From: Ostreococcus lucimarinus
Taxonomy: Eukaryota
Length of the DNA stretch: 64,000 nt
Assembly (NCBI GenBank): GCA_000092065.1
Contig: CP000584.1
Direction: 5' to 3' (one strand)
The translations under genes and the position numbers were made by a program. Below, in pieces: positions 1 to 64,000 of the stretch (within the stretch, counting starts at the first letter, position 1; each line of letters begins with the position of its first letter). The notes beneath the pieces were generated by a model, which saw nothing but the letters and a program-made list of their open reading frames with translations, searched no databases and had not been told where the DNA came from.

Positions 1-669
1 GCCCCACTCCACCGCGGCTCCGCGCGCGTCCGTCCCGAGCGACGCGTCGCCGTCGTCCGAAGCGGTATCCGACGTCGTCGGCGTCGCCGCACCGCGCGCG
101 CGTTCGACGTCGACCTCGTCCGCGCCACCATCGCCGCCGCCGCCGCCGCCGCCGCCGCGCCCGCGCGCGTTCCCACCCTTTCGCTCTCGACGCAAAAAAC
201 GCAGCAATTCGTCTCGCCGGCGTTCGACGTCGCCGCGCACGCGCGCCTCCACGAGCGCCACCTTCTTCGCGAACGACGCCGCGCTCGGCGATCGCCCCGG
301 CGTAAGCGCGACGTCACCGTCTCCCGCGCCTCTCGCCCGCACCGCCTCTTCCGCGCGCTTCAGTCTCGCCTCGGCGTCCTCGAGCTCGCGCCGCATTTCG
401 ACTTCGCGCGGCGTCGCCTCGTCCCTCGCCTCCATCGCCGCCTCCGACCGCGCCTTCGCCTCGAGCGCCGTCAGCGCCATCGCCGCCGCCTCCATCCGCA
501 TCGTTTTCTCCGCCTTCGCCTCTCGCCGCGCCTCGTCTCGCTCGCGTCGCGCGCTCTCGACGTCCATCTTGGCTTGCGTCTGCACCGCCTCGAGCATCCC
601 ATCGCGGCTTTCGAGCTCCTCTCGCAGCGCCCGCGCGCGCCGTTCGAGCGCGTCGACGCCCTCGCGCAT
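1..669 (-). CDS. partial CDS (N-terminal part only, runs off the window edge): E/R/A-rich coiled-coil-like protein with an internal poly-Gly run; function unknown
   Basis: The minus-strand frame is open from an in-frame stop (788-790) down to nt 1, with the first ATG at 669-667. Translation begins MREGVDALERRARALREELESRDGMLEAVQTQAKMDVESARRERDEARREAKAEKTMRMEAAAMALTALEAKARSEAAMEARDEATPREVEMRRELEDAEARLKRAEEAV..., followed by a G9 run encoded by (GCC)8. It is not in the ORF track because no stop lies inside the window. It could also be a GC-driven open frame. Confidence 0.3.
   Translation of the reverse strand, partial: MREGVDALERRARALREELESRDGMLEAVQTQAKMDVESARRERDEARREAKAEKTMRMEAAAMALTALEAKARSEAAMEARDEATPREVEMRRELEDAEARLKRAEEAVRARGAGDGDVALTPGRSPSAASFAKKVALVEARVRGDVERRRDELLRFLRRERKGGNARGRGGGGGGGGDGGADEVDVERARGAATPTTSDTASDDGDASLGTDARGAAVEWG
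133..156. repeat. (GCC)8 trinucleotide microsatellite
   Basis: gccgccgccgccgccgccgccgcc read directly from the sequence; it encodes the poly-Gly of the minus-strand open frame. Confidence 0.6.
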
Positions 670-821
670 CGCGCGCGCCTTTTCGCGTCCCGAAGCGCCG
701 CGTCCGGCGCTCGCGCGTCGCGGTGCGCCGCGCTCGGCGCTTCGGGACGCGCGCGCGGGACGATTTTCGCCGACCGCGCGCGTCGTTCACCCGTTCGCCG
801 CGGAGCGCGGCGCGCGCCGGG

Positions 822-1150
822 ATGGGCAAGCCCTGGCTCGAGGGGTTCAAGTTCGCGACGTACCTCGCGGTGCCGATCGCGCTCACGGTGACGTTCGCGT
901 TCAATCCGGACAACCTGAACGGCATCATTCGAAACGTGCGTTTCGTTCGAGTCGGGCGCGACGCGACGCGCGCGACGCGCGACGCGCGCGCGCGGACGTC
1001 GACTGACGAAGCGCTCGACGTCGATCTCGGTTCGCGACGCAGCGCGCGTACGTGGTGTACCCGCCGGAGGGCCCGAAGCCGCCGCAATCGAAGCGAGCGC
1101 TGGACGCGTACCTGACGCGACGCGCGGCGGAGCGAAGACGCGAACGATGA
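822..1150 (+). CDS. PET100: PET100-like cytochrome c oxidase assembly microprotein, 2 exons (822..935, 1043..1150), 73 aa
   Basis: Exon 1 is ATG at 822 then MGKPWLEGFKFATYLAVPIALTVTFAFNPDNLNGIIRN, which matches the human PET100 pattern MGVKLEIFRMIIYLTFPVAMF... A GTGCGT donor sits at 936 and ACTGAC at 1002-1007, 36 nt upstream of the CGCAG acceptor at 1038-1042. Exon 2 encodes RAYVVYPPEGPKPPQSKRALDAYLTRRAAERRRER*, where YPPEG matches human WPPEK. The total of 73 aa equals the human length. The unspliced read-through ORF 723..1115 is in the track. Confidence 0.55.
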
Positions 1151-2475
1151 GCGTCGCGACGACGGCGCGCGTCGGATGGCGTCGCGAGGGCGCGCGGAGA
1201 GCGCCGTCGCGCGGGAGGCGACGCGTGCGCGCGGTGGCGAGGACGCGCGGGGACGAGCGCGGGGACGAAGGCGGCGCGACGAAGGTCTTCGTCTTCGTGA
1301 ATAAGAAATCGGGAGGACGGCGGGGGAGGGAGGTGCTGCGGCGGTTGAGGGAGACGCTGAAACCGCCGCACGTGGTGCTCGACGCGACGAAAGTGCGAGG
1401 GGCGATCGATCGGGGCGAGGTGGATTGGGACGCGGAGACGCGCGTGCTCGTCGCGGGCGGCGACGGTACGGTCGGAATGGTGGTGGACGCGCTTCGACGG
1501 CGGCGTCGCGAGCCGCCGCCGATCGCGATCGCGCCCTTGGGCACCGGTAACGACCTGGCGCGCGTGTTAGGTTGGTCCGGCGACGTGTGGGATGATTCGA
1601 GATTGTTTAGCGAGCGGCGCGTCGTGAGCACGCTTCGGCGCGCGAGACTGCAACGCGTCGATCGATGGTCGCTCGAAATCACTCGCCCGCGACGACGATC
1701 GACGACGAAGAAATTGTTTAGCAATTACATGGGCATCGGTGTCGACGCGCGCGCGGCGTTGGCGTTCGACAGCGCGCGTAAAGATCGTCGTTGGACGTGG
1801 CTGTTCGTCCACGCGCTGACCAACAAGCTCCTGTACGCCGTCTTCGGCGCGCGCGATTTCATAGAGCACTCGTTCGCCGGGTTGAAGCGCGACGTCGAAG
1901 TCACGGTAGATGGAAAAGTGATCGATTTCCCCGAAGACACCGAAGGGATCATCTTGCTCAACATTAATTCCTTTTCGGGCGGCGTACGGATGTGGGCGAC
2001 GAGCGACGAGTTTACGAAATCGCTCAAAGACGACGGCGTCTTGGAGATCGTCGCCGTGAGCGGGGCGCTGCACTTAGGACAGCTCAACGCGCGATTGGCC
2101 AAACCCGTGCAAGTGGCGCAAGGATGCGACGTCCGCATCGAGCTCAAGCGCGATTTGCCGGTGCAAATCGACGGCGAGCCGTGGCTTCAGCGCGGCGCGG
2201 CCACCTTGCGCGTCTCGCTCAACGATTCGTTCACCATGCTCAGGCGTCCGCGTCAAGATCGAATCAACGACTTGCTCGCGCGTTGGTCACGCTCGAACGG
2301 ATTCGCGAGCGAAGACGACGACGCGACGTCGGCGTCGAGCGACGAGCGCCGCGCGAGACGTCGCCGCGCGTTCGCGTTCGCGTTCGCGTTCGCGCTATGC
2401 CTCGCGCTCGCCGCGTTCGTGTTCCCGTGGCGTCATCGGCTCGCGCGCCTCTTCGCGCTGCGCCTCGGGTTGTAA
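1147..2475 (+). CDS. DGK: diacylglycerol kinase (catalytic plus accessory domain), C-terminal hydrophobic anchor
   Basis: KVFVFVNKKSGGRRG, LVAGGDGTVGMVVDAL and IAIAPLGTGNDLARVLGW are the DAGK catalytic-domain motifs. ATG at 1147-1149 is the only in-frame Met before the domain. The C-terminal FAFAFAFALCLALAAFVFPW segment is hydrophobic. The stop TAA lies inside TTGTAAACG, a UGUAA-like motif. Confidence 0.85.
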   Translation: MSVATTARVGWRREGARRAPSRGRRRVRAVARTRGDERGDEGGATKVFVFVNKKSGGRRGREVLRRLRETLKPPHVVLDATKVRGAIDRGEVDWDAETRVLVAGGDGTVGMVVDALRRRRREPPPIAIAPLGTGNDLARVLGWSGDVWDDSRLFSERRVVSTLRRARLQRVDRWSLEITRPRRRSTTKKLFSNYMGIGVDARAALAFDSARKDRRWTWLFVHALTNKLLYAVFGARDFIEHSFAGLKRDVEVTVDGKVIDFPEDTEGIILLNINSFSGGVRMWATSDEFTKSLKDDGVLEIVAVSGALHLGQLNARLAKPVQVAQGCDVRIELKRDLPVQIDGEPWLQRGAATLRVSLNDSFTMLRRPRQDRINDLLARWSRSNGFASEDDDATSASSDERRARRRRAFAFAFAFALCLALAAFVFPWRHRLARLFALRLGL

Positions 2476-2496
2476 ACGTAACAAAAAGAACACAAA

Positions 2497-2527
2497 AAGA
2501 ACAAAAAAAATAAAAAGAATGAAAAAG
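2497..2527 (-). terminator. Pol III terminator T-runs downstream of tRNA-Lys
   Basis: The minus strand immediately 3' of the tRNA reads TCTTTTTCATTCTTTTTATTTTTTTTGTTCTTTTTGTG, with T5, T5, T8 and T5 runs. This is the only A/T-rich patch in the region. Confidence 0.55.
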
Positions 2528-2528
2528 A

Positions 2529-2710
2529 TACCGCGTACGGGGCTCGAACCCGTGACCACACGCTGTCCTTGAACAGCTCTCGGGCGCTCGCGCGCCCTCG
2601 TCGTGTCGTTGTGCGTCGCGAGTGCGACCTCGCGCGTTTAGGCTTACGCCGTCGAAGACTGATTAGAGTCTCTTAAAAGGCGTGCGCTCTACCAACTGAG
2701 CTAACGAGGC
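2529..2710 (-). tRNA. trnK-UUU: tRNA-Lys (anticodon UUU) with a 109-nt intron at the canonical 37/38 position (exons 2674..2710 and 2529..2564; intron 2565..2673)
   Basis: The 5' half is GCCTCGT TA GCTC AGTTGGTA GAGC G CACGC CTTTTA. The 3' half is A GCGTG TGGTC ACGGG TTCGAGC CCCGT ACGCGGT A. The D arm and the T arm with a GGTTCGAGCC T-loop are intact. The anticodon stem CACGC/GCGTG pairs only after intron removal. The acceptor stem has 6 of 7 pairs (4:69 is U-C, 1:72 is G-U). A Pol III T-run follows the 3' end. Confidence 0.7.
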
Positions 2711-2864
2711 ATAGATGGCCGAAAGGACCGTAATATACGACATCCACGATTTTTGTCCCCCCCCAACCGCGACGTCGCGCGTTCGTGCGTGTTACGGTTT
2801 CTTTGCGCGCGCCGACCGACCGGGCGCGACATCTCGCGCGGCCGACATCGTCGCGCGCCCGGCG

Positions 2865-3656
2865 ATGTCGACGTCGGATCTCTCCGACGTCGAGACCGCG
2901 CGCGAGGCGCGCGCGGAGTCCGGTCGCGCCGCGTGCGCGCGCGTGCTCGCGACGCAGCGCGACTACTACCGCGTCCTCGAACTCCCGCGCGCGGCGAGCG
3001 CGGCGGACGTGAAGAAGGCGTACCGAAACCTCGCGCGCGTGCTGCACCCGGACAAGTGCGATGACCCGCGCGCGACGGACGCGATGGCGATCGTCACCTC
3101 GGCGCACTCGACGCTGACGACGCCGGCGCTGAGGGCGGCGTACGACTTGTACGCGGCGCGCGTCGACGTCGGCGACGCGAACGCGGATTCCTTCGGCGAG
3201 TGGCAGAGCAAGGAAGGCGCGGCGGCGGTGCATCTGCCGCCGTGGTTGATCAAAGCGATGGCGACGCCGGTGTTGGCGCAACTCATCGGGTTCTTGGCGC
3301 TGGTGCTGTTGTTGGCCGCGGCGGCGTTGGCGTTGGCGTTGGCGTTGGCGTACTTCGTCGTGCACATGGCGTTTTGGTTCGCGTGCTGTTTCGGGTGCTG
3401 CGGCTCGTGCTGGCCGCGTTACGGCATGGGCGCGCGCGTTCACGCCAAGCGTCAGGCCCGTTTCACGGAGATGCTCAAGGATTACGAGCGCGCCGCGATG
3501 GAGGCGTCGGCGCGCGGCGACGAGGGACCCGCGCCGACGGTTTTCTTCGCGCAGTGGAACGTCGACCACCCGGAGCCGGATTGGGTCGAGCGCATTCGCG
3601 AGGAGGACCGCGCCGAGGCCGCCGCGCGCGCGTCGCCGGCGTACGGCGCGACGTGA
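2865..3656 (+). CDS. DnaJ (J-domain) membrane protein
   Basis: The J domain is DYYRVLELPRAASAADVKKAYRNLARVLHPDKCDDPRATDAMAIVTSAHSTL with the HPD motif. A hydrophobic segment LIGFLALVLLLAAAALALALALAYFVVHMAFWFACCF follows. ATG at 2865 is chosen because the ORF-track start at 2715 abuts the tRNA. Confidence 0.8.
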   Translation: MSTSDLSDVETAREARAESGRAACARVLATQRDYYRVLELPRAASAADVKKAYRNLARVLHPDKCDDPRATDAMAIVTSAHSTLTTPALRAAYDLYAARVDVGDANADSFGEWQSKEGAAAVHLPPWLIKAMATPVLAQLIGFLALVLLLAAAALALALALAYFVVHMAFWFACCFGCCGSCWPRYGMGARVHAKRQARFTEMLKDYERAAMEASARGDEGPAPTVFFAQWNVDHPEPDWVERIREEDRAEAAARASPAYGAT

Positions 3657-3745
3657 CGACCGGCGCGCCTAGTTTGTTGTAATATCGTACCGCGCAACCT
3701 CTTCGCGCTCTTCGGCGGTCCAACCGCCGACCGCCACTCCGCGCC

Positions 3746-4690
3746 ATGGATCGCGCGGCGGTCGCCGCCGCCGACGACGCCGCGTCGACGTCGGACGACG
3801 CGTTCGCGTACGTCGCGCGCGCGCCGTTCGAGCCGCGGCGCTTCGCCGCGCTCCTGCGCGCGAACTTTGACGTCGCGCGCTTCGGCGACGGCGGCGACGA
3901 CGTCATCGCCGGCGCCGCGCGCGACGAGGGCGCGTTCGAGGGCGCGCGCGCGGCGTCGGGCGTGGTTTGGATCGCGTCCCGGCCGAACGTGCGCGGGATC
4001 TTTAGGATGGACGACGGGGACGACGGCGTCGTCGTCGTCGCGTGCGCGGGCGCGTGGCACGAGGACGGCCGCGGCGCGTGCGAGACGCCGGCGGAGGCGA
4101 GCGAACGCGTCTTCTTCGGCGATCGAAGGCAGCACGTAGTTTTTGAAGGCCGCGATCTCGACGCGATGAAAATTAAAGCGCGATTGGACGCGTGCTTGCT
4201 GACCGAAGCCGAGGACGCGGACGAGACGAATCGCGCGAACGAGTCGTACTGCGGTTCGACGTGGCCGACGGCGACGGAGGTGATGGCGAGCGCGGGCGTG
4301 GAGGCGGTCGAGCGCGGGGTGAAACACAAGGCGTTTTACCCGAGCGGTGGCGTCGACGGCGTCGTGGCGTCGACGGCGGCGATGTCGGTGTCGACGTCGC
4401 GCGAGCGCGGCGGCGACGCGTTCCGGGACGTGCGCGTTCCGGAGGCTTTCGCGCCGCCGCTCGCGGGGCAATCAGAAAAGACGTTTCCGGACGGGCAAGT
4501 CGGGTACTTTTTTGAGGACATGCCGTGTTTGGAGTGCGGGTCGCCGTGGTGGTTCGGTGAAGACTGGGACTCGCGTTGCGCCAACTGCGGCGCCGACGAT
4601 CGCACGTACGGCGGCGATCAACGTCCGATTCGGTCAAAGCGGCGGATTTACGACGAGTTTCGCGCGGCGTGGCGTCGACTCGCTGATTGA
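3746..4690 (+). CDS. hypothetical acidic protein: CobW C-terminal-domain-like region plus a C-terminal CxxC...CxxC zinc ribbon
   Basis: ATG at 3746. The segment FAYVARAPFEPRRFAALLRANFDV...SGVVWIASRPNVRGIF...VVFEGRDLDAMKIKARLDACLL follows the CobW_C profile (F..rPF...f..lL, GvvWia, vfiG.dLd...l...L..Cl) but has no GTPase domain. The tail is CLECGSPWWFGEDWDSRCANCG. Confidence 0.45.
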   Translation: MDRAAVAAADDAASTSDDAFAYVARAPFEPRRFAALLRANFDVARFGDGGDDVIAGAARDEGAFEGARAASGVVWIASRPNVRGIFRMDDGDDGVVVVACAGAWHEDGRGACETPAEASERVFFGDRRQHVVFEGRDLDAMKIKARLDACLLTEAEDADETNRANESYCGSTWPTATEVMASAGVEAVERGVKHKAFYPSGGVDGVVASTAAMSVSTSRERGGDAFRDVRVPEAFAPPLAGQSEKTFPDGQVGYFFEDMPCLECGSPWWFGEDWDSRCANCGADDRTYGGDQRPIRSKRRIYDEFRAAWRRLAD

Positions 4691-4713
4691 ATTGTATTGA
4701 ACATTTTTAGAAA

Positions 4714-7700
4714 TTAGAAACCGACGAACTTTTCTTCGCTCGAGTTCGGCGGCGGACCGTTCATCCACGTAAACTTACCCGTCTTCGCGTCTTTGATGCT
4801 CGACAAGTCGGCTCGCGAGAGCTGTTCGGGGAGGAAATGAAGCGGGCGAAGTTTGCCGCTCATGACGGCTTCCCAGTCGATGGTTTCGTACCACGCGTGA
4901 CCCTTGATAGCGCCCAAGCCCGGCGCACGAATGCCTAAGCGGAGCGATTCGTCGCGCACGAAAATTTGCGACAACATCTCGTGCACGTCGTTGTCCATGC
5001 GTCGCGGCACGGGGACGGCGGCGAAATCCGCGCGAACGATGCGTTTGTACAAATCGCGACGCTGTCGGTCGCGAAACGGCGGAAATCCGGCGATCATTTC
5101 AAACACCAAGATACCGAACGCCCAGATATCCGCCGCGCGCGTGCATCCTTGATGCAAGATGAGCTCCGGCGCGAGGTAATCCGGCGTGCCGCAAATGGTG
5201 TACGCGCGTTGGCCTTTTTCCAACTTTTTCGCAAATCCAAAGTCACCGATCGTGATCGAGCCATCCGAGCGCAAGAGCAAGTTTTCGGGTTTCATGTCGC
5301 GATAGACATACCCGGCGCTGTGAATGTACTCCAGCCCGAGCAAGACTTGCGCGGTGTACACTTTGATTTGCCCAATGCCGGGTAATCCGCTTCTGTTGAA
5401 CAAGTCAAACATATCGCCGACGCAATCCTCGACGACGAGATATAGTGCCCATGGGTCCTGAAACGAGGCATAGTAGTTGCAAACGAACGGTGCATGGCGG
5501 AGTTCTTCTAGCGCGCGCCTTTCTGCCATACAATGCTCTTCTTCACCGTTTTCGATGACTTGCGATTTCGGCATGGTTTTAATCGCACACACCTTGCCCG
5601 AGCCCTTGTGCTTGGCGCGCAACACCAGACCGACCATGCCTTGTCCGAGGATGTCCACGACTTCGAACTCATTCAGACTCTTCGTACCTTGAAGCTCTAC
5701 GATCGTGGGACTGTGCGATCGTAGCGAGCCACTGAGCGCTGAGGAACGCTTCTCTTTAAGCGACGTCGCCGGCGGCTCGTGCAACATCGCCGTCTCCTCC
5801 GCGAGCACTGGCAAATGACCCGCTGATCCAGCTTGCGGAGACTTCTTCGCTCGTCCAAACGCGGCAAACTTCTTGCCAAAACGTAGGTGCTCGCTGGACG
5901 TTGATAACAGGTTCGATTGCGATCCGCTCGATGGCGACGGTGGCGACGGATCCAAGAACGTCGACACCGGCGCGCTGAGGTTAGGCGCGCTCGGATTCGC
6001 CGCGATCCGAAGACCAGCCAAAGCGCTGCTCGATCCTCGTTGCCGGCTCTCAGCACCTGGAATTCCGACGCCCGATTCTTCGTCGGCGCGCCTACTCGGC
6101 TCCATGTCTGCGCCGACGGAATCGACACCGATGACTTGCAAGACAAAGTTTTGCGTGCACGTCAAAATCACCGTATCCGTGAGCGCAATGTACACCCCTT
6201 GCATGGTCGTCTCTCCCGCCAAGACTTCGTCGCCGAAGTATCCACCGCTCGTGATCTTTCTGACCTTCGTCCGTCCGTTTTCCTTCATAGAGCACTCGAC
6301 TTCTCCGTCCATCACCATGAACATCTTCACTTGCATGCCTTCTCTGAAAATGACTTCACCGGCGCGGTAAGCGCGTCTACCGCGCTGCACGAGCAATTCA
6401 CTCAACGCCTCTAAACTCGCGTGTTCAAATGGCTTGAACACCGGACAATGTATGACGGCATCGTACGCCGCCTTGCGCGCCTTGGACATGACGTCTTGAA
6501 TCACCGCCGCGAAGACTTTTCGCGTGATGCCGAGCAAGACAGAATCCTCCGCGGCGACAAGCTTTGAAGGCGACGGCGTCGGTTCGGTGAGCACTTCTTC
6601 ACCCCACGTGTCACCAGACTTTAATGTCGTTCCATCCGGCACGACGTTAACTTTGCCATCAATGAGAAGGTAAAACGTATCCGCGCCTTCTCCCGCTTGT
6701 ATCACCGTGGCCCCCTCCGGGAACACCAAGCGCGTCGCCGCCTTGCTCAACGCCTCGACTAAAAGCCCGGCCAAACCGGCGTGACGCACGGCTGGAATCG
6801 AGCGAAGCGCCGATGCGAAAATATCGAGCTCCCACGATTGCGGCGGCGTCACGAGGTCGATGTATTGCGTGTTTTGAATGCCGCTTGCGCCTTCGCTCAC
6901 GCCCGGCAACGTTTGCTCCGTCGGGACGAAATCGGCGTCTCGAGGGATGGAAAATCGCTGCGAAATCGCGCGTCGATGACGCCTTAAAAGGAGAACCGAC
7001 TTAATGTACGCCAAGTCCGTCTCGCTCACCTTGCCGTGGGTCTTCATGTCCAAAAGTAAAAAACAATTTTCAACCGTGTCGCCGACGGTGAATAAATTTC
7101 CTCGAATCACGCTAATACCTCTCGCGACGCACGCGGTACAAAAATCTGCCATCAGCCCCGGTCGATCTAGCACTTGCATTTTAATCTCTGTCGCGTTTTC
7201 CACATCCTTATCGTCGAAGAGCACGCCGTGCACGCTTCGTTCCTTGGACACGAACGTTTCGTCTCGCTCCTCCTCCGCGAAGGGGCCGTACTTCTCCGTG
7301 TCCTCTGGGTCCTCCTCCGTCACCGCCTCCAGCGCGGCTTGCCTCTTCTCCGGTTTCTTCCGCACGATGTCCTCCAACTCTTGACTCACCTGCTCGCTCG
7401 ACTGTTCGCTCAATTTACACCGCGTCTCCTCCTCGCACACGTACAGCGTGTACAACACGCGTCGACTGTCCCGCACCACGTCCGCCTGCACCACGTTCAC
7501 CCCTTTCCGCGTCAAGTACGTCGCGATCTCGCTTATCAACCCAACGCGATCGGCGCACTCGATCCGTATGTACGTGTGATGCTCGTTCGCCGTGTTGCTC
7601 ACCGCCACGCGCGCCGCGTCCGCGTCGTCCGCGTTCAAAGTCGTCCCCGCGAGCTCGTCCGCCGCGTCCGCGACGCCGTCCGACCTACTCCCGCCTCGCT

Positions 7701-7743
7701 TCGAGCTTCGCGCGCGACTGAGAAATCTCTTGAGCAGTCCCAT
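4714..7743 (-). CDS. cGMP-dependent protein kinase-like AGC kinase with two N-terminal ACT domains and two cyclic-nucleotide-binding domains
   Basis: ATG at 7743. Two ACT domains are marked by YIRIECADRVGLISEIATYLTRKGVNVVQADV and IKMQVLDRPGLMADFCTACVARGISVIRGNLF. Two cNMP-binding domains are marked by GATVIQAGEGADTFYLLIDGKV and GEVIFREGMQVKMFMVMDGEV. The kinase has LGQGMVGLV, VCAIK, YRDMKPENLLL, DFGFAKK and GTPDYLAPE, with an AGC C-terminal tail. Confidence 0.85.
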   Translation of the reverse strand: MGLLKRFLSRARSSKRGGSRSDGVADAADELAGTTLNADDADAARVAVSNTANEHHTYIRIECADRVGLISEIATYLTRKGVNVVQADVVRDSRRVLYTLYVCEEETRCKLSEQSSEQVSQELEDIVRKKPEKRQAALEAVTEEDPEDTEKYGPFAEEERDETFVSKERSVHGVLFDDKDVENATEIKMQVLDRPGLMADFCTACVARGISVIRGNLFTVGDTVENCFLLLDMKTHGKVSETDLAYIKSVLLLRRHRRAISQRFSIPRDADFVPTEQTLPGVSEGASGIQNTQYIDLVTPPQSWELDIFASALRSIPAVRHAGLAGLLVEALSKAATRLVFPEGATVIQAGEGADTFYLLIDGKVNVVPDGTTLKSGDTWGEEVLTEPTPSPSKLVAAEDSVLLGITRKVFAAVIQDVMSKARKAAYDAVIHCPVFKPFEHASLEALSELLVQRGRRAYRAGEVIFREGMQVKMFMVMDGEVECSMKENGRTKVRKITSGGYFGDEVLAGETTMQGVYIALTDTVILTCTQNFVLQVIGVDSVGADMEPSRRADEESGVGIPGAESRQRGSSSALAGLRIAANPSAPNLSAPVSTFLDPSPPSPSSGSQSNLLSTSSEHLRFGKKFAAFGRAKKSPQAGSAGHLPVLAEETAMLHEPPATSLKEKRSSALSGSLRSHSPTIVELQGTKSLNEFEVVDILGQGMVGLVLRAKHKGSGKVCAIKTMPKSQVIENGEEEHCMAERRALEELRHAPFVCNYYASFQDPWALYLVVEDCVGDMFDLFNRSGLPGIGQIKVYTAQVLLGLEYIHSAGYVYRDMKPENLLLRSDGSITIGDFGFAKKLEKGQRAYTICGTPDYLAPELILHQGCTRAADIWAFGILVFEMIAGFPPFRDRQRRDLYKRIVRADFAAVPVPRRMDNDVHEMLSQIFVRDESLRLGIRAPGLGAIKGHAWYETIDWEAVMSGKLRPLHFLPEQLSRADLSSIKDAKTGKFTWMNGPPPNSSEEKFVGF

Positions 7744-8084
7744 CGCGCGCGTCGCGCGCGCGCGCGTCCTCGCGCGTCGCGCCTTTACGATTGTTTATCG
7801 CGCGCGCGTCGCCTCGCGCGCCTCCGACGCGCTCGACGCGTCGCGCGCGCGTCCTCGCGCCGTCGCGCGCGCGCGCGCGTCGGACGTCCGGTCGCGCGTC
7901 GCTCGCGTCGTCGCGCGCGCGTCGTCGCGCGCGCGTCGTCGCGCGTCGAGCTCTGCGGTCGCGTCGGTCGCGGGACGCGGTCGGGACGCGGTCGGGACGC
8001 GCGCGCCGCTTCGCGACGCGCGACGACGCCGACGCGCGCGGCTCGCGACGCGCGCGCGCGTCCCGGACGCTCGACGTCGCGCGC

Positions 8085-8699
8085 ATGCCGTGGTTCGTGT
8101 GCGAGTCGTGCGGGGACACGCTGAAGAAGCCGAAGATTAAGGCGCACTTTAACCGCTGCGCCGCCGAGGCGTTCAGTTGCATCGACTGCAGCGCGACGTT
8201 CGATCGACGGAGCGTGCAGAATCACGTGGCGTGCGTGACGGAGCACGAGAAGTACGCGCTGGGGGCGACGAAGGGGGCGGCGGGACACGAGCGGGCGCGA
8301 GCGGTGGCGGCGGAGGGGACGGAGCGACGCGGCGGGGACGGCGGCGAGACGTTCGGAGAGGAGTTCCTGTCGACGAGGCCGCCGTGGAGGTGCTCGTGCT
8401 GCGGGGTGTCGTGCACGAGCGAGGAGACGCTGTCGGGGCACGCGAGCGGGAAGAAGCACAAGAGTAAGGCGAGGAGCGCGAGAGCGCGGGCGGCGGGCGA
8501 GACGCCGGGGAACGCCGAAACGGCCGAGGCGGTCGAGGCAAAGGCGAAGGATGAACGCGTTGAAAAGAAGGTGAAGAAGGAGAAGAAGGAGAAGAAGGAG
8601 AAGAAGGAGAAGAAGGAGAAGAAGGAGAAAAAAGGGAAGAAGTCTTCCGAAAAGGATTCATCCGACGACGGACCGAAGCGCAAAAAGGCGAAGAAGTAA
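8085..8699 (+). CDS. LYAR: LYAR-type C2HC zinc-finger nucleolar protein with a Lys/Glu-rich tail
   Basis: MPWFVCESCGDTLKKPKIKAHFNRCAAEAFSCIDCSATFDRRSVQNHVACVTEHEKY matches the LYAR N-terminal zf pattern (MVFFTCNACGESVKK...HV.C.SEDQKY). A second U1-like C2H2 finger is WRCSCCGVSCTSEETLSGHASGKKHKSK. The tail is (KKE)n. ATG at 8085 is in frame with ORF 7791..8699, whose upstream part is a low-complexity extension. Confidence 0.8.
   Translation: MPWFVCESCGDTLKKPKIKAHFNRCAAEAFSCIDCSATFDRRSVQNHVACVTEHEKYALGATKGAAGHERARAVAAEGTERRGGDGGETFGEEFLSTRPPWRCSCCGVSCTSEETLSGHASGKKHKSKARSARARAAGETPGNAETAEAVEAKAKDERVEKKVKKEKKEKKEKKEKKEKKEKKGKKSSEKDSSDDGPKRKKAKK
8574..8636 (+). repeat. coding 9-bp tandem repeat (GAGAAGAAG)n giving the (KKE)n tail of LYAR
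   Basis: Read directly: gaagaaggagaagaaggagaagaaggagaagaaggagaagaaggagaagaaggag. Confidence 0.5.
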
Positions 8700-8743
8700 G
8701 TCTGCTCTCGCGCGAATATCTAAATCTAATAACATTGCTAATA

Positions 8744-11281
8744 TCAAATCTTCACTTCTACTTCGTCGCCATCCGTGCACCGTTTGGACTTGAGCACGAA
8801 CGTCGGCGCGTCGTCGTCGGGCGAGCCGCTCACCAGGGAAAGTATGTGCGCGGCGCCGATAAAGTCCATGAAAAGCGAACCATCCTGAGCTGGCGCGATG
8901 CCCCATTTACCTTTGCCCCACGGCGTGTCGAGTGTACCATCTTTATGAAGGACTAATCCCGGATTACCTCCCCAAGATCCGGGTGCGGTCTCCGTCTTTT
9001 GCGACATCGCCAGAGCGAGCGGCGAATTATCGATGCCGTTGTGTTGCGCTCGCAACTTACACTCCTTCGCTCCCTTCCTCCCTTCGCTCCAGTTCCAGAC
9101 ATCAATCGCATTTGCTTCACCTTTCCAGTACTGCGCTATGACGGACACCATGCGATCGGGCTTTTCAGGGTGGTAGTTGATGTGCACGCTTGCGGGTCGG
9201 TGATCTGGGTACAGATCCTCGTCGTAACGCATGAAGCGGAACATGTACTTGGAATTCTGGAAACACATGTAGTTCATCACGCGCTGGCTCGTTCCAGAAT
9301 ACTTCTTATGCTTGGACTGACCCCAGAGATACACCTGCTCCTCGTTGTACGCCGTCTGGTCCCACGTATTCTTCTCCGACGCCATGCGTTCGGCGAGTCT
9401 TGACATCATCGCCTTCGTCTCGTGCGTCGCCGCGACGAAAAACAACCCGCTATTCCGTGCGATCAACCGTCGCTGACCGTTCCATGAGAAACCGTACGAC
9501 GTCGGATCGTCCCATCCATCGGTCATTCCTTCGACGTCGGCGTCTCGATAGATCAAGCGTTTGTTTCTCGCGCTCTCACCTGCAGCGAAAGGATCTTGCA
9601 TCCAAACCACATCCACATCCGATAACAACACCGACGTCCCAGTGGATACGAATTCATTCAACACTCGGAACTTTAATCCCGACGTCGCGTGATTGTCAGT
9701 ACTACCTGTGATTGACGTTAGCTCGCGGTGATAGTACGGCACCTCGCGCTGCTTGCACCAATCCGCAGTCTCGCTATCGAGAGCCACAATGACGTAGTTC
9801 GTGATCCCCGTCCGCTTCAACCCATCGATGTACAGCTCAAGCATGTGAAAGATGTTCTTGTTACTCACCGCCGCGAGAACTTCGCGGTTTCGCGCGACTT
9901 TTCTAACCACCTCGCACAAATCCGCAAACTCGTCGCACGCGACCGGGTACTCACCCTCGGGCTCGGCGATGTATCGCAGCTCTCGCGGCTTCGGTCCTAT
10001 TCTCTCGTCTGCCTTCACGATGCCACATTTCTCCCTTCGCATTACGTGCGCCTTCGCATCCTTAAAGTTGGGCTCTTGCGCCACGACGGCGTTTTCATCC
10101 GTCGTCTGACCGTCCCAATGCGTCGAACCGTCGGGCACGTGAGCGACGCTCCCCTTTTCGGCAAAACACTCCGAATTAAGTAATCGAAACGATACACCCG
10201 CACGCTGCCGCGCATCGTGCGCTGGTAGGAGAATTTCATCCGTGAGAGCGTCGTCGCTTCCGTCAAAGTCGGACGCTTCCGACGCCAACCAATGGACGAG
10301 CGAATACGTCGCTCGCGTAGGTCGAAGCACCACGAACGTCGTCCGAATGAGAGGAATCACCATCGATTGCGAGTACTGCGACCACCCCATGGCGGGATCA
10401 GCCATGCCTTGCACGCGTGCGCTCCTCTTTCCGTCTCCTCGAATCGTCGCGCTCACGTCGGCGCCGTCGTCGAGCAACGCCGTCAAAGGATTCGACGCGA
10501 ACTTCACCGTCGACGACGCCAGAGCGACGGCGTGCCCGCGTTGCAGCACCACCGCCGCCGTCATCCATCCTCCCTCGTTTCTGCTCGCACCCTCGCTCGG
10601 CAAATGCGACGGCACGCCGGCCGTCTCGCACGTCGCCTTCTCCGTCTCGCTCGTCGTCGCCACCAACACCGCGCGCGCCCCGGACGCTTTCGCCGCTCGC
10701 ACGCGCGCGTCGATCGTACCACCGTACACGACCAAAAATCCAAACTCCGCGGAATCTTCCGAGCGAAGTTTCGCGAGATGCGCGCACGCCGTCGTCTCGA
10801 GCGTCGCGTCCCGCGTCGCCTCTCGCGCCTCGCCCGGCGCCGCGCACGACGCCCTTCCTCGCGCCGCCTTCGGCGCGCGTTCGACCCACGCCTCGGGCAC
10901 GCTCAACTCACCGTGCGTCGACGTCCGCGCCGTCGCCATCGCGTCGCGCGTTGTCGTCGTCGTCGTCCCGTCGTCGCCGTCTCGCGCGCGTCCCGCGAAG
11001 TCTCCGCGCGCGTCCCGCGGTCGCGTCGCCTCCGGCGCGCGCTCCATCGCGCGCCCGCGCGCGTCGTCCGCGACCATCGCGCGCGCGTTCGCCGCGCTCG
11101 AGCGCGCGTCGCTCGAGCGCGCGTCGATGGTTTCGGGCGCGAAAGTCTCGCGCGCGGTGAACGGTGAACGGCCGCGCGCGGCGACGACGCCCAGCGCGAC
11201 GACGACGCACGCGATCGCGCCCGCGCGCGCGATGGCGCGCGTGACGCCGCGACGGACGACCCGGCGGACGACGCGCGCCAT
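8744..11281 (-). CDS. type-II membrane glycosyltransferase, GT77-like nucleotide-diphospho-sugar transferase domain (RRA/XEG113-like arabinosyltransferase family) with a PA-like N-terminal region
   Basis: ATG at 11281 and a signal anchor MARVVRRVVRRGVTRAIARAGAIACVVVALGVVAA. The Nucleotid_trans (GT77) core is YVIVALDSETADWCKQREVPYYH...FRVLNEFVSTGTSVLLSDVDVVWMQDPF...GLFFVAATHETKAMM...WDQTAYNEE. The N-terminal FGFLVVYGGTIDARVRAAKASGARAVLV segment resembles a PA domain. A C-terminal 120-aa GKGKWG region is unassigned. Confidence 0.7.
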   Translation of the reverse strand: MARVVRRVVRRGVTRAIARAGAIACVVVALGVVAARGRSPFTARETFAPETIDARSSDARSSAANARAMVADDARGRAMERAPEATRPRDARGDFAGRARDGDDGTTTTTTRDAMATARTSTHGELSVPEAWVERAPKAARGRASCAAPGEAREATRDATLETTACAHLAKLRSEDSAEFGFLVVYGGTIDARVRAAKASGARAVLVATTSETEKATCETAGVPSHLPSEGASRNEGGWMTAAVVLQRGHAVALASSTVKFASNPLTALLDDGADVSATIRGDGKRSARVQGMADPAMGWSQYSQSMVIPLIRTTFVVLRPTRATYSLVHWLASEASDFDGSDDALTDEILLPAHDARQRAGVSFRLLNSECFAEKGSVAHVPDGSTHWDGQTTDENAVVAQEPNFKDAKAHVMRREKCGIVKADERIGPKPRELRYIAEPEGEYPVACDEFADLCEVVRKVARNREVLAAVSNKNIFHMLELYIDGLKRTGITNYVIVALDSETADWCKQREVPYYHRELTSITGSTDNHATSGLKFRVLNEFVSTGTSVLLSDVDVVWMQDPFAAGESARNKRLIYRDADVEGMTDGWDDPTSYGFSWNGQRRLIARNSGLFFVAATHETKAMMSRLAERMASEKNTWDQTAYNEEQVYLWGQSKHKKYSGTSQRVMNYMCFQNSKYMFRFMRYDEDLYPDHRPASVHINYHPEKPDRMVSVIAQYWKGEANAIDVWNWSEGRKGAKECKLRAQHNGIDNSPLALAMSQKTETAPGSWGGNPGLVLHKDGTLDTPWGKGKWGIAPAQDGSLFMDFIGAAHILSLVSGSPDDDAPTFVLKSKRCTDGDEVEVKI

Positions 11282-11386
11282 CGCGCGCGGTCGCGCGTCG
11301 GGCGATGCGGCGACGCGCGCGGCGCTCGAGGCTGCGAACCGGCGCGCGCGCGTTTAAAAAGCTTTACATCGTAATCTAGCGTTCCG

Positions 11387-12154
11387 TCACATCGTCGTCG
11401 ACCAACTCGTGCCGCGAGTGTTGATGGCGGACCCCGGACGCTCGTCCCCGGCGGCGAACTGCACGGCGCTCAGCAGCTGCTCCACCTCTGGGTGGGCGTT
11501 GGTGTCGATGGCGACTTCGCCGCGAACGATCATTCTCGACGTCGGTAACTGCGCCTCGGGAACGCTGGCGTCGTTGAGGCCGTAGAAATCTCGCGTATCA
11601 TCGTCTCGCGTGCTAAAATACGTCACCTCGACCCCGGCGCCGATGAAGACGCCCTTGGAATACGAGTAGTGGTGCACGCCGACGGCTTTTCGCGCCTCGC
11701 GTCCGTCGACGTACTTTGAATCCATCCCGATGAACGCGCTTCCATCGATCGACCGACCCAGCGGTCCGAGCGACACGCTCGCCGTGAGTCCAACCTTGAC
11801 GCTCTGCTCGCTGAAGCACGTCTCCACCGCCTCATCCGTGTCCAGCACGTACACCTGCGCGTCCTCCTTGTACCCGACGCCGAACATCCCCGTCGCCCCG
11901 CCCCCGCTCAGCGCCACGGGCGCGCCCCACGCCTCGCTCCCGGGTTTCTTCGCGATCAACACGCCGTGCGTGAACGTGCCTCCGCCGAAGAATCCCACGG
12001 TGTACGACGTCAAGAACGCGATCCCTCGCGCCTCGCGAAGGTGTTCGGACCCGATCTCCATGTCCGTGTCCGCCGTCGCCGCGCTCGTGTAGTCCTCCAG
12101 CATGGCGATCGCGCGCAGGATCTCGCGCTTCAACTGCAGGTGTTTCGAGCTCAT
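11387..12154 (-). CDS. Ysc84/SH3YL1 (DUF500) actin-binding lipid-binding domain protein
   Basis: ATG at 12154. The protein begins MSSKHLQLKREILRAIAMLEDY and includes GIAFLTSYTVGFFGGGTFTHGVLIAKKPGSEAWGAPVALSGGGATGMFGVG...VKVGLTASVSLGPLGRSIDGSAF...YSYSKGVFIGAGVEVTYFSTR, the canonical Ysc84 domain. Confidence 0.8.
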   Translation of the reverse strand: MSSKHLQLKREILRAIAMLEDYTSAATADTDMEIGSEHLREARGIAFLTSYTVGFFGGGTFTHGVLIAKKPGSEAWGAPVALSGGGATGMFGVGYKEDAQVYVLDTDEAVETCFSEQSVKVGLTASVSLGPLGRSIDGSAFIGMDSKYVDGREARKAVGVHHYSYSKGVFIGAGVEVTYFSTRDDDTRDFYGLNDASVPEAQLPTSRMIVRGEVAIDTNAHPEVEQLLSAVQFAAGDERPGSAINTRGTSWSTTM

Positions 12155-12276
12155 CGCGCGCCGTGCGTCGCGCGCGCGCGCGTGTGGCGCCTCTCAGTGT
12201 CGTCAACGTTTAGTGTTACGACGCCGCGACGCCGCGACGCCGCGCGCGACGACGCACGGCGACGCGCGACGCGGGC

Positions 12277-13968
12277 ATGCGCGCGCGCGCGCGCGCGCGT
12301 CGCGACGCCGACGACGACGACGACGACGACGCGCGCGCGCGTCGCGCGCGACGCGACGGCGATGACGGTTGGTCTGCCGCGGCGAGACTGCGCGAGGCGT
12401 CCGCGCGCGGCGACGTCGCGGCGTGGACGGGAGACGACGCGCGCGCGTTCGTGAACGCGCGCGGCGTCGACGCGATCGCGGGCGTCGGACGCGCGCGGGC
12501 GAGGGAGGCGGCGACGGCGCTGTCGCGCGCGCTGGGCGCGACGCCGCGCGCGGGCGAGACGACGTCGGCGCTGACGACGACGACGAGGGACGAGAGACGG
12601 GCGCCTCGCGAGGCGGTCGACGACGGCGATGGTGATGCGCGCGATGCGTTCAGCGGACGACCGGGCGTCGCGCGAGGGGTGGAGCTGGACGCGGAGGCGT
12701 TCGAGGGGATTTTGGCGGACGCGTCGGAGCGACGGGACGCGCGGGCGCTGTACGCCGCGCAGGTGCCGATGGCGCGCGTGGGCGAATTGGATGTCGATGG
12801 AACGCTTTACGACGAAGGGTTTCGGAGGTTTTGCGAGAGGCACGACGCGCAGAGACATTGCTGGGTCAACGGCGCGAAGCGGGCGACGACGAATTTGCAC
12901 TACGACAACTACGATAACGTTCTCGCGGTGTTGTCGGGTGAGAAGCGCGTGCGCCTGATTCAACCTTCGTTCTGCGCGGGTGGTGGTGAGAGGCCGTTTG
13001 GGGGGGTGTGCGCCGGCGCCGACGACTCGAACCACGCGTGTGGAAAACTCGAGACGGCGCCGACGTGGCGTTTCTTCACGCTCGGGCCGGGCGAATCCAT
13101 TTTTATTCCGAGCGGTTGGTATCACGAAGTGACGTCGGCCCCGTTTACAGTCGCGGTGAGTCATTGGTGGCGAAACGATTTCAACGCAGCTCTCGAAACG
13201 GTGCTCCGTGACGGGAGACGCAGCACGTATCACTTTCGCAGAGCGTTTGAATCGGCGCTCGACGTCTCCGTACACAACGAAACCGAGTCCTGTCGCGCCG
13301 TTGTTCGCGAAATCATGGAACGCGAGCTCGTCAAAAATAGGACGCTGACGTATAGAGTACTCGATGCGTACATTGGCAACTTCGTTCCGTGGGACGACGT
13401 GTTTGATTTTTTAACGCGTCGCGGAACGAGTTTGATCACAAAGGAAAATCGCCTCGAGCTCGGAACGGAGCGCGAGTCTCGCAAAGAGAACGAAAAAACA
13501 GTGAACGCATTTATCACTCGCATTTGGTTAAAAGACGGCATCGACCTCTCCGTCATGACTCGGTACTTGAAAGCGATGACGCCTGACAAAAACATCGCCA
13601 CTGCGTTGAGTCACGCGCTGCGCGAAGCCCAATCATCCGCGTCTCGTTCGACGGAGGAATCGGACGCCAGTCGTGCGCATCACCATCACGATTGCATCTA
13701 CGCGCATCACTTCGACATATTTTGGCGTGCCGTGACGACGGCGCTCGAATCGGGCGACGCCGAGTCGTGGGGAGCGCTGTACGCCGCCGCGCGGTGCGAA
13801 GAATTTCCACGAAACGACGACGTCGTGCGAGCGGTACTGCGCAACCAAAAATACGCCGTCGCATACCGCGCGCAAGCGCTTCTACAGGACAACTTAGAAG
13901 ACGACGACGTGTGTTTCACCGTAGACGTTCGAGTGCGTAGACGTGCGGAGCTCGCAGTAGACTTTTAG
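12277..13968 (+). CDS. JmjC (cupin) domain protein
   Basis: HCWVNGAKRATTNLHYDNYDNVLAVLSGEKRVRLIQP...GPGESIFIPSGWYHEVTSAPFTVAVSHWW is a JmjC cupin fold with the H.D...H metal triad. ATG at 12277; an alternative in-frame ATG at 12769 would remove the acidic, low-complexity N-terminus. Confidence 0.75.
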   Translation: MRARARARRDADDDDDDDARARRARRDGDDGWSAAARLREASARGDVAAWTGDDARAFVNARGVDAIAGVGRARAREAATALSRALGATPRAGETTSALTTTTRDERRAPREAVDDGDGDARDAFSGRPGVARGVELDAEAFEGILADASERRDARALYAAQVPMARVGELDVDGTLYDEGFRRFCERHDAQRHCWVNGAKRATTNLHYDNYDNVLAVLSGEKRVRLIQPSFCAGGGERPFGGVCAGADDSNHACGKLETAPTWRFFTLGPGESIFIPSGWYHEVTSAPFTVAVSHWWRNDFNAALETVLRDGRRSTYHFRRAFESALDVSVHNETESCRAVVREIMERELVKNRTLTYRVLDAYIGNFVPWDDVFDFLTRRGTSLITKENRLELGTERESRKENEKTVNAFITRIWLKDGIDLSVMTRYLKAMTPDKNIATALSHALREAQSSASRSTEESDASRAHHHHDCIYAHHFDIFWRAVTTALESGDAESWGALYAAARCEEFPRNDDVVRAVLRNQKYAVAYRAQALLQDNLEDDDVCFTVDVRVRRRAELAVDF

Positions 13969-14017
13969 TAGATAGAATCCAAAATCCTCAAACCGCCGCG
14001 CTCGAGTAGACATCGAC

Positions 14018-14776
14018 ATGTTCGCCCTGTCCGCATCGACGGCGCACGCGCCTGCGTTCGCGTCCTACCCGTCGCACCCGCGTGCGCGCGCGCGCGCGCG
14101 TCGCGTCGCGTCGTCGTTCGCGCGCCAGACCTCTGTCCCAATCGCGCGCGTTCGCGACGCCATCGCGCGCGCCTCGAGCGCCGATGAATCGAACGACGAC
14201 GCGAGTGATACCGTGACGAGTGGTTCTTCTTTCGATGGGTTCTCCACGACGCCTGGTGACGAGGACGCGCAGTACATCGCGGACATGGTGACGGAGATCA
14301 AAGACTGGCTCAAGCTGCTGTACGTCAAGCGAGAGATGTCGTTCAACGAAATCAAGCTCACGGTCGGGATCGAGGACCCGAGATTGGCGGAAAATCGAGA
14401 GCGATACGGGATTGAAGACGAGAGCGGGGTGAGCGCGGACGAAAAGGTGGAGACGCTTGAGATGATTGAACGAGGGGAAACGCCGACGGATGCGCGAGCG
14501 GTGTCGACGCTTTTGGAAGAGTTTAGGAATTGGCCGGGATTGGACGCGGTGGTGGATCAAAGCGTGGATGCCGGTCCTTCGAGGTATGAAGAAATCGCGA
14601 TGCGATCGGCGGGCATCAAGACGTCGAACCCGCGGCGGGTTCGAGCGAAAGAGGCGGAGGAGGAAAAGAAGGAGGGCACGATTTTTGGCTTCTTGCCGTT
14701 GTACCTGGTGAGCGCGGTGCCGATTTTCATCACCGTCTTCGCGGTCGGTATCATGTTCGTCAACTCGCTACAATAG
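14018..14776 (+). CDS. hypothetical tail-anchored membrane protein with a transit-peptide-like N-terminus
   Basis: ATG at 14018. The N-terminus MFALSASTAHAPAFASYPSHPRARARARR is Ser/Ala/Arg-rich, the middle is acidic, and the C-terminus carries a single TM, IFGFLPLYLVSAVPIFITVFAVGIMFV. No family recognised. Confidence 0.45.
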   Translation: MFALSASTAHAPAFASYPSHPRARARARRVASSFARQTSVPIARVRDAIARASSADESNDDASDTVTSGSSFDGFSTTPGDEDAQYIADMVTEIKDWLKLLYVKREMSFNEIKLTVGIEDPRLAENRERYGIEDESGVSADEKVETLEMIERGETPTDARAVSTLLEEFRNWPGLDAVVDQSVDAGPSRYEEIAMRSAGIKTSNPRRVRAKEAEEEKKEGTIFGFLPLYLVSAVPIFITVFAVGIMFVNSLQ

Positions 14777-14804
14777 ACTAATTTTGTGACGCCTGCTAAT
14801 TCAA

Positions 14805-16271
14805 CTAAACCTCCCGAAACGGGTTCGTTTCGCGTCGTCGTCGCTGTTCGCTGCGTTGCCTCGTCTTCGTTCGAACGAAGCGATACACGATGACGCAAAA
14901 GCCAACGACCCAAGTAAGGCTTCCCATCGTCCACATGCGATGCATCCGTTCTTCGTGCGCAATTTCTCGCTCGACTTTTAACGTGGCTTTCCTCGCTAAC
15001 AGACGCTCTGTGGCGTCACCCGCACGCTCCGCTCGATGCATCACCGGGACTGGCGTCGGCTTTTGCGTCATTCTGGGTTTCACCTTAGGATCCTCTCGCG
15101 ATGGCTTCATCGGTACGTCTCTTCCTTTAGGTATTATCGGCAACGACTTTGTTTCGACTCGATGACTACGAGCGCCCCGCCCGCATTTCTCATCGTTGTA
15201 CTTTTTCACTGCGTCGTTGATCGCCGACACCGTGATGTACATAATTTTCACCTTGATGTAATTGTGACGCTCTTGCTGCAACGCGTGCGCGCTCGGGCGC
15301 TTCGGGTAAGGCACAACGGGGAACGGTTCCACATCTCGCGTGGCGCACGTCATACGCTCCAAGTGCCCAGGCTCCCAATGTTTATCCCACGAGTACGGGC
15401 CCTCGTCCATCCTCAAACCGTAGTGCACGATGAACGGGTCGGCGCTTGCCTCATCCCACGGCTTCATACCTGCGTACAGCTGTACGGATCGCATCACGTT
15501 GTGCGTCAACCCCGCCAACCCGCAACCGAAGACGAACCCGTACATTTCCGAAATCCACGGCCTTGGCGATTCCTCGGAGACGTACACGTCGCCGGTGCCG
15601 CGATACGGAAACCAAATCCTCTTATCCATGCGCACCTTCACCGTTTGCGCAAACCAGTGCGGCGTCATGTTCACAAAATCTTCAGCGTCAAATATCTCCC
15701 ACCCACCCACGGGCGCGAGCCTTTTCTCCACCTCCTCGTCCACGAACCACTTGGCCATTCCGTTCTTCGTGCCGACGAGATAATCGTATTGACCGCTCGC
15801 GGCGACGCCCTTGCTCGCTGGAATCTCTCTCACGCTCAGCGGTTTTAGCAACAACATGTCCGCGTCTAGCTTCACCACCCACTTTCGATCCGTGCCGACG
15901 TTTTGCGCCCAATGATTCATCCCTCCCGGCAAGTTATACGCAGAGTATCCGTCGTCGTCCCCAAACTTTTCCTTGGCGTACCACACGAACGACGGGCACT
16001 TGACCGTGTCCGGCACCACGTCCATGTGTTCGTACCGCGCGTACTCGTCATCCGTGCACGATATCAATCGCGTCATGCGTCCAGGGCTGCCAATCGCGCG
16101 CCACGACTCATACAGCGCGCGCGCCTGCCAAGTCATGTACGGTTGGCAATCGGCGGAAAAGACGTAGTGATAGTCATCGATCTCGCGTCGTTCGCTCGCG
16201 TCGTCGAGGTCGGCGAACGCCAGGGATGCGCGCGCGAGCAGCGCGACGAGCGCGAGGGCGCGCGCGCGCAT
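14805..16271 (-). CDS. HPAT/SGT-like glycosyltransferase (GT95/GT96 family: hydroxyproline O-arabinosyltransferase / peptidyl-serine galactosyltransferase type)
   Basis: ATG at 16271 with a signal or anchor MRARALALVALLARASLAFA. YHYVFSADCQPYMTWQARALYESWRAIGSPGRMTRLISC matches the HPAT core pattern YH.V.TA...Y..WQ.R..Y......PG..TR(L/I). A C-terminal TM is LTWVVGFCVIVYRF. Confidence 0.6.
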   Translation of the reverse strand: MRARALALVALLARASLAFADLDDASERREIDDYHYVFSADCQPYMTWQARALYESWRAIGSPGRMTRLISCTDDEYARYEHMDVVPDTVKCPSFVWYAKEKFGDDDGYSAYNLPGGMNHWAQNVGTDRKWVVKLDADMLLLKPLSVREIPASKGVAASGQYDYLVGTKNGMAKWFVDEEVEKRLAPVGGWEIFDAEDFVNMTPHWFAQTVKVRMDKRIWFPYRGTGDVYVSEESPRPWISEMYGFVFGCGLAGLTHNVMRSVQLYAGMKPWDEASADPFIVHYGLRMDEGPYSWDKHWEPGHLERMTCATRDVEPFPVVPYPKRPSAHALQQERHNYIKVKIMYITVSAINDAVKKYNDEKCGRGARSHRVETKSLPIIPKGRDVPMKPSREDPKVKPRMTQKPTPVPVMHRAERAGDATERLLARKATLKVEREIAHEERMHRMWTMGSLTWVVGFCVIVYRFVRTKTRQRSEQRRRRETNPFREV

Positions 16272-16406
16272 CGGGCGCGCGATGGAAAATGGAGTCGGGC
16301 GCGCGTCGCGGCGCTCTGGGATACTTCACGCTACATCTATTTTACACCTCGTCGCGAGTCGAACCGCGCGGCTCGAGCGACTGCTAATGATTCGCTAATA
16401 AACTAG

Positions 16407-17492
16407 TCACGGATCTAACATCCAAGGCTCGGCGGCGGCGAGGTCGATTTCTTTCGATCGAACGCGCTTGCTCAACGCCTTCACCGTGTGCGAATCCTTG
16501 GCGAGCTTTCGTTCGAGCTCCACGAGCCGACGACGATCGCTCGCGCGCGCTTCGTCGACGGATTGCAAAGCATCGCGAAGAAACTCGATGGTTTCGCTCG
16601 CCTCCGCGAGCATGGTCTCGGCTTGGCGCTTTTCTTCCGCGAGTCGACGAATCTCTTCGTCGCCGCGAAACGGCGACGCCGTGGGCGTCGGGGCGGGACT
16701 TCGTCGAGGCGTATCCGCCAACTCAACCGTCGCGGTCTCGATAAATCTATTTGGTGTTTTCACCGGTGGCGTGCGCGCGATGAAGTCTCTCTCTCTCGTC
16801 GCGACGCCGCGCGCCAAATCGACGGCGTTTCGTCTGAGCTCGAGCAAGCGCCGAGAGAACCCGTCGCGATTGAGATCGCGGCGCGACACCAAGCCCGCGA
16901 CGACGAACGTCCCGGCGAGTATCGCGCTCACGGTGATGATTTGTAAGACGAACAAGACCGCGTTCGCCGCCATTCGCAGCGAGCTCGGCAACACGTACAG
17001 CCAAGCGCCCGCGACGTACACGGCGCTCGACGCCGCGAGCGCTCGACGAACCCACGGCGCGTCGAACTCAACGCCCGTCACCGCTCGATACCACCGATCG
17101 ACGCTTCGCGCGAGCTGCGACACGTCCGCTTCCATCGCCGTCGGCGTTCCCGCCGTCGTCGGCGTCCCCGCGGCTCGAAACGCGCGCGCCGCGCTCTCCA
17201 TCGCCAGTTTCCCCGTTCGTCCCGCCCTTCGCATCGTCCGCCTGCGCCCGGACCCGACCGTCGGGCTCGTGACGTATCCATCGGACGTCTCCTCGCCGCG
17301 CGCGTCGTCGCCGCTCGTCGTCGGTCCCGCGGTGTCGTCGGCGTCCGGTGGATTGGACGCCTCGGGACACGCGCGGTGCCAGTACCCGTCCTCGCCGCGC
17401 TTCGTGTACCGCGCGTGTCCCACGCACGTGCGCCCGCACGCGCGACACGGTTTTTTCACCCTCGCCGGACCGGAGGGAGGGTCGGCGTCCAT
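16407..17492 (-). CDS. hypothetical membrane protein: N-terminal zinc ribbon, two TM helices, C-terminal coiled coil
   Basis: ATG at 17492 (MDADPP...). The ORF-track start at 17621 adds an Arg9 low-complexity leader. The zinc ribbon is CRACGRTCVGHARYTKRGEDGYWHRAC. The TMs are AVYVAGAWLYVLP and VLFVLQIITVSAILAGTFVVAGLV. The coiled coil is EEIRRLAEEKRQAETMLAEASETIEFLRDALQ. Confidence 0.45.
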   Translation of the reverse strand: MDADPPSGPARVKKPCRACGRTCVGHARYTKRGEDGYWHRACPEASNPPDADDTAGPTTSGDDARGEETSDGYVTSPTVGSGRRRTMRRAGRTGKLAMESAARAFRAAGTPTTAGTPTAMEADVSQLARSVDRWYRAVTGVEFDAPWVRRALAASSAVYVAGAWLYVLPSSLRMAANAVLFVLQIITVSAILAGTFVVAGLVSRRDLNRDGFSRRLLELRRNAVDLARGVATRERDFIARTPPVKTPNRFIETATVELADTPRRSPAPTPTASPFRGDEEIRRLAEEKRQAETMLAEASETIEFLRDALQSVDEARASDRRRLVELERKLAKDSHTVKALSKRVRSKEIDLAAAEPWMLDP

Positions 17493-17769
17493 CGCGCGGC
17501 GACGACGGCGTCGACGTCTGCGGGCGGTCGGCGTCGAACCGCGGCGTAACACCCACCTCGCGCGCGTCGTCGACACACGACGGCGCGCGGCGCGAGCGGG
17601 CGCGTCGATCGACGACGGCATGGCGGAACGCGCGCCGTTACTGATCGCGCGCGACGTCGAGGCGGCGGTGTCGACGCGCGAGGGCGCGCGCGCGACGCGC
17701 GAGGGCGCGGGCGAGGGTGTTGGGGCGACGGACGAGGATGACGGGTGGTTGGCGCGCGCGAGGGGCGCG

Positions 17770-19089
17770 ATGATGGACGCGACGACGCGACGGGGATCCG
17801 TGGGGCGTCTCTCGAGCGCGTTGGCGCTCGTCGGTGCGCTCGCCGCGCTGGCGTGCGTCGCGGGACTCGGAGGCGATCGCGGCGTCGCCGCGCGCGCGGG
17901 GCTGGGAAGCCATCACGGGCACAAGAAGGAAATACTCGAAGGCTCGACGAAGAATTGCGTGAACGCGGCGGCGGATAACGCGGCGGGGACGTTTCAGATG
18001 GAGACGTCGAAGTGCGAGGATTTGTCGACGCCGGGGTGCGTCGGACATCGATCGATGTGTCGATTTTGCCAGACGCACATGGCGACGAATCGAAACCACG
18101 ACTGGCCGGTGTGCCCGGCGACGGTGTGCGCGGAGAACGACGTGCACGGGTGCAAGTCGGAGTCGGGGAAAAAGATGACTAAACGGGAGTTGGCGTGGGA
18201 TATCTTGCGCCAGCACGTGCTCGATCACAATAGCATGGTGGCGGGCATCAAGATTGGAAAGTGCCACGGCAATTCGCAGGATCACGGCTTGGGGCGGTAT
18301 CAATACAGCGACTCGCAGTGTTTACGGTCGGGCTTGCCCGGTTGTCTCGGTGCGGGCGCAGCGTGCCGCTTTTGTAACGTGAAGAACGCGAAGAAGGCCG
18401 GTAATGAGTGGCCCACGTGTCCGATGGCGGTGTGCGACAAGTACGACGTGAAGTCAAAGTATTGCGCAAAGCTCACGCAATACCACGTGCCGCCGGAAAC
18501 GCCCCCAAAGGATTGGGATGAGAAATCTTTACCCGATACGATGTCCGTCGAACTCGACGAAGACGACGAAGATGCAGATTCGTTGAAGTTGAAGTCTGTG
18601 AAGTCGCACCATCAACACAAACACAAGCATAGCGAAGATGACGATGACGATGACGATGACGATATCGATGCCAAGCCCGTCTCAAAGCACTCAAAGCATA
18701 GCGACAGTGCCGGCTTAGGTGAAGACGAAGGTGAAGACGATGACGAGTACTACTCCAAAGAAAGTACTATACCGGTGGAGGCGGACGACGACGACGACGA
18801 CGACGACGACGATGAGGAAGATGAGGAAGATTACGAAGATGACGAGGACGAGGACGAGGACGAGGACAAATCGCACGTCAAAAAGCATCATCATCATCAT
18901 TCCAAGGTCAAGTTAGGTAACCAGGCTGCGCTAGACGACCAGGCCATAGTACATACCCACAAGAATGAGCAATCGGTGAAGCAGACGCATGCGGCGTCTG
19001 ACCTCGACTCTTTGGTTTTTGAAGAGATTGACGTCGAAGCGATCTCTTCCGAACGCGGTAAAAAGAGATCATCGCGAGGGACAGAGTAG
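17770..19089 (+). CDS. secreted protein with two novel cysteine-rich repeats and a poly-Asp/Glu plus His-rich tail
   Basis: ATG at 17770 gives the signal peptide MMDATTRRGSVGRLSSALALVGALAALACVAG. The ORF-track start at 17620 abuts the divergent gene. Repeat 1 is PGCVGHRSMCRFCQTHMATNRNHDWPVCPATVCAENDVHGC. Repeat 2 is PGCLGAGAACRFCNVKNAKKAGNEWPTCPMAVCDKYDVKSKYC. The tail is HHQHKHKHSEDDDDDDDDD...EADDDDDDDDDDEEDEEDYEDDEDEDEDEDKSHVKKHHHHH, and (GAC)9 occurs at about 18785-18811. Confidence 0.55.
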   Translation: MMDATTRRGSVGRLSSALALVGALAALACVAGLGGDRGVAARAGLGSHHGHKKEILEGSTKNCVNAAADNAAGTFQMETSKCEDLSTPGCVGHRSMCRFCQTHMATNRNHDWPVCPATVCAENDVHGCKSESGKKMTKRELAWDILRQHVLDHNSMVAGIKIGKCHGNSQDHGLGRYQYSDSQCLRSGLPGCLGAGAACRFCNVKNAKKAGNEWPTCPMAVCDKYDVKSKYCAKLTQYHVPPETPPKDWDEKSLPDTMSVELDEDDEDADSLKLKSVKSHHQHKHKHSEDDDDDDDDDIDAKPVSKHSKHSDSAGLGEDEGEDDDEYYSKESTIPVEADDDDDDDDDDEEDEEDYEDDEDEDEDEDKSHVKKHHHHHSKVKLGNQAALDDQAIVHTHKNEQSVKQTHAASDLDSLVFEEIDVEAISSERGKKRSSRGTE

Positions 19090-19124
19090 TATTTTAATCG
19101 GTATCTACAGTACAGCCATGGACT

Positions 19125-20093
19125 TTACAATTCTTCTACTGCGTCTAAGTCTTGACTCGACGCGCGCCGTCGTCGCCTAGCGAACTTGACACTCTGCGCT
19201 AAAATCGTCGCGTCGAGCGACACAGTGCCAAAGCTCCCCAAAAGCCAAGGCAACGATCGTATCACGTCCGCTCTCGAGTGACTCGCACACAACACCGACG
19301 TTCCGTACGCGACGTTCGCTGTGATGGCGAGCGCGAACATCGTGAGCGACAACCCCTCGACGGAACGCCGTCGTCTATTTTTTGCTATTTGCGCCAAACG
19401 ACCGCCCAAGTAGAAACACGTCGCCAGATACCCAACGCCGCGACCAAAGCTTTGCATCCACGCCGGATTGGCGTTATAATCACAATCAGTGACATTCATC
19501 GCCTCGCGTAACATCCCATTCGACGCTTCTCCCGCGCTATTCGTCGTCATCGTCGTCAACGCCAACGCCGCCGCGCCCGCCAACACGAAGCCGCCCACGG
19601 GCGACATCGGGCTTCGCATCCCCTCGTCTCCGCGCGTCCTCTCCCGCACGTTCTCCTCCTCGCTCGAGCGTTCATCCTCGCTTCCTCGCAGCGGTTCATA
19701 CCCAGACACCGATCCCTCGTCATCGCTCGCGCTCGCTCGCGCTCGCGCGCCGTCGCGTTCGTAATACGTGTACTGACACAGCAGCGCCAAATCGCTCAAC
19801 ACAAAGTACACCGCGGTGTACGTTTGCGTCGGCGCTTGGTCCCCGGTGAGGACGCATCCGATCAAGTTGAACGAGTCCCCGGCCAGCCATTGAAGCAAGA
19901 AGTACGGGCTTAAACCGCGCGCGGATTTCGCGCGATAGTTCAACACGAGCTGCGGGACTTGCGCGCTCATCCAGCACGCTATGGTGACGAGGGCGAGATA
20001 AAAGCCCGCGAGTTGGACGTCATCGCTGACGCACTCGCGAAACGTGACCCTGATCCAGTCCAAGGCGTCCGGGGAGGCGCACGTACACGGCAT
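19125..20093 (-). CDS. PQ-loop repeat (cystinosin/LAAT-like) lysosomal/vacuolar transporter
   Basis: ATG at 20093. The first PQ-loop is VTIACWMSAQVPQLVLNYRAKSARGLSPYFLLQWLAGDSFNLIGCVL. A second repeat occurs near the C-terminus, and there are seven hydrophobic segments. Confidence 0.8.
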   Translation of the reverse strand: MPCTCASPDALDWIRVTFRECVSDDVQLAGFYLALVTIACWMSAQVPQLVLNYRAKSARGLSPYFLLQWLAGDSFNLIGCVLTGDQAPTQTYTAVYFVLSDLALLCQYTYYERDGARARASASDDEGSVSGYEPLRGSEDERSSEEENVRERTRGDEGMRSPMSPVGGFVLAGAAALALTTMTTNSAGEASNGMLREAMNVTDCDYNANPAWMQSFGRGVGYLATCFYLGGRLAQIAKNRRRRSVEGLSLTMFALAITANVAYGTSVLCASHSRADVIRSLPWLLGSFGTVSLDATILAQSVKFARRRRRASSQDLDAVEEL

Positions 20094-20176
20094 GACGCCG
20101 ACGACGCGAGGCGCGCGGTGACGCGACTGGGACCGACTGAAAGAATAAACGTTGAATACATTAGAGTGCTGCCTCG

Positions 20177-21130
20177 CTAGCTATTGATCGAATTACCTAA
20201 ACTTTTGAGCGCCACCTTAGCGCGGAGGGTTTGGAGCTGGTCGTCCAACACCGAGACGCCGAGTCGCAGGCGGTCCATCAAACCGTGGTCGGTGGACATG
20301 GCGACGGCGCGACAGGCGATGAGCTTTTGTAAATCCGTCGGCGTCGACGCCGGAGCGACTTGTAACACGGCGAACGACAGACGTTCAGCGCGTGTGAGCG
20401 GGCTATGAGCGAATCCTTCCGGGACGGTCGTCCAATCGGCGTCCTCCATCGTCACTTCGGCTTCGATGCGTTCGACGGTGACGCTCGGCGCGTCCACCCA
20501 CGCCATGGCGGAGCGCAAGTCGCCGACCTCCTTATGCGTCCAAATCCCTTCGAACGACGCGTCGTCGAACTCATTTACGGTATTTTCATCGTCCGCGTCC
20601 TCGTCCTTCGCATCGCTCTCGGCGCTCTCGACGTCAGTGTCGCTCGGCGCGTCGCCCAACAACCTCGCGCTCAGCAACAAGACGTCCCGAACCGCGCCCT
20701 CGATGTAATCCGTCACCTCCTTCACCTGCGCCAGCTCCGCATCGCTCGGCACGTACGTCCCCGCGTCGCCCATCTGCGGCACGTGCGTGAACACTCCCGT
20801 GATGAACGGCTCTCGCCCCGCGATCCCTTCCAATTTCACCCTCGCCTCGCCGACCACGTCCACGCGCGCGCCGACGGCTTCCCGCGTCACCGTCTCGATC
20901 CTCGCCAGCGTCGCCGACGCGTTCACCGTGAGCCCTTCCTCCTCGCTCGACTCGCTCGGCAAAAACGTCAACTGCGCGATCAACCCTCCCGTGCGCTTCA
21001 TCGCGTCCTCGAGCAGCGCTAAGAACCGCGCCTCGTACAGGTGCAGCGTCAGCCTCGACCCCGGGAGCAGCGTCTCTCGCCGCGGGAACAACAGCGCGGG
21101 CACCTCGACCTCGACGAACTCCTTCGCCAT
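20177..21130 (-). CDS. LON substrate-binding (Lon N-terminal, PUA-like) domain protein
   Basis: ATG at 21130 (MAKEFVEVEVPALLFPRRETLLPGSRLTLHLYEARFLALLEDAMKRTGGLIAQL) is the typical Lon-N domain start. The ORF continues upstream to 21802 as Arg-rich low complexity. An alternative ATG at 21340 would add a transit-peptide-like leader. Confidence 0.7.
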   Translation of the reverse strand: MAKEFVEVEVPALLFPRRETLLPGSRLTLHLYEARFLALLEDAMKRTGGLIAQLTFLPSESSEEEGLTVNASATLARIETVTREAVGARVDVVGEARVKLEGIAGREPFITGVFTHVPQMGDAGTYVPSDAELAQVKEVTDYIEGAVRDVLLLSARLLGDAPSDTDVESAESDAKDEDADDENTVNEFDDASFEGIWTHKEVGDLRSAMAWVDAPSVTVERIEAEVTMEDADWTTVPEGFAHSPLTRAERLSFAVLQVAPASTPTDLQKLIACRAVAMSTDHGLMDRLRLGVSVLDDQLQTLRAKVALKSLGNSINS

Positions 21131-21831
21131 CGCGGCGGAGTAATCCAAGTACCCACCGCCGCGCGCGCCGTCGCCGTCGCCGTCGTCGTCGCCGTCGCCG
21201 TCGTTCGCGCCCGTCGCGCGCGTCGCGCGCGTCGTCGCGCGCCTCGACGCCTCGCGCGTCGCCCGTCGCGCGCGTCGCCGTCGCGCGTCGCCGGTCGCGC
21301 GCGCGCGCGCCGTCGCGACGTCCGCGCGCGCCGCGCGCATCGTCGCGCGTCTCGCGTCGCGCGCGCGCGCGTCTCGCGCGCGCGCGCGCCGGCGGCCGCC
21401 GAAACGCGACCCCCTCGATCGACGAGTCCTGACTCGACGATATCGTCGTGTGCGCAAACAGTGCGAAGACACTTTACACCACCGAGACAGCGCAGACAGG
21501 GCCTCGGCGCGGCGCGCGCGCGCGCGCGCGTCGAAAAAAACGCGCGAATCGGCGAAAAAACGTCGACGATTCGACGCGCGCGCGACGGACGGCGCCGCGG
21601 CGACGGCGCGATCTCGAATTCGCGCGCGTTCGAATCCGCACACGCGCGCGCGCGACGCCACGCGCACGTCGCTCGACCGAACGCGAACGCGCGCACGTCG
21701 ACGTCGAACGCATCGCGAACGAATCCGCGCGAGAACGCGCGACGCGACGCGACGCGAGGGCGCGCGTCGACCGCGCGCGGGACGTCGGGATTTGAATCGC
21801 ATCGGACGCGCGCGCGAGGCGACGACGGGCG

Positions 21832-22653
21832 ATGAGCGCGATCAGCGTGACGTCGGTGCAGGTGCTGGATAATCCGCAGTTCTTCGCGAATCCGCTGCAG
21901 TTTGAGATTCAGTACGAGTGCTTGCACGATCTTCAGCACGGTGCGCGCGAGGCGAGGCGAGGCGATCGATGCGCGATGACGGGGCGGACAGCTGGAAATT
22001 TGAAATTTGAAGGCGCGGGCGGGACGAGGGGGCGCGGGGAGACGGGGGCGAGGGACGACGGTGACGCGCGATGCGAGCGCGAAGACTGACGAGGCGATGA
22101 CGCGCGACGCGCCGACGCAGATCTCGAGTGGAAGCTGACGTACGTCGGGAGCGCGGAGGACGACAAGTGCGATCAGATTTTGGACACGGTGCTCGTGGGG
22201 CCGGTGGTTCGCGGGGCGTACAAGTTTGTGTTCCAGGCCAATCCGCCGGATGTGAGCAAGATTCCGCAGGAAGACATCTTGGGCGTGACGGTGCTTCTCG
22301 TGACGTGCTCGTACAACAACCAAGAGTTCATCCGGGTCGGGTACTACGTGAACAACGAGTACGCCGACGAAGAGTTGAAGGAGAACCCGCCAGCGCAGCC
22401 GAGAATCGATAGAATTGTTCGCAACATTTTGGCTGAGAAGCCGCGCGTGACTCGATTCCCGTGCGACTTTGATGCGCAAGCGATCCCTGGAATGGAGAAC
22501 GCGGGTTCGGAAGATGCGATGATGGGCGACGAAAACAACCTCCCGAACGCGCCTGCCATGGGCGTAGACTTTTCCAAGGAGCAGGCGTCGGCTTTCTTCC
22601 AAGGAGAGCAAGCGCAACAACAACCCGCTCCGGGAATGCAGGGCCTGTGGTAG
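21832..22653 (+). CDS. ASF1: histone chaperone ASF1, 2 exons (21832..21940, 22121..22653)
   Basis: Exon 1 encodes MSAISVTSVQVLDNPQFFANPLQFEIQYECLHDLQH. The donor is G|GTGCGC at 21941 and ACTGAC at 22085-22090. The acceptor CGCAG is at 22116-22120. Exon 2 encodes DLEWKLTYVGSAEDDKCDQILDTVLVGPVVRGAYKFVFQANPPD...VTCSYNNQEFIRVGYYVNNEY, colinear with the canonical ASF1 core. The frame is restored only with the 180-nt intron. Confidence 0.9.
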
Positions 22654-22739
22654 TGTGTCAACCAAACGAGGACGACGACGACAGCCAGCACGTGTGTAGA
22701 TAAACATTAGCGCAACAAATTGAATTAAAATCTTCGACG

Positions 22740-25133
22740 TTACGACGACTTTTCGCGAATGAAAATGGGCAGCGCGCCGATCGGGGCGGAGAAATCGCGC
22801 ATCCAACGCCGACCCTGGTGGACCTTGCCATTAGATAAATCGCGCCATCGACCCTCGGTCAAATAAATCGCTCTCTCATTCGCGCCTCGCGTGGTGACGG
22901 GGGCGACGATGATATCTTCGCCGAGCGCGAACTGATCTCCTATGCGGAACGTTTCGCTATCCTCGGGATCGAGCCACCACATCGGACGACAGATGGGTTC
23001 GAGCGTTTCGACCGCGCGTTCGCTGTGATCGATGAGGGTCTCCACGAACTGATCGCGCATCTCCAATGCGGAGATGCATAAGTCTTTCGCCATGCTACCT
23101 GCGGCCCAAGGAGTGAGGGAAAACTGCATCGCCGGCATCAGCGCGTTGGCTTGCGCCCACCTCACGAGGAGCTCTTCGTCCGGGTGTTTGCCAAAATAAG
23201 CGTTTCCACCGATGATGTCTGGCAAACAAAACGGGTACCCAAGCACGCCAGATGTAAGCAGCGCGGGAATAATCGACCCTAGCCCGTTCTCAATGCCCCA
23301 GTCGGAGAATCTATCGCCCATGCGGACGAGGGAAGAATTCCCTGTGCTGTTATGACCGCTTCGAACTTCTGCAAGTTCGAACTTTGAAGCGACGTTGTTC
23401 ACCCACGCTCTCGTGTACTCTGATGGGTGCGAAAGAGGTGTGTGTGTGATGAATCTTCGCGGCAAAAAGCATGGTTCACCGGCGTCAAACTTGAAGCCGT
23501 CGATACCGTGCTTTTCTTGCAGACGCTTCAACCGAGATACAAACCAATCAACCGCCTCCGGGTTTGTGACGTCTAACGCGACGACTGGCGGCGTTTGCCA
23601 CCACCTGAAGAAACCATTTCGCGTGTTCGAATTGACAAAGTAACCCTTGTCCTTCCCTTCTCTGTACGCCATTGTATCTTCGGCGATGAACGGCATGACC
23701 CACACCGTCACTTTGAAGCCCATGGCGTGAAGCTCGTCCACCATCGAACTCGGATCTGGGAACTTTGTGGCGTCAAAATCGAGATCACCGTACCCACACT
23801 GCCACTTGTCATCGATCTCGATGACGCTGGCGCTCATACCGTTCGCAAGAATTTCTTGCGCGAAGCTCAAAACCTTTTCTTGCGAAACGTTCGTCTTCAT
23901 CTTCGCCCATGTCGTCCAAATCGGGGCTCGAAACACTTCCGAGGGCGGAGCTGCTTTCGGTTTATGCAGAGTCTTGTGGACGTTGATCGTCGCCAATTTG
24001 ACGTTCTTGTTCGCACACAGCGCCACGCGCATGTGTCTTCGCGTTGCGTGCGCATGCTTAGGCGATACCCAACCGACGAGCGGGTGGTTCATGCTGAACG
24101 GCCCGTAGCCTTTGTGAAATGAATTGCGAGCTTGTAAGCGCAAGAGCCCGTCACCGACGCGACGCCCTTTATGAAACGGTAAAATCGTCCGAGTCGCGTT
24201 TTGAATGCCCACACCAAACGCTCGCTTACTAAAAAATCCGTCGAACCAAGTCGCGTTCGGCGCGTTGAGACCAACGTGGAAAAATGGAGTATCCGGATCC
24301 GCCACGACTGCACATCCGTTACTCGTCACCCAATGCGTGGAAACGAGCGTGTTCAATCCATTAGGTCCGTTGTCGAAGGGATAATGAGGGCCAATCTCCA
24401 TGCATCCATCGTTCAACGGCCAGTGCTGAGCCATCAAATGCGACCCGCCGTACACGTCTCCCACTCGCTCCAAATCAATCATGATCTCCGCCGTCGCGTG
24501 CATCAAGCTCCCATCGGCGACGGAGTAGTCCAGCAGAAACCCATCGCTTAACCCATCGCACCACTGCTCCCCCGTGCTCAATCCCGCGCTCGGTCTAATC
24601 GTCAACGAAGCGCGCTGTCCCCACGTCACGGTGGCGCCGCCGTTCGCCTCTCTCGTCACCACTCCCTCCTCCGTCAACGCCAACGCCGGAAGCGCACACT
24701 GCGCCTCACACACAACTTCACCCCCACGTCTCAGCACCACGCTCCCATCGTCCCGGACCGTGAGTTTCGCCTCGCCGCATCGCAGCGTCGTCTCCCTCGG
24801 TCTTTCGGGCCGCGTCAGCCTCGGAAATTCGTACGGCAACCCGCGATGCGGCGCCCCCGTGAGCGCCCCCGCCGTCGGTCGCGTCGCCCCCGCGCGCACA
24901 TCTCTTTGATCACCGCCCGTTTCCAGCGCGCCTCGCGCCTCGCGCGCCCCATCCCGCGTCGCTCCAATTCTGACCGTCGGCACCGTGCGCCGTCGTCTCG
25001 TCGACACGACCGCGCCTCGCGCGCCTCGCGCGACGCCTCGTCGCGCCTCGCGCGCGCGCGAAACGACGCGCGGAATTCTCGCGCGCGTACTGTCGACGCG
25101 CGGCGCGGAAAGCGCGCCCCAATCGAGCGTCAT
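22740..25133 (-). CDS. glycoside hydrolase family 31 (alpha-glucosidase-type)
   Basis: ATG at 25133. GMSASVIEIDDKWQCGYGDLDFDATKFPDPSSMVDELHAMGFKVTVWVMPF and GIDGFKFDAGE carry the GH31 catalytic-region signature. The N-terminal beta-sandwich and C-terminal domains are present. Confidence 0.85.
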   Translation of the reverse strand: MTLDWGALSAPRVDSTRARIPRVVSRAREARRGVARGARGAVVSTRRRRTVPTVRIGATRDGAREARGALETGGDQRDVRAGATRPTAGALTGAPHRGLPYEFPRLTRPERPRETTLRCGEAKLTVRDDGSVVLRRGGEVVCEAQCALPALALTEEGVVTREANGGATVTWGQRASLTIRPSAGLSTGEQWCDGLSDGFLLDYSVADGSLMHATAEIMIDLERVGDVYGGSHLMAQHWPLNDGCMEIGPHYPFDNGPNGLNTLVSTHWVTSNGCAVVADPDTPFFHVGLNAPNATWFDGFFSKRAFGVGIQNATRTILPFHKGRRVGDGLLRLQARNSFHKGYGPFSMNHPLVGWVSPKHAHATRRHMRVALCANKNVKLATINVHKTLHKPKAAPPSEVFRAPIWTTWAKMKTNVSQEKVLSFAQEILANGMSASVIEIDDKWQCGYGDLDFDATKFPDPSSMVDELHAMGFKVTVWVMPFIAEDTMAYREGKDKGYFVNSNTRNGFFRWWQTPPVVALDVTNPEAVDWFVSRLKRLQEKHGIDGFKFDAGEPCFLPRRFITHTPLSHPSEYTRAWVNNVASKFELAEVRSGHNSTGNSSLVRMGDRFSDWGIENGLGSIIPALLTSGVLGYPFCLPDIIGGNAYFGKHPDEELLVRWAQANALMPAMQFSLTPWAAGSMAKDLCISALEMRDQFVETLIDHSERAVETLEPICRPMWWLDPEDSETFRIGDQFALGEDIIVAPVTTRGANERAIYLTEGRWRDLSNGKVHQGRRWMRDFSAPIGALPIFIREKSS

Positions 25134-25432
25134 CGCGCGGCGTCGCCTCGCGAATGTGACCGTCTAACCTCCCGCGCCGCTTCGGTGTTTTCGCGCCCTC
25201 GACGCGCGCGCGTCGCGCGTCGCGGACCGCGCGCGCGCGCGAACGATGTGGAAGTTTATGTGCGAGCGTTCGCGTCGCGACGCGCGCGTCGACGACGGTT
25301 GCACGCGGAGAAGTAGCGCAAGATTCGACGACGCGCGAAAAAGCGCTGACGCGGATAACGGGCCGTTATTAACGGCTGGTTTGGCAGTCGTGTGCTCGGC
25401 GGCTGCTTTTAAATACACGTAAGGCGCGCGAG

Positions 25433-26494
25433 CTACGGCCAAGACGCCATCACGATGGCCTTCTTGGCGTCGTAATCGCGCATGTGCGTGGCGTACACGT
25501 CGAAATTCCACGCGGAAGGGACGACGCCGCCCATGTCGTCGTCGACGGCGCTCGAGTGAAACACCGCGCCCATGGTGGCGGCGGCTTTTTCCTTCTTCTT
25601 CTTGTTCACGAAGACGATCTTGGAGTACGTCTTGGGATCGATGAAAGGCGAGATGATGGACCAAAACACGCGGAAAATGGTCGGAGGGTTGAAGCACACG
25701 GCCAGGCCCAGGCGCTCGGGGTAGTGGTTTTGTAAGATGGAGAGCGTCTCGCGAGCCGTCGCCATCGGAACGGCGTTCTTGCGGGACCAATCGGTGAAGT
25801 TGATCAAGATGACGATTTGCTCGGGCGCCAGGTCCGCCTTGGAGCCACGAGGTTCACGTTCGCGCGAAGACTTCCAGAGAATGTTCTCCAACGTGTACAC
25901 CAAGAATTTGATGTTTTCCACGTGGTTGTACGAGTTTTCGCGGTCCGGGCGCATCACGAGCACGCGGCGGCCGCGCTTATCTCGACCGCTTCTGTACTGC
26001 TTCCCCGTGAGCGCCTCATCGGCGATGTCGTCCCACGTCAACGCCTCCGGTTTCATCGTCGCTCGCCACTGAAGCGACGCGATGATCATTTTCAGCGCCT
26101 TGTCCACGTTCCATTTGCGCGCGCGCAGGTATCGACACAAGCACGCGTCGTCCACGTACACCCGCAGCGCCGGCGTCCCGAGCAAATCCGAATTTTCCGC
26201 CGCGGCCGCGTTCAGTTTCTCCCTAAACTTTCGCAACGACTCGAGATCCTTCGGCGTCATCGTGACCTCCCGCCCGCTCTGCGTCCGGTCGATCTGCGCC
26301 GGCGCTTGATTCGGCAACGCCTTCGCCGCCGCCTCCCTCGCCTTTCGTCTCCTCGCCGCGTCGAACACCGCATTCAGCGCATCGTTTCTATCCCTCCCGT
26401 CGAGCCATCGCACGAACATCACCGCGATCCACACCAAGAACATCAGCGCGAACGGCGCCGCCAGCACGAACGCCGTCGCGCAGTCGTCGTCCAT
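25433..26494 (-). CDS. SEC14/CRAL-TRIO phosphatidylinositol-transfer domain protein with an N-terminal hydrophobic anchor
   Basis: The CRAL-TRIO core is LRVYVDDACLCRYLRARKWNVDKALKMIIASLQWR...RVLVMRPDREN...EQIVILINFTDWS...ERLGLAVCFNPPTIFRVFWSIISPFIDPKTYSKIVFV. ATG at 26494 (MDDDCATAFVLAAPFALMFLVWIAVMFV). Upstream ORF parts to 27457 are Arg-rich and antisense to CDC123. An alternative ATG lies at 26740. Confidence 0.75.
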   Translation of the reverse strand: MDDDCATAFVLAAPFALMFLVWIAVMFVRWLDGRDRNDALNAVFDAARRRKAREAAAKALPNQAPAQIDRTQSGREVTMTPKDLESLRKFREKLNAAAAENSDLLGTPALRVYVDDACLCRYLRARKWNVDKALKMIIASLQWRATMKPEALTWDDIADEALTGKQYRSGRDKRGRRVLVMRPDRENSYNHVENIKFLVYTLENILWKSSREREPRGSKADLAPEQIVILINFTDWSRKNAVPMATARETLSILQNHYPERLGLAVCFNPPTIFRVFWSIISPFIDPKTYSKIVFVNKKKKEKAAATMGAVFHSSAVDDDMGGVVPSAWNFDVYATHMRDYDAKKAIVMASWP

Positions 26495-26806
26495 CGCCCA
26501 CGCCCTCAGCCGCGCCCGCGTCGCGATCCATCGCGGCAGATCCCTGCGAAACCGTCGCAGTTCCGGCCGCTTCACCAGCGCTCGCTTGTACAGCGCGTAC
26601 GACCGCCGCAGCGTGTCGCGCAGCGCCCTCGCGCGCGCGTCGCCCGCGATGGCTTTTTGAACGCGTCTCCACGGCGCCTCGATCGACGCGCGCGCGATCG
26701 CCCACGTCGACCGCGGCGGCTCGCGTCGCGCGCCGAACATCGCGACGCGCGCGTCTCCCGCGTCGCTCGCGTCCGCGTCGCGTCGCGCGCTCGAGAGGGC
26801 GGCGCG

Positions 26807-28000
26807 ATGTGTCGCGCGCGCGGCGTCGCGCGCGCCAGAGCGCGTCGACGCGCGATGACGCCCGCGACGCGCGAGGTCGCGCGCGTCCCAGCGCCCACGC
26901 GCGCGGCGCTCGACGCGTGTCGAGACGCGCGCTGGCGCGCGACGTTCGCCGCGCACGGCTTCCGCGCCGTCGCGCTCGAGGTGCCGGAAGATTTCATTCG
27001 TTACGTCCTCGCCGACGGCGTCGTCGCGCGCGAGACGGACGCCGCGATGCCGCGAAGGGTGGCGCAGGACGCGTTCGACGCGGCGGAGAGCGCGGCGCGG
27101 TTCGCGCGCGCGCGGGCGACGACGACGACGATGGAAGAGGAGGAGGCGGAGGACGCGAGCGCGCGGGACGGCGCGAGGCGAGCGACGTTCGCGGCGTTTG
27201 AACGCGCGATCGAGGACGCGATCGAAGCGCTGGGGGGAGAGGTGGCGCCGAAATTCGCGTGGAGCGCGCCGAAAGACGCGGCGTGGGTCGCGGCTGGGAA
27301 CACGATGAAGTGCCGGAACGCGGACGAGGTGGTGCTGTTGCTCAAGGCGAGCGACGCGGTGGCGCACGATTTGACCGAGGCGTACGGGGCGTGTGAGGAT
27401 TACGCGCGCGGTGATGGGAGCGAGGAGAGCGAGGAAGATCGCGCGGTGCGCGAGCACGCGGCGTCGGTGCTGACGCTTCGGGAGTGGTACGATTTGAACC
27501 CGAGCATGGAGTTTCGATGCTTCGTGAAGAATAGAAATTTAGTCGCCGCGTCGCAGCGACACGTGAACGACTTCTACGAGTTTTTGGTGCGAGACAAGGA
27601 TGCGATCGAAGACGCGATCGCTCTGTTCTGGGAGTCGAACGTCTCGTGCACGTCGTGGCACGACGATCAGGTCGATTACGTGTTCGACGTGTACGTGACG
27701 CCGAAGACGAAGAAGGTGAAAATAATTGATTTCAACGTCTGGGGCGGGACGACGCTTCCTTTGCTCTTCGAATGGCACGAACTAGAGGCCATGAATCGCG
27801 ACCGCGCGGAGGGCGACGACGCGCGCGGGTACGCGGACGAAATAGAGTTTCGCATCATCGAATCGCAGGGACACATTCGCCCCGGGCTGCAGCTCGGCGT
27901 CCCGTTTGACTTATACGACACCTCCGAGGGCGGGGCGATCTCAGAGTTCTTGGAAGAACAGCGCCGTCGACAGGAACAAGAAAGTTGCGCGAGTCTGTGA
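26807..28000 (+). CDS. CDC123: cell division cycle protein 123 (CDC123/D123)
   Basis: KFAWSAPKDAAWVAAGNTMKCRNADEVVLLLKASDAVAHDL...LREWYDLNPSMEFRCFVKNRNLVAASQR...DYVFDVYVTPKTKKVKIIDFNVWGGTTLPLLFEWHEL is colinear with human CDC123 ([41 protein letters not shown]...EFRCFVKENKLIGISQR...FVFDIY...LIDFNPFGEVTDSLLFTWEEL). ATG at 26807, alternative at 26855. The ORF-track extension back to 25817 is antisense to the SEC14 gene. Confidence 0.8.
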   Translation: MCRARGVARARARRRAMTPATREVARVPAPTRAALDACRDARWRATFAAHGFRAVALEVPEDFIRYVLADGVVARETDAAMPRRVAQDAFDAAESAARFARARATTTTMEEEEAEDASARDGARRATFAAFERAIEDAIEALGGEVAPKFAWSAPKDAAWVAAGNTMKCRNADEVVLLLKASDAVAHDLTEAYGACEDYARGDGSEESEEDRAVREHAASVLTLREWYDLNPSMEFRCFVKNRNLVAASQRHVNDFYEFLVRDKDAIEDAIALFWESNVSCTSWHDDQVDYVFDVYVTPKTKKVKIIDFNVWGGTTLPLLFEWHELEAMNRDRAEGDDARGYADEIEFRIIESQGHIRPGLQLGVPFDLYDTSEGGAISEFLEEQRRRQEQESCASL

Positions 28001-28107
28001 GATCGCTCGTTTTAGAAGTAGTTGGACGCACGCGTGTACTAGGTGTGTGAGTGGAGAGATACCGATTTACACAAAAGAGTTGCGCGGTACCCGCGACTGA
28101 AGCGCAC

Positions 28108-28716
28108 TCAACCCAAGGACCGACGCCTCGTGTGTCCGGCTCCGCGCGTACTGTCTCCATGCGTTACTTTTGTGGCGTAGTACAGTTTCGTCTCGCCCTG
28201 CTTAGCTTGATGATGCGTCGCGTGCAAATTGACGACGTCCACGCGGTGCCGCCTGTCTTCGCTCGTCGCGGCGGAGCCGTGACCGGCCTTGTGCGCCGCG
28301 ATGCGACGCCCATCGCGCACGTCTCGTCCATTCTCAAACGGACCTTTAGCCAAGCCCACGTACGGGTGATTCTTCTCGTTGAGGAGGCGATAATTCGCCG
28401 CTCGCGCGAAGCCTTGACGCCGCACCTGAGGCGTTTTGTTCGTGATGAGCGCGCGCGACTGCGTCGTCGTCCCTCCGTTGTCGTAAACGACGACTCGACT
28501 GTGCGCGTTGTCGTACACCTTCACCGGCCGCGGCGCGCGCGCGCGTCCCGTCGTGACGTGACGCGCGTTCGCGCGGGCGAGCGTCCGCGCGCTCTTCCAG
28601 GGGGCGGTGCCGGCGCTTCCGGCGCGGAATGATTTTCGCGCGCCGCTCGACGCGCGCGCGCTCGAGGCGCGGCTGAACCCGCGGGAGCCAGCGCTGTTTG
28701 ATCTGCGGTGACCCAT
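28108..28716 (-). CDS. hypothetical hydrophilic protein
   Basis: ATG at 28716 (MGHRRSNSAG...) through KVYDNAHSRVVVYDNGGTTTQSRALITNKTPQ...LLNEKNHPYVGLAKGPFENGRDV...TKLYYATK. The composition is protein-like and the ORF sits between two annotated genes, but I recognise no family. The opposite-strand ORF 28051..28632 is more low-complexity. Confidence 0.3.
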   Translation of the reverse strand: MGHRRSNSAGSRGFSRASSARASSGARKSFRAGSAGTAPWKSARTLARANARHVTTGRARAPRPVKVYDNAHSRVVVYDNGGTTTQSRALITNKTPQVRRQGFARAANYRLLNEKNHPYVGLAKGPFENGRDVRDGRRIAAHKAGHGSAATSEDRRHRVDVVNLHATHHQAKQGETKLYYATKVTHGDSTRGAGHTRRRSLG

Positions 28717-28997
28717 GTCGCGTCGAGGGCGGCCGAGCGCGAGGGTCGACGCGATGTGGGGCGTTTCGCGAGATCTAGGCACGAGGGAAAGTTGGCACGC
28801 GTCGAGTCGCCGCGCGCGCGCGCGATCCGCGCGAGGTCGCGAGGGCGAGCGAGGCGAGGCGCGACTCGCGCGCGAGATAGACGTGGAGATTACGACGTCA
28901 TCGCCTCGACGGAGCTGATGTTGCGTCCTGCTCGCGACTGCTAGATGTGACGTAGTAATACAAACGGCGACGATCCTCGCCGTCCCGCGACGCCGAA

Positions 28998-29810
28998 TCA
29001 CGGCGCCGCCTCCACGACGACGAGTAAACCGAGTAAAGCGCGCTGCGTCTTCACGACGCGCATGCCAGACTGTCGCACCAGCGACTCCACGTCCTGATTC
29101 CACACGCATCCTTTGCTCATGCGCTTCACCGGCGCCGACGTCAAATCTTGATACGCGCCCAACGCGCCGACGTCGCTCTTACTGTGCTCGATCAACACCG
29201 CCCGTCCTTTCGATCGCAGCACTCGCCTGACCTCTCGCAGCGCCGCCGACGGATCCTCGATCACGCACAGGCTGAACGTATCGACGACGACGTCGAACGA
29301 TCCATCGTCGAACGGCAGCGCCGTCGCGTCCGCCTCCTCGAACCGCGCCTTCTCGCCCAGCGCCAGCGTCTCCGCCCGCGCCTTCGCCCGCGCCAGCATT
29401 CCCGGCGACAGATCGATCGCCGTGTACGTCTTCACCCTGTTCGCGTCGTACGCGCGCAGGTTGAGCCCGGTGCCGACGGCGAGCTCCAACACGTCGCCCT
29501 CGCACCGCGCGAGCGCGTCCGCGCGCAGCGCGTCCAGCCCCAGCGCGCGCGCCGCGCCGCCGCCGTCGAGCGCGTCGTACGTCGGCGCGTACGCGTCGTA
29601 CGCCGTCTTCACGTCCGCCGTCTTCGCGCGCGCGTCGCCCGCGCCCAGCGCGCGCGTCGCCGCCGCCGCGACCGCCGCCTCGAGCACCGCGCGTCGCGTC
29701 GCCCGCGTCGCGTCGCGCGTCGCGCGCGTCGCGCCGCCGCGCCGCCGCGTCGCGCCGCGCGACGTCACCGCGCGCGTCGCCGCGCGCGTCGCCGCGATCG
29801 ACGTCGCCAT
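28998..29810 (-). CDS. class I SAM-dependent methyltransferase (Methyltransf_11, UbiE/COQ5-like) with a transit-peptide-like N-terminus
   Basis: VLELAVGTGLNLRAY (motif I, GxGxG), DATALPFDDGSFDVVVDTFSLC and GRAVLIEH. ATG at 29810 (MATSIAATRAATRAV). The ORF-track start at 29846 is a GTG codon. Confidence 0.7.
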   Translation of the reverse strand: MATSIAATRAATRAVTSRGATRRRGGATRATRDATRATRRAVLEAAVAAAATRALGAGDARAKTADVKTAYDAYAPTYDALDGGGAARALGLDALRADALARCEGDVLELAVGTGLNLRAYDANRVKTYTAIDLSPGMLARAKARAETLALGEKARFEEADATALPFDDGSFDVVVDTFSLCVIEDPSAALREVRRVLRSKGRAVLIEHSKSDVGALGAYQDLTSAPVKRMSKGCVWNQDVESLVRQSGMRVVKTQRALLGLLVVVEAAP

Positions 29811-29886
29811 CGCGCCGCGCCGCCGCGCCGCCGCGATCTGCCGCACAGCGCGACGCGCGTCGAACGACGCGACTTCGCCGCGCGCG

Positions 29887-31302
29887 ATGCCGCGGCGCGC
29901 GTCGGCGCGCGATGGCGCGAGGACGCGCGCGACGGCGGCGCGCGCGGCGCTCGTCGTCGCGTGCGCGGCGCTCCGCGCGACGCCCGCGCGCGGATATCCG
30001 TACTACAACGCGCGCGCGTGCGGCGACGCCGCGCACCCGACGGGCGCGGCGGGCGATCACCCGTACGCGGGCGACGACGCCGGCGTGTCGTTTTCGCTGT
30101 TCTGGTCGGCGCACGACGGCTCGAACGAGACGCAGGCGTGGGAGCTGTGGGACAACAGCACGCGGAGGCTGATGCCGAGCTCGTGGGCGACGAGCGCGAC
30201 GGGCGACGAATATAAACCCGAGGCGCGGTTGACGCTGGTCGTGGACACGAGCGCGATCGCGGTCGGGATGGTGCTGCTGACGACGAGCGAGGGGAGGTTC
30301 GAGGACGTGAGCATGCACGAGGCTCACGTGAGCGAGAACGGAGGGTCGCGGAGCGCGCTGCGGTGCGGCGGAAAGCGAGTGAACCCTTCGTTGCGGACGA
30401 ATAAGCATAAGTTGATATGGTGGGCGCCCGCGCGCGGGACGGGGGATGTCGTCATTCGCGCGACGACGGCGAGCGCGGCGGAGAACGCGCTTTATCAGGG
30501 GACGTTTACGGTGCGCGAGAACGACGGTTTGCAACCGCCGAGCGCGAACGGGACGAACGCGTCGGACGTCGCGCCGGCGCACGATGACACCACGGAAGTA
30601 GGAGACAGTAGCGTAGGTTCAGAGGACGAGGCGCGTCAGGTGAGAGCGTTCGTCGTGCACGGCGGGATGATGTTCACGGGGATTTGGATGCTCATGCCCG
30701 GCGCCGTCGGGTGGTCGCGCTTCGGTCGACCGGGCCCGAACGACAAGCCCTCCGCCGCGTGGCTCTCGTGGCACAAATGGCTCATGCTCGCCGCCGTCGC
30801 TCTCGTGGTGATCGCGGCGGGCATTTCATACGCCGAAATTTCAGAAATCGGCGCCACGCATTACGATGGCGCGCACGGCAAGGTGGGCTTAGCCATCGTC
30901 GTCGTCGCGTGCCTCCAACCCGTCGGCGGTTTCCTCCGCCCTCCCAACCCGCCCGAGGGCGAGCTCAAATCCCAAGCCCGCCGCACCTGGGAGCGCGTCC
31001 ACCGCGCCGTGGGCGTCTTGATCTTCATCCTCAGTTTCTTCGCCGTCCTATCCGGCATAGACGAGCTCTCCGAGCGCGACGAATCCGTCGCCGCGCGCTT
31101 TCACTCCGTCCTCTTCGTCCTCTACGTCTTCGTCCTCTTCGCCTTCTTCGCTTACGCGTCGCGCCATCGCGCCGCCGCCTCCGTCTCGCGCGCCGCGTTC
31201 GTCGAATTATCCTCGTTCGACAATCCCTTCGCCGACGACGCGGACGTCGACGACGATCGCGCGTCCCTCGCGCCGCGCGGTTTCGCGCCGAGCGACGCGT
31301 GA
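29887..31302 (+). CDS. reeler-domain / cytochrome b561-like membrane protein (FRRS1/SDR2-like putative ferric reductase)
   Basis: ATG at 29887 with a signal peptide. The reeler-like domain is PYYNARACGDAAHPTGA...SFSLFWSAHDG...RLTLVVDTSA...LIWWAPARGTGDVVIRATTAS. Four to five TMs follow with His pairs (VVHGGMMFTGIWML, LSWHKWLMLAAVAL, HYDGAHGKVGLAIVVVA, VHRAVGVLIFILSF), typical of b561 haem ligation. Confidence 0.6.
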   Translation: MPRRASARDGARTRATAARAALVVACAALRATPARGYPYYNARACGDAAHPTGAAGDHPYAGDDAGVSFSLFWSAHDGSNETQAWELWDNSTRRLMPSSWATSATGDEYKPEARLTLVVDTSAIAVGMVLLTTSEGRFEDVSMHEAHVSENGGSRSALRCGGKRVNPSLRTNKHKLIWWAPARGTGDVVIRATTASAAENALYQGTFTVRENDGLQPPSANGTNASDVAPAHDDTTEVGDSSVGSEDEARQVRAFVVHGGMMFTGIWMLMPGAVGWSRFGRPGPNDKPSAAWLSWHKWLMLAAVALVVIAAGISYAEISEIGATHYDGAHGKVGLAIVVVACLQPVGGFLRPPNPPEGELKSQARRTWERVHRAVGVLIFILSFFAVLSGIDELSERDESVAARFHSVLFVLYVFVLFAFFAYASRHRAAASVSRAAFVELSSFDNPFADDADVDDDRASLAPRGFAPSDA

Positions 31303-31495
31303 CGCCGCGCGCGTTTTAATCACGCATCGCACCGAATCGCAATCGCATCGCAGTCGTCTCACTGTTTGCGCACACGACGCGCGTCGGTCGTCGGTTAGGG
31401 TAAACGCGCGTAACGACCTCGACAATCCGCGACTCGCGCGCGTCGCCTCCGCGCCCCGACGCGCCGAAACGCTCGCGAGCGAACGCACGAACGAC

Positions 31496-33217
31496 ATGTC
31501 GCGCGCCGTCGCGGCCGGATGCGCGGCGCACGCGCGCGCGACGACGCGAACGCCGACGAATGCGACGGCGATGCGACGACACCGCGCGACGACGCGACGA
31601 GGCGCGCGAATCGCGCCGCGCGCGGGCGACGCGAACGGCGCGCGCGAGAACCGTGAGAACGAACTCGCGATCGCGGTCGCGACGACGCGAGTCGCGGCGT
31701 CGACGCGAGCGAAACGGGAACGCGGGACGACGACGAAGACGCGATCGAGCGGGACGCCGAACGCGCCGGTGGTGCGCGCGGGATCGGACGCGCTCGCGAA
31801 TTGGAAGGGGGCGAAGCTCAAGCCGCTCGGGTACTCGATTTTGTCTGGGTTGATCCTGTACCTCATTCCGGCCCCGGCCGGGGTGACGACGCAGGCGTGG
31901 AACTTGCTCGCGGTTTTCGTGGCGACGATCGTCGGGATCATCACGAACCCGCTGCCGCTCGGCGCGGTGGCGATGATCGGGCTCGGCGTGAGCATGACGA
32001 CCGGGTTGTTGCCGTTCTCGGCTGCGTTCTCGGCGTTCTCGAGCGAGATTCCGTGGTTGATTGCGCTCGCGTTCTTCCTCGCCCGCGGGTTCATCAAGAC
32101 GGGTTTGGGCAACCGCATCGCGTACAAAATCGTGAGCTTGTTCGGCAAATCCACGCTCGGTTTGACCTACTCCTTGGTGTTCTCCGAAGCTTTGCTCGCG
32201 CCAGCCATCCCTTCTTTGGCCGCACGCGCGGGTGGTATCTTCTTGCCCCTCGCCAAGGCGCTCTGCGTCGCGTGCGGCTCCGATCCCGCCAACGGCACGG
32301 AGAAGAAGATGGGCGCGTACGTCATGACCACCGTGTTCCAAACCTCTACGATCTCTTCCGGTATGTTCATCACCGCCATGGCCGCTAACCCGCTTAGCGT
32401 GAACCTGGCGGCGTCCATCACGGGCATCACCATCTCCTGGGCTCAGTGGGCCATCGGTGCTCTCGTGCCGGGTATCATCTGCCTCGTCGCCACGCCGCTC
32501 ATCCTCTACGTCTTGTATCCGCCGGAAGTCAAGGACTCGCCAGACGCTCCGGTCAAGGCGCAAGAAGAGCTCGCGAAGCTCGGTCCGATGTCTGTTGACG
32601 AAAAGATCATGGCTGCTGCCTTGTCTCTGACCGTGGGTCTCTGGATCTTTGGTTCCAAGTTCGGCGTCGGCTCTGTCGCCGCCGCGCTCAACGGCTTGGC
32701 CATCCTCCTCGTCTCCGGTGTCATCACCTGGAAAGAATGTCTTGCCGAAGGTCCGGCTTGGGATACGCTTGTGTGGTTCGCCGCGCTCATCGCCATGGCG
32801 GGTTACTTGAACACGTACGGTTTGATTCCGGCTTTCTCCAAAGGCGTCGTCGGCGTCGTCTCCGGCCTCGGCTTGGCGTGGCAACCGGCCTTTGTCATCG
32901 TGACTCTCGTCTACTTCTACTCTCATTACCTCTTCGCCTCTGGTGCGGCGCACATCGGTGCCATGTATAGCGCCTTCTTGTCGGTGCTCATCGCGTGCGG
33001 TGCGCCGCCTCTCGTATCCGCCTTGACCCTCGGCATCTTGTCCAACGTCATGGGCTGCACCACGCACTACGGCATCGGCTCCGCGCCACCTTTCTTCGGT
33101 GCCGGCTACGTGCCGCTCGCCACCTGGTGGAAGATCGGTTTCGGTATGTCCATCTTCTACATCGCCACCTTTTTGGGCGTCGGTTTCCCGTGGTGGAAGA
33201 TCCTCGGCTACTGGTAG
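31496..33217 (+). CDS. DIT: plastidic dicarboxylate (2-oxoglutarate/malate or glutamate/malate) translocator, DASS/SLC13 family (DiT)
   Basis: ATG at 31496 with a transit peptide. NWKGAKLKPLGYSILSGLILYLIPAPAGV...IPWLIALAFFLARGFIKTGLGNRIAYKIV...NPLSVNLAA...SAPPFFGAGYV matches the Na_sulph_symp/DiT1-DiT2 fold over the full length. The antisense ORF 31316..33244 is low complexity. Confidence 0.85.
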   Translation: MSRAVAAGCAAHARATTRTPTNATAMRRHRATTRRGARIAPRAGDANGARENRENELAIAVATTRVAASTRAKRERGTTTKTRSSGTPNAPVVRAGSDALANWKGAKLKPLGYSILSGLILYLIPAPAGVTTQAWNLLAVFVATIVGIITNPLPLGAVAMIGLGVSMTTGLLPFSAAFSAFSSEIPWLIALAFFLARGFIKTGLGNRIAYKIVSLFGKSTLGLTYSLVFSEALLAPAIPSLAARAGGIFLPLAKALCVACGSDPANGTEKKMGAYVMTTVFQTSTISSGMFITAMAANPLSVNLAASITGITISWAQWAIGALVPGIICLVATPLILYVLYPPEVKDSPDAPVKAQEELAKLGPMSVDEKIMAAALSLTVGLWIFGSKFGVGSVAAALNGLAILLVSGVITWKECLAEGPAWDTLVWFAALIAMAGYLNTYGLIPAFSKGVVGVVSGLGLAWQPAFVIVTLVYFYSHYLFASGAAHIGAMYSAFLSVLIACGAPPLVSALTLGILSNVMGCTTHYGIGSAPPFFGAGYVPLATWWKIGFGMSIFYIATFLGVGFPWWKILGYW

Positions 33218-33435
33218 GCCAAACGTTGTCGCGCTACCAGGCAACTGCGAGAGCAGTTGGTTTTGGACAATAACACATGTACGTCGTCAAACGCGCGCGC
33301 GCCCCGCATCAATACCGCGCGAATATTCGCGTACGTTGACGTGGCATAGTTTTTCGAGCATTAAATAATAACAAAAGATCATATCTATCATTACACGGCG
33401 CGCTTTCCTATCCGAGGTGGGCGAATACGCCCACC

Positions 33436-34242
33436 TCACGATCTGCGATAAAACGCCATGTCGGCGGCGGTTTCTTGCTCAGTTTTGTTGTTAATGGTCG
33501 CAAAACTATCTCTCATGCGCCGTCCCGCTTCGACACTCTCGCCCTCGGGTACGAAGGCGAACACGGAGTACAGTCGTCCCCCGTACACGGTGATGGAAGC
33601 GAAAATGTTTCCATAAAATCCCACTAGGTCGTAGTCCACGTACGTCTGCCCGTCGACGTCGCGATCCTTCGTCACGAACGAATCTGCGCCGATGATCGCA
33701 TCTTGCAGGTTATAATCGCTCAACGCCAAGTCGCTGATAATAGCCTCGCGGTCTTCTTTCAACTTTCCGTACCCTGCCAACGTGATCGAATAAACCTTCG
33801 CGTCTTTGTTCTTTTTCGACTTCCAGCGATTGTCCGTGCCGTTCGTCGATTTCTCCACCTTGTTCACCGTGTCTTGCTCCCATCCCTGCGGAACGTCGTA
33901 GTAGTACTTGAACTTATCGAAATTGTTCTCGTTGCCGCCGTAGCCGCCGTACGAGGACGACGACGTCGCTTCGCCGTAAAACCTCAACCACCCCTCGTCG
34001 ATGGGCTGTGGATTCACGATCGCTTCCGCCTTTGCGCGCGGCGCCGCGCCCGAGAGCGTCATCAACGCCGTCACGGCGAACATCGCGCGCCGACGGTCGA
34101 TCTCGAGCGCGCGCACGGCGTCATCGCTCGCGTTCGAGCGCGAAACGCGCGCACAAACGCGTGTTCGAACGACGCAGCGTTTGGTGACGTGGCGCGGGTG
34201 CGACGCGAGGACGACGCGCGCGGGTGCTCGAGCGGCGTACAT
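33436..34242 (-). CDS. PsbP-domain (Mog1/PsbP fold) thylakoid-lumen protein with a bipartite transit and twin-arginine signal
   Basis: ATG at 34242 (MYAARAPARVVLASHPRHV...). The Tat motif is DRRRAMFAVTALMTLSGAAPRAKA-EA. The PsbP-like segments are FYGEATSSSSYGGYGG, YYYDVPQGWEQ, KVYSITLAGYG and GGRLYSVFAFVPEGE. It lacks the PsbP GDKRWFKG box, so it is PsbP-like (PPD) rather than OEE2 itself. Confidence 0.5.
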   Translation of the reverse strand: MYAARAPARVVLASHPRHVTKRCVVRTRVCARVSRSNASDDAVRALEIDRRRAMFAVTALMTLSGAAPRAKAEAIVNPQPIDEGWLRFYGEATSSSSYGGYGGNENNFDKFKYYYDVPQGWEQDTVNKVEKSTNGTDNRWKSKKNKDAKVYSITLAGYGKLKEDREAIISDLALSDYNLQDAIIGADSFVTKDRDVDGQTYVDYDLVGFYGNIFASITVYGGRLYSVFAFVPEGESVEAGRRMRDSFATINNKTEQETAADMAFYRRS

Positions 34243-34528
34243 GACTCGATGACGCGGAAACGACTCTTGCTTTCGCAAACGCCGCGCGATGGAGCGCCGA
34301 CGGGTCGCCGAGAGCGATGCGGTGTGAGGGTTCGACGGCTGAGTCGCCGCGCCTGAAACGCGCGGCTTCGAGAGACGCGGGATCGCGATCATTCAATGAA
34401 GTACAATGAAGTTCAATGTAGTGTTTTGTTATCACATCGTGGTTTAGAACGGATTCATTACGATTCGAATCATCGCTACGTGCAGGCGCTAAAAAGACAC
34501 ATCAAATCAATATGGGTCGTCGTCGCGT

Positions 34529-36164
34529 TTACTGGTTGAGCGACTTCTCGGTGTTCGAGGAACCGCCTTCGCCCGCGAGCACGGCGCCGTCCAAGTAGGC
34601 ATCGGCCAACTGGATGCGCTTGATGTTCTCTTGCTCGTTCTCCAATTCCTTACCGTACGCCAAGAGGACTTCGAGCGTCATTTTCGGCGGGTTGAAGTTG
34701 ACTTCTTCACCCTTGCGCGGGTTGATGAGGCGCGGGCCGAGAGCTTCGTAGCCGACTTCGAGGATGAAGTCACGCACCAAGTCATCGTAGACACGGGAGC
34801 GAAGCGCGCCGAAGAAGTCAATGGATTGACCTTCGAACGTATCGACGAGGACTTCGACGTCTTCCTTCTCGATGCCATCCGCCATGAAGATACCGTTGGC
34901 GATGCCGACGCGGTCTTCGCGGGTCGGGGACCAGTAGAACTTGTCCATACGGCCATCACGGACGAGCGGCGCGTAAAGGGTGGAGAAATCGTTACCGGTG
35001 GCGATGATCGGCACACGCGGGATTTCGATGACTTCGTATTGGCCCGGCAACTGAACGTTCGTGGGGTTATCCGCGATGTTCATGAGCGTCGCGTTCACCA
35101 TTTGGTTGTTGACGGTGTATTGCGTCGTGCCACCCATACGACCGGCACCAGCGTCAAGATCGTTGATGAAGAGGGTAGACATGCGACCCTTCTTGACGAT
35201 GTCGGACGCTTCGCGGTAACGCTGACGCACGAGCTTGGCCGGTTCACCGGCGTTGCCGGATTCGAGCTCACCGGCGGACATGACGATCGGGGAGATGCCG
35301 AGCTTCTTGAAGATCAAATCAGACTGGAAAGTCTTACCTTGACCCTTACCACCCCAGACACCGAGAATGACCGGCACCTTGATCTTCGGCAACTTCATGA
35401 AGTTCTTCGCGACGTGCACGATCACCTTGTCCATGTACGACGGGGAGATGTAGAAGTTCTCCGTGGTGATGTTGTCGTGCGCAGAGTACGTCTTCATGCC
35501 CGCGGACAAGTAATCTTGCGAGGACATGACGGCGTTGTGCGTACCACCGATTCCGGTCGCGCCTTGGAACTTGGAGTCAACCATGTTGCGGCCGCGAGCG
35601 ATGTCTTGCTGGTCGTCGGAAATGTCCATGTCCATGCCCTTCCATCGGCTCATCTCAACCTTGGAACCGTTCGACACGGAGGAGACGCGCGCGCCGAGGA
35701 AGGTCTTCGGCGCGACGGCGCGCTTCGCCGTGGCGTTCGCCTGTTCACATTTAATCACACCGTTCGCGCGCCGTCAGTCATCGCTCCCGCGTTCGCACCG
35801 CGCGCACTTCACCGCCCTCGATCGCCGTTCGCGCGTCGTCACCGCCGTCGCGCGTCCCAACCCCCTCGCCGCGCGCGCGCCCGCGCGCCCGCGCCCCCTC
35901 CCGCGCGTCGCGATCGAGTAAAAATTTATTTTTCCTCGTCGTTCATCCCCTCGCGCGCCCTCGCGCGCCCTCGCGCGTCGTCGACGACCGCGCATCGCGC
36001 GCCGCGAAGGCCTCCCTCGCGCGGAGTGGATAACATCGCGACGTCCTCGTCCCGCGTCGTCGTCCCCGGTCGCGCGCGCGCGCGCCCGCGCGCGTCGTCG
36101 CGCGCGTCGATCGATTAATATTTCTCACCTTGACGCCGCATCGCGGCTGCGTGATCGTGGACAT
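34529..36164 (-). CDS. RCA: Rubisco activase, 2 exons (36129..36164 micro-exon of 12 codons; 34529..35740)
   Basis: Exon 2 encodes KGMDMDISDDQQDIARGRNMVDSKFQG...GGKGQGKTFQSDLIFKKLGISPIVMSAGELESGNAGEPAKLVRQRYREA...FINDLDAGAGRMGGTTQYTVNNQMV...IPIIATGNDFSTLYAPLVRDGRMDKFYW, which is unmistakably RCA (AAA+). The ORF-track 'M' at 35758 is a GTG codon. The upstream exon is ATG at 36164 (MSTITQPRCGVK) then a GTGAG donor. The minus-strand ACTGAC lies 34 nt upstream of the CAG acceptor at 35741-43. The phase is preserved. Confidence 0.75.
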
Positions 36165-36488
36165 CGTGCTCGTGTGTCGCGCGCGTGAAAGTGTCGACGC
36201 GCGCGATCGGCGCGATCGCGTCAGCGCCGTCGCGGGGCGTCGACGCGCGCGCGCGCGGCGCGCGTGCGGTGCGCGTGCGTCTACCGCGCATTCGTCGTTG
36301 AATACGCATAAAAAACGCGCGATGGGAGTATAAATGATATCGGACTGATTCGCATACGCGACCGACAGGGGTGCCGGCGACCGACCGCGCGGTCGTTGCG
36401 CCGCGTGGCGACGCCGGCGCGGCGCGGCGGATCGGCGCGCGCGGACGAACGACGAGCGACGATCGACGACGATCGGGATCGACGCGCG

Positions 36489-37169
36489 ATGAAACGGTTG
36501 TTCGGGGCGAAGAAACCGCGCGCGCCGGCGCGGACGCTCGAGGACACGGCGCGGACGCTCGACGAACGCGCGAAGACGATCGAGGCGAAAATCGCCGCGC
36601 TCGATCGAGAGCTCGTGAAGCATCGGGAGCAGATCAAGCGCGCGCGACCGGGCGCGGGGCAGGACGCGGCGAAACGACGGGCGCTGGTGGTGCTGAAGCA
36701 GAAGAAGATTTATGAGCAGCAGAGGGATCAGTTGGGGGGGCAATTGATGAACGTGGAGCAGGTGGCGTTCGCGAGCGAAAACGCGGCGAACACCGTGGAG
36801 ACGGTGCGGGCGATGCAGAGCGCGTCGAAGGCTTTGAAGACGCAGTTTAAGGCGAAGGAGTTCGATTTGAACGCGATCGATGCGCTGAATGATGATATGG
36901 CGGACTTGCTGGATCTGGGGGAGGAGATTCAGGAGACGCTCGGGAGGAGTTATCACGTTCCGGACGGGTTGGACGAGGATGATTTACTCGAGGAGCTCGA
37001 TGCGTTGGAGTTGGACATGTTAGAAGATGAATCCGAGCTCACGGATGGGGTGCCGAGTTACTTGCAGGACGAGCCTTTGCCGGAGGCACCGGAGGAGGAG
37101 CCCGTGGTGTTGCCGGCGGCGGGCGCGGGGGAAGCCGCCGCGCCGGACGCCGTTCGCGACGCGGCGTAG
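36489..37169 (+). CDS. CHMP5: ESCRT-III subunit CHMP5/VPS60 (Snf7 family)
   Basis: MKRLFGAKKPRAPARTLEDTARTLDERAKTIEAKIAALDRELVKHREQIKRARPG...RALVVLKQKKIYEQQRDQLGGQLMNVEQ...ELDALELDMLEDE is colinear with human CHMP5 ([51 protein letters not shown]...RVLKQKRMYEQQRDNL). ATG at 36489. Confidence 0.85.
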   Translation: MKRLFGAKKPRAPARTLEDTARTLDERAKTIEAKIAALDRELVKHREQIKRARPGAGQDAAKRRALVVLKQKKIYEQQRDQLGGQLMNVEQVAFASENAANTVETVRAMQSASKALKTQFKAKEFDLNAIDALNDDMADLLDLGEEIQETLGRSYHVPDGLDEDDLLEELDALELDMLEDESELTDGVPSYLQDEPLPEAPEEEPVVLPAAGAGEAAAPDAVRDAA

Positions 37170-37224
37170 CGCGTCATTAGAAGACATTAGGCGTGTACTA
37201 AATACAAATTTCTTCGCTAGTGTG

Positions 37225-39156
37225 CTAAATTCGAAACGTGGCTTCGTTTGCGCGACGCCAGAGGAGCATCGAACATTCGAGCCAGTGAGGGGTTACGGCG
37301 TGCACGTTTCCTCGCGCCTTTGCCGCTTTCACCTTATCCGTCGAGCTCGCCGTGCCTACAACGTGGGTGGTGTCGTCGCAAAGTGTCCGTCCACACGTAG
37401 CGCCGAAATCTTCGGCTAAGATCCACAAAGGATGCGTCGTGGGGTCGGCGTCGATGGGGAAAACGCGGCTAAAAACGATGCGCACGTCTGCGAGTACCTT
37501 CTTGCGTTGGGCGCACAGAATTTCCTGCACCGCGCGCACGTCGCTCGCATGTTGTTTCAGTGCTCTGACTTTGTGCTTGACGTTCTTATCGTAGCCGCCG
37601 GCGAAATACGCCGAGTGGACGGATTCAAACACTTTCATCGCCGTCGAGAGCATGCCCTCATCTTCGCTTTCGTCCTGGCCGATTTCCAGCAGCGACATCC
37701 CCGATAAACCAAACTGACGTCGAGCCTGCGGGAAGAATAAATACCGCTCGCACGTGACCAAGTTTCGTCGATGCGATTCCCACACGCTCGCGGTGTCATC
37801 GAAAATCAAACAGGCGTCGGCGAGGTGTTCCAACGCGCCGTCGAGCGTCTTCTCCGCAGGCGCCCACAGCTTCCCTCCTTCCATTTCCCCGAGACCTCTT
37901 ACGGTTCCATGTATCCATCGTTTCTCGGGATCGAGTAATTCTACCATTTGATCCGCGTACGCTTGCGACCCCATGGTGTTGATGTGAATCTCAAACAAAC
38001 GCGAAGCTCGCTCGAGAAACCTTCGAACGCCAGGCCGCAACTTGGTCAACAAATCGAAATGCTGGAGATGAAAGACCGAACGCTTTAACGGGTCGTTCGC
38101 GTCCTCCGCGCGCTTGACGTCGGCATCGAGAAGACGCATCGCGTTACGTAACCAATTCGAATCCATTCGTAAATCTGGTACCAACACGCTGTTCAAAAGC
38201 GTGTGATCCAAATCCAACACCAGCGCGAGCTTTCTCGACGCAATCAAACGCTCGAGCGAGGGATGCATTTTCTTCGTCTTATCGATCGACGAGCCGGTTG
38301 ATTTTCCGAGAGAGACGTCGTCCGTAGACGCATTCGTACTCGCTTTTCGACGCCGCTTCGGCTTTCGTTTTTTGTATTGCGGGGAATTCACATTGTTCAA
38401 CAGCGTCTCATCCGCGTCGTCGCGGAGCCGTGCGATGTTTTCCATCGTGTCAAACTCACCTCCTCCCAACACCTCCCTGCTCTTCGCGGCGATCTTTTCA
38501 ATCTTCTCGAGCTTCCCTTCCGGCGTTTTCGCGTCTTCGTCGTCCACGAGCATCGCGTCGTTTGAATCGTACAGGTTGACGAGTTTCGGAAGTTCGCCAT
38601 CCTCCAACTCTTCTTCTTCGTCCGACGACTCTGGCTTTTGCACCTTTGCTTTCGATTCGGCTGCCTTCGTCGACATCGCTCGTTCCTTCGCGCTCGCTCG
38701 AACGCGCTTCTTCGACGCGCTTTTCGGCGCCCCCGCGGGCGGTTTCGGCGGTCTGGGCGGCGGCGGTTTCGGCGGTTTCGGCGGCGGCGGTTTCGGTGGT
38801 TTCGGCGGCGGCGGTTTCGGCGGAGGCAATTCATCCAACTGTCCCTCTTCCAACTCGGGCAACTTTTGGGAGCCCGCGCCGGCGAGCCCGTTCTCTTGAT
38901 TCTCTCCCTTCGTTCGCGCCGCGAACGGCGGCGGCGGCGGCGGTTGTCTCTTCGGCGGCGGCGGCGGCGGCGGCGGCGCGCGTCTCGCCGCCGTCGCTTT
39001 CGGCGGCGGCGGCGGCGGCGACGGCGACGGCGTCGAAAACAGCATCCGCGCCAGTTTTCCCGGCGTCAGCTGTCCGAGCACCGTCCCCAACCACCCGCTC
39101 GCGGGCTCGACGGTCGTCGGCGGCGCCCGCGGCGACGTCCCGCTCGATCCCGTCAT
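37225..39156 (-). CDS. FCP1: RNA polymerase II CTD phosphatase FCP1 (FCP1-homology phosphatase plus BRCT) with a proline-rich N-terminal region
   Basis: The FCPH domain is LERLIASRKLALVLDLDHTLLNSV (DxDxT)...FHLQHFDLLTKLRPGVRRFLERASRLFEIHINTMGSQAYADQMVELLDPE. The BRCT domain is KVLADVRIVFSRVFPIDADPTTHPLWILAEDFGATCGRTLCDDTTHVV. ATG at 39156 (MTGSSGTSPRAPP). The ORF-track N-terminal 240 aa (to 39876) are antisense to UBA2 and rejected. Confidence 0.7.
   Translation of the reverse strand: MTGSSGTSPRAPPTTVEPASGWLGTVLGQLTPGKLARMLFSTPSPSPPPPPPKATAARRAPPPPPPPPKRQPPPPPPFAARTKGENQENGLAGAGSQKLPELEEGQLDELPPPKPPPPKPPKPPPPKPPKPPPPRPPKPPAGAPKSASKKRVRASAKERAMSTKAAESKAKVQKPESSDEEEELEDGELPKLVNLYDSNDAMLVDDEDAKTPEGKLEKIEKIAAKSREVLGGGEFDTMENIARLRDDADETLLNNVNSPQYKKRKPKRRRKASTNASTDDVSLGKSTGSSIDKTKKMHPSLERLIASRKLALVLDLDHTLLNSVLVPDLRMDSNWLRNAMRLLDADVKRAEDANDPLKRSVFHLQHFDLLTKLRPGVRRFLERASRLFEIHINTMGSQAYADQMVELLDPEKRWIHGTVRGLGEMEGGKLWAPAEKTLDGALEHLADACLIFDDTASVWESHRRNLVTCERYLFFPQARRQFGLSGMSLLEIGQDESEDEGMLSTAMKVFESVHSAYFAGGYDKNVKHKVRALKQHASDVRAVQEILCAQRKKVLADVRIVFSRVFPIDADPTTHPLWILAEDFGATCGRTLCDDTTHVVGTASSTDKVKAAKARGNVHAVTPHWLECSMLLWRRANEATFRI
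38739..38829. repeat. imperfect 9-bp tandem repeat (GGCGGTTTC/GGCGGCGGC)n encoding a (PPKPP)n polyproline tract of FCP1
   Basis: gggcggtttcggcggtctgggcggcggcggtttcggcggtttcggcggcggcggtttcggtggtttcggcggcggcggtttcggcgg; the minus strand translates to PPKPPPPKPPKPPPPKPPKPPPPRPPKPP. Confidence 0.6.
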
Positions 39157-39345
39157 CGCGCGTTTCACCGTCGTCGCATCGCCGATCGCCGCGCGTCCCG
39201 CGCGCGTCGTCGTCGGTGACGACGCGTCGGCCAGTGCTGTCCCGAGCGCGTCCCGACGAACGACCGCAGACGTCGGCGCGCGCGCCCGCGACGACGCGCG
39301 TCGCGCGCGATCGCGCGGTGAGTCGACTTTCGACGCGGGGCGACG

Positions 39346-41094
39346 ATGCACATCGATCGCGACGTCGTGGAGAACGCCAAGGTGCTCATGGTGGGCGCCG
39401 GGGGCATCGGGTGTGAACTTTTGAAAACGCTCGTCTTGCACGGATTTCGAGACGTCACGGCGATCGATTTGGACACCATCGACGTGTCGAATTTGAACAG
39501 GCAGTTTTTGTTCAGGCGGCGGCACGTGGGGATGGCGAAGAGCGAGGTGGCGAGGGAGTCGGTGTTGAAGTTTAGACCAGAAGCGAAGATTTCGGCGCTG
39601 CGAGCGAACGTGAAGGAGGCGAGATTCGATAAGGAGTATTTTAAGGGGTTCGACGTCGTGTTGAATGGATTGGATAACTTGGAGGCTCGACGACACGTCA
39701 ATCGGTTGTGTCTCGCGGCGGAAGTGCCGCTCGTGGAGAGTGGGACGACTGGATATAAAGGGCAAGTCACCGTGCACGCGCGCAAACAATGCGCGTGCTT
39801 TGAGTGCACGGAGAAGCCGACGCCGAAGAGTTATCCGATCTGTACGCTGAGGGATACGCCGGACAAACCGATTCATTGCATCGTGTACGCAAAAGAGCTT
39901 TTATTCAGCAAACTGTTCGGCGATGCGAGCGTGCAGAGCGATTTAGATGAGGAGGACGCGGTGGAAGCCGGGGCGTTTCGCCGAAACGAAGGAGAGTCCG
40001 GCGTGGATTTCGCCAAACGCGTTTTTGCGTACGTTTTCGGGTCAAAGATCGAGGGTTTGCTGCTGAAGGATGACATGTGGAAGACGAGATCCAGACCGAA
40101 ACCGCTGAAATCGGCGGACGTAGGCTTAGATTGCGAGTTTGTGGAGACCGATTCATCGGCGTCGAGTGCGCGACGAGCGCATGGTCTGATGGATCCCCAC
40201 GTGGTTTGGTCCCCGACCGAGTGCGCGAAGGTGTTTGTGAGCGCCACAGCCCGACTTGTAGAGCGCGAGCGCCCGATTGAGTTCGACAAGGACGACGACG
40301 ACGCCGTGGAATTCGTTACGGCGGTGAGTAATTTGCGCTCGGTGAATTACGGTATTCCTCCGCAAAGCGTATTCGACGCCAAGGGTATGGCTGGAAACAT
40401 CATCCACGCCGTCGCGACGACCAACGCGATCGTATCCGGTCTCATCGTCATAGAGGCGATCAAGATTCTTCATAAAAGAATGGACCAAACCCGGTACACG
40501 TTCGTCCTCGAGCACGCGAGCAACGGACGTTTGCTGCAACCCATGTCGAAAGACGACCCGAATCCAAAGTGTGCAGTTTGCGGGAACGCACGCGTGGAAT
40601 TAGTGTGCGACACCACAAAGTTCACGAAGGGCGACCTAGTGAAGCGCGTGCTCAAGGGGAAGTTCAGCGTGAACGAGCCCACCGTGCAGTTTGGTGGGAA
40701 CCTCCTTCACGAGACGGGCGAGGATTTAGACGAAGACGAGGTGGAGCACTACGCTTCGCTCGACCCGCGCACCTTAGACAAGCTCCCGGGCGGTGGCGTC
40801 GTGAACGGGACTATTTTACTCATCGAGGATTACTCGCAAGATTTCAAGTTTGAGCTCATGGTGACCCACCGCGAAGATTGGGACGATGAGAAGGAGCCGG
40901 ACGGTTTCATCGTGCGCGGCGAAGACGTCAAGGCGCGAGAGGCTGAGGAAGCCACGGACGCGGGCGCCGACGACGCCATCGTCGACGACGAACTATTAAT
41001 CGTCGACGACGACGTCGAAATCACGGACGCGACCGCTAAGCGAAAACGAGTCGACGAATCGCTAGCCTCGACGGCCAAGGCGCCCAAGCGGTGA
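39346..41094 (+). CDS. UBA2: SUMO-activating enzyme subunit 2 (UBA2/SAE2)
   Basis: [64 protein letters not shown] is near-identical to human SAE2 ([64 protein letters not shown]). The catalytic C at PICTLR and a CxxC...CxxC zinc motif ([13 protein letters not shown]) are present. ATG at 39346. Confidence 0.9.
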   Translation: [582 protein letters not shown]

Positions 41095-41157
41095 CGCGAT
41101 ACAAATTAATTTCAATAACAACAAGCCGCGCGCGACCGCTCGCGCCCCCCAACTCAC

Positions 41158-41769
41158 TCACGGATACGCCGCGTTCGCCTTATCCGCCGCCGCCATCTCC
41201 TCTCGCTCCACCAACGCGTCGTAATCCTCCTCGTCCATCAGCGTCGCCGTCGATCCGCTCTCCGCCTCCACCTCCGCCAGCCACGTCTCCGGTCCTCGCA
41301 CGTTCATGTACGGATCCCGCAGCGCCTCCATGTTGTACCGCACCACCTTCACATCGAACGGCGCCGCGATCTCTCTCGTCCCGCTCGCGTTCGCCCATCG
41401 CGAGTGATACAGCTCGTCGCCCGCCGTGCGCGTGAACCCGCTCCAGTGCACCCTCGCGAGCGTCTCCCCCTTCGCCACCGTCTCCCCGCTCGCGCGCGTC
41501 GGCTCCACGCGCGTCGCGTCACCGATCAATTCAAACGCGTACGCGCTCATTCCCACCGCGTACGTCGACCTCGCCCCGTGCGCGTGCGCGCAGTTGACGA
41601 TTTCGTGCGTCGACGTGAACCGAGGCGGTGACGTCGCCGCGGCGTCGCAGCACCCGCGCGCGTCTCCGTCGTGGTTTCCGCGCGTCGCGCGACGCGGCGC
41701 GACGGCGCGCGCATCGCTCGACCGCCTCGACGCGACGTCGCGCGCGAGGCGCGCGAGCGCGCGTCGCAT
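41158..41769 (-). CDS. glycine-cleavage-system H-protein-like (lipoyl-attachment fold) protein lacking the lipoyl-lysine, with an organellar presequence
   Basis: RFTSTHEIV...VGMSAYAFELIGDATRVEPTRASGETVAKGETLARVHWSG...DPYMNVRGPETWLAEVEAESGSTATLMDEEDYDALV aligns with GcvH (KFTEKHEWV...VGISNFAQEALGDVVY...GALESVKAAS...[31 protein letters not shown]). The lipoyl-Lys position (ESVKA) reads VHWSG. ATG at 41769, alternative at 41811. Confidence 0.6.
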   Translation of the reverse strand: MRRALARLARDVASRRSSDARAVAPRRATRGNHDGDARGCCDAAATSPPRFTSTHEIVNCAHAHGARSTYAVGMSAYAFELIGDATRVEPTRASGETVAKGETLARVHWSGFTRTAGDELYHSRWANASGTREIAAPFDVKVVRYNMEALRDPYMNVRGPETWLAEVEAESGSTATLMDEEDYDALVEREEMAAADKANAAYP

Positions 41770-41809
41770 GCGTCGCGTTCTCGCGACGCGCGTCCGCAGC
41801 GCCCGCAGC

Positions 41810-42808
41810 ATGCGACGCGCGCTCGCGCGAGACCGGCGTCGCGCCGTCGGGTCGCGCGACTTCGCGCGCGACCTCGCGCGCGACCTCGCGCGCGAATCGC
41901 GGCGCGCGCGAGGACGCGGCGCGCGCGCGCGCGCGTGGTGGACGTTCGTCGCGGCGTCGGCGTGCGCGTGGGCGCTGACGCGGCGCGCGCGCGAGCGCGA
42001 CGACGCGCGCGCGAACGACGCGCCGAGCGATGCGTTTTGCGCGCGCGCGCGCGATCCCATGGTGTGCGCGCACGGCGGAGAGGTGCTGGAGGGGGAGATG
42101 GCCAACGCCAGGACGGCGCTGGAGCGCGCGGCGCGAGCGGGACACGCGTGCGTGGAGATCGACGTGCAGCGCACGAACGATGGCGCGCTGGTGGCGCTGC
42201 ACGCGCGCGATGTGAAGCGGTACACTCGAGGGGACATCGGAGCGGTGGGAGAGGTGAGCCGGGCGGAGTTGGAGATGTGGAACGAGGGCGACGCGGCGGC
42301 GCTCGATTTCGCGGCGGCGCTCGAAGTCGCGCGACGCGCGAAATTCAAACAAATCACAGTGGATTTCAAGGAAAACGCGCCGTTAGGGCGCGAAGGTCTG
42401 GCGCGGGAGACCGTGGAGGTGGTGCGGTCGATGCGGTGCGACGAGTGCTTGATGTGGGGGAAGGACGACGAGACGATTCGAGAGGCGTTGCGGTTGGGCG
42501 CGCCGCGAGTGGGCTACGTCGTCGCGAATTTCTCTCTCGAAATGCGCGCGAAAGGGTACGATAGATTGACCCGAGGTCGCGTCAGAGGTGCGCACGCGGT
42601 CGCGATACAATCTGAGATGGTGACGCGAGATCTCGTGCGCCGCGCGAGGCGCGCAAAACTAGACGTGCACGTGTGGACGGTGAACGACGACGAAAGGATG
42701 CGTCGTTTTCTCAACTACGGCGTCGATGGCATTCTCACCGACCGCCCGACGCGGCTGAAGGAAACAATAGCCGACTTTCGCGCGCGCTGCGGAAGGGAAC
42801 AGCTCTAG
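41810..42808 (+). CDS. glycerophosphodiester phosphodiesterase (GDPD/UgpQ family) with an N-terminal TM anchor
   Basis: MVCAHGGEVLEGEMANARTALERAARAGHACVEIDVQRTNDGALVALHARDV...RVGYVVANF...KLDVHVWTVNDDERMRRFLNYGVDGILTDRP contains the GDPD HR(G), E.D and H motifs. The TM is WWTFVAASACAWALT. ATG at 41810, alternative at 41768; both lie in GCATGC palindromes shared with the divergent gene. Confidence 0.75.
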   Translation: MRRALARDRRRAVGSRDFARDLARDLARESRRARGRGARARAWWTFVAASACAWALTRRARERDDARANDAPSDAFCARARDPMVCAHGGEVLEGEMANARTALERAARAGHACVEIDVQRTNDGALVALHARDVKRYTRGDIGAVGEVSRAELEMWNEGDAAALDFAAALEVARRAKFKQITVDFKENAPLGREGLARETVEVVRSMRCDECLMWGKDDETIREALRLGAPRVGYVVANFSLEMRAKGYDRLTRGRVRGAHAVAIQSEMVTRDLVRRARRAKLDVHVWTVNDDERMRRFLNYGVDGILTDRPTRLKETIADFRARCGREQL

Positions 42809-42851
42809 CTAGTCATGTATTAGTGTACATTATCACACGCGACTCGCCGCT

Positions 42852-43511
42852 CTATTTGCCGCCGCCGAAACCCGAAAATCCCATCATCGCCGCCATCTCC
42901 GGATCGACCCCCGCCGACAACTCATTCAGCGCCGCCTCTTCCTCCGCTCTCTTCTTCGCCTTCCTCGCCTGCTCCTTCGCCTTCTTTCTCGCTCGCATCG
43001 TCTCCTCGTCCGCCTCCGCGATGGCCAACCTCTCCTCGTACGCCTTCGCCTTCCCCCCGTTCGCCTTCTCCTCAGCCTTTCGCTTCTTCACCGCCTCAAA
43101 CTTCGCCCGCACCTGATCCACCGTCGACCGCTCCACCCGCATCGACATCCCTCGCGCCTTCATCTGCTTCTTCCCGTTGATGTGATCCAAATACGCCGCC
43201 GAGTCGTGCAGCACCACCCCCGTCTCCTTGCACTGAAACCCCATCCCGGCGCCCGTCTCCGGGTTCACGATCGACTTCGTCCCCACGCGGCTCTCGATGT
43301 CGCGCTTGTAGTCCCTCTGTATGATCTTATCCACGCGCAGGTCCTCGCGCATGACGATCGCGCCCGCGGCGCCGCGCGCCGGCGGCGCCGGGCGGCCGCC
43401 ATTCTTTTCGGATTCCTTCTCCGCGAGCTCGCGCTCCGCCGCGCGCTTGGCGTACGCGTCGCGGTCCCACTTGCGACGCTGCGTGTTGTCGACGCCCGCC
43501 GCGCCCGCCAT
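42852..43511 (-). CDS. ZMAT2: U1-type zinc-finger splicing protein ZMAT2/SNU23
   Basis: ATG at 43511. [28 protein letters not shown]...[21 protein letters not shown]...[32 protein letters not shown]...[14 protein letters not shown] is colinear with human ZMAT2 (MASGSGTKNLDFRRKWDKDEYEKLAEKR...[32 protein letters not shown]...MAAVMGFSGFG). The ORF-track extension to 44150 is antisense to cytochrome c. Confidence 0.85.
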   Translation of the reverse strand: [219 protein letters not shown]

Positions 43512-43602
43512 CGCGCGTCGCGGCGCCGCGCGCGCGTCGCGAAGTGCCGCGACGCGTCGCGACCGCTCGCGGCACAACTCGACGCCTCGACGCGACGCCG
43601 CG

Positions 43603-44274
43603 ATGAGCACGTTCAGCGAAGCGCCGGCGGGGAACGCCGCGAAGGGTGCGTCGATCGCGCGGCGACGCGCGGCGCGCGCGACGACGACGCGCGCGCGCGA
43701 GGGAGACGCGAACGCGCGCAAGATGGATGGGTGACGTTGTCGACGCGATCGCGCGCGACGGAACGACGACTGACGACGCGACGACGCGCGCGGTCGACGA
43801 GAACAGGAGCGAAGATTTTTAAGACGAAGTGCGCGCAGTGCCACGTCGCGGAGAAGGGCGGTGGACACAAGCAGGTGCGGACGAGACGACGACGACGCGG
43901 GGATCGCGCGAGGGGCGCGGCGAATCGAGCGCGACGACGCGCTCGATTCGACGCGCGCTCGCGTCGCGAGGGACGACGACGACGCGCGGCGCGCGTGAAT
44001 CGCGACGATCGACTGACGCCGCGACGCACGCTCGATCGCTCGATAGGGTCCTAACCTCGGCGGCTTGTTCGGCCGCGTCTCCGGCACCACGGAGGGTTTC
44101 TCGTACAGCGCGGCGAACAAGAACAAGGGCGTCACATGGAGCGAGAACACCCTGTACGACTACCTGTTGAACCCGAAGAAGTACATTCCGGGCACGAAGA
44201 TGGTCTTCGCCGGTCTGAAGAAGCCGGAAGACCGCGCGGATTTGATCGCGTACCTGAAGGAGAGCACCAAGTAG
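43603..44274 (+). CDS. CYTC: cytochrome c (mitochondrial), 3 exons (43603..43645, 43807..43874, 44047..44274), 112 aa
   Basis: [15 protein letters not shown]|[22 protein letters not shown]|[75 protein letters not shown] is near-identical to plant cytochrome c, including the CAQCH haem site. The donors are GTGCGT at 43646 and GTGCGG at 43875. The acceptors are AACAG at 43802-06 and GATAG at 44042-46. ACTGAC branch points lie 33 and 30 nt upstream of the acceptors. Confidence 0.85.
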
Positions 44275-44715
44275 GCGTTCGACCTCGCGTTCGCGCGGCT
44301 CGCGCGTCGCGGCGCGCGTCTCTCGCGCGTCCCGCGTCGGTCGTCGCGTCGCATCGAGCTCGTAATATCTTTTAGTCACATGTTGTCCGTCATTTCGCGT
44401 CGCGCTCGCCGAGACGCGCGTCGTCGCGTCGACGCGCGTCGACGCGCCGGCGCCGAGAGCCAAACCCTGTGTGTGCTTTGCGATCGTCAAATTCACTCGC
44501 GCGCGCGAGCGAATCCCTCGTCTTCGCGTCCACGAGCGAAGCGAAACGCCGCGCGTGAACGTTCGCGCGCGCGCGGTCGCGAATCGGTCGACGACCGCGC
44601 GCGATCGCCGCTCGTGGACGCGCGCGATCGCGGAGACGTCAATCGTTGAATCGCATTCGACGTTCTCGCGCGCGCGGCGCTGAAATCGCGCTGACGTCGA
44701 GCGAAATCGCGCGCG

Positions 44716-45993
44716 ATGTACGGTGGCGATGAAGTGAGCGCGGTGGTGATCGATCTCGGGACGCACAGCGTCAAGGCGGGGTACGCGGGACAGGACACGC
44801 CGCAGCACGTGTTTCCGAGCGCCGTCGGCGAGTGCGCGAAGGGCGGGGACGCGGACATGACGGCGGAGGGTGAGAACGCGTCTGCGAGACATTTTGAGGT
44901 GGATAACATGGGAATTAGACGAGACGGGATGGAGGTGACGTCACCGTACGGAGAGAATGGGATGCTGGAGGATTGGGAGGCGGTGGAGGCGATTTGGGAG
45001 CACGCGTTGAAGAAGCGGTTGGCGTTGCAAACGGATGAGCATCCAGTGCTGCTCAGCGAACCCGTGCACAACTCGGATGCGGTACGCGCGAAGATGGTGG
45101 AGCTGATGTTTGAAAAGCACGCGCCGCCGGCGCTGTTTTTGGCGAAGAGTCCTGTGTTGAGCTCGTTCGCCGTCGGGAAAGCGTCGAGCTTGGTGATCGA
45201 CATGGGCGGTAAGCACACGACGGTCTCGGCCATTCACGACGGCTTTGCGCTTCAAAAGTCCGTCGTGCGCTCACCTCTCGGTGGCGAAGCTCTGACGGAT
45301 GTGGTTTTGAAGTATTTAGAGAAGAAAAAGGTTGACGTTCGCCCGCGGTACGCGTTTACGAAGAAGCAGAAGGGCGACGGCGATTTCGACGTCAAGGCGG
45401 TGAATCATCCCAAGACGACGGCATCGTATGCGCTGTTCAAACGTCGTGAGATCATAGAAGATCTTAAAGCGACCGTTTGCACGCTGGACGATCACACGTT
45501 TAACTCGGACGAGCACAAGAATGTGGCGGGCGTGACGTACGAGTTGCCGGATGGGAACACCATCGAGGTCGGCGTCGAACGATTCCAGATCCCGGAGTTG
45601 TTCTTCCAGCCCGAGATATTGCGGGAACTCAATGTGGACGTCCCCGAACTCGGTGAGCTCAAGTCTTTGAAGAGCATCCAAGAACTGGTTTTGGAGTGCA
45701 TCAACAACGCGGACGTCGACGTGCGAAAAGACTTGTGGGGCAGCTTGGTTTTGTGTGGCGGTAGTAGTATGTTCGCTAACATGCGTGAGCGATTGGAAGC
45801 GGCATTGTTCGATCACGCGCCGCAAAACGTAAAGACTAAGGTCGTAGCGAGCATGAACAGCGTCGAGCGTCGCTTCGCGACGTGGATCGGGGGTTCTATT
45901 CTCGCTTCTTTAGGCTCGTTCCAGCAGCTCTGGATGAGTAAGCAAGAGTACGAGGAGCATGGCGCGAACTTGGTTCAGCGCAAGTGTCCGTAG
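44716..45993 (+). CDS. ARP4: actin-related protein 4 (ARP4/BAF53-like, chromatin-remodelling ARP)
   Basis: ATG at 44716. MYGGDEVSAVVIDLGTHSVKAGYAGQDTPQHVFPSAVG is the ARP4 N-terminal signature. The actin-fold motifs LSEPVHNSDAVRAKMVELMFE, SLVIDMGGKHTTVSAIHDG, LCGGSSMF and FATWIGGSILASLGSFQQLWMSKQEYEE are present. Confidence 0.8.
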   Translation: MYGGDEVSAVVIDLGTHSVKAGYAGQDTPQHVFPSAVGECAKGGDADMTAEGENASARHFEVDNMGIRRDGMEVTSPYGENGMLEDWEAVEAIWEHALKKRLALQTDEHPVLLSEPVHNSDAVRAKMVELMFEKHAPPALFLAKSPVLSSFAVGKASSLVIDMGGKHTTVSAIHDGFALQKSVVRSPLGGEALTDVVLKYLEKKKVDVRPRYAFTKKQKGDGDFDVKAVNHPKTTASYALFKRREIIEDLKATVCTLDDHTFNSDEHKNVAGVTYELPDGNTIEVGVERFQIPELFFQPEILRELNVDVPELGELKSLKSIQELVLECINNADVDVRKDLWGSLVLCGGSSMFANMRERLEAALFDHAPQNVKTKVVASMNSVERRFATWIGGSILASLGSFQQLWMSKQEYEEHGANLVQRKCP

Positions 45994-46134
45994 TCTCGAG
46001 TGAAATAGCCTTTAATAATCGAGTGTCGAGTGTGATGTAACGTGAACTACAAAGTTGTTGCGCTCGTATCGACTTCGTTTCGGTTGAAAAATTACAGCTA
46101 TTCGGCGTCGCGTCTATGCGTCGTTCAATTCAAA

Positions 46135-46821
46135 TCATCGCTTCATGCGCTTTGCTCGCGAATCGGCGAGGCGTTGCTTCTTGAGATCATCGTAAATGTT
46201 TCTATACTTGTCGTAATCGATCCCGACGTCTTTCTCAGTCTCGGCGCCGATATCCCCCCACAGCTTTTGTTTCTTTTCCCCCGTGCCTTCGAGAACCGTC
46301 TCAAACAAGTTGTTGAATTTTCGTCGACGATCGAGCCAAGCCTCCATCCCTTTCAAAAACGCGTCCTCAATCTTCACGCGCTCACTCTCCGTGATCACCT
46401 CTCCGTTCGCCTTCGCTCGCCGCAACGGTTCGATCTTCTTCTCCAGCGTCTCGTTTTCGTCTTCGACGTCGCGTCTCGCCGCCGCCATCGCCTCCACGCT
46501 CTGCACGTTCCGCAGCGCTCGCAACTGCGATCGCAACCGCCCGACCTCCGCGCTCGCGCGCGCGTTTTCCTCGCTCACCGCCACCGCCTCCGCGCCCATC
46601 GCTCGCAGCGCCTCCGCGTCCGCGACCTCGTCGTCCTGCGTCGCGTAGTACACCTTTTGCTTGCCCGCATCCTTCACTCGAATCGCCCCGTTATCCACCA
46701 GCGCGTCCAAATACTTTTGCGCCAGCCCCTTCTTCACCCCGCTCGCGCCGAGCGCGTCCCCGACGTTCGTCGCGTTCAGCGGCCGATTCATCCGCGCCAC
46801 GTACGCGCGCACCGTCTCCAT
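46135..46821 (-). CDS. HOP2: homologous-pairing protein 2 (HOP2/TBPIP), meiotic recombination
   Basis: ATG at 46821. The winged helix is METVRAYVARMNRPLNATNVGDALGASGVKKGLAQKYLDALVDNGAIRVKDAGKQKVYYATQDD (compare TBPIP ...QNRPYSSQDVFGNL...KTLEQLAQQGKIKEKMYGKQKIYFADQDQ). Coiled coils and a basic C-terminus follow. Confidence 0.75.
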   Translation of the reverse strand: METVRAYVARMNRPLNATNVGDALGASGVKKGLAQKYLDALVDNGAIRVKDAGKQKVYYATQDDEVADAEALRAMGAEAVAVSEENARASAEVGRLRSQLRALRNVQSVEAMAAARRDVEDENETLEKKIEPLRRAKANGEVITESERVKIEDAFLKGMEAWLDRRRKFNNLFETVLEGTGEKKQKLWGDIGAETEKDVGIDYDKYRNIYDDLKKQRLADSRAKRMKR

Positions 46822-47299
46822 CTCGCGCGTCGATCCCTCGCCCGTTCAAATCGCGCGTCTTCGCGTTTCGTCGCGTCGTCGCGTCGTCTCCTTCGCGTCC
46901 GCGCGTCGCGCCACCGCGCGAACCGTCGACCTCGATCGTCCCACCGCCGTCGAGCGCTCGATCGTCGCGCGCGCGCGCGTGTGCGCGCCGTCGTCGCGCG
47001 CGCGCGGGGTGCCGTCATCGCGATGGCGTTCGAATGATCCGTGTTTTGGACGCGCGCGCCGATCCGCGCGCGCCGTTGGTCGATCCGCGCGCGACACACC
47101 GCGCGCGGCGCACGATCGGCGAGCGCGCGCCCGCGCGAGCGCGCCCGCGAACGACGCGAACGAATTTCCGCGCATCGGAACGCGCGGCGAACGCGCGCGA
47201 ACGACGCGCGCGGAAGACGGGAGCGACGCGCGGAGACGCGAGACGGGACGCGAGCGACGCGCGCGCGGAAACGACGAGAATCGCGCGACGACGGCGACG

Positions 47300-50110
47300 A
47301 TGGCGACGGTGAATCAGGTCGTCGAGCGCGGGTGCTCGATGCTCGTGCATTTCGATCGCGCGACGAGCGCGGTGGAGCTGAAGGAGGCGCTCGAGACGGG
47401 GAACGCGGAAGAGAAGGCGGACGCGATGAAGAAGGTGATCTCGCTGCTGCTGAGCGGGGAGGCGATACCGCAGGTGTTCATCACGATCGTGCGGTACGTG
47501 CTGCCGAGCGACGATCACACGGTGCAAAAGCTTTTGTTGCTGTACATGGAGATGATTGAGAAATGCGGGGCGGATGGGAAGATTTTACCGGAGATGATTT
47601 TGTTGTGTCAAAACTTGCGAAACAATTTGCAACACCCGAATGAGTTTTTGAGAGGGTGCACGCTGCGGTTCTTGTGCCGAATCACGGAGCCGGACCTGTT
47701 GGAGCCGCTGATACCTTCGATCGTGCAAAATTTGGAGCACAGGCACTCGTACGTGCGGAGAAACGCGGTGATGGCGATCAATAAGATTTACGACTTGCCC
47801 GACGGCGAGCACTTGATTCCCGACGCGCCGGAAATCATCGAGTCATTTTTGATGAGCGGGGAAAACGATTTGGGGACGCGTAGGAACGCGTTCTTGATGT
47901 TGTACACGCACGCCCAAGAGCGCGCGGTGAACTATTTGATGAACAATCTGGAATCCGTGTCAAACTGGGGGGACATTTTGCAAACCGTCGTGCTCGACCT
48001 GATTCGCAAGGTTTGCCGCTCGGATCCGACGCAAAAGGGCAAGTACATCAAGGTCATCTTGATGCTGCTCGGTACGAACAACGCATCGGTGGTGTATGAG
48101 TGTGCGAACACCCTCGTGGCGCTTTCGAACGCGCCGACCGCGATCAAGGCGGCGGCCAACTGCTACTGCCAACTCCTCGTGAACCAAAGCGACAACAACG
48201 TCAAGCTCATCGTGCTCGATCGCTTGACTGACTTGAAGAAGGACAACAAAGAATTGTTGCAAGCGATGATCATGGATATCTTACGCGCGATCTCCTCGCC
48301 GAACATCGACATCAAGCGCAAGACGCTCGATTTAGTGCTCGACTTGATCACGCCTCGCAACATCGACGACGTCACGAGCATGTTAAAGACGGAGGTGATC
48401 AAGTCTCAATCTGAGAACACCAGTGAGACTGGAGAGTACCGACAGTTGCTCGTCCAAGCGATTCACAAATGTGCGTTGAAGTTCCCCGAAGTCGCGGGGT
48501 CGGTAATTTACTTGCTCATGGATTTCCTGAGCGACGCGAACAGCGGGAGCTCGGCGGACGTCGCATACTTTGTTCGTGAGATCGCCTTCACGAACAAGTC
48601 GCTGCGTCCGGGGATTATCGAGCACCTGTTAGATTTGTTCTCCACCATTCGTAGCAGCCGAGTGTGCGCGACAGCGCTGTGGATCATCGGTGAGTTTAGC
48701 ACGACGCAGGCGGAGCAAGAGGCGGCGCTCGAAGTCATTCGTATGAGCCTCGGTCCGGCACCGCTCGTCGATGGCCCGGACGGTGAAGAAGAGGACGAAG
48801 ACACCACGGAAACGACGACGCGCCCGGCCGTGTTGGCGGATGGAACGTATGCGACGCAAGCGGCGTACTCGACTTCGGCGGCGATTTCTCAAGTGCCGAA
48901 CTTGCGCGAAATGTTGCTGAAGGGTGACTCCTTCCTTTCGGCGGTGATTGCGAGCACGTTGACCAAGCTTGCGCTCAGAGTGATAGGATCTGGTTCGGTT
49001 CCTCAAGCGCAAAAGAACGCGACACAAGCCGAGTGCATGTTATACATTGTGAGCATGTTGCGCTTGGGAACGAGTGGCAAAGTGCCGATCGAAATGGATA
49101 GAGACTCTAAGGCTCGGTTGGAGTTATGCTTCCACGTCATCGGTCATCCGGAAGAGGCGGATACCGACGTCTGGTTGAAATCGTGCGGAGAATCTTTCGC
49201 TTTGATGATTGAAGAAAAGCTTAGACGCGAATCTCAGGCGAGCGCGAACTCCGACGCCGCACCAGTCGCGCAGGCTGACGATTTGATTGATTTCCATCAT
49301 CTCAAGTCGCGCAAGGGTATGACGCAACTTGAGATTGAAGATGCCGTCGCGACCGATCTCGCCCGAGCCACTGGTTTCATGGACTCGGTCAAGAAGAACG
49401 GACGTAGCCTCGACCGCGTGATGCAACTCACCGGTTTGAGCGACACAGTCTACGCGGAGACGTACGTCACCGTGCACCAGTACGACATCACGCTTGACGT
49501 GACGATGATCAATAGAACGGACGAGCCGCTGCAAAACGTCATGTTGGAACTTTCCACCATGGGTGATTTGAAGCTTGTTGAGCGTCCTCAACCATTTTCG
49601 TTACCACCGTTCGGTTCTCACAACCTGAGAGCGAGCATCAAGGTGAGCTCGACCGAAACGGGAGTCATCTTCGGCAACATCGTGTACGAGACCGCTCGCT
49701 CCGATCGTAATGTCATCGTGTTGAACGACGTGCACATTGATATCATGGATTACATCATCCCCGCGACGTGCAGCGACACGGTGTTTAGAAGCATGTGGGC
49801 TGAATTCGAGTGGGAGAACAAGGTTGCCGTGAGCACAAACATCACCGACGTTCGCAAGTATTTGGATCATATCGTGACTAGCACGAATATGAAGTGCCTC
49901 ACTCCGCCGAGCGCGCTCGATGGCGAATGCGGGTTTCTGGCCGCCAACTTGTACGCCAAGTCCGTGTTCGGCGAAGACGCGCTGGTAAACGTTTCGATCG
50001 AGAGCAACGACGGTGAGATCAGTGGCTTCATCCGAATCCGCTCGAAGACGCAAGGCATCGCGCTTTCGCTCGGCGATAAGATCACGCTGAAGCAATCGAT
50101 CGAAATCTAG
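47300..50110 (+). CDS. COPB1: coatomer (COPI) subunit beta
   Basis: ATG at 47300. The protein is colinear with human COPB1 over about 935 aa, for example [53 protein letters not shown] against [53 protein letters not shown], and a C-terminal FEWENKV...KCLTP block. Confidence 0.9.
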   Translation: [936 protein letters not shown]

Positions 50111-50168
50111 ACGTGTTTAATCAAATAGCAGCATATGACGTTACAAACCGATCATCGACGCGCCGTAA

Positions 50169-50921
50169 TTAATTACGCGCCGTGATTTTGATATTCTTCG
50201 CGTCGATGTCGGGAATGCCCGCGTTCCGAGCCTCGTACTCCGGAAACACCTTCAAGCACGTCGTCTTGCAATTCGGTGCGAATCGCACGTATCCGCAAAC
50301 TCGATCCGCGCAAAATTGCACGAAGCCCCAAAGTCGATTAAACGCCGCGTCTCGCGCCTTCAGCATCTTTGCGTACTTCTTCGGGTTCGCTCGCAACGCG
50401 TCCCTCTCGGGCGCCTCCTCGAACGTCTCGGGCGCACCGTCCAGAACGCGCACCGTCAACTTTGCCCCCGCGCCGTACACGTTCGACGCCTCCAAATCAT
50501 CCCTCGCTCGCTCCACGATCGCCCGTTCGTCCGCGTTCGCGACGTAAATCACCGGCGCGAACCGCGCGCCCACCTCTGAAAATTGCCCATCCGACCGCGT
50601 CGGCTCGCTCCGTCGCCAGTACGTCCGCATCAGCTCCTCGAACGAGATCCGCGACTCGTCGTACGTCACCCTGACCCCTCGCGCGCCGTCGAGCGCGCCC
50701 GGCGCGACGTCTCGCACGCCGGCGTACTTCAAGTCCAAGTACTGCCGCTCCAAAAACGCCTCGTCTCCCGCGCCGACGAACATCGTCGCCGCGTCCGCGG
50801 GCGCGCGCGACGCGATCGCGACCGCGGCGACGAACGCGACGACCGGTTTCGCGGGCGCGCGCGCCGCGCGCGGCGTCGACGCGCGCGTCGGCGTCGTTCG
50901 CATCGGCACCGGCGTCGACAT
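50169..50921 (-). CDS. peptide methionine sulfoxide reductase A (MsrA)-fold protein lacking the catalytic GCFWG cysteine; N-terminal signal or anchor
   Basis: ARGVRVTYDESRISFEELMRTYWRRSEPTRSDGQFSEVGARFAPVIY aligns with MsrA [29 protein letters not shown]...GNDHGTQYRSAIY. The active-site box reads FVGAGDEAF instead of GCFWG. The C-terminus is Cys-rich (FCADRVCGYVRFAPNCKTTC). ATG at 50921; the ORF-track start at 50951 is GTG. Confidence 0.55.
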   Translation of the reverse strand: MSTPVPMRTTPTRASTPRAARAPAKPVVAFVAAVAIASRAPADAATMFVGAGDEAFLERQYLDLKYAGVRDVAPGALDGARGVRVTYDESRISFEELMRTYWRRSEPTRSDGQFSEVGARFAPVIYVANADERAIVERARDDLEASNVYGAGAKLTVRVLDGAPETFEEAPERDALRANPKKYAKMLKARDAAFNRLWGFVQFCADRVCGYVRFAPNCKTTCLKVFPEYEARNAGIPDIDAKNIKITARN

Positions 50922-50984
50922 CGCGCGCGACCGAGTGACGCCGCGACACACCGCGACGCGACGCGACGCGACGCGACGCGGACG

Positions 50985-52512
50985 ATGTCGGCGATGACGC
51001 GCGCGCCGGTGATGGCGCGCCGCGCGCGCGCGCGGATCGCGCGCGCGCGCGACGCGGCGAAGGTTTCGACGCGGCGGCGGCGGGCAACGACCGCGACGCG
51101 ATGGGGGCGCGCGCGCGCGTCGATGGACGACGACGACGCGCGGAGCGAGCGGCGATACGTGCGAGAGGGCGATCGTAACGTCGACGTGCGACGGGAGCGG
51201 GTGCGTGGGCGCGAGGCGCGGGCTGGACGCGGACGCGCGAACGCGGCGGCGACGCGCGAGCGCGACGACTGACGACGACGAACGCGGCGGGTGATGATAG
51301 GGGAACTGTTACGGGTGCGGCGTCGCGCTGCAGACGAAGGATGAATCGATCGCGGGGTACGTCGATGCGGCGGAGTACGCGACGAAGGCGGTGCACAGAC
51401 ATTACGACATGATGCTCTGCGCGCGGTGCGCGGCGCTGAGCAACGGGAAATTCGTAAACGCGGTCGAGGGGCAGGGCGGGTTGAAAGCGGCGCCCGGATT
51501 GATCACGCCGAAGCAGCTCAGAGATCAACTGAAACCGATCCGGGAGAAAAAGGCGCTGGTGGTGAAGGTGGTGGATGTGACAGATTTTCATGGGAGCTTT
51601 CTGAAAAAGGTGAGAGACGTCGTCGGCGGGAATCCGATTCTCCTCGTAGTGACAAAGGTTGATTTGTTAGATTCGAAAACGGACCTCGATGCACTCGTGG
51701 AGTGGGTCGGGCGCGAAGCCGAGACGCGACGGCTTTCACTGGCGGGAATCGCGCTCGTGAGTTCTAGGAAAGGATCTGGGATGCGCGACGCCGTACTACA
51801 GATGATGCGCGAGCGAAACGGTCGCGATGTCTACGTCCTCGGCGCCGCGAATGTTGGCAAAAGCTCATTCATTCGGGCCGCGATGGATGAGCTGCGATCG
51901 GCTGGTAATTATTTCGCACCTTCTAAGCGACTTCCCGTGGCGAGTGCGATGCCAGGAACGACGCTCGGAGTGATACCGTTGAAGGCGTTTGAGGGTAAAG
52001 GCATATTGTTCGACACACCTGGTTTGTTCTTACATCACAGACTGAACTCTTTGCTCGGGCCTGATGATCTTTCGACGATGAAACTCGGCGCGTCATTGAA
52101 AAAGTTCGTGCCAAAGACGCCTGAATGCGCCGAGCCGCCTGGGTTTGATTCTTTTCAAGGGTACTCGTTGTGTTGGGGTTCGTTCGTGCGCGTGGACGTC
52201 GTGCGGTGTCCACCGAACGTAGCTTTTTCGTTCTACGGACCCAAATCGCAGCGTGTGGATATCATCAAGACCTCGGACGTTCCACCGACGACGCCTGGAC
52301 AAGAAGAAGCGGCATTGCGCGTGGTGAATGAGATCGACTTTGTACCGCCGACGAACGTAGTCGGCCCTTTGGTCGATCTTTCGGTGTCTGGTCTAGGGGG
52401 CTGGATTCGCGTCGAAAAAACGGATAGTAGAGGCGATGGTGCCATTCTGGCTCGTGTGTATGGTGTTCGTGGCTTAGAGGTTTTCGCTCGCGACGTCATG
52501 CCGACGCCTTGA
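50985..52512 (+). CDS. NOA1: NOA1/YqeH-type circularly permuted GTPase (organellar ribosome-assembly GTPase); main exon 51301..52512, probable upstream exon 50985..51200
   Basis: The main exon holds a YqeH N-terminal zinc knuckle GNCYGCGVALQ...CARCAALSNGKF, a GTPase with NKVDLL-type (VTKVDLL), GAANVGKSSFI and DTPGL motifs, and a C-terminal domain. The ORF-track 'M' at 51391 is GTG. Three in-frame stops (TGA TGA TAG at 51292-51300) precede the domain. Upstream, ATG at 50985 gives an Arg-rich 72-aa presequence, then a GTGCGT donor at 51201, ACTGAC 28 nt before the ATAG acceptor at 51297-51300, in phase. Confidence 0.8 for the main exon and 0.5 for exon 1. Confidence 0.7.
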
Positions 52513-52598
52513 TTTGTAAATTGTTAATTTTTGTTTGTATCTCCCACGACGTGCACTTTACGAGTACCCTCGACCGCCTCTCTCCACAACGCTTCTCC

Positions 52599-52907
52599 AT
52601 GAATGCTGACGTCGACTCGCTTCCTGAACCGACCGAGATCCAGCGGCAAAAAGGTTGGAAACGCGATTACACGGCAGTGTGGGCCGAACATGCCGACGTC
52701 ATGAAGCAAATCGTTGCGGAAAAACGCACCAAGGCTTTGAACAACTTTCAAACGGAGCAGCACGTCGTGAGTGGCACGAAAATGACAATTTATGATTTCA
52801 CAGGCGGAGTACACGTCACGAGAGCGAAAAATATGGCTCGACGTGACGAGTTGGCGCACGAAGAAGAACGACTGAAAGAATGGAAGCGTGTGAATCAATC
52901 GCCATAG
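52599..52907 (+). CDS. hypothetical small protein (102 aa)
   Basis: ATG at 52599 (MNADVDSLPEPTEIQRQKGWKRDYTAVWAEHADVMKQIVAEKRTKALNNFQ...EEERLKEWKRVNQSP). The ORF-track start at 52509 is a TTG codon. No family recognised. Confidence 0.35.
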   Translation: MNADVDSLPEPTEIQRQKGWKRDYTAVWAEHADVMKQIVAEKRTKALNNFQTEQHVVSGTKMTIYDFTGGVHVTRAKNMARRDELAHEEERLKEWKRVNQSP

Positions 52908-52953
52908 TCGATTTGCAAGTGCTCGCTAATTTTTTCTAAACTGAACGCAATAA

Positions 52954-53760
52954 TCAATCAATCGACATTTTACGCTTCAGCAACAGCCGACCACGCCAGC
53001 CGAATAATCCCGGATCGACCCCACCGAGCGTGTATCCGTGATCCTTATACAACGCGATGACGCCCGGCTTCTTCAACGCGACGTGCAACCACATCTCCTC
53101 GCTCTTCATCGCGCGCGCGAAACTCTCCGCCCCTTTGAGCATGGCGGCGCCGAGCCCAGCTCCTCGCTTATCGACGGCAACGGTCAAATCCGACAAGTAC
53201 CCCCCATCACTCGGCGGTGCGAGCGACGAAAACTTTCTACGCGTCTCCTGCGTAAACGACACCCCGACCGTCGCGACGATTTCGCCCCTCAACGTCCCGA
53301 CCAAGTACGTCCCGTACGGAAACGCACCGATGGCGTTCGTCAAATATACCTCAAGCGTCCGTCTCTCGGTGGGAAACCCCTGCATGCCGCTCTCGAGCAA
53401 CAGTTTGGCGACCTCGCCGACGTCTTCGCCTCCAAAGGCCCGAATCTCCAGCGCGTCGCCCTCGAACGCGTCGCTTCGCTTGCCGGCGCCGATCTCCACC
53501 GTCGTTCGCCACGTGACGTCTGGAACGTCCGTTCGCCGCGGCACGGGGTCCGCGAACGGGTCCGCGCGCGCGCCCGCGCGGACGTTTGCGCGGGCGCTCG
53601 CGCGATGACGTCGCGACCGCTGAAGCGCCGCGTCGCCGCGACTGCGCGCGAGCGGCGCGCGATCGACGCTCGTGGACGCGCACGATGATGAAACCGCACG
53701 CATGATCGAGCGCGGTATCGACGACGAGGTCGACGTCGCGCGAGGCGCTGTGCGGGACAT
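52954..53760 (-). CDS. GNAT family N-acetyltransferase with a transit-peptide-like N-terminus
   Basis: GEIVATVGVSF...YLSDLTVAVDKRGAGLGAAMLKGAESFARAMKSEEMWLHV...YKDHGY carries GNAT motif A (Q/RxxGxG/A). ATG at 53760 (MSRTAPRATSTSSS). The ORF-track start at 53862 is GTG. Confidence 0.7.
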   Translation of the reverse strand: MSRTAPRATSTSSSIPRSIMRAVSSSCASTSVDRAPLARSRGDAALQRSRRHRASARANVRAGARADPFADPVPRRTDVPDVTWRTTVEIGAGKRSDAFEGDALEIRAFGGEDVGEVAKLLLESGMQGFPTERRTLEVYLTNAIGAFPYGTYLVGTLRGEIVATVGVSFTQETRRKFSSLAPPSDGGYLSDLTVAVDKRGAGLGAAMLKGAESFARAMKSEEMWLHVALKKPGVIALYKDHGYTLGGVDPGLFGWRGRLLLKRKMSID

Positions 53761-53807
53761 CGCAAGATGGATAGAGGCTTTTCGGCGCGTTTGACATTGA
53801 AAAAATT

Positions 53808-56090
53808 CTACTTGATAACGCCCTCTCGGATCGTCGGTAGCGTGCACGGACCTTCTGCGCACGCGAATGGAACGCCCTTGTACGCGGCGATGCCCTCGGG
53901 CGTGACAGAGAAGTCGATGCTGACGGTTTCAAAAATTTTCTTCCTGGGATTGAGCGTCGGGTCGGCGTCGCCGACGAAACCTTCGCAAGAGACGCGCGCG
54001 CCGTTGGCGGCGCCAGCGGGAGGCGCGACGGGTTCGGTCTTGCCCTCGGCGTTCGTACCACACAGAACCATGGCGGTAGATTCCACGCCGCGCATTTTGG
54101 AGGGTTTCATGTTGGCCACACACACGACGCGCAAACCGGTGAAATCGTCTTCAGAGATGTGCTTGACTAGTCCGCTCACGACTTGACGGGGCGCATCGCC
54201 ACCGAGATCGATCTCTTCGACGTACAACGAGTCCGCATCGGGGTGGCGCTTCACGCTTCTTACGGTGCCGACGACGAGCTCGAGACGGGAGACGTCCACG
54301 GGGGCATCGGAGGGTACTGGCTGCGCTTTGGGCACGGGGGCCGCCTTCTTCTTCACCTCAATCTTTTCGGCTTCAAATTTGGCAAACAAAACGTCACCGA
54401 TGGCGACCGTCGCCCCGATGGGAACGTTTTCACCGAACGGCTTGAGTTCCCAAATTTTCACGGCCGGAACACCGAGCTTTTCAAACACCAAGCCGCATGC
54501 CTTTGGAACGTAAGGCTGCAAAAAGTGCATCGCCACGTACACTGCCTCGAGAGTGCTCTTGATGATGACGCTCTTGCGCTCTTCCGCGCCTTCGCCCTTG
54601 ACTGCCCACGGCGCGGAGTCCGTGAGGTACTTGTTCGTACACTTGATGGCTTCAATGGCGAGTTCACACGCGCCTTGAATGTTGAATCTAGACATTGCGG
54701 CTTCAGATTTCGCTCGCAACACGCCGACGCTAAACACATTCTCCGAGGCGCAATCCGGGATGATTCCTCCGCAATTCTTCTTGCAAAGGTTCGTGACTCG
54801 GTGCACTAAGTTTCCGATGACGTCGGCTAAATCAGCATTGTGAATCGCGATCATCGCAGGTTCACTGAAAGGCACGTCCGCGCCGTAAACGCCGCAGCGC
54901 ATCAAGTAGTAGCGGAACGTATCACTCGAAAACCTCTTCAAAACGTCGTTCGGATCGACGACGTTCCCGATCGACTTGCTCATCTTTTGTCCGTCATCCG
55001 CGGTCACGAAACCGTGACCGAAAACCGTCTTCGGAAGCGGCAATCCGGCGCTCCACAGCATGCACGGCCAGATGACGCAGTGAAACCAGATGATGTCTTT
55101 ACCGATGATGTGCACGCTTGCGGGCCAAAAATCTTTGTTTTCAGTCTCCTCAGGCCACCCCGTACCGGTGAGATAGTTTGTAAGCGCGTCGAACCACACG
55201 TACATGACGTGCTTTGGGGCATCGGGCACTGGAATACCCCAATCGAACGTCGTGCGCGATACAGACAAATCTCGAAGATCGTCGTTTTGCAAGCGCGCCA
55301 AAATCTCGTTTCGTCGAGACGAGGGCTGAATAAACTCCGGATTCGACTCAATGTGCGCGATGAGCTGTTTTTGATATCGGCTTTGTTTGAAAAAGTAACT
55401 TTCTTCCTTCATCTTTTTCAAGTCTTTCCCACTGACTGGGTCTTTGTACCCGCTCGCCTGCGCTTCGCTCTCCGTCACAAAGGTTTCCTCGCGCACGTTG
55501 TACCACCCCTCGTACGTGTCCAAATAAATGTCCCCGTTATCTCTCGAGCGTCTGAACAGCTCTGCACACGCTTTCTTGTGCGCTTCGCTCGTCGTGCGAT
55601 TGTACACATCGTTCGACACGTCCAATCGTTTGTTCAAGTTTTGGAACTCGGCCACGTGCGTGTCCACGAACGCCAACGGCGCCATCCCCTTCTCCTCCGC
55701 CGCCTCCGCTATCTTCTGCCCGTGTTCGTCCGAGCCCGTTTGAAACAACACCTGCCGTCCGTACGCTCGATGGTATCTCGCCAGGACGTCGGTGGAGATG
55801 GATTCGTACGCGTGTCCCATGTGCGGCGCCCCGTTCGCGTAGTTGATCGCCGTCGTCACGCTAAATCGCTCCCCTCGCGGGTCCTTCACCCCTCGTCCCG
55901 CGTCCTCGACCGCGCGCTCTTTCGCGCGCGCGTCATCGTCCACCTCTTTCGCGCGCTCGCGCACGTCGACGGCCTCGAGCGCGATCCGCGCGTCCTCGAC
56001 CTCGTTCGCCGCCGGCGTAGGTCCGCCGCTCCTCGCGTCGCCGTCCTCGCGCGCGGCGCCGCGCTTCGCCGCCGACGGCGCGCCTCCCAT
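53808..56090 (-). CDS. MARS: methionyl-tRNA synthetase with a C-terminal EMAPII/Myf-type tRNA-binding domain
   Basis: INYANGAPHMGHAYE (HIGH), KMSKS, the CP zinc knuckle region and the anticodon-binding domain are present. The C-terminal LELVVGTVRSVKRHPDADSLYVEEIDLGGDAPRQVVSGLVKHI is a tRNA-binding OB fold. ATG at 56090; the ORF-track start near 56252 is GTG. Confidence 0.9.
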   Translation of the reverse strand: MGGAPSAAKRGAAREDGDARSGGPTPAANEVEDARIALEAVDVRERAKEVDDDARAKERAVEDAGRGVKDPRGERFSVTTAINYANGAPHMGHAYESISTDVLARYHRAYGRQVLFQTGSDEHGQKIAEAAEEKGMAPLAFVDTHVAEFQNLNKRLDVSNDVYNRTTSEAHKKACAELFRRSRDNGDIYLDTYEGWYNVREETFVTESEAQASGYKDPVSGKDLKKMKEESYFFKQSRYQKQLIAHIESNPEFIQPSSRRNEILARLQNDDLRDLSVSRTTFDWGIPVPDAPKHVMYVWFDALTNYLTGTGWPEETENKDFWPASVHIIGKDIIWFHCVIWPCMLWSAGLPLPKTVFGHGFVTADDGQKMSKSIGNVVDPNDVLKRFSSDTFRYYLMRCGVYGADVPFSEPAMIAIHNADLADVIGNLVHRVTNLCKKNCGGIIPDCASENVFSVGVLRAKSEAAMSRFNIQGACELAIEAIKCTNKYLTDSAPWAVKGEGAEERKSVIIKSTLEAVYVAMHFLQPYVPKACGLVFEKLGVPAVKIWELKPFGENVPIGATVAIGDVLFAKFEAEKIEVKKKAAPVPKAQPVPSDAPVDVSRLELVVGTVRSVKRHPDADSLYVEEIDLGGDAPRQVVSGLVKHISEDDFTGLRVVCVANMKPSKMRGVESTAMVLCGTNAEGKTEPVAPPAGAANGARVSCEGFVGDADPTLNPRKKIFETVSIDFSVTPEGIAAYKGVPFACAEGPCTLPTIREGVIK

Positions 56091-56199
56091 GACGCGCGCG
56101 TTCGCGTCGACTCGTTCGCGCGGTTCGAGCGCGCGCGCGCGACGCGAAGTGCCGCGTCGCGTCGGCGGTCGCCGCACTTCGCCGCGCGTTCGGGATTCG

Positions 56200-57912
56200 A
56201 TGTCGCGCGCGCGCGACGTCGCCTCGCGCCTCGCGCGCGCGTCGTACGCCACGAGCTCGAAACCGTACGTCGTTCTCGGCGGTCGCGGCGTCGCGCGGCG
56301 CGCGACGTCGCGGGGAGACGGCGGAAAGAATCAAACGCCGGGACGACGCGGCTGGTCGACGCCCGCGCGCGGCGCGCTGTTCGTCGCGGCGTCCGCGTAC
56401 GTCGCGTGGACGCACCTGAGCGCGAGCGAGGAAGACGACGTCGAGCGCGAGCGGGCGACGGTGGAGAACTGGAGCGGGACGAAGCGGGTGGAGTGCGAAA
56501 AGGTGCTGACGCCGGAGAGCGCGGAGGCGCTCGAGCGCGCGGTGCGAAGCGGGAAGCATCGGAAGCTGCGCCCGTGCGGAAGCGCGCTGAGCCCGAATGG
56601 GGTGGCGTTTGAGGAGCGCGGGATGCTGTCGATGGCGCTCCTGGACGAGGTGCTGGAGGTGGACGCGGAGAAGAAACTGTTGCGCGTGCAGGCGGGCGCG
56701 AGGGTGCGGGAAGTCGTCGAGGCGTTGCGTCCGCACGGGTTGACGCTGCAAAACTACGCGAGCATTCGAGAACAACAGATGGGTGGGTTCACGCAAGTCG
56801 GCGCGCACGGCACGGGGGCGAGGATTCCGCCCGTGGATGAAACGGTGGTGGAGATGAAACTCGTGACGCCGGCGCGCGGAACGCTGACGTTGTCGGCGAC
56901 GAGCGAGCCAGAGTTGTTTAAATTAGCAAAATGTGGTATCGGCGCGCTCGGTGCGGTGACGGAGCTTACGATAAAGTGCGTAGACGCGCATAAATTAGTG
57001 GAAAACACGTGGACGGCAACACCAGGGGAGATCGAAAAGAATCACGAAAAATGGCTGCGCGAGTATCAACACATTCGGTACATGTGGATTCCACACACAG
57101 AGACCGTGGTGGTCGTCGCCAGTAATCCGTTGAAACCTGGCGAGCGAGAGCCTTGGATTAGATCGGGAATGTCGGAGAAGAAGCGCGTCGAACCGCTCGT
57201 GCGTTTGCTCAAAGAAGTCGCGCCAGACGTGAATCCGGAGAACATGGGCTTTGGACAACTTCGCGACGAACTGCTTAAGGTGAATCCTTTAGACTTCGAG
57301 CACGTCAAGCGAGTGAACGCCGCGGAAGCAGAGTTTTGGAAGCGGAGCACGGGGACGCGAGTCGACTGGAGCGATCAAATACTCGGTTTTGATTGCGGTG
57401 GACAGCAGCACGTGCTCGAAGTCGCGTTTCCGGCGGGCGAGTTGGAATCGACACCGCCCGCGAGCGACGCACCGCTTCGCGCCGACTTGCGATTCATGCG
57501 CGATCTCCGACGACTGATCGTGGAGAATCAAATCCCTGCACATGCGCCGATCGAGCAACGTTGGACGAGCGGGAGCTCGTCGCCGATGTCGCCCTCTGCC
57601 GGGTCGCCGAATTCGCTTCACTCGTGGGTCGGCATAATCATGTACCTCCCCACCACGGTTGAAGCCGAACGCGAAGCCATCACCAATGCTTTCACGGAGT
57701 ACGGCTACAAAGAGTTCGACGCGCTCGGCGACAAGTACGAACTCCGCACACACTGGGCAAAGATCGAGGTTCCCGAGGACATTCGCCGACTCGATAAGAC
57801 GCGAACCAAGCTCCGCGAGCACTACCCGGTGAAGGAGTTCAACGCCGCCCGCAAGTACCTCGATCCCTACGGCGTGTTTACGAACGGCATCATAGCCAGC
57901 CTGTTCAAGTGA
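56200..57912 (+). CDS. GLDH: L-galactono-1,4-lactone dehydrogenase (mitochondrial, last step of ascorbate synthesis)
   Basis: ATVENWSGTKRVECEKVLTPESAEALERAVRSGKHRKLRPCGSALSPNGVAFEERGMLSMALLDEVLEVDAEKKLLRVQAGARVREVVEALRPHGLTLQNYASIREQQMGGFTQVGAHGTGARIPPVDE is colinear with plant GLDH (TVSNWSGTHEVQTRNF...RPVGSGLSPNG...LQNFASIREQQIGGIIQVGAHGTGARLPPIDE). The C-terminal APIEQRWT...WVGIIMYLPT...HWAKIE block is present. ATG at 56200. Confidence 0.9.
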   Translation: MSRARDVASRLARASYATSSKPYVVLGGRGVARRATSRGDGGKNQTPGRRGWSTPARGALFVAASAYVAWTHLSASEEDDVERERATVENWSGTKRVECEKVLTPESAEALERAVRSGKHRKLRPCGSALSPNGVAFEERGMLSMALLDEVLEVDAEKKLLRVQAGARVREVVEALRPHGLTLQNYASIREQQMGGFTQVGAHGTGARIPPVDETVVEMKLVTPARGTLTLSATSEPELFKLAKCGIGALGAVTELTIKCVDAHKLVENTWTATPGEIEKNHEKWLREYQHIRYMWIPHTETVVVVASNPLKPGEREPWIRSGMSEKKRVEPLVRLLKEVAPDVNPENMGFGQLRDELLKVNPLDFEHVKRVNAAEAEFWKRSTGTRVDWSDQILGFDCGGQQHVLEVAFPAGELESTPPASDAPLRADLRFMRDLRRLIVENQIPAHAPIEQRWTSGSSSPMSPSAGSPNSLHSWVGIIMYLPTTVEAEREAITNAFTEYGYKEFDALGDKYELRTHWAKIEVPEDIRRLDKTRTKLREHYPVKEFNAARKYLDPYGVFTNGIIASLFK

Positions 57913-58083
57913 GTATATGTAACTTTAGTGCATTAGTTCTAGCGCGACGAGCTGGGGCAGTCGCCTCCAGTCGCCAAATAACCTCCTATCCTCGAGTGGC
58001 CGTCTATATGGGTATTCAGTATCGTCAGACGAAAAGTCACGACGCATCGAGCCCCGAGTCGAGAGAACCGGACTCGGCGCGAG

Positions 58084-59049
58084 ATGGAGGTCGACTCCGA
58101 CGACGACACGTGGCGATTGAACTTGAACGATGCGTGGACGTCGGACAGCGAAGGCGAGGTGCGCGCGAAACCGTCCACGAGCGCGGCAAAATTCGCTCGA
58201 GCCGAACTTGACGCGGTGAACGTGGATATCGACGCGGCACCGGCGACCACGACGGCGCCGCGCGGAGACGTCAACGCGTCGAAATACGCGTTGACGCTGC
58301 CGAATGAGCTCGGTGTGTTGACGGTAGCGCAAATTCACAAGTGCGAGCTCGGAACGGTGGTTTGGAACGCGGCGCTGATTCTGTGCGACTGGTTGAGAGC
58401 GAACGCGGGGACGCTGCGAGGCCGCACTATTTTGGAAGTCGGCGCGGGTTGCGGAGCGTGTGGGTTTTACGCCGCGGCGTGCGGCGCGGATTGCATCATC
58501 GCCGACTGCGGTCCGCAAACAATGCTTAACTTAGAAAAGACGCTCGCGTGTTACGAGAATTTAGTCGCGAAGCGACCAGGTGGTGGATCGTTTGCGGGAA
58601 ACGTCAAAATTCGGCGTCACTTGTGGGAGGAGGATTTTGAAATCCTTGAGGCTCGACGACTCGGAGAGATTCCTGGGCGCGTCAGACATTGGTCGAACGT
58701 GGGAGTTTTTGAGAACGAGGGCGCTGGCTTCGCGGCGCCAATGGCGCCAACGGATGTCTTCGACATCGTCATCGGCTCCGACTTGTTGTACTTTTCAAGC
58801 CAGGAAGAGAGCTTGCTCGCGGCACTTCGTTTGCGTCTAAAGCCAGGAAGAGTGTGTTACATCGTTCAAACGTTGCGCACGAATAACGCCGAAGTCTTCG
58901 CACGATTCGTTCTCGCAGCGCGCAGATACTTTGTCGTGGACATTGTATCCGCGTCGCTTCCTAATGCGAATGTTTTTTTGCGAGCCAAGGAGACGCCGCA
59001 CGCCCTGTTAGACGACCCGTATAGATTATTGACGCTCCGACCGCTGTAG
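58084..59049 (+). CDS. protein-lysine methyltransferase, Methyltransf_16 (METTL21/FAM86/Nnt1) family
   Basis: ATG at 58084. GTVVWNAALILCDWLRANAGTLRGRTILEVGAGCGACGFYAAACGA (motif I)...DIVIGSDLLYF (post-II) is the family signature. Confidence 0.75.
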   Translation: MEVDSDDDTWRLNLNDAWTSDSEGEVRAKPSTSAAKFARAELDAVNVDIDAAPATTTAPRGDVNASKYALTLPNELGVLTVAQIHKCELGTVVWNAALILCDWLRANAGTLRGRTILEVGAGCGACGFYAAACGADCIIADCGPQTMLNLEKTLACYENLVAKRPGGGSFAGNVKIRRHLWEEDFEILEARRLGEIPGRVRHWSNVGVFENEGAGFAAPMAPTDVFDIVIGSDLLYFSSQEESLLAALRLRLKPGRVCYIVQTLRTNNAEVFARFVLAARRYFVVDIVSASLPNANVFLRAKETPHALLDDPYRLLTLRPL

Positions 59050-59119
59050 CCAACGACGATGTAAACTCTACCAAACGCTATGAATACATTAATACATATA
59101 GACGCCGAATACTACCGCT

Positions 59120-59761
59120 CTAAGGCTCGCGAGGCGTCGTCGACGGCAACTTGACTCTTTTCCCAGGAAGCTGCCCGTCGTCGGCGGCGGTTTGCAAGTC
59201 TGCGTGGTACATCGCCGCGAACACGGTGGCGTCGCGCACGCGACGCATTGCCCGCACGTCTACTCTCGTCGCGAGCGGTTTTGGTTTCCCGTAGTTCGGC
59301 TCGCGCGTTCTCGACTCTCGTCCTCCAAGCTTCGCCCCGCGTCCAACGCCGCCCGCACCCGTTCTTCCCATTCCCCTATCAGCCCTTCCAACCGCTTTCC
59401 TCTCGCCCGTCGCGCCTCCGCCGCGTTCGCTCGTCGCGTTCGCCTTGTTCTTCGCGCTCGCGCTCGCGTTCGCGTTCGCGTCGCGCGCCGCCGCCCCCCC
59501 ATCGCATCTCCTCAGCGCGTGCGTCACGAGCCCGTCCTCGAGCACCACCCTCCCGCACGTTTCGCACCGCACCAGCAGCCGCACGACGTCCTCGATCGAC
59601 GTCAGCGGCGCGACTTTCGCGCCGATGCCGAACACCTCGGTCGCCACGCGCGCGACGTCCTCGGCGCGCGCGCGCCTCAGGAACGGCGGCAGGCGCGCGA
59701 TGAGCGCGCGTTCGACGTCCGTCGCGTCGTCGGCGTCCCCGCCGTCGTCGCGCGGCGGCAT
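59120..59761 (-). CDS. hypothetical protein with an Sgf11-like C2HC zinc finger
   Basis: ATG at 59761. CETCGRVVLEDGLVTHALRRC is C-x2-C-x11-H-x4-C, against C-x2-C-x11-H-x3-C in Sgf11/ATXN7L3. The rest is low complexity; a weak call. Confidence 0.3.
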   Translation of the reverse strand: MPPRDDGGDADDATDVERALIARLPPFLRRARAEDVARVATEVFGIGAKVAPLTSIEDVVRLLVRCETCGRVVLEDGLVTHALRRCDGGAAARDANANASASAKNKANATSERGGGATGERKAVGRADRGMGRTGAGGVGRGAKLGGRESRTREPNYGKPKPLATRVDVRAMRRVRDATVFAAMYHADLQTAADDGQLPGKRVKLPSTTPREP

Positions 59762-59835
59762 GTCGCGCGCGGCGGCGACGGCGTTCGCGCGCGCGCGCGT
59801 CGTCGACTGACGTTCCGCATTGCGCGACTCGACGC

Positions 59836-60879
59836 ATGGCGACGACGCGCTGCGTCGCGCGCGGCGTCGCGCCGCGCGAGCGCGCGCGAGCGCGCGCCGA
59901 CGCGTCCTCGCGCGCGCGCGGCGCCGCGCGCGCGCCGACGCGACGCGCGGCGTCGAGCGAAGACGTCGACGGCAGCGGCAGCGGCGATCGACCGACGACG
60001 ACGACGCGCCGACGCGCGCTCGCGGCGTCGCTCGCGCTCGCGCGCGCGGTGACGATCGACCTCGGTGCGGTGCGCGCGCCGAGCGCGCGCGCGGCGTCGT
60101 CGACGTTCGACGACGATCCGTTCGCGCGGAACGACGGGGCGAGAGTTTTGGATAGAGTCAAGACGAGCGGGACGGCGGCGACGACGACGGATGAGGGGCG
60201 CGCGAAACCCGGCGTGTCGACGGAGACGGAGGCGGCGAAGGACGAAACGGTGAGAGATGAAGCGGTGAGAGGCGCGGCGGCGGCGCCGGAGGCGGCGCCG
60301 GGGCCGGAAGCGGTGTCGAAACCGGCGGCGCCGAAACCGGCGCCGCCTCGCGTCACGGAGAGCTCGACCAAGGTGGACACGAAGGCTTTGCTCAATAACA
60401 CGCGCATCAAGACGTACAACAACGCCCCGGTTGATTTTCCGGCGTTCTTGCGCGAAGGTTACGACGTTAAAGTGATTCATGGGAATGATTACACCGTTCG
60501 CGAAGACGGGCTCATCGTGAAGGATTACTTGATAGGCGAGGGCGAGTCGCCGAAGGATAATCAAGAGTGTACTTTCAATTACGTCGCGTACAACGAGAAC
60601 GGCGGGACGATCGACAGTACGTACCGTCGCGGCGCGCCCGCGAGCACGCGTTTGGGGATCAACGGCATGATTCCTGGTTTCGAACTCGGGATCAAGGATA
60701 TGCGACCGGGAGGCAAGCGCAGAATCATCGTCCCGCCCGAGCTCGGCCCGCCCACCGGTCCCGCCACGTTTTTCTCGGCCAAGCAGTGGGAGGTCTTCGA
60801 CATCGAACTCTTGGACGTCAAGTCGTGCTCTCGCGCGGGCGGCTTGGGTTCGTTCGGCTCGAACATCGTGTGCGAGTAG
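59836..60879 (+). CDS. FKBP-type peptidyl-prolyl isomerase, thylakoid-lumen type (transit peptide plus twin-arginine signal)
   Basis: ATG at 59836. The Tat motif is TRRRALAASLALARAVT. The FKBP domain is VKDYLIGEGESPKDNQECTFNYVAYNENGGTIDSTYRRGAPASTRLGINGMIPGFELGIKDMRPGGKRRIIVPPELG...WEVFDIELLDV. Confidence 0.85.
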   Translation: MATTRCVARGVAPRERARARADASSRARGAARAPTRRAASSEDVDGSGSGDRPTTTTRRRALAASLALARAVTIDLGAVRAPSARAASSTFDDDPFARNDGARVLDRVKTSGTAATTTDEGRAKPGVSTETEAAKDETVRDEAVRGAAAAPEAAPGPEAVSKPAAPKPAPPRVTESSTKVDTKALLNNTRIKTYNNAPVDFPAFLREGYDVKVIHGNDYTVREDGLIVKDYLIGEGESPKDNQECTFNYVAYNENGGTIDSTYRRGAPASTRLGINGMIPGFELGIKDMRPGGKRRIIVPPELGPPTGPATFFSAKQWEVFDIELLDVKSCSRAGGLGSFGSNIVCE

Positions 60880-60947
60880 TTCACTTCATTTGTAACGACG
60901 TGCTAGCCAGCGTAGACGACCGAGACGCACACCTCGACGCGTCAGCC

Positions 60948-61859
60948 ATGCTCGGACTCGACGCGTACGGGTCGTCCAGCGACGACGATGCGCAGGAACG
61001 AGAACCCTCGCCGGCGCCGCGCGCGCGCGAGGCGCGCGTCGACGCCCCGCGCCCAGCGGCGGCGCAGAAACCGAGCTTTGGAAATCTCCCGAAACCCGGC
61101 GGCGCGCGACGCGTGGTGACGATTCCAGCGCCCGCGCTCGCGCGCGCGCTCGAGGACGACGACGACAGCGATTCAGACGATCACGCGGCGAAGCGCGCGC
61201 GACGCGCGGGAGCGAACGCGGAGGCGAGCGGTGGGAAAATAGGGAGCCTGGCGGCGGCGTTGCCCAAGCCTAAACGCGCGTTGGGGGGCGGCGGCGGCGG
61301 TCTCGGCGGTGGCGGCGGCGGCGTGATGCTGGATTTAGGTGACGGTGGCAAAGACTCAGTCGCGCGGGGGCACGACGAGGACGAGGACGAGGATGAGGAC
61401 GAGGAGGCGGGTCCGAGCGCGCACGCGGCGTCGATGTACGCGGTGGACGACGACGGCGAATACGTCAATCGCGACGCGCACGTATACGCCGCAGACGCGT
61501 ACGCGGTGAGTGACGACGCGGAGCAGACACGTGCAAATCTCAGCTCGGGAGACTTTGTCGATCAAGCGCTCGCGGCGGCGGCCAAGGTGGAGCGCGAGCG
61601 ACACGGTCGCGATATTGAGATTATGACGATCTCCGCGGACGACTTGCGCAAAGCGCCTCAACGCCCGGGGGCGGCTATCATCCAGCACGAAGGCGCGCTA
61701 TCGAACATTCATACCACGCAGACCAGCGCAACGGCGAAGCATAAGCATCAGCTCACATCGTTACTGCACGAGGCCAAGGTTGAGGAATCGCGCATCCTCG
61801 AAGCCGGTCTCAAGGCGAATCAAACGCGCGCGACGAATCGACGCAAGTACGGCTGGTGA
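60948..61859 (+). CDS. PRCC: PRCC-like protein (proline-rich mitotic checkpoint/splicing-associated)
   Basis: The N-terminus MLGLDAYGSSSDDDAQE matches human PRCC MSLVAYASSDESEPDE. The C-terminus KHKHQLTSLLHEAKVEE...RRKYGW matches human QRKHQITYLIHQAKERE...AKYGF. ATG at 60948; ORF-track upstream parts are low complexity. Confidence 0.7.
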   Translation: MLGLDAYGSSSDDDAQEREPSPAPRAREARVDAPRPAAAQKPSFGNLPKPGGARRVVTIPAPALARALEDDDDSDSDDHAAKRARRAGANAEASGGKIGSLAAALPKPKRALGGGGGGLGGGGGGVMLDLGDGGKDSVARGHDEDEDEDEDEEAGPSAHAASMYAVDDDGEYVNRDAHVYAADAYAVSDDAEQTRANLSSGDFVDQALAAAAKVERERHGRDIEIMTISADDLRKAPQRPGAAIIQHEGALSNIHTTQTSATAKHKHQLTSLLHEAKVEESRILEAGLKANQTRATNRRKYGW

Positions 61860-61987
61860 TTGTAATTAGATGTGTGATGATTAGATATTCTAGTGCATGC
61901 AGCTCGCGCGTTCCAAAAAAAGCTATTGATGCGTCGCGCGTCGCGCAGTCGGCGTTTCGATTCGTCGTCGCGTTCTCGCCACCGCTC

Positions 61988-62443
61988 TTAAAGTTCATTT
62001 TCGATGACTGAAATCACCGTCTCCGCCGGCAGCATCCCTTCCGTGCGCAGCGCGGGTTTGGACGAGTCCGTGCTCACGAACACCAGCGTGGGCAAGCCTT
62101 GAATCTGCAACTGCGTCGCCAAATCGCTCTCCTCGTCCGTGTCCACCTTCACGCACTGCACCTTGTCCCCGAGCTGTTCCTGCACCTTCTCCAGCTCGCT
62201 CGACATCAGCACGCACGGCCCGCACCACGTGGCGTAGAAATCAATCACCATCGGTCGATCACGGTTCGCCATCGCGATCTCCAGCTCCTCGGCGTTCATC
62301 TTTTGCACCGCACCGCAGCGAATCGTCCCCGCCCGCGCGGGTTTCGTCGTCGCGCGTCGCGCGCTCTTCGCGCTCGCGCGCATCGACGCGCAGGTGCGGC
62401 GCATCGCGAGCGCGTTCGCGCATCTCGTCGTCGCGCGTTCCAT
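61988..62443 (-). CDS. TRX: thioredoxin (plastid-type, with transit peptide)
   Basis: MVIDFYATWCGPCVLMSSELEKVQEQLGDKVQCVKVDTDEESDLATQLQIQGLPTLVF has the WCGPC active site. ATG at 62443 (MERATTRCANALAMRRTCASMRAS, transit-like). The ORF-track extension to 63103 is Arg/His-rich and antisense to the hydrolase gene. Confidence 0.85.
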   Translation of the reverse strand: MERATTRCANALAMRRTCASMRASAKSARRATTKPARAGTIRCGAVQKMNAEELEIAMANRDRPMVIDFYATWCGPCVLMSSELEKVQEQLGDKVQCVKVDTDEESDLATQLQIQGLPTLVFVSTDSSKPALRTEGMLPAETVISVIENEL

Positions 62444-62569
62444 CGTTCGCGGGTCGTTCGCGAGTCGGTCGTCGTTCGTCGAGCGCGACGCGAAGTGTCG
62501 AGAATAATCGCGCGAGTCCACGTCCACGTCGGCACAAAGAGACGTCGCGCGGCGACGACGGTGGCCGGC

Positions 62570-63781
62570 ATGCGAGCCACGACGACGACGATGACGACGC
62601 GCGCGCCCGCGGTCGCGCGAACGCGCGCGCGATCGAGCGCGCGACGTGCGACGACGTTGAAGATGACGATGCCGATGACGACGACGACGGCCGAGGCGTC
62701 GACGGGACGCCGCGTGGCGACGCGATCGACGACGACGAGACGCGAGGATGGGACGATGCGATCGCGCGTGCGCGCGCGCGCGTCGACGATGGACTCGATC
62801 TCCGCGCGCGGGGCGTTGGAGCTCGAGACGGACGCGCGAGGCGTCGAACGCGTGAAGCTTCGGGAGTCGGGATGGAACACGTGGAATTGGCGAGGGTACG
62901 CGTGTAATTACATCTCCGCGGGAGAGGATAACGATGGACCGATCGTGACATTGGTGCACGGGTTCGGGGCGCACAGCTATCACTGGAGGTACACGATTCC
63001 CGCGCTCGCGCGCGCGGGATATCGCGTGTACGCGCTGTGCATGTTGGGATACGGTTGGTCGCCCAAGGTGGAGGAGGAGTATTGCATGGAGTTCTGGGGC
63101 CAACAGGTTGTCGATTTCACGAAAGAAGTCGCTGGGGCATCGGAGACGGATAAGACGATCATTGTCGGGAACTCGATTGGAGCGTTGGCGGCGTTGTTCG
63201 CCGCGAGCACGCAGCCGCAGGCGTGCAAGGGATTGTGTTTGGTGAACTCCGCGGGTAACTTTGAACCAGACGCCGCACCGGGGCCGGAGAAGAAGACGTT
63301 AGCGCAACGCGCGGTGGGCGACGCGAAAGAAATCGACGGTAAGTCGGCTGATTCGTTCGCGGACAAGCTTCGCGAGACGTTCAGTCGCGCCGTGGCGACG
63401 GCCATCTTCTACTCCACCAAATTCCGCATCAGGCAGATTTTGAACCAAGTGTACGAGTTCGACGTCGACGACGACCTCGTCCGCTCGATCGATCTCGCGG
63501 CGCAAGACCCGGGCGCGATCAAAACGTTTTATCAGCTCTCCCTCGCCGGTTCGCGCACCAAAGTCAAAGCCGGCGACCTCTTGGCCGATTACGACGGCGA
63601 CTTAATGCTCCTCTGGGGCGAGAAAGATCCTTGGATGACCCCGACCAAGGCAGCGCGCATTCGCGAGATCAAGCCCAACGCCGTGTACGCTCCCGTCCTC
63701 GGCGGTCACTGCCCGCATGACGACGCCCCGACCGAATCCAACGCCGCGTTATTGCGTTGGGCCGAAACCTTACGCGCGTGA
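62570..63781 (+). CDS. alpha/beta-hydrolase fold protein (plastid-targeted)
   Basis: ATG at 62570 with a Thr/Arg-rich transit sequence. PIVTLVHGFGAHSYHW is the HG oxyanion hole, IIVGNSIGALAALF is the GxSxG nucleophile elbow, and a C-terminal GGHCPHDD carries the catalytic His. Confidence 0.75.
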   Translation: MRATTTTMTTRAPAVARTRARSSARRATTLKMTMPMTTTTAEASTGRRVATRSTTTRREDGTMRSRVRARASTMDSISARGALELETDARGVERVKLRESGWNTWNWRGYACNYISAGEDNDGPIVTLVHGFGAHSYHWRYTIPALARAGYRVYALCMLGYGWSPKVEEEYCMEFWGQQVVDFTKEVAGASETDKTIIVGNSIGALAALFAASTQPQACKGLCLVNSAGNFEPDAAPGPEKKTLAQRAVGDAKEIDGKSADSFADKLRETFSRAVATAIFYSTKFRIRQILNQVYEFDVDDDLVRSIDLAAQDPGAIKTFYQLSLAGSRTKVKAGDLLADYDGDLMLLWGEKDPWMTPTKAARIREIKPNAVYAPVLGGHCPHDDAPTESNAALLRWAETLRA

Positions 63782-63865
63782 TCCCGTCGCGCGCACCATT
63801 TACCACCTCAGCATCTATTTATTTATTGTAACCATCGTAGCACGCGAGCCGACGAAGCGCGAGGC

Positions 63866-63912
63866 GACCGACCGACCGACCGACGACCGACCGACCGACC
63901 GACCGACGACCC
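63866..63912. repeat. (CCGA)n tetranucleotide microsatellite with GACGA interruptions in the 3' flank of the hydrolase gene
   Basis: gaccgaccgaccgaccgacgaccgaccgaccgaccgaccgacgacc read directly. Confidence 0.6.
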
Positions 63913-64000
63913 AAACCGGCGACCGACCAGGCTAAAAAAGTCAGATTCGGTTCACGAATCGCCGGTACCCCCTCCCGCGTTTTTAGCGCATCGACATCGC

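Follow-up and report, generated by a model that had tools for sequence, protein, structure and literature searches.

Glycine cleavage and photorespiration both centre on the H-protein, as does protein lipoylation in eukaryotes, and the lipoyl-lysine of this protein is essential to the shuttling of aminomethyl groups in the glycine cleavage system. Loss of a cofactor lysine from the wider fold has precedent in plants, where BADC proteins are reportedly biotin-less paralogues of BCCP that bind the acetyl-CoA carboxylase complex as non-catalytic regulators. A lysine-less eukaryotic protein independent of lipoate, Simiate, is reported to derive from GCSH and to occur in plants and protists (PMC3859600). 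Bacterial relatives of the H-protein, namely the SirTM/macrodomain-linked GcvH-L and the LbpA of Hdr-like sulfur oxidation, keep and require the lipoyl-lysine and are operon-linked (PMC4518038, PMC6067878). Our literature searches recovered no description of a lysine-less H-protein family in algae, and the database labels carried by the proteins discussed below were “Single hybrid motif”, “hypothetical protein”, and “glycine cleavage system H lipoate-binding protein”.

The protein studied here, encoded in a 64,000-nucleotide stretch of Ostreococcus lucimarinus DNA (the window), differed from each of these systems. GcvH/GCSH proteins (PF01597, TIGR00527) present the lipoyl-lysine in an E-S-V-K-A turn, whereas the window protein had, at the same place, a finger of about 20 residues carrying D-E-L-Y-H and no lysine. 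The window protein further differed from GcvH/GCSH in having a C-terminal tail extension, and the family defined by the finger, referred to below as the DELYH family, in being restricted to eukaryotes. The family resembled BADC in belonging to the “single hybrid motif” superfamily and in having lost the cofactor lysine while remaining conserved, but BADC is of the biotinyl-domain branch rather than the H-protein branch and has no extended finger. Abitram/Simiate (FAM206A) is likewise a eukaryote-only H-protein derivative without the lipoyl-lysine; however, it is described as cytosolic/nuclear and has neither the DELYH finger nor a presequence-like extension, the latter being present in the window protein.

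The H-like gene was found on the minus strand as an uninterrupted reading frame of 217 codons (41158..41811) closed by a TGA stop at 41160-41158, and residues are numbered here from its first codon. Translation probably starts at Met15 (41769) rather than at the ATG at 41811, as the start MRRA is common to the orthologues P0001, P0002, P0006, and P0008, and the JGI gene call on contig L001 also begins at Met15. The probable true coding sequence would span 41158..41769 and encode 203 amino acids plus the stop. In marine metagenomes, P0001 (a JGI/ENA protein) was 99% identical and P0002 87% identical to the window protein, and five more orthologues were 50-63% identical to it. The window itself has a GC content of 56-70% and carries eukaryotic genes; several other long reading frames overlap the H-like locus in this GC-rich DNA. 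The H-like gene itself is genuine, nuclear, and conserved, its host being a green picoalga.

The first-pass annotation had judged the alignment with GcvH to be convincing at both ends, and the likeness proved significant by every method tried. Both end blocks were recovered, RFTSTHEIV at residues 64-72 and W-L...LMDEEDY at the C-terminus. The Pfam model GCV_H (PF01597) matched with an E-value of 5.6e-6 and 26.7 bits, above its gathering score of 22.2. NCBIfam PRK01202 matched with an E-value of 1.1e-8 and 34.9 bits, below its cut-off of 117, and the equivalog model TIGR00527 gave 29.8 bits, not reaching its cut-off of 115.85. A profile built from 68 family sequences matched every GcvH in the PDB, with E-values down to 1e-17. 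The AlphaFold2 model calculated from the same 68-sequence alignment had a mean pLDDT of 86, rising to 90-98 over residues 61-210, and the protein had the three-dimensional fold of the H-protein, with a core at residues 63-204 (41200..41625, minus strand). These results established the protein as a true H-protein homologue with the complete glycine-cleavage H-protein fold. When the window was searched by tblastn with the H-proteins of E. coli and pea (working query sequences), the H-like gene went undetected at E<10, which indicated that it is strongly diverged from canonical H-proteins.

The lipoylation site was absent from this fold, as had been proposed from the sequence at the outset. No lysine occurred in the window protein between K113 and K155, and HMM alignments to GcvH placed Ser143 (41383..41385, minus strand) opposite the canonical lipoyl-lysine of the E-S-V-K-A β-turn. 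Across the 68 aligned sequences, the column of Ser143 was occupied mainly by glutamate (24) and serine (18), followed by threonine (7), asparagine (6), and lysine (4). There was no conserved lysine in any of columns 118-150, with at most 13 of the 68 sequences having lysine in any one column. A realignment bringing the lysine of VAKGETL to the lipoylation position had been named in advance as the result that could overturn this assignment. That lysine, Lys113 (41473..41475, minus strand), was located in the model within the loop before strand 117-128 rather than at the hairpin tip, some 11 residues ahead of the position of the canonical lysine by comparison with a working sequence of E. coli GcvH. 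Its column was variable (A in 25, K in 13, P in 11, and R in 10 of the 68 sequences), with arginine in most Mamiellophyceae orthologues, and the challenge therefore failed.

Without a lysine at the turn there can be no lipoylation, and hence neither a glycine-cleavage shuttle nor a donor role in a lipoyl relay. The earlier statement that the protein cannot shuttle in glycine decarboxylation follows from the missing lysine and the established role of lipoyl-lysine, and the lipoyl-relay function suggested alongside it is excluded by the same argument, as the relay also requires that lysine. An aminomethyl-shuttle role coupled to the P-, T-, and L-proteins is implausible because the lysine is absent. 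For O. tauri, O. lucimarinus, and M. pusilla, a single T-protein gene has been reported (PMC6451014), which would imply a working glycine cleavage system and, with it, presumably a canonical H-protein. Within the 64-kb window, tblastn with the same E. coli and pea queries revealed no canonical H-protein gene elsewhere.

The region that replaced the lysine turn was a β-finger at residues 123-144 (41380..41445, minus strand), delimited by the gap in the HMM alignment and by the AlphaFold2 model, with the sequence W-S-G-F-T-R-T-A-G-D-E-L-Y-H-S-R-W-A-N-A-S-G. HMM alignment to GcvH fell into two blocks, and the 17-18 residues lying between them found no match (profile positions 82-98). In the model, strands 117-128 and 139-149 formed one long β-hairpin (pLDDT 90-95), which ran about five more residues per strand beyond the point of the usual lysine turn and then closed in a ten-residue tip, TAGDELYHSR (129-138), with a short helical turn at 134-136. 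The D-E-L-Y-H motif, residues 132-136, encoded by GAC GAG CTG TAT CAC (41404..41418, minus strand), occupied the tip of the finger. As modelled, the lysine turn is thus swapped for a rigid β-hairpin finger of about 20 residues. The first-pass annotation had described VHWSG as replacing ESVKA, with an insertion following it. The insertion was real, at 17-18 residues; however, VHWSG (121-125) and ANASG (140-144) face each other on the two strands at the base of the hairpin, so the turn was replaced as a whole rather than altered and followed by an insertion. Judging from the strand lengths, the predicted finger would protrude roughly 15-25 Å, about as far as a lipoyl-lysine arm extends. As a counterpoint to any arm-like entry, a β-hairpin is far wider than the lipoyl-lysine chain, so that the narrow arm tunnels of the P- and T-proteins would not admit it in the canonical manner.

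To define the family, profile searches seeded with the window protein were run against 1.84 billion representatives, yielding 273 clusters (50% identity) at E ≤ 1e-3, of which 96 reached E ≤ 1e-10; the family therefore comprises at least 273 clusters. D-E-[LMI]-Y-H was present in all but four among the 150 listed representatives that were inspected for the motif, and those four consisted of three short fragments and P0149, a 401-aa low-complexity match. The 68 aligned members were only 20-35% identical to the window protein, and all 68 had D132, E133, Y135, and H136, with L134 in 65. Near-invariant positions included W123 (67 of 68), W139 (64), G144 (64), P151 (67), and G97 (67), and position 129 was threonine or serine in 67. 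The conserved residues specific to the family were W123, G125, T/S129, D132-H136, W139, N141, and G144, while the remaining ones (H69, G97-D98, P151, W177-L178, and Y197) are determinants of the ordinary H-protein fold, which indicated that the family-specific constraint sits on the finger. By sequence comparison, conservation within the protein is highest in the insertion. Members are recognized by an H-fold in which W-x-[GA]-x3-[TS]-x2-D-E-L-Y-H-x2-W-x4-G takes the place of the lysine turn, a pattern that residues 123-144 of the window protein display. The conservation of residue 129 would have a structural explanation if T/S-x-x-D forms a helix N-capping box. A homologue search with the 56-residue finger region alone returned one match. 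A reading of D-E-L-Y-H-x-V as an LIR/AIM or YxxΦ motif was considered and rejected, as position 138 is arginine in Mamiellophyceae.

The distribution of the lysine-less form, which the first-pass annotation had marked for examination, was confined to marine algal lineages as far as members were named. Named members came from Ostreococcus tauri (XP_022838770, labelled “Single hybrid motif”), Cymbomonas tetramitiformis, and Pyramimonas, from the raphidophyte Chattonella subsalsa, and from the diatoms Chaetoceros, Leptocylindrus, and a Bacillariaceae MAG. Every named member was a marine alga, and the remaining members were marine metagenome or transcriptome sequences. Contigs with family members carried eukaryotic genes, and several members were found in MMETSP transcriptomes, which indicated that family members are expressed. 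A strict DNA-pattern scan for W-x-G-x6-DELYH-x2-W across 185,579 bacterial and archaeal species genomes returned no match, in contrast to GcvH-L and LbpA, which retain the lipoyl-lysine and reside in prokaryotic operons. A relaxed scan of the prokaryotic genomes returned 73 loci, all attributable to chance, none of which exceeded 17 bits against the family HMM in hmmsearch; their number was approximately that estimated from chance. A search of IMG/VR yielded no viral relative, and no match bore the name of a land plant, animal, or fungus, the searches not having been designed to prove absence from those groups. As found so far, the family is eukaryote-only and known in marine algae alone. That an invariant DELYH within the insertion defines a eukaryote-only family across distant algal lineages was a point absent from the first-pass annotation.

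An organellar presequence had also been proposed at the outset; it proved no more than plausible. The N-terminal extension (residues 1-62; 41626..41811, minus strand) was Arg/Ala-rich and presequence-like, with a pLDDT of 49-76; the N-terminal 63 residues included 17 arginines and 14 alanines, and the first 24 had no acidic residue. In the window protein, 48-62 residues precede the fold. However, the extension is encoded within a CG-rich low-complexity tract (41679-42013), which alone would yield Arg and Ala codons and thereby weakens the presequence reading. An extension was present in the Mamiellophyceae members and its length varied widely among orthologues, being only 17-34 residues in the O. 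tauri models. Diatom members had approximately 12-20 residues before the fold, with no signal peptide and no obvious presequence, which argues against the plastid in those organisms and leaves the mitochondrion or the cytosol. From its composition, the extension resembles a mitochondrial presequence, and an organellar presequence is plausible. In Mamiellophyceae, an organelle is the probable site of action, the mitochondrion being favoured over the plastid, and because the diatom members have no obvious presequence, an organellar site may not hold across the family.

By analogy with BADC, we propose that the window protein is a lipoate-independent paralogue that would dock as an adaptor or regulator, a reading to which we give about an even chance of being correct. 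The H-protein body would be kept as a scaffold without lipoate, and the tip of the finger would serve as the working surface, at the position from which carriers of the superfamily present their swinging arm. From there, the tip would dock onto or into a partner enzyme, the most likely role being that of a non-catalytic adaptor or regulator. The regulatory pseudo-H-protein suggested in the first-pass annotation may likewise apply. The invariant Asp, Glu, Tyr, and His could equally mean chemistry, such as metal binding or modification, rather than docking.

One such chemical role would be that of a carrier for a different covalent group, with Thr/Ser129, Tyr135, or His136 as the site at which a prosthetic group or modification is attached. 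In every other member of the superfamily this hairpin bears the swinging arm, and the invariant residues sit precisely at its tip; position 129 has a hydroxyl residue in nearly all members. A further pointer was the fusion protein P0080, a family member whose single reading frame also encodes a flavoprotein-like domain containing two Rossmann motifs. The N-domain of P0080 gave only a weak FAD/NAD(P)-binding signal, however, and neither the window nor the other family members showed a homologue of it. As this fusion was one case in more than 280 sequences, it is only a lead and offers no evidence for a partner. Neither an attaching enzyme nor a precedent for such a modification on an H-fold was found, and the putative N-capping box would account for residue 129 on structural grounds; we consider a covalent carrier unlikely. 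Metal binding or redox activity, with D132, E133, and H136 as a ligand set of the (D/E)-E-x-x-H type, perhaps completed by dimerization, and with Tyr135 as a redox-active residue, would be consistent with the invariant D-E-x-x-H and the adjacent tyrosine on a short helix, and with the named members all being marine phytoplankton. Each chain has a single short motif, though, with no second conserved ligand cluster; no similarity to metalloproteins was found, and the proposal derives purely from motif resemblance, so that we rate it as quite unlikely.

Orthology to Abitram/Simiate (FAM206A) would place the protein in a described family, as both are eukaryote-only, lysine-less H-folds and Simiate is reported to derive from GCSH and to be present in plants and protists (PMC3859600). 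Both also match Pfam GCV_H at similarly low scores, a working sequence of human Abitram giving 28 bits and the window protein 26.7. Comparison of the family profile with this working Abitram sequence by hhalign, however, gave a probability of 22.5% over the C-terminal half (61 columns) alone. Abitram has no DELYH, and the window protein is extended at its N-terminus. We consider this orthology very improbable, and on these sequence comparisons the DELYH family and Abitram are provisionally treated as separate offshoots of the H-protein. It could also be argued that the locus is a decaying pseudogene, a spurious reading frame, or a canonical H-protein with a misaligned lysine, as GC-rich DNA gives many long reading frames, several of them over this locus, and BLAST with canonical H-proteins misses the gene. 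Conservation refutes these versions, given orthologues at 50-99% identity and an invariant motif in a 273-cluster family; the transcriptome members, the confident fold prediction, and the lack of a conserved hairpin lysine also count against them, and this explanation is scarcely credible.

The fold has been kept while its cofactor turn has been swapped for an invariant finger, which implies an undescribed function independent of lipoate. The hosts include ecologically dominant marine algae: Micromonas, Ostreococcus, and other prasinophytes, diatoms, and a raphidophyte. The automated label “glycine cleavage system H lipoate-binding protein” would mislead metabolic models of photorespiration and of one-carbon pathways that are reconstructed from metagenomes. 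The pattern, both structural and evolutionary, is clear, and specialists in lipoate or photorespiration would be surprised by it; the function is an inferred one. A more far-reaching proposal, which we regard as unlikely, is that the finger is a new type of “arm”, either replacing the lipoyl arm with one made of protein that reaches into the active sites of partners or offering a site for a cofactor or modification of unknown kind. If true, the family would form a new class among hybrid-motif carriers or effectors, one specific to marine phytoplankton. A direct test of the hypothesis is feasible, given the genetic tractability of O. tauri and of diatoms.

The genes around the H-like locus were also considered. 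UBA2, encoding a SUMO-E1 subunit (39346-41094, plus strand), lies tail-to-tail with it, a GDPD phosphodiesterase gene (41810-42808, plus strand) lies head-to-head with it, and an FCP1-like phosphatase gene (37225-39876, minus strand) is a further neighbour. Synteny of UBA2 with the H-like gene was kept in all four of the Mamiellophyceae contigs. The adjacency was examined as a functional link and rejected, being judged microsynteny at the level of the class, and the three neighbours represent class-level synteny that gives no lead to function.

The C-terminus showed a lineage-dependent character of its own. Past the end of the canonical H-protein, the window protein continues through residues 205-217 (41161..41199, minus strand), ending in AADKANAAYP, and the model placed a C-terminal helix at 194-214. 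The motif A-D-x-A-N-x-x-Y-P was invariant in eight Mamiellophyceae sequences, and the tails of other lineages ended in SYTSYG or carried G-x-F-x-[ED].

The gene for the lysine-less H-like protein (41158-41811, minus strand) was arranged tail-to-tail with UBA2 (39346-41094, plus strand), which encodes a subunit of the SUMO-activating enzyme, and this arrangement was found in all four Mamiellophyceae contigs examined (L001, L003, L004 and L005). One of these four contigs was Bathycoccus-like, and the H-like protein encoded there was only ~28% identical. The pairing of UBA2 and the H-like gene is probably a class-level microsynteny.

On its other side, the H-like gene shared its 5' region with the GDPD phosphodiesterase gene (41810-42808, plus strand). 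Within 41806-41813, a CATG palindrome placed the predicted GDPD ATG (41810, plus strand) over the ATG assigned to the H-like gene by the first-pass annotation (41811, minus strand). The 5' ends of both genes lay in a CG-rich low-complexity tract of 335 bp (41679-42013), which also contained 3.6 copies of a CGCGCGACCTCG repeat (41853-41895), and because of this location both predicted proteins began with MRRAL-type, Arg/Ala-rich peptides.

Immediately N-terminal to the H-fold, the window protein carried a Cys-Cys pair (residues 54-55, about 41647-41652, minus strand), which occurred in the contexts GCCDAAA, SSCCDG and SDCCRE among the window protein and the database proteins P0002, P0004, P0006 and P0009. 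Micromonas-like orthologues kept the pair, as did some of the other orthologues from Mamiellophyceae, and the orthologue comparison found none in those of Ostreococcus. At the opposite end of the fold, subgroups of the DELYH-finger family differed in their conserved tails (P0043, P0052, P0058, P0063, P0079, P0101 and the diatom members). Green-lineage members ended in ...A-N-x-x-Y-P and one environmental group in ...(E)SLSYTSYG, while a G-x-F-x-[ED] motif was present in diatoms and other members. As judged from sequence, these tails suggest a second, lineage-specific interaction element.

A fusion to another domain occurred once among more than 280 sequences compared. P0080, a single ORF of 578 aa on a marine eukaryotic contig (L002, 4001-5737), consisted of an N-terminal domain of ~440 aa followed by the DELYH H-like domain. 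Two Rossmann-type motifs were present in the N-terminal domain, whose FAD/NAD(P)-binding matches were weak, and no family could be assigned to it beyond that signal. On L006, a DELYH gene (3826-4272) had a gene for a PhoD-like phosphatase (4275-5687) only 3 nt downstream, in the same orientation; L006 and L007 derived from an ultra-compact environmental eukaryote, and the adjoining genes encoded RING and PX domains.

JGI/IMG automatic annotation named the lysine-less proteins P0001, P0006, P0093, P0110, P0172-P0185, P0251 and P0252 "glycine cleavage system H lipoate-binding protein", likely a systematic mis-annotation across marine metagenomes.

Elsewhere in the window, a tRNA-Ala(CGC) call (26822-26909, minus strand) was 88 nt long, exceeding standard tRNA length, and may therefore contain an intron. 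The call was enclosed by long, GC-driven ORFs on both strands.
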